Source: Cytophagales bacterium
Lineage (GTDB): Bacteria > Bacteroidota > Bacteroidia > Cytophagales > Thermoflexibacteraceae
DNA: 17,869 nt
Direction of reading: 5' to 3'
Assembly (NCBI GenBank): GCA_043748455.1
Contig: JAYTNF010000169.1
Coordinates: 1 to 17,869 of the forward strand
The translations under genes and the position numbers were made by a program. Each line of letters begins with the position of its first letter. The first letter of the stretch is position 1. The notes under the pieces are model-generated. The model did not search any database. It was given only the letters and a program-made list of their open reading frames with translations, and was not told the DNA's origin. Of the stretch, positions 1 through 17,869 are shown piece after piece.

Positions 1-3000
1 CCAACTTTCATACGTGCCACCTTCCCAATACGTCAAAGCACCATCATATAATTGCATCGTTTGCAATTTCTGAATAGCAGCTTGCACATTCTTTTTAGGA
101 TTTAGCAACTCTAAATTGCTATCTCCTATTGATTTTGCTATCTCTGCAAAGTAAATTTGAGGAAAAGCAGTCGAAGTTGTCTGTTCTACGCATCCGTATG
201 GATATTGTACCAAATATGCCAAGTTTTTAGAAAACTGCACCGCAGGAGATTTCGAAATGATTAATTTCCCTGAAACAGAACTTTGAATATAGTCCGCAGC
301 CAAGTCCAAAGTCGTATTAGTTTCAATAACTCCCGAATTAGAGGTTTTCAATAACGAGGTACTTGGACGTACTGTAATGTCTAAATTTTCCTTGAAACTT
401 TCACCATTACTCGAAAAACTTACATTGACTTTTGCAGTACCAATAAGTTCTTTTGCTTTGATTTTAAACTTGATTTGTTTTTCTCCATTTGGCGAAATTA
501 CCACATCAGAACTATTCGCACTTGTTAAATTTATAGCACCCGAAACATCAATAGTTGCTTTTCCGTTGGCATCTTTTAAAGTCGTATTTGTTACGGTCAT
601 CGTAATATCAACTTCATCATTTGGCGACAAAAATCTCGGTAAAGACGTACTCACAATAATTGGGTCAGCAATAGTCATATTTTTATTAGCACTACCGAAA
701 CCTGCATTTTTATGTGCCACCGCAATAATTCGCACACTTCCCGAAAACTTAGGCAAATTAACCGTATAACGAACTTCGCCATTGCCATCAGTTTTCAAAG
801 TTTTGCTCCAAAATGACAATAATTTTACCCTTTTATTTGCCAATGGATTAGTTCTTCCACTCAAATCATAATCATCTGCACCATAACTACGTGGCAAAGT
901 TTTAATTTCTGGAAAAAGTCGTGGATACATATCATAAGCCCGAACTTCTAAGGCACGTTTTTGAAAGAAAAAGGCGTAAGGATTTGGGTTTTCATACCGT
1001 TTTTTCAACAAAATTCCCTCATCAATTACTGCAACTGTAACCTCAATTCCTGCTTCACGTTTGCCACATTGCACCACAATTTCTTGCTTAACTTCTGACC
1101 TCGTTTTTTCTACTGCCTTGATTTCCAACGGAATAACATTGTCTGGATTTTCAACTGTAACCGACTGAAAACCGTGTGCAACCGTTAATGGAATGGCAGT
1201 TTGCGTAGCCGATTTTATCAAAGTTGCGGTTACGTACATATTCGGTACATAATCATTTTCTATTTTTACAGAAACTTCCGCAGCTTTTTTGTCCGACTGA
1301 GCATAAAAATATTTTTTCACTGTTCCCTGTTCTATCGTAACTAAAATTTTACCTTCAAAAGGTGTTTTTAGTAGGAATTTTGCAGTTTCGCCAACTTTAT
1401 ATTTTGCTTGGTCTGCCACAATTTTAATTTCGCCATCTTTATCAACTTCAAAAGACGAATTTTCTGTACTTCCCCAACTATACGCATAAAAACGTGCTAC
1501 AACGTAGGTTTGGTCGTTATTTTCGGCGGTAAAACGGACTTCATATTCCCCTGAACGGGCAGCCACAAAAGGATAATTTGTCGATTTTCCTTGCACACTT
1601 AGCATTTGTTCTTGCACAACTGTTTCTTTTTTCTGCGAAACATAGCGGAAATTATTGTTATAATCTCTTTCCAAAGCCGACTGCCAGTCATAACGAATAA
1701 TTTTTATTTTACCTTTTACAGACGTTGCAGCTTGCCCTTTTCTGTTCACTGCAATTAACCCAATTTGAATTGGCGTTTTGGTATTGTGGTAATAATCAGT
1801 CATTTTGATACCATAATATAGGTTTTGCGTTTCGACTTCAAAAGTCTTTTTCGAAGTAACAGTTCTGCCTGTTTCATCAAAAGCAGTTGTGTAAACATCA
1901 CCTGTCAATAAGCCCGCAAACTCAACTTGTGGCAATTCAAAACTTGCAACAATACCACCATTTGCATCAGTTTCTCCTTCCCTTCTTTCCAATTCTCCAA
2001 TATTTGGCACACCACCATAAATCGTAAAATTGTAATCTTCTAAGCCTTTCGAGTAAAATTCTTTGCGATTTAAAGTAGCAGTTGCTTCATATTTTCGGCT
2101 ACTTGCAGGAGTTCCAAACAAATTCATCACCACCGATTTTGCGATAACATTTTCGCCAGATTTATAAATTTCTTTGTCTAAATTTGTTGTAACTTTTATA
2201 CGGTCAGGCATAAATTCCTCAATATTTATGTTTTTGGAATTGAGAAATATGTCATTCGATGTATAAACTTCGATGCTATAACTTCCTGTAACCGCAGCAG
2301 GAGGAATGGTTAAAGTGGTTTCAAAGCTACCTTGTTCAGACAAAATGCCTCGAAAAACCTTAAATTCATTCCCATCAGGCAATAAAACTTTCATTTTTAT
2401 AGGAATTCCCGCAACAGGTCTGTAATCTTTATCTCTAATAATGGTTTTGATATTTGCAACTTCGTCAGGTCTGTAAAGTTCCCTATCTCCATAAATAAAT
2501 GCTTGATATTGCCCTACATTTCGACCAGTTTCATTATCATAACCATTGAATTTTACACCACCAATTTCAAAACGGTTCATACCTACCGCAGCTTGTTTGT
2601 AGTGCATATACGTAAAATCTTTTGCACCAGCTTCTTGTGCAGTAATCATTGTTACGTTGAAATCAGGGATTTTTTTCTTCAAATTTTGGAAATATGCAAC
2701 CCCATCAGCATCAGTTTTTGCAGTCAAAACCTCTTGATTATTTTCACTCACCAGCGTAACTTCTACATCTTTTAAGGCTTTTGTATCTATAATTGAGTTA
2801 GCAAAAACCCAAATATCGTTATCCGTAGCACGAGAAATTAAACCAATATCAGACATCGAAACCACCGAAGATGCACGTTTCCATTGGTCATCAACAGATT
2901 TTACTGTAACCACATAAATTCCTTTGTAAGTTGGCAAACGGTCAATAAAATCCATAGAAATAATTTGTCCGCCAGCACCTTGTGTCATATTTTTGGTTTC

Positions 3001-4326
3001 GTAATCTTGATTTAAAACTTGTGAACCATAATATTCCAAACCGCCATAATTATCAGAATAGTAATAATCACCCTCGCCATCTTCGCTGTAAGAATAATTG
3101 TAAAATCCCACTTTTTCACGCAAAAAGTTATTAATATTGTTATTGAAAACCTTATAAATCGAAACATTTACTTTTGCAATTCCAAAGATTTTTAAGGCAA
3201 TATTTTTCTGTCCTTTTGAAGTTAGATAAACAGATTTTTCAGAAGCAAAGGCAATCGTAGGAGATAATTCACCAAAAGTTATGTATTGTTCAAAGTTTTC
3301 AGCTAATGGAGTTCCCAAAACACCTTGTAAGTTTTTTTGAATAATAATCTTATAACTTCCCTCAAAATCAAATTTTCCTTTCACATAAAAACCAAAATCA
3401 GACATTTCTATTTCTGTTTGTGCAATTTTTGGTTCTATTATAATCAGTTCTTTTATTTGTTTTGCAGTCATTCCAATAGCCTGATTTGTAGATACGTGAA
3501 TGGCAGGACTTGTGCCTACGGTTTCGCCCATAACCTGCGTTATCTTAAAATCATTCGCATCGGGAACATCTGTTTCAAACTTCAATTCTTGGGCTTCATA
3601 GTCGCTATTTTGCAATTTTAATCCTTTTTTCACTGTAATTGCAGCAGTTTTGCCATCAAATTTCACATTTGGTATATTTGCAATGGCTAATTGTATTGTT
3701 GGCGAAACTTCTGTTTTATCAACTTTAAATGTAACAGCTTTATTATCAACCGTTAAATTAGTCAAATTTGCAACATCTGCGGGATTAACTTTGTAATTAA
3801 ATTCGAGATTTAAACGAACTTCTGGGCTACCTTGTTGATTTGCCACCCATAAAGCTTGTGCATTTACAAGAGCCAAATAAGGCGTATGAAACTTAAATTC
3901 TTTCTCTCCTGCAAGGCTAAAATTTGGGCTTTGTGGAGGTAAGTTTTTTACCAATTCGTCATTTAAAGTACCTATATAATCTGTACTTGGTTTGAAAGAC
4001 ATTTCAGGCGAAAAAATCAAATCACGTTTAGAATTCCATTTAAACTTACCTTGAATTTCAGGCGTAAATTTAATATACTGTGTCGAAACCCATTTATCTA
4101 TGAGTGTGTCGTGTGCTAAATCTTCCGAAAAACTAAATGTAAGATTTTGCTGTAAATTGATTTCATTTGTAAAATTTTTGCTCCTCAACTCAACTGTATC
4201 ACCCGAAAATGGAGATTTACAGGAATAGGAAATTAGGAATAATGCCAATAATCCTACAAAATTTCTAAAAATTTTATAGGTTTTTGGAATAGGTTTTGAC
4301 ATAATTGTTGAAAAATGGGTTTTCAT
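1..4326 (-). CDS. Alpha-2-macroglobulin family protein, large (>1440 aa in window), probable lipoprotein. The C-terminus lies beyond the window start. The N-terminal signal peptide is MKTHFSTIMSKPIPKTYKIFRNFVGLLALFLISYSCKS. The thioester-like motif YPYGCVEQ is encoded at about 181-204.
   Basis: I translated the minus strand manually. The frame is open from the ATG at 4324-4326 (alternative ATG at 4300-4302) to the window edge. Spot translations at about 1-210, about 1980-2040 and 3300-4326 stay in one frame. The MG-domain-like beta-rich sequence and the GCVEQ motif (A2M thioester consensus GCGEQ/CxEQ) support the family call. The six-frame track shows no plus-strand ORF above 130 aa over 1-4300, which fits antisense noise. 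Confidence 0.8.
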   Translation of the reverse strand, partial: MKTHFSTIMSKPIPKTYKIFRNFVGLLALFLISYSCKSPFSGDTVELRSKNFTNEINLQQNLTFSFSEDLAHDTLIDKWVSTQYIKFTPEIQGKFKWNSKRDLIFSPEMSFKPSTDYIGTLNDELVKNLPPQSPNFSLAGEKEFKFHTPYLALVNAQALWVANQQGSPEVRLNLEFNYKVNPADVANLTNLTVDNKAVTFKVDKTEVSPTIQLAIANIPNVKFDGKTAAITVKKGLKLQNSDYEAQELKFETDVPDANDFKITQVMGETVGTSPAIHVSTNQAIGMTAKQIKELIIIEPKIAQTEIEMSDFGFYVKGKFDFEGSYKIIIQKNLQGVLGTPLAENFEQYITFGELSPTIAFASEKSVYLTSKGQKNIALKIFGIAKVNVSIYKVFNNNINNFLREKVGFYNYSYSEDGEGDYYYSDNYGGLEYYGSQVLNQDYETKNMTQGAGGQIISMDFIDRLPTYKGIYVVTVKSVDDQWKRASSVVSMSDIGLISRATDNDIWVFANSIIDTKALKDVEVTLVSENNQEVLTAKTDADGVAYFQNLKKKIPDFNVTMITAQEAGAKDFTYMHYKQAAVGMNRFEIGGVKFNGYDNETGRNVGQYQAFIYGDRELYRPDEVANIKTIIRDKDYRPVAGIPIKMKVLLPDGNEFKVFRGILSEQGSFETTLTIPPAAVTGSYSIEVYTSNDIFLNSKNINIEEFMPDRIKVTTNLDKEIYKSGENVIAKSVVMNLFGTPASSRKYEATATLNRKEFYSKGLEDYNFTIYGGVPNIGELERREGETDANGGIVASFELPQVEFAGLLTGDVYTTAFDETGRTVTSKKTFEVETQNLYYGIKMTDYYHNTKTPIQIGLIAVNRKGQAATSVKGKIKIIRYDWQSALERDYNNNFRYVSQKKETVVQEQMLSVQGKSTNYPFVAARSGEYEVRFTAENNDQTYVVARFYAYSWGSTENSSFEVDKDGEIKIVADQAKYKVGETAKFLLKTPFEGKILVTIEQGTVKKYFYAQSDKKAAEVSVKIENDYVPNMYVTATLIKSATQTAIPLTVAHGFQSVTVENPDNVIPLEIKAVEKTRSEVKQEIVVQCGKREAGIEVTVAVIDEGILLKKRYENPNPYAFFFQKRALEVRAYDMYPRLFPEIKTLPRSYGADDYDLSGRTNPLANKRVKLLSFWSKTLKTDGNGEVRYTVNLPKFSGSVRIIAVAHKNAGFGSANKNMTIADPIIVSTSLPRFLSPNDEVDITMTVTNTTLKDANGKATIDVSGAINLTSANSSDVVISPNGEKQIKFKIKAKELIGTAKVNVSFSSNGESFKENLDITVRPSTSLLKTSNSGVIETNTTLDLAADYIQSSVSGKLIISKSPAVQFSKNLAYLVQYPYGCVEQTTSTAFPQIYFAEIAKSIGDSNLELLNPKKNVQAAIQKLQTMQLYDGALTYWEGGTYESW

Positions 4327-4360
4327 ATATTGTTGGGTTTGTTATAAGTTCAAATAGATA

Positions 4361-4392
4361 ACTTTCCAAAAGTAAACAAACTTTTGGAAAGT
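4361..4392. promoter_or_regulatory. Perfect 12-bp inverted repeat, ACTTTCCAAAAG-N8-CTTTTGGAAAGT, 35-65 bp upstream of the A2M gene start. It is a candidate operator, or possibly a weak terminator for paralog A.
   Basis: Palindrome read directly. The AT-rich stem (3 GC pairs out of 12) argues for a protein-binding site more than for a stable terminator. Confidence 0.4.
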
Positions 4393-4431
4393 ATTAGCTT
4401 AGTTTTAGAAAGTTTTTTTGGCTTATAAAAG

Positions 4432-4484
4432 TTACACTTTTTCTGGGGAAAGTGCAAAAAAGAGAGAAATTTATTTTTTTGTGG
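4432..4484 (+). repeat. Copy 1 of a conserved intergenic motif (TTACACTTTTTCTGGGGAAAGTGCAAAAAAGAGAGAAATTTATTTTTTTGTGG). It lies between the 3' end of paralog A and the 5' end of the A2M gene.
   Basis: About 88% identical over about 50 bp to copy 2 at 5143..5192, in the same orientation. The flanking AAAAGTTACAC / AAAATATTACAC is also similar. Confidence 0.7.
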
Positions 4485-4503
4485 GAGAAATATTGGTACT
4501 ACT

Positions 4504-5100
4504 TTATTTCACATAAAGTTGTATAATGTGATGCCATACACCTAATATTTCTTGTAAATCTGTATAAATTTTGTTGTCTATGTAAAATATGTTATTTTCA
4601 AAACGCATAAACTGCCAATCATTACTATTGGTTGCACAACCATACAAAACAGGAATATTTTTGCCTTCCATTTCATTAAAAAGTTTAGCTCCATATAATT
4701 GTGCTGCACATTGAGCAATGCCATAATCCATATCTTCATCTTTTGCCTCTACTAATGAAATTATAGGACTTTCTAAATAAGGTTTTCGAGGGGCAAGTAC
4801 AAAGAAAAAATCACACTCACCCGATAAATTTTTATCACCATCAACATAAAGTTCTTCTCCCGAAAATAAAGTAATTTTGTCAAAATAAGCCTCTGCTACT
4901 TCGCTTAAAATAGGAGAAACTATTTTTTCAGATTTAACTTTTTCGTTAGTTAAAGGAAAGAAGTAAGCCTTTTGTAATGTCATTTTTAACCAATCACTTG
5001 GGGCAATAGGTGTTATACTTTCAAATAAAATTGCTTTTTCTGCATTTAAACCAAAAGTCTTTGTTACTTCTTTGAGTTTTTTGAATTTGCTATATCCCAT
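4504..5100 (-). CDS. Hypothetical 198-aa protein, paralog A of a divergent pair. It may have a PD-(D/E)xK-like nuclease fold, with motifs D(FFF) ... VEAKDED.
   Basis: ORF from the track. It is about 50% identical by eye to the 5233..5832 product. Shared blocks are MGYS.., ITP(I/V)APS(D/N)WL, PLTNEK.KSE.I.SPIL, ITLFSGE(E/D)L, CDFFF, (L/F)VEAKDED, YGCA and W(Q/K)F.R. A Bacteroidetes-type -7 box (TATCTTTG, reverse complement of 5126..5133) lies about 25 nt upstream. Confidence 0.8.
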   Translation of the reverse strand: MGYSKFKKLKEVTKTFGLNAEKAILFESITPIAPSDWLKMTLQKAYFFPLTNEKVKSEKIVSPILSEVAEAYFDKITLFSGEELYVDGDKNLSGECDFFFVLAPRKPYLESPIISLVEAKDEDMDYGIAQCAAQLYGAKLFNEMEGKNIPVLYGCATNSNDWQFMRFENNIFYIDNKIYTDLQEILGVWHHIIQLYVK

Positions 5101-5142
5101 AATTTTATTTCGTTTTTACTTTTCACAAAGATACAAAAATAT

Positions 5143-5192
5143 TACACTTTTTTTGTGGAAGTGCAAAAAGAGAGAGGAATTTATTTTTATTG
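5143..5192 (+). promoter_or_regulatory. Copy 2 of the conserved motif (TTACACTTTTTTTGTGGAAGTGCAAAAAGAGAGAGGAATTTATTTTTATTG), inside the shared divergent promoter region of paralogs A and B. Bacteroidetes-type -7 boxes lie at 5205..5212 (+, TATATTTG, for gene B) and at the reverse complement of 5126..5133 (TATCTTTG, for gene A).
   Basis: I compared the sequence directly with copies 1 and 3. The position is 40-90 bp upstream of the gene B ATG. The TAnnTTTG -7 consensus for Bacteroidetes sigma-A promoters is established knowledge. Confidence 0.55.
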
Positions 5193-5232
5193 AACTTAAA
5201 AGACTATATTTGCTTACAAAACTATCAACATT

Positions 5233-5832
5233 ATGGGATATAGCAATTACAAAAGCCTTAAAATGGCACTCAAAAGACTTAATTTAGATGAAATAGATAT
5301 TAATCTTTTCCCAAGCATTACGCCTGTTGCACCGTCTAATTGGTTGATAGAAACTTTAAAAATAGCTAAAAGAATACCATTAACTAACGAAAAAAGTAAG
5401 TCTGAAAGGATAATTTCACCTATTTTAGCAGAAGCAGCTTTGCATTATGAAAGCCAGATAACACTATTTTCGGGCGAAGATTTAACCGTAGATACAGATA
5501 GAGATTTATCGGGTGCTTGCGATTTTTTCTTTGCCAAACATCCACGCAAAAGTGTGATGCAAGCACCAATTATTACGTTTGTAGAGGCAAAAGATGAAGA
5601 TTTTGAGTATGGACAAGCCCAATGTACCGCACAAATGTATGCTTCATTGCTTTATAACGAACAAGAAGGAAAACCTATTCCTTTCGTATATGGTTGTGCG
5701 GTTACGGGTGATGTGTGGAAATTTTTGCGTTTGGAAAAAGACAAATTATATATTGATATTGAAAATTATTATGTGAATGATTTGCCTACTTTGCTCGGAA
5801 TTTTTAAACAAATTATAGAAAAATATTTGTAG
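5233..5832 (+). CDS. Hypothetical 199-aa protein, paralog B of the divergent pair, with the same conserved motifs as 4504..5100.
   Basis: ORF from the track with clear paralogy to the neighbouring gene. A -7-like box TATATTTG sits at 5205..5212, 20 nt upstream of the ATG. The conserved upstream motif (repeat copy 2) lies at 5143..5192. Confidence 0.8.
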   Translation: MGYSNYKSLKMALKRLNLDEIDINLFPSITPVAPSNWLIETLKIAKRIPLTNEKSKSERIISPILAEAALHYESQITLFSGEDLTVDTDRDLSGACDFFFAKHPRKSVMQAPIITFVEAKDEDFEYGQAQCTAQMYASLLYNEQEGKPIPFVYGCAVTGDVWKFLRLEKDKLYIDIENYYVNDLPTLLGIFKQIIEKYL

Positions 5833-5850
5833 TTATTCAGGTGTGTGATT

Positions 5851-5865
5851 GTGGCTTTTAGCCAC
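5851..5865. terminator. Weak hairpin (GTGGCT-TTT-AGCCAC) between the convergent genes ending at 5832 (+) and 5914 (-).
   Basis: 6-bp perfect stem with a 3-nt loop. No strong U-tract follows, so this is low confidence. Confidence 0.2.
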
Positions 5866-5913
5866 CAAAACCATATAACAACAGTAGACAATTTTATTTC
5901 ACAGAGATAATTT

Positions 5914-8136
5914 CTACATCAATAAACCTACAACCGATATATCATCACGTTGTGGTTGTTCTTTTTGATGCTGATTTAAGGCATCTATCAATATTTGTTT
6001 TTGCTCATTTAATGCTGTATTTTGAAATGCTCCAAGCATTGTTCTTAGATTTTGCAAGCCTAAACGGTTTCTATTTGCATCATTTTGGTCTGTGTAACCA
6101 TCAGTGCTAAAATAGATAACTTGACCTTTTTGTTGGGTAAATATTTGGTTATTAAATTTTTGTTTGTTGTTACTATTGCCTCCAATGGTAATTCTGTCGC
6201 CCGACATTTTAGTTATTATGTGATTTTCTGCATGTGTTAAATTTTCAAAATAATATATATATGTATGTGAGCCTGCAAAAGTTATTTCAATTTTTTGATG
6301 TGCTTGTTTTTCAAAAAGACATAAGCTAATATCCAAACCATCAGAGTTTTTGCCCTCATGTTGTCTTAATATCTTCTGGATACGAATATCTAAATTCTGT
6401 AAAATCTTTGCAGGTGATTCTATTTTTGCAATTTCTACTGCCTCATATAATAAGGTATTACAAACCATTGTAACAAATGCACCAGGTACGCCATGACCTG
6501 TGCAATCTGCTAAGGCAAACAAGGCTCGTTGGTAAGATTGATTGTCAATAATAGTATCTGATAAGTTTGTAAACCAATAAAAATCTCCACTTACTACATC
6601 TTTTGGTAAATAAATTGTGAAATGCTCTTTAAAAAAACTGTTTATTAATGCAGTATCAGGCAAAATAACTTGTTGTATATTTTGGGCATATTTAATACTT
6701 TGATTAAGTCTTTGTGTAGTATCTTGCAATTCTATGAGTGTATTTTCAGCACGTTGTTTTTGTAACTCGGTTTCAATATGTTGTATTCCTAAAGTTTCAT
6801 TAATAGTTAAAAGTTCTTCTTGTTGTTGTTTAATTTCTTCATTTTGCACTTCAAGCATCATATTATTTTCATGAAGTTCTTGAGTTCTGGTGGCTACTTT
6901 TTGCTCTAAAACTGCATTTTGCTCTTGCACTATGACAAGCAAATCAGCTTTTGCTTTTTCGTTATCTACTTTCAGACTATTTATTTTATCAGCCAATGCC
7001 AAAGATAGTAGCAACATTTCGGCTGCCGAACCAAGTTGCATGGCTTGTAATGTGAAAGCATTTGCAGGTAAAAGCCCTAAATTTCCACTAAATTGTGCTA
7101 TTACACAGAATAAAAAAGAACCAAAGGCATATAAATAAAATTTTGCAGGCTTAAAACCTTGTTTATAAAGTATCCAAGATGTATAAAGTAAATAGAAAGA
7201 GCTAATTAAAGCAATAGCATTTACTGAAATGCAGCTTGCAAAACGAAATCCTAAAAACCCTAATAAAGCAGAAATGAAATAACATAAAATTAGGAAAACT
7301 AAGATTTTATGATTTTTAGGAAGTTGCCTTTTAGTTTCGAGAAATAACACAGAAAATATATTTGCTAAACTGCCTGCAACTCCATAAATTCCAATAGTAT
7401 AAGGATTAAAACTTTCAAAATTCACAAATAACAATGAAGCACTAATTCCTTTAAAATCTGCCAAAGTAATACTCAACATAGCTACATAAACAACATAAAT
7501 TAAGTACAATTTATCTCTTACAGAAAACCAAATAAACAAATTATATAAAATAATGAGTAATGCAAACCCAAAATACATGCCCTGAGTAATATCTTGACGA
7601 TAACTTAGCCAAGTCATTGTGCTTTCCTTTGCAATAACAAGAGGAATTGCTAATGGTTTTATACTTTTTACACGAATAAAAAAAGTTTGGGTAGTATTTT
7701 CTACTAAGTTTAATGGAAAAATAAATTGGTGACCTTGATGAAAACGTGTTTTGAAAGGCACAAGCTGACCAATATGAAATACTTTTGTAACTGTATCTGC
7801 TTGAATATGGTATAAACTTAGGCTATCAATATCTCCTTTATCTATTTCTAAAAAAAACTTTTCTTGACTATTATTTTTTAGTTCAAATTGCAACCAATAG
7901 GTAAAAGGAGTTATCTGAAAATTTGGTACTTCGTTAGTGCTTGCTTTAAAAAGTGCCTGTTTTTCAAGATTAATGACCTCTGTTATGCTAAACTGACCTT
8001 CTTTATCTTCCAAAATTTTACAATATTCTCCAAGATATTTAGGTAGATTAGGGTTTTGCAAATCTATTACAGTCTGTGCAAAAATAGTATTTGTGGAAAA
8101 TAAATATAAAATAAGTAAAAAAATTAGTCTTAACAT
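5914..8136 (-). CDS. 7TM-DISM family sensor fused to a C-terminal PP2C/SpoIIE-type serine phosphatase. It has a signal peptide, an extracytoplasmic 7TMR-DISMED2-like domain, seven predicted TM helices, a coiled coil and a PP2C domain.
   Basis: The N-terminus MLRLIFLLILYLFSTNTIFAQ is a signal peptide. The central hydrophobic block of roughly residues 185-380 has about seven helices. A coiled coil follows (KVDNEKAKADLLVIVQEQNAVLEQK...). PP2C/SpoIIE motifs are SGDFYWF, ALADCTGHGVPGAF, DGLD and STDGYTDQ. Confidence 0.8.
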   Translation of the reverse strand: MLRLIFLLILYLFSTNTIFAQTVIDLQNPNLPKYLGEYCKILEDKEGQFSITEVINLEKQALFKASTNEVPNFQITPFTYWLQFELKNNSQEKFFLEIDKGDIDSLSLYHIQADTVTKVFHIGQLVPFKTRFHQGHQFIFPLNLVENTTQTFFIRVKSIKPLAIPLVIAKESTMTWLSYRQDITQGMYFGFALLIILYNLFIWFSVRDKLYLIYVVYVAMLSITLADFKGISASLLFVNFESFNPYTIGIYGVAGSLANIFSVLFLETKRQLPKNHKILVFLILCYFISALLGFLGFRFASCISVNAIALISSFYLLYTSWILYKQGFKPAKFYLYAFGSFLFCVIAQFSGNLGLLPANAFTLQAMQLGSAAEMLLLSLALADKINSLKVDNEKAKADLLVIVQEQNAVLEQKVATRTQELHENNMMLEVQNEEIKQQQEELLTINETLGIQHIETELQKQRAENTLIELQDTTQRLNQSIKYAQNIQQVILPDTALINSFFKEHFTIYLPKDVVSGDFYWFTNLSDTIIDNQSYQRALFALADCTGHGVPGAFVTMVCNTLLYEAVEIAKIESPAKILQNLDIRIQKILRQHEGKNSDGLDISLCLFEKQAHQKIEITFAGSHTYIYYFENLTHAENHIITKMSGDRITIGGNSNNKQKFNNQIFTQQKGQVIYFSTDGYTDQNDANRNRLGLQNLRTMLGAFQNTALNEQKQILIDALNQHQKEQPQRDDISVVGLLM

Positions 8137-8313
8137 AACAGATAAATATATTAGTTGTTTTGGTTATTGTCTTAATTTGATACTAAAAAATTTAGAATGT
8201 CAATATCAAAATATAAATTTTTCAAAGGCAATATCTATCCATATTTGAATAGAGTAATGATGAATAGATAAACTGATTATGTTTTGTTGTAAAGTTAATA
8301 TTATGTATGAGAA

Positions 8314-15719: not shown

Positions 15720-17869
15720 TTATTTCCCCACCGAAACCAAATTTGCAAACAACCTGTATGCACCTATCACACCTGCGGGCAATTCTCTAAAAAACGACAA
15801 ACCAGTATAAACATAATAACCTTTTCCATATTTGGCAACCAACAAACTACCATCTTTTGCAGGCTCACCTTTGTCATTACAACTCAATAAAGCCTCATAA
15901 TTTACGTCCCATTTGTTTGGAAAATACAAACCTCGTTCTTGCACCCAACCTTTAAAATCTTCTTGTGTAATTTTATTTGGCGAATTAAAAATCGAATGTT
16001 CTGGTTTTAACATACGCATTTCGGCATCTTCTTCAGTAACTCTATCTCTCGACAAAGTTATTGGGAAAGGTGCAAAATTTGGCGTTACTAATTCTGTAAG
16101 TTGGTTGGCAGTGTTATATTGCACGATAACAGTTCCGCCATCTTCTACATATTTTAGGATTTTGTCTTGATATTTTTTGAGTAAATCATTCGTATTGTAG
16201 GCACGAATACCAAAAACAATGGTTTCAAAACTTGCCAACTTTATGCTGTCTTGCAAAATTGCTTCGTTAATCACCGTAACTTCGCAACCCAATTCTTTCA
16301 AAGCATCAGGAATTGCATCTCCTGCACCTTCAATATAACCTACTTTTTTTACTTTCGTTTGTACATTCATCAACAAAACTTTTGCAGTTGCCTTTGGAAA
16401 TAAAGTTTGAATAGGAATATGTTTATAGTCAATACGAACTAAACTGTTGTCATATTCCACGCTATCAATAGTCAAAACTGCACGCATATTTATTGGTAAC
16501 GGACTAAAGTCCGTTGTACTTGATTTTACTTCAAACTCAAAAGTCTGAATTTTGTCTTTTGTTTTAAGGTCAATATCAAATTCATTGCTTGATGTAAGTG
16601 CTTGATTATCAAATACTAAACGTAATTTTCCCTTAATATTTGCTTTTTGGGCTTGCACTGTTACAGCAATTTTTTCAGCTTTTTGATTATTAACTCCGTT
16701 ATTGACTACGTAAGCTGACTGTGCAAAATTTACGGTTGCAGGTGGCGTAATTTCTAATCTACGATATTTTTCTCCGTCTATATCGTCTGTCCATTTGTGC
16801 AAAACAGGTTGAAAAATCGTAAAAGCTACCTCATTTATTTTGATAGAAAAAGCCATTTTTAAGCGTGGTGTATTTTCGGGCAATCCGATAACTTGCTGAT
16901 TATCAACCATAAACATTCCTTTCTTTTCGGGTTCTATCAACCAATAAGGTTGTGAAATAGGTACTAACTTTGAAATTAAAAACTTGCCTTTGTTCTCTTG
17001 CAATACATTTTCTTTCAAATCAATAGCAATAGGTTTATCCGATAAAATCATAGGAATTGGCAACATTACATCATCGTGATAACGACCTTCGCCGATTAAT
17101 TGCATTTGATAAACCACCACTTTTGCGTTGCTACTTCGTTTGATAATATTTGTAGTAATGTCTAAACTATCTCCTGCAACTGTTGAATAATTTTTAGCAA
17201 AAGCCTCACTCCAAACTCCCGCACAATTCAAAATAATACTTTGTAATTCTTTAGTTTTTTGTGTTTTCCAATAAGAATTAGGCAATTTTTGCATTTCTGC
17301 ATAAATTTCTAGCAATAAAGAAACGGAATTTTCGGGATTTTCTATTTCAAATTTTTGATTAGCTTTTTGCAATGATTTTACTATTTTTTCGCTATTAGCT
17401 ACATTATTCCAAGTTGTATTAATGTTTTCGAGTAGATGTTTGAGTGTTACATTATTATCACTTGACAAATTACTTTTTAGTAATTCCAGATACTCAATTC
17501 TTTGTCCACGCACCGCAGCTACACCAAAACCTTGACTTTTGTGTTGGCTGCGACTTTCGGCTGCAATTTCGCCATAATCTTTACCAAGCAAAACATTAAA
17601 TTTTCCTAAATCTATTGGAATAAGTCCTTTTGTAAGTTCTTCCATTGATTTTTTAGGGTCATTTGGTGCAAAAGTTGGGCGTAAAGGTCGCCAATTATTC
17701 CAAAAAATGCGTTTTGGTTGCCACACTTCCACAAAAGCCAACTGTTCAGGAAATGCGTTTTTATCTCCTGCAATGCCAAAAGCAACCTCTGCCAAAATTG
17801 CCGAAGATGAATGATGTCCGTGTCCTGCTTCCGAAGTTTTTGGAAATCTGGTAATCATAATATCGGGAC
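15720..17869 (-). CDS. Large PIG-L/LmbE-family N-acetylglucosaminyl deacetylase-domain protein (more than 715 aa). The N-terminus is truncated by the window end. The track ORF is 15720..17858, but the frame stays open to the window edge.
   Basis: The N-terminal region ...ITRFPKTSEAGHGHHSSSAILAEVAFGIAGD... is typical of PIG-L/LmbE Zn-dependent deacetylases. There is no stop upstream of the first Met within the window (..PDIMITRF..). A long beta-rich C-terminal extension follows. Confidence 0.7.
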   Translation of the reverse strand, partial: PDIMITRFPKTSEAGHGHHSSSAILAEVAFGIAGDKNAFPEQLAFVEVWQPKRIFWNNWRPLRPTFAPNDPKKSMEELTKGLIPIDLGKFNVLLGKDYGEIAAESRSQHKSQGFGVAAVRGQRIEYLELLKSNLSSDNNVTLKHLLENINTTWNNVANSEKIVKSLQKANQKFEIENPENSVSLLLEIYAEMQKLPNSYWKTQKTKELQSIILNCAGVWSEAFAKNYSTVAGDSLDITTNIIKRSSNAKVVVYQMQLIGEGRYHDDVMLPIPMILSDKPIAIDLKENVLQENKGKFLISKLVPISQPYWLIEPEKKGMFMVDNQQVIGLPENTPRLKMAFSIKINEVAFTIFQPVLHKWTDDIDGEKYRRLEITPPATVNFAQSAYVVNNGVNNQKAEKIAVTVQAQKANIKGKLRLVFDNQALTSSNEFDIDLKTKDKIQTFEFEVKSSTTDFSPLPINMRAVLTIDSVEYDNSLVRIDYKHIPIQTLFPKATAKVLLMNVQTKVKKVGYIEGAGDAIPDALKELGCEVTVINEAILQDSIKLASFETIVFGIRAYNTNDLLKKYQDKILKYVEDGGTVIVQYNTANQLTELVTPNFAPFPITLSRDRVTEEDAEMRMLKPEHSIFNSPNKITQEDFKGWVQERGLYFPNKWDVNYEALLSCNDKGEPAKDGSLLVAKYGKGYYVYTGLSFFRELPAGVIGAYRLFANLVSVGK

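Follow-up and report, generated by a model that had tools for sequence, protein, structure and literature searches.

Divergent genes A and B of a Cytophagales bacterium encode solitary paralogs with a predicted PD-(D/E)xK nuclease fold

Genes A and B lie head to head in a 17,869-nt stretch of DNA from a Cytophagales bacterium, and this whole stretch is referred to below as the window. The reading we favor, at a probability of roughly 0.6, is that A and B are independently placed, relocating, solitary genes for predicted Mg-dependent nucleases rather than a conserved two-gene module. Their products belong to different subfamilies within a large family, so far uncharacterised, of stand-alone proteins with a restriction-endonuclease fold. 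The family was found to contain 2,134 clusters at 50% identity (E ≤ 1e-3). About 80 loci were surveyed, and labels of the type L001 to L102 denote loci compared in this analysis. The two genes and the sites around them are as follows.

1-4341, minus strand: A2M-like gene, the left flank of gene A
4305-4355, no strand: left limit of the similarity to L092, 51 nt round the start of the A2M gene, 90% identical to an L092 intergenic segment (blastn, alignment)
4361-4392, minus strand: likely terminator of gene A, a hairpin with a 13-bp stem followed by T-rich sequence (terminator scan)
4427-4478, plus strand: copy 1 of a ~52-nt repeat (repeat family D1), just past the 3' end of gene A, 87% identical to the single copy at 1091-1142 of L092
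4504-5100, minus strand: gene A, 198 aa, solitary PD-(D/E)xK-fold protein of the A-type subfamily (ORF)
5101-5232, no strand: divergent A/B intergenic region, 132 nt, with both promoters and repeat copy 2 (sequence, repeat table)
5126-5133, minus strand: candidate Bacteroidetes-type -7 box of gene A, TATCTTTG (pattern scan)
5137-5188, plus strand: repeat copy 2, between A and B (repeat table, alignment)
5205-5212, plus strand: candidate -7 box of gene B, TATATTTG (pattern scan)
5233-5832, plus strand: gene B, 199 aa, solitary PD-(D/E)xK-fold protein of the B-type subfamily (ORF)
8290-8341, plus strand: repeat copy 3, upstream of the MVP gene, with only the 3' half conserved
Right flank of gene B, plus strand: 7TMR-DISM/SpoIIE gene, then the MVP-shoulder gene at 8462-10948

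An initial annotation of this DNA had described a divergent paralog pair, about 50% identical by eye, located between the A2M gene and the vault locus with a separate -7 box for each gene in a 132-bp spacer. This layout was borne out. BLASTP of the translations gave 107/199 identical residues (54%, E 1e-76), a similarity far above chance, and A and B are real paralogs. Both translations begin with MGYS and contain every conserved block that had been named, ITP(I/V)APS(D/N)WL, PLTNEK.KSE.I.SPIL, ITLFSGE, CDFFF, VEAKDED and YGCA. In L093, a near-identical public contig, one residue of B is different from that in the window. A 199-aa ORF past the A2M gene in L093 was considered as a third family gene and is not homologous.

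The spacer contains one TAnnTTTG box per gene. This pattern is common in the AT-rich window, which has 48 matches where 33.9 ± 6.1 are expected, so a single match is weak evidence. Both candidate boxes fall within the short upstream stretch that can still be aligned with orthologous loci. TTTTTGTATCTTTG is conserved 5' of the A orthologs in L094, L097 and L098, and the DNA similarity of L089-L091 starts exactly at 5205, the first base of the gene B box. The hairpin at 4361-4392 belongs to a dispersed palindromic repeat, with similar hairpins in L094, L097 and L098. Each gene probably has a promoter of its own, and the hairpin would serve as a terminator for A alone.

The predicted structures were then compared with known folds. 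AlphaFold2 models of A (pLDDT 95.0, pTM 0.90) and B (pLDDT 89.8, pTM 0.88) share one topology, the alpha-beta-beta-beta-alpha-beta core of the PD-(D/E)xK superfamily. The initial annotation had read a PD-(D/E)xK nuclease from the sequence and proposed a structure prediction as the check; the core is present in both confident models, with E58, D97 and E118-x-K120 at the canonical positions. D97 starts strand beta2 (96-101), E118-A-K120 ends strand beta3 (112-118), and E58 lies in the preceding helix, alpha1. Q130 and Q134 in alpha2 are counted in the catalytic set of each protein. Among 93 relatives of 31-60% identity, E58, D97, E118, A119, K120, Q130 and C131 each reach 90% conservation or more, so that an acidic residue opening beta2 and a (D/E)xK closing beta3 are features of the family. 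The family motifs are SEK.RSE, GECDF, VEAK, GQC and YGC. Both A and B retain the full catalytic set, and therefore neither resembles an antitoxin or a partner that has lost activity.

Profile searches gave one strong match. The PADLOC profile PD_DExK (PDLC01472, "cas-associated") matched B with E 1.2e-44 and A with E 1.7e-36, covering profile positions 2-142 of 146 and residues 52-197 of the proteins. Neither protein was assigned to a Pfam or NCBIfam family at threshold, and NCBIfam gave no match of any kind. Pfam PDDEXK_12 (PF20516), with a gathering cut-off of 27 bits, scored 16.3 bits on B (E 0.0077) and did not match A; 12/93 relatives matched it, all below threshold, with a best E of 4.5e-4. 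HSDR_N and HSDR_N_2 (PF04313, PF13588) were matched by 3/93 and 1/93 members, at E 0.02-0.03 only. Sequence searches against solved structures, using a single sequence and two profiles, yielded nothing meaningful, and the viral structure library BFVD had no match with E ≤ 0.001.

Among bacterial structures, the nuclease domains of restriction enzymes match best. The catalytic layout is the same as in the N-terminal nuclease domains of HsdR (type I) and of BpuSI and DrdV (type IIG) (PDB 3s1s, 7lo5, 3h1t, 2w00), and for this reason we infer that A and B are each a phosphodiesterase that uses Mg2+ and has DNA as its substrate, probably working as a homo-oligomer. The restriction enzymes themselves have 800-1,000 aa, and in them the domain is a single module alongside translocase or methyltransferase and specificity parts, whereas A and B are free-standing 200-aa proteins with an extra N-terminal element of ~50 residues. 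Genes for a methyltransferase, a helicase or a specificity subunit are absent nearby. The small solitary restriction-endonuclease-like proteins of the Uma2/DUF820 group (PDB 3ijm, 1wdj, 3ot2) have a lower structural score than the HsdR/BpuSI-type domains and different motifs, and Pfam Uma2 did not match even at E ≤ 1. Over all structures, the best matches are two chains of one mitoribosomal large subunit, mL37 and mS30. These eukaryotic ribosomal proteins (mL37 and mS30/mL65; PDB 3j7y, 7a5f) are about twice as long and only 7-12% identical in sequence, and the searches against solved structures found no sequence-level link to A or B.

The PADLOC profile shares its label, 'PD-DExK', with cluster 45 of Shah et al. 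2018 (PMC6546367), and the two are likened by that label. The cluster is represented by Marme_0670 and was called a 'possible nuclease' (PMC6546367); Marme_0670 is a gene of unknown function (PMC5576922). A and B match the profile strongly, yet a cas-associated PD-DExK was rejected by context. CRISPR arrays were found neither in the window nor in the 80 loci (three repeat matches are not arrays), and cas families are absent from the most frequent families of 131 immediate neighbours.

The same 131 neighbours were examined for any conserved partner. They fall into 150 Pfam families, the commonest of which, SufBD and PAPS reductase, occur 4 times each. Most are housekeeping genes, e.g. SufB, HtrA, ABC-F and PAPS reductase. 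All-against-all clustering of 870 ORFs recovered only lineage-level synteny and no conserved neighbour or operon partner. Methyltransferase families are absent from the top 25 families of the neighbours, and a type II restriction-modification system was rejected, as no methyltransferase is adjacent and the neighbours in the window are the A2M and 7TMR-DISM/SpoIIE genes. Only a handful of the 131 neighbours had ATPase-type PADLOC matches, which is no clear enrichment of defence genes. No transposase or integrase is located nearby.

Family members are mostly solitary, and the few adjacent copies are in tandem on the same strand. Cytophagales genomes carry up to ~9 old, diverged paralogs, which are 50-70% identical within a genome. 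In the MAG JAAFKA01, 8 copies of ≥170 aa are spread over four loci, and contig 24 has a further one. A single family match in stable synteny is found in Emticicia and in Pyrinomonadaceae, where the gene sits 6-15 nt after sufB. Related copies of 55-69% identity occur in Acidobacteriota and in one Leptospiraceae MAG. Purifying selection is strong (dN/dS 0.03-0.06), and very few pseudogenes were seen among the loci.

Evidence for relocation comes from comparing orthologs. B orthologs with 94-97% amino acid identity are found in five contexts that have no neighbour in common, whereas 34/45 comparison pairs at ≥ 95% identity share neighbours. The A orthologs closest to the window, 86-89% identical, are also in other contexts. 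In L014 the gene adjoining the MVP ortholog is only 69% identical to B, although for MVP itself the identity is 82%. The B ortholog in L001 has a GC3 of 0.265 compared with 0.391 ± 0.055 in its neighbours. Many family orthologs are stably syntenic. The dS between B orthologs reaches 0.9-1.1, and for this reason some of the differences in B context could be ordinary synteny loss and not mobility. The family would resemble restriction-type genes in being solitary, patchy, multi-paralog, under purifying selection and, apparently, repeatedly moved between unrelated neighbourhoods.

Repeat copies 1 and 2 are direct repeats 710 nt apart that bracket gene A. The window has the order copy 1, A, copy 2. 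L092, the closest relative, has one hybrid copy (1091-1142) followed by B, and its B region is 94% identical to the window in DNA over 696 nt. A second L092 copy lies 3' of B, around 1884-1912, so that B is flanked by two copies there. Relative to this close relative, which has only the repeat and B, gene A together with one ~52-nt repeat copy is an indel. Restriction genes inserted with 'long target duplication' have been documented (Furuta et al. 2010, PMC2853133); they lie between direct repeats of >30 bp, and the empty site has one copy. The arrangement here is alike in having a nuclease gene between direct repeats >30 bp, a single copy at the related empty site, and no transposase or integrase. 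It differs in that no methyltransferase gene is present and the repeat is not otherwise unique in the genome (the third copy near MVP at 8290-8341; the second in L092). Since the bracketing repeat is not unique, the change may equally be a deletion, with L092 losing A when dispersed repeats recombined, or an insertion of A.

The repeat was seen only in the window, the near-identical L093 and L092. It was not found near family genes elsewhere in the 80 loci, and hence does not belong to the family unit in general. Searched for in public metagenomes, the pattern TGCAAAAAGAGRGRRRAATTTATTTT had 0 matches, and a gapped pattern of the full motif had 2, on unrelated 45%-GC contigs; these two are taken as chance matches because the contigs have no other similarity. 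Rfam searches of 4300-8500 returned chance miRNA matches only, so the repeat is not a known RNA. An integron attC site was also considered and rejected; read from the sequence, the repeat lacks the RYYYAAC/GTTRRRY boxes.

The initial annotation had interpreted A and B as a co-evolved heteromeric or toxin-antitoxin-like pair that shares one regulatory region and is co-regulated with A2M and MVP through a common motif. We consider this improbable, and less probable than either a selfish or a housekeeping origin. The genes do diverge across 132 nt that hold repeat copy 2, the same repeat lies upstream of A2M and of MVP, and a family gene also adjoins MVP in L014. In addition mL37 and mS30, the best structural matches, form a heterodimer of two related PD-(D/E)xK-fold proteins. 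A toxin-antitoxin or obligate heteromeric pair would be expected to co-occur and to be adjacent across genomes, but among ~80 loci the divergent pair is found only in the window and L093. Emticicia, Runella and Pyrinomonadaceae genomes have an A-type gene and no B-type match, and L092 has B without A, so the paralogs do not always co-occur. Orthologs of A and B are on separate contigs in JAAFKA01 (L102, L001) and in CANGYA01 (L098, L014). A and B are also equal in size, unlike toxin-antitoxin pairs, and neither has lost a catalytic residue. The expected co-occurrence with MVP failed, an MVP gene being near a family gene in 1/80 loci (L014). The three motif copies on which the shared regulon was based are real, but the motif does not accompany family members beyond this species group, and one L092 copy lies between convergent genes, upstream of nothing. 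The head-to-head position is most likely a recent, lineage-specific accident of local rearrangement and not a sign of a working pair.

Three further explanations retain the fold and differ in what the proteins do. The genes might be self-mobilising and selfish, like free-standing homing endonucleases, with the empty site being cut, repair copying the gene and the ~52-nt repeats being the duplicated target. This is unlikely, though it ranks first among the alternatives. It would account for the presence or absence of A at one site between direct repeats, the two repeat copies around B in L092, near-identical B in five contexts, a different paralog at the same MVP-adjoining position in L014, the lack of a nearby transposase or integrase, the copies in Acidobacteriota and Leptospiraceae, and the gene just past sufB in Pyrinomonadaceae. 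Against it, paralogs within a genome are not near-identical, many orthologs keep their synteny, and the scarcity of pseudogenes and the low dN/dS do not resemble the gain-decay cycle of homing endonucleases; the repeat, moreover, is dispersed and restricted to the species group. Slightly less probable is a housekeeping enzyme, either a structure-specific nuclease of DNA repair or recombination or an RNA-processing enzyme, that has merely been duplicated in Cytophagales. Strong purifying selection, neighbours such as SufB, HtrA, ABC-F and PAPS reductase, and the single syntenic match in Emticicia and Pyrinomonadaceae speak for it, whereas the patchy distribution, widely different copy numbers, relocation with presence/absence polymorphism between close relatives, and the lack of both a Pfam or NCBIfam family and an operon partner speak against it. 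A non-enzymatic role, in which a co-opted nuclease fold would bind nucleic acids or act as a scaffold like mL37/mS30, is very improbable, as conservation of E58, D97, E118 and K120 at ≥90% in 93 diverse members would be unexpected after loss of catalysis. Relocating solitary nuclease genes remain the preferred explanation, and one point that counts against them is that the products, at 200 aa, have no recognisable DNA-recognition domain. Their role may be selfish or of a defence type, such as that of a solitary, type IV-like nuclease by which host DNA would be spared; a defence role is weakened by the neighbourhoods, which hold mainly housekeeping genes and show no visible enrichment in defence genes.

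The main value of this analysis is negative, in that the head-to-head genes appear not to be a functional module and themselves offer no evidence for a vault/A2M regulon. On the speculative side, Bacteroidota chromosomes might, with low probability, harbor an undescribed self-propagating solitary nuclease gene, a unit of 0.6 kb made up of promoter and ORF, which needs neither transposase nor methyltransferase to relocate or swap alleles and inserts between duplicated ~50-nt target repeats, as proposed for restriction-modification genes. More speculatively still, mL37 and mS30, ribosomal proteins specific to mitochondria, may have their closest bacterial relative in this family. The repeat-bounded presence or absence of gene A provides a concrete, testable case of relocation of a nuclease gene without a transposase. 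Should the inferred activity hold, a single genome of Cytophagales or related Bacteroidota would contain up to ~9 solitary, strongly conserved nuclease genes of the HsdR type that lack a methyltransferase or specificity partner, which raises the questions of how host DNA is spared and what these enzymes cut. Because neither Pfam nor NCBIfam has a model for this family of >2,000 clusters (at 50% identity), establishing its activity would give thousands of 'hypothetical proteins' an annotation.

Genes A and B encode new members of the PD-(D/E)xK superfamily, and their divergent pairing is incidental. In the window (17.9 kb, G+C 32%) the pair is arranged as follows.

1-4341, minus strand: A2M-like gene, truncated, left flank of the pair
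4427-4478: ~52-nt repeat, copy 1, just beyond the 3' end of A
4504-5100, minus strand: gene A, ORF, product 198 aa
5101-5232: A/B divergent spacer, 132 nt
5126-5133, minus strand: TAnnTTTG box of gene A, TATCTTTG
5137-5188: ~52-nt repeat, copy 2, same strand as copy 1, between A and B
5205-5212, plus strand: TAnnTTTG box of gene B, TATATTTG
5233-5832, plus strand: gene B, ORF, product 199 aa
8290-8341: ~52-nt repeat, copy 3, same strand as copies 1 and 2, upstream of MVP, only the 3' half conserved
Right flank of the pair: 7TMR-DISM/SpoIIE gene and MVP-shoulder (vault-like) gene

The initial annotation had described the products as ~200-aa paralogs, about 50% identical by eye, encoded head-to-head over 132 bp with separate promoter boxes, between the A2M gene and the vault locus. 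The layout agrees in each respect. BLASTP aligned the two proteins with 107/199 identities (54%, E 1e-76), and the MGYS start and all of the shared blocks listed are present in both translations. The boxes were identified by pattern scan. A lone TAnnTTTG match is weak proof because the pattern is common in the AT-rich window DNA (48 matches observed, 33.9 ± 6.1 expected). Both boxes lie within short upstream stretches still alignable with orthologous loci.

Several other elements were noted in the window. A terminator-like hairpin with a 13-bp stem, ACTTTCCAAAAGT...ACTTTTGGAAAGT, is located at 4361-4392 on the minus strand. It is a dispersed palindromic repeat, since close look-alikes occur on other Cytophagales contigs (e.g. 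L098 375-407), upstream of the A orthologs in loci L094, L097 and L098. Directly after the MVP gene (10963-11012) is a near-perfect 24-nt inverted repeat, 92% complementary with a 2-nt loop, probably a bidirectional terminator between the MVP and convergent M50B peptidase genes. A second dispersed repeat family is represented by a palindromic element of 31-36 nt (15678-15713) between the NsnA-like gene and the next ORF, which matches intergenic 2584-2619 and 7805-7838 of locus L090 at 92-97%, in both orientations. About 6 kb away from A and B, at 11923-15594 (minus strand), three genes match the Menshen antiphage system (PMC12065111): NsnA (DUF262/GmrSD_N, E 7e-91), NsnB (AAA ATPase, E 1e-101) and NsnC (E 2e-8).

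The sole Pfam match of gene B was PDDEXK_12, at 16.3 bits and so below the cut-off of 27, and NCBIfam and PDB sequence searches with the A and B proteins returned no match. AlphaFold2 models were built from 39 homologs for B (pLDDT 89.8, pTM 0.88) and a 58-sequence alignment for A (pLDDT 95.0, pTM 0.90). The B model consists of a helix (53-70), three strands (77-82, 96-101, 112-118), a helix (124-144) and a strand (152-157), and the A model has the same topology. This is the predicted alpha-beta-beta-beta-alpha-beta core of restriction-endonuclease-like enzymes. The catalytic-type residues of B are D97 (CDFFF), which begins strand 2, E118-A-K120 (VEAKDED), which ends strand 3, and E58 in helix 1; judging from the canonical strand positions, they would be clustered in space. 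In an alignment of 93 sequences 31-60% identical to B, E53, K54, S57, E58, S80, G81, D87, G94, C96, D97, P112, E118, A119, K120, Q130, C131 and N142 are at least 90% conserved and G154, W162 and F164 are invariant. The PD-(D/E)xK assignment made from the sequence is thus borne out by the core of the models and by the conservation of E58, D97, E118 and K120. An unexpectedly strong, full-length structural match was to mL37/mS30.

Two further features are conserved. Cysteines beside the active-site elements (C96 in CD97, C131 in QC131, C155 in YGC155) are retained family-wide and at the same positions in A; their role could be to bind a metal, to act as a redox switch or to pack the core. The N-terminus M-[GAS]-Y-[SK] (window 5233-5244 and 5089-5100) is kept in most of 150 family representatives, with Y3 at least 90% conserved. 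Conservation of the first residues is unusual for a protein.

Membership in PDDEXK_12, HSDR_N or Uma2 was rejected by curated thresholds. The PADLOC profile PD_DExK, flagged as cas-associated, matched residues 52-197 of B (E 1e-44) and A (E 2e-36). The label PD-DExK is also that of a nine-member cluster adjoining type III CRISPR-cas loci, a 'possible nuclease' represented by Marme_0670 (Shah et al. 2018, PMC6546367), whose function was described as unknown (Silas et al. 2017, PMC5576922). No CRISPR array is present in the window or 80 family loci, and CRISPR linkage was therefore rejected here. A 72-nt unit at L032 4086-4302, which stands in three tandem copies at 99% identity, does not constitute such an array. 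The A/B family is uncharacterised and outside Pfam and NCBIfam, yet already caught by a PADLOC accessory profile.

In a search of 5.8 billion proteins B had 761 relatives and A had 736; they are all ~200 aa, and every relative that carries a name is 'hypothetical'. Among 50%-identity representatives, a profile search recognised 2,134 clusters at E <= 1e-3, of which 324 also passed E <= 1e-30. Some members are extended N- or C-terminally without known domains, and one member is a fusion with a retropepsin-like protease. When one genome was scanned for each species, 198 coding stretches turned up; the 80 loci retained, in order of similarity to B, divide into B-type (L001-L053) and A-type (L054-L080). 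They represent Cytophagales, Microscillaceae, Raineyaceae, Bernardetiaceae, Saprospiraceae, Thermoflexibacter and the Spirosomataceae Emticicia and Runella, and also Acidobacteriota (Pyrinomonadaceae). A Leptospiraceae MAG is among the relatives of A. In MAG JAAFKA01, four loci together carry 8 copies of at least 170 aa, and a further contig carries an A-type copy. Identity is mostly 50-70% between paralogs of one genome and up to 96-97% to orthologs in other genomes; the paralogs are old and retained, not recent IS-like copies. Compared with four orthologs, B gives dN/dS values of 0.03-0.06. Two fragments immediately upstream of an intact copy (L060 9283-9877; 47% and 72% identity to A) are an apparent pseudogene, among very few in the family.

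The pair is not a module. Most copies in the 80 loci are solitary, and the few adjacent ones (L001, L009, L036, L048) are all same-strand tandems. The proposal of a heteromeric pair is not supported, as no second divergent A/B pair was found among the 80 loci and MAG JAAFKA01 carries its A ortholog (86%, L102) and B ortholog (94%, L001) on different contigs. Neither protein looks like an inactivated partner or antitoxin because both keep the full catalytic set, which argues against a toxin/antitoxin-like pair. Nor do the paralogs always co-occur: Emticicia, Runella and Pyrinomonadaceae have an A-type but no B-type gene among the 80 loci kept of 198 stretches, and since similarity to B set the ranking, the trimming would have spared a B-type gene. 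Co-occurrence with MVP is likewise not general. Of the 80 loci only L014 (MVP 82% identical) has MVP near a family gene, and its MAG, CANGYA01, has the MVP-adjacent copy and the A ortholog (89%, L098) on separate contigs.

Clustering of all 870 flanking ORFs gave no neighbour family common beyond lineage-level synteny. The 131 immediate neighbours fall into 150 different Pfam families, led by SufBD and PAPS reductase (four times each), then ABC-F ATPases, HtrA-type proteases and metallophosphoesterases; PADLOC matches among them are few. In Pyrinomonadaceae (L057 8544-10597, L066 4036-6083, L071 8553-10597) the family gene begins 6-15 nt past sufB, is followed by other suf-like genes and appears to sit within an Fe-S assembly gene cluster. 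Downstream of A orthologs of 88-89% identity (L094-L099) lie a Bro-N domain gene and a PLDc_2/E2-CBASS-like gene; in L098 a Peptidase_C14 (caspase-like) gene precedes the ortholog. These surroundings look conflict-related or mobile.

B orthologs of 94-97% aa identity occur in five contexts with no neighbour in common.

Window and near-identical contig L093: A, then B, then 7TMR-DISM
L092 (close relative): type III glutamine synthetase ... B
L089-L091: porin and 133-aa ORF, then B, then response regulator/histidine kinase
L001: FtsX-type permease, family gene, then B
L100/L101: B, then ferrochelatase

Among family-gene pairs at least 95% identical, neighbours are shared in 34/45, and neighbour identities (95-98%) are similar to that of the family gene. 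Beside the MVP ortholog of L014 is a family gene 69% identical to B, while the MVP proteins are 82% identical, which suggests that one paralog may have replaced another at one position. The B ortholog of L001 has the lowest GC3 in its locus (0.265 vs 0.391 ± 0.055). The five contexts, the L014 replacement and the low GC3 favour relocation or transfer. With dS at 0.9-1.1 for the more distant B orthologs, however, ordinary synteny decay also accounts for some share of the context differences.

Gene A lies between repeat copies 1 and 2, which are in direct orientation and spaced 710 nt apart. Contig L092 carries the closest B ortholog from outside the source population (97% aa, dS 0.22). It matches window 5142-5837 (copy 2, promoter and B) at 94%, 4305-4355 at 90% and copy 1 at 87%, and lacks gene A. 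Copy 1, A and copy 2 correspond to one copy in L092, with a left edge like copy 1 and a right flank like copy 2; A and one copy of the repeat therefore make up an indel with direct repeats at its bounds. This pattern has been reported for restriction genes as 'insertion with long target duplication' (Furuta et al. 2010, PMC2853133). The repeat occurs elsewhere too, with a second L092 copy ~95 nt after B (about 1848-1930) between convergent genes. Loss of A from the L092 lineage through recombination of repeat copies is an equally good fit. The 55-71 nt that separate the 51-nt segment (4305-4355) from the repeat also differ between the two contigs. The window arrangement recurs only in L093 (A 100%, B 99.5%). 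The ~52-nt repeat may serve as a regulatory site or as a recombination substrate.

Each gene encodes a predicted stand-alone HsdR/BpuSI-type PD-(D/E)xK domain. From knowledge of the superfamily, the protein would most likely be a DNA-cleaving enzyme in which E58, D97 and E118 hold a divalent metal and K120 is the general base or transition-state partner. The genes have no accompanying methyltransferase or specificity subunit, so a type II R-M system was rejected and a solitary nuclease would have to be structure-specific or modification-dependent, tightly regulated, or rare-site-specific. The scattered solitary genes, patchy cross-phylum spread, allele replacement, repeat-bounded indel and cas-accessory profile match make a selfish or defence-type (type IV-like) role our best guess rather than a demonstrated function; against a classical defence-island gene, the neighbours are mostly housekeeping. 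The points worth following in this family are the lack of a self-protection partner, the structural match to mL37/mS30 and the relocation behaviour.
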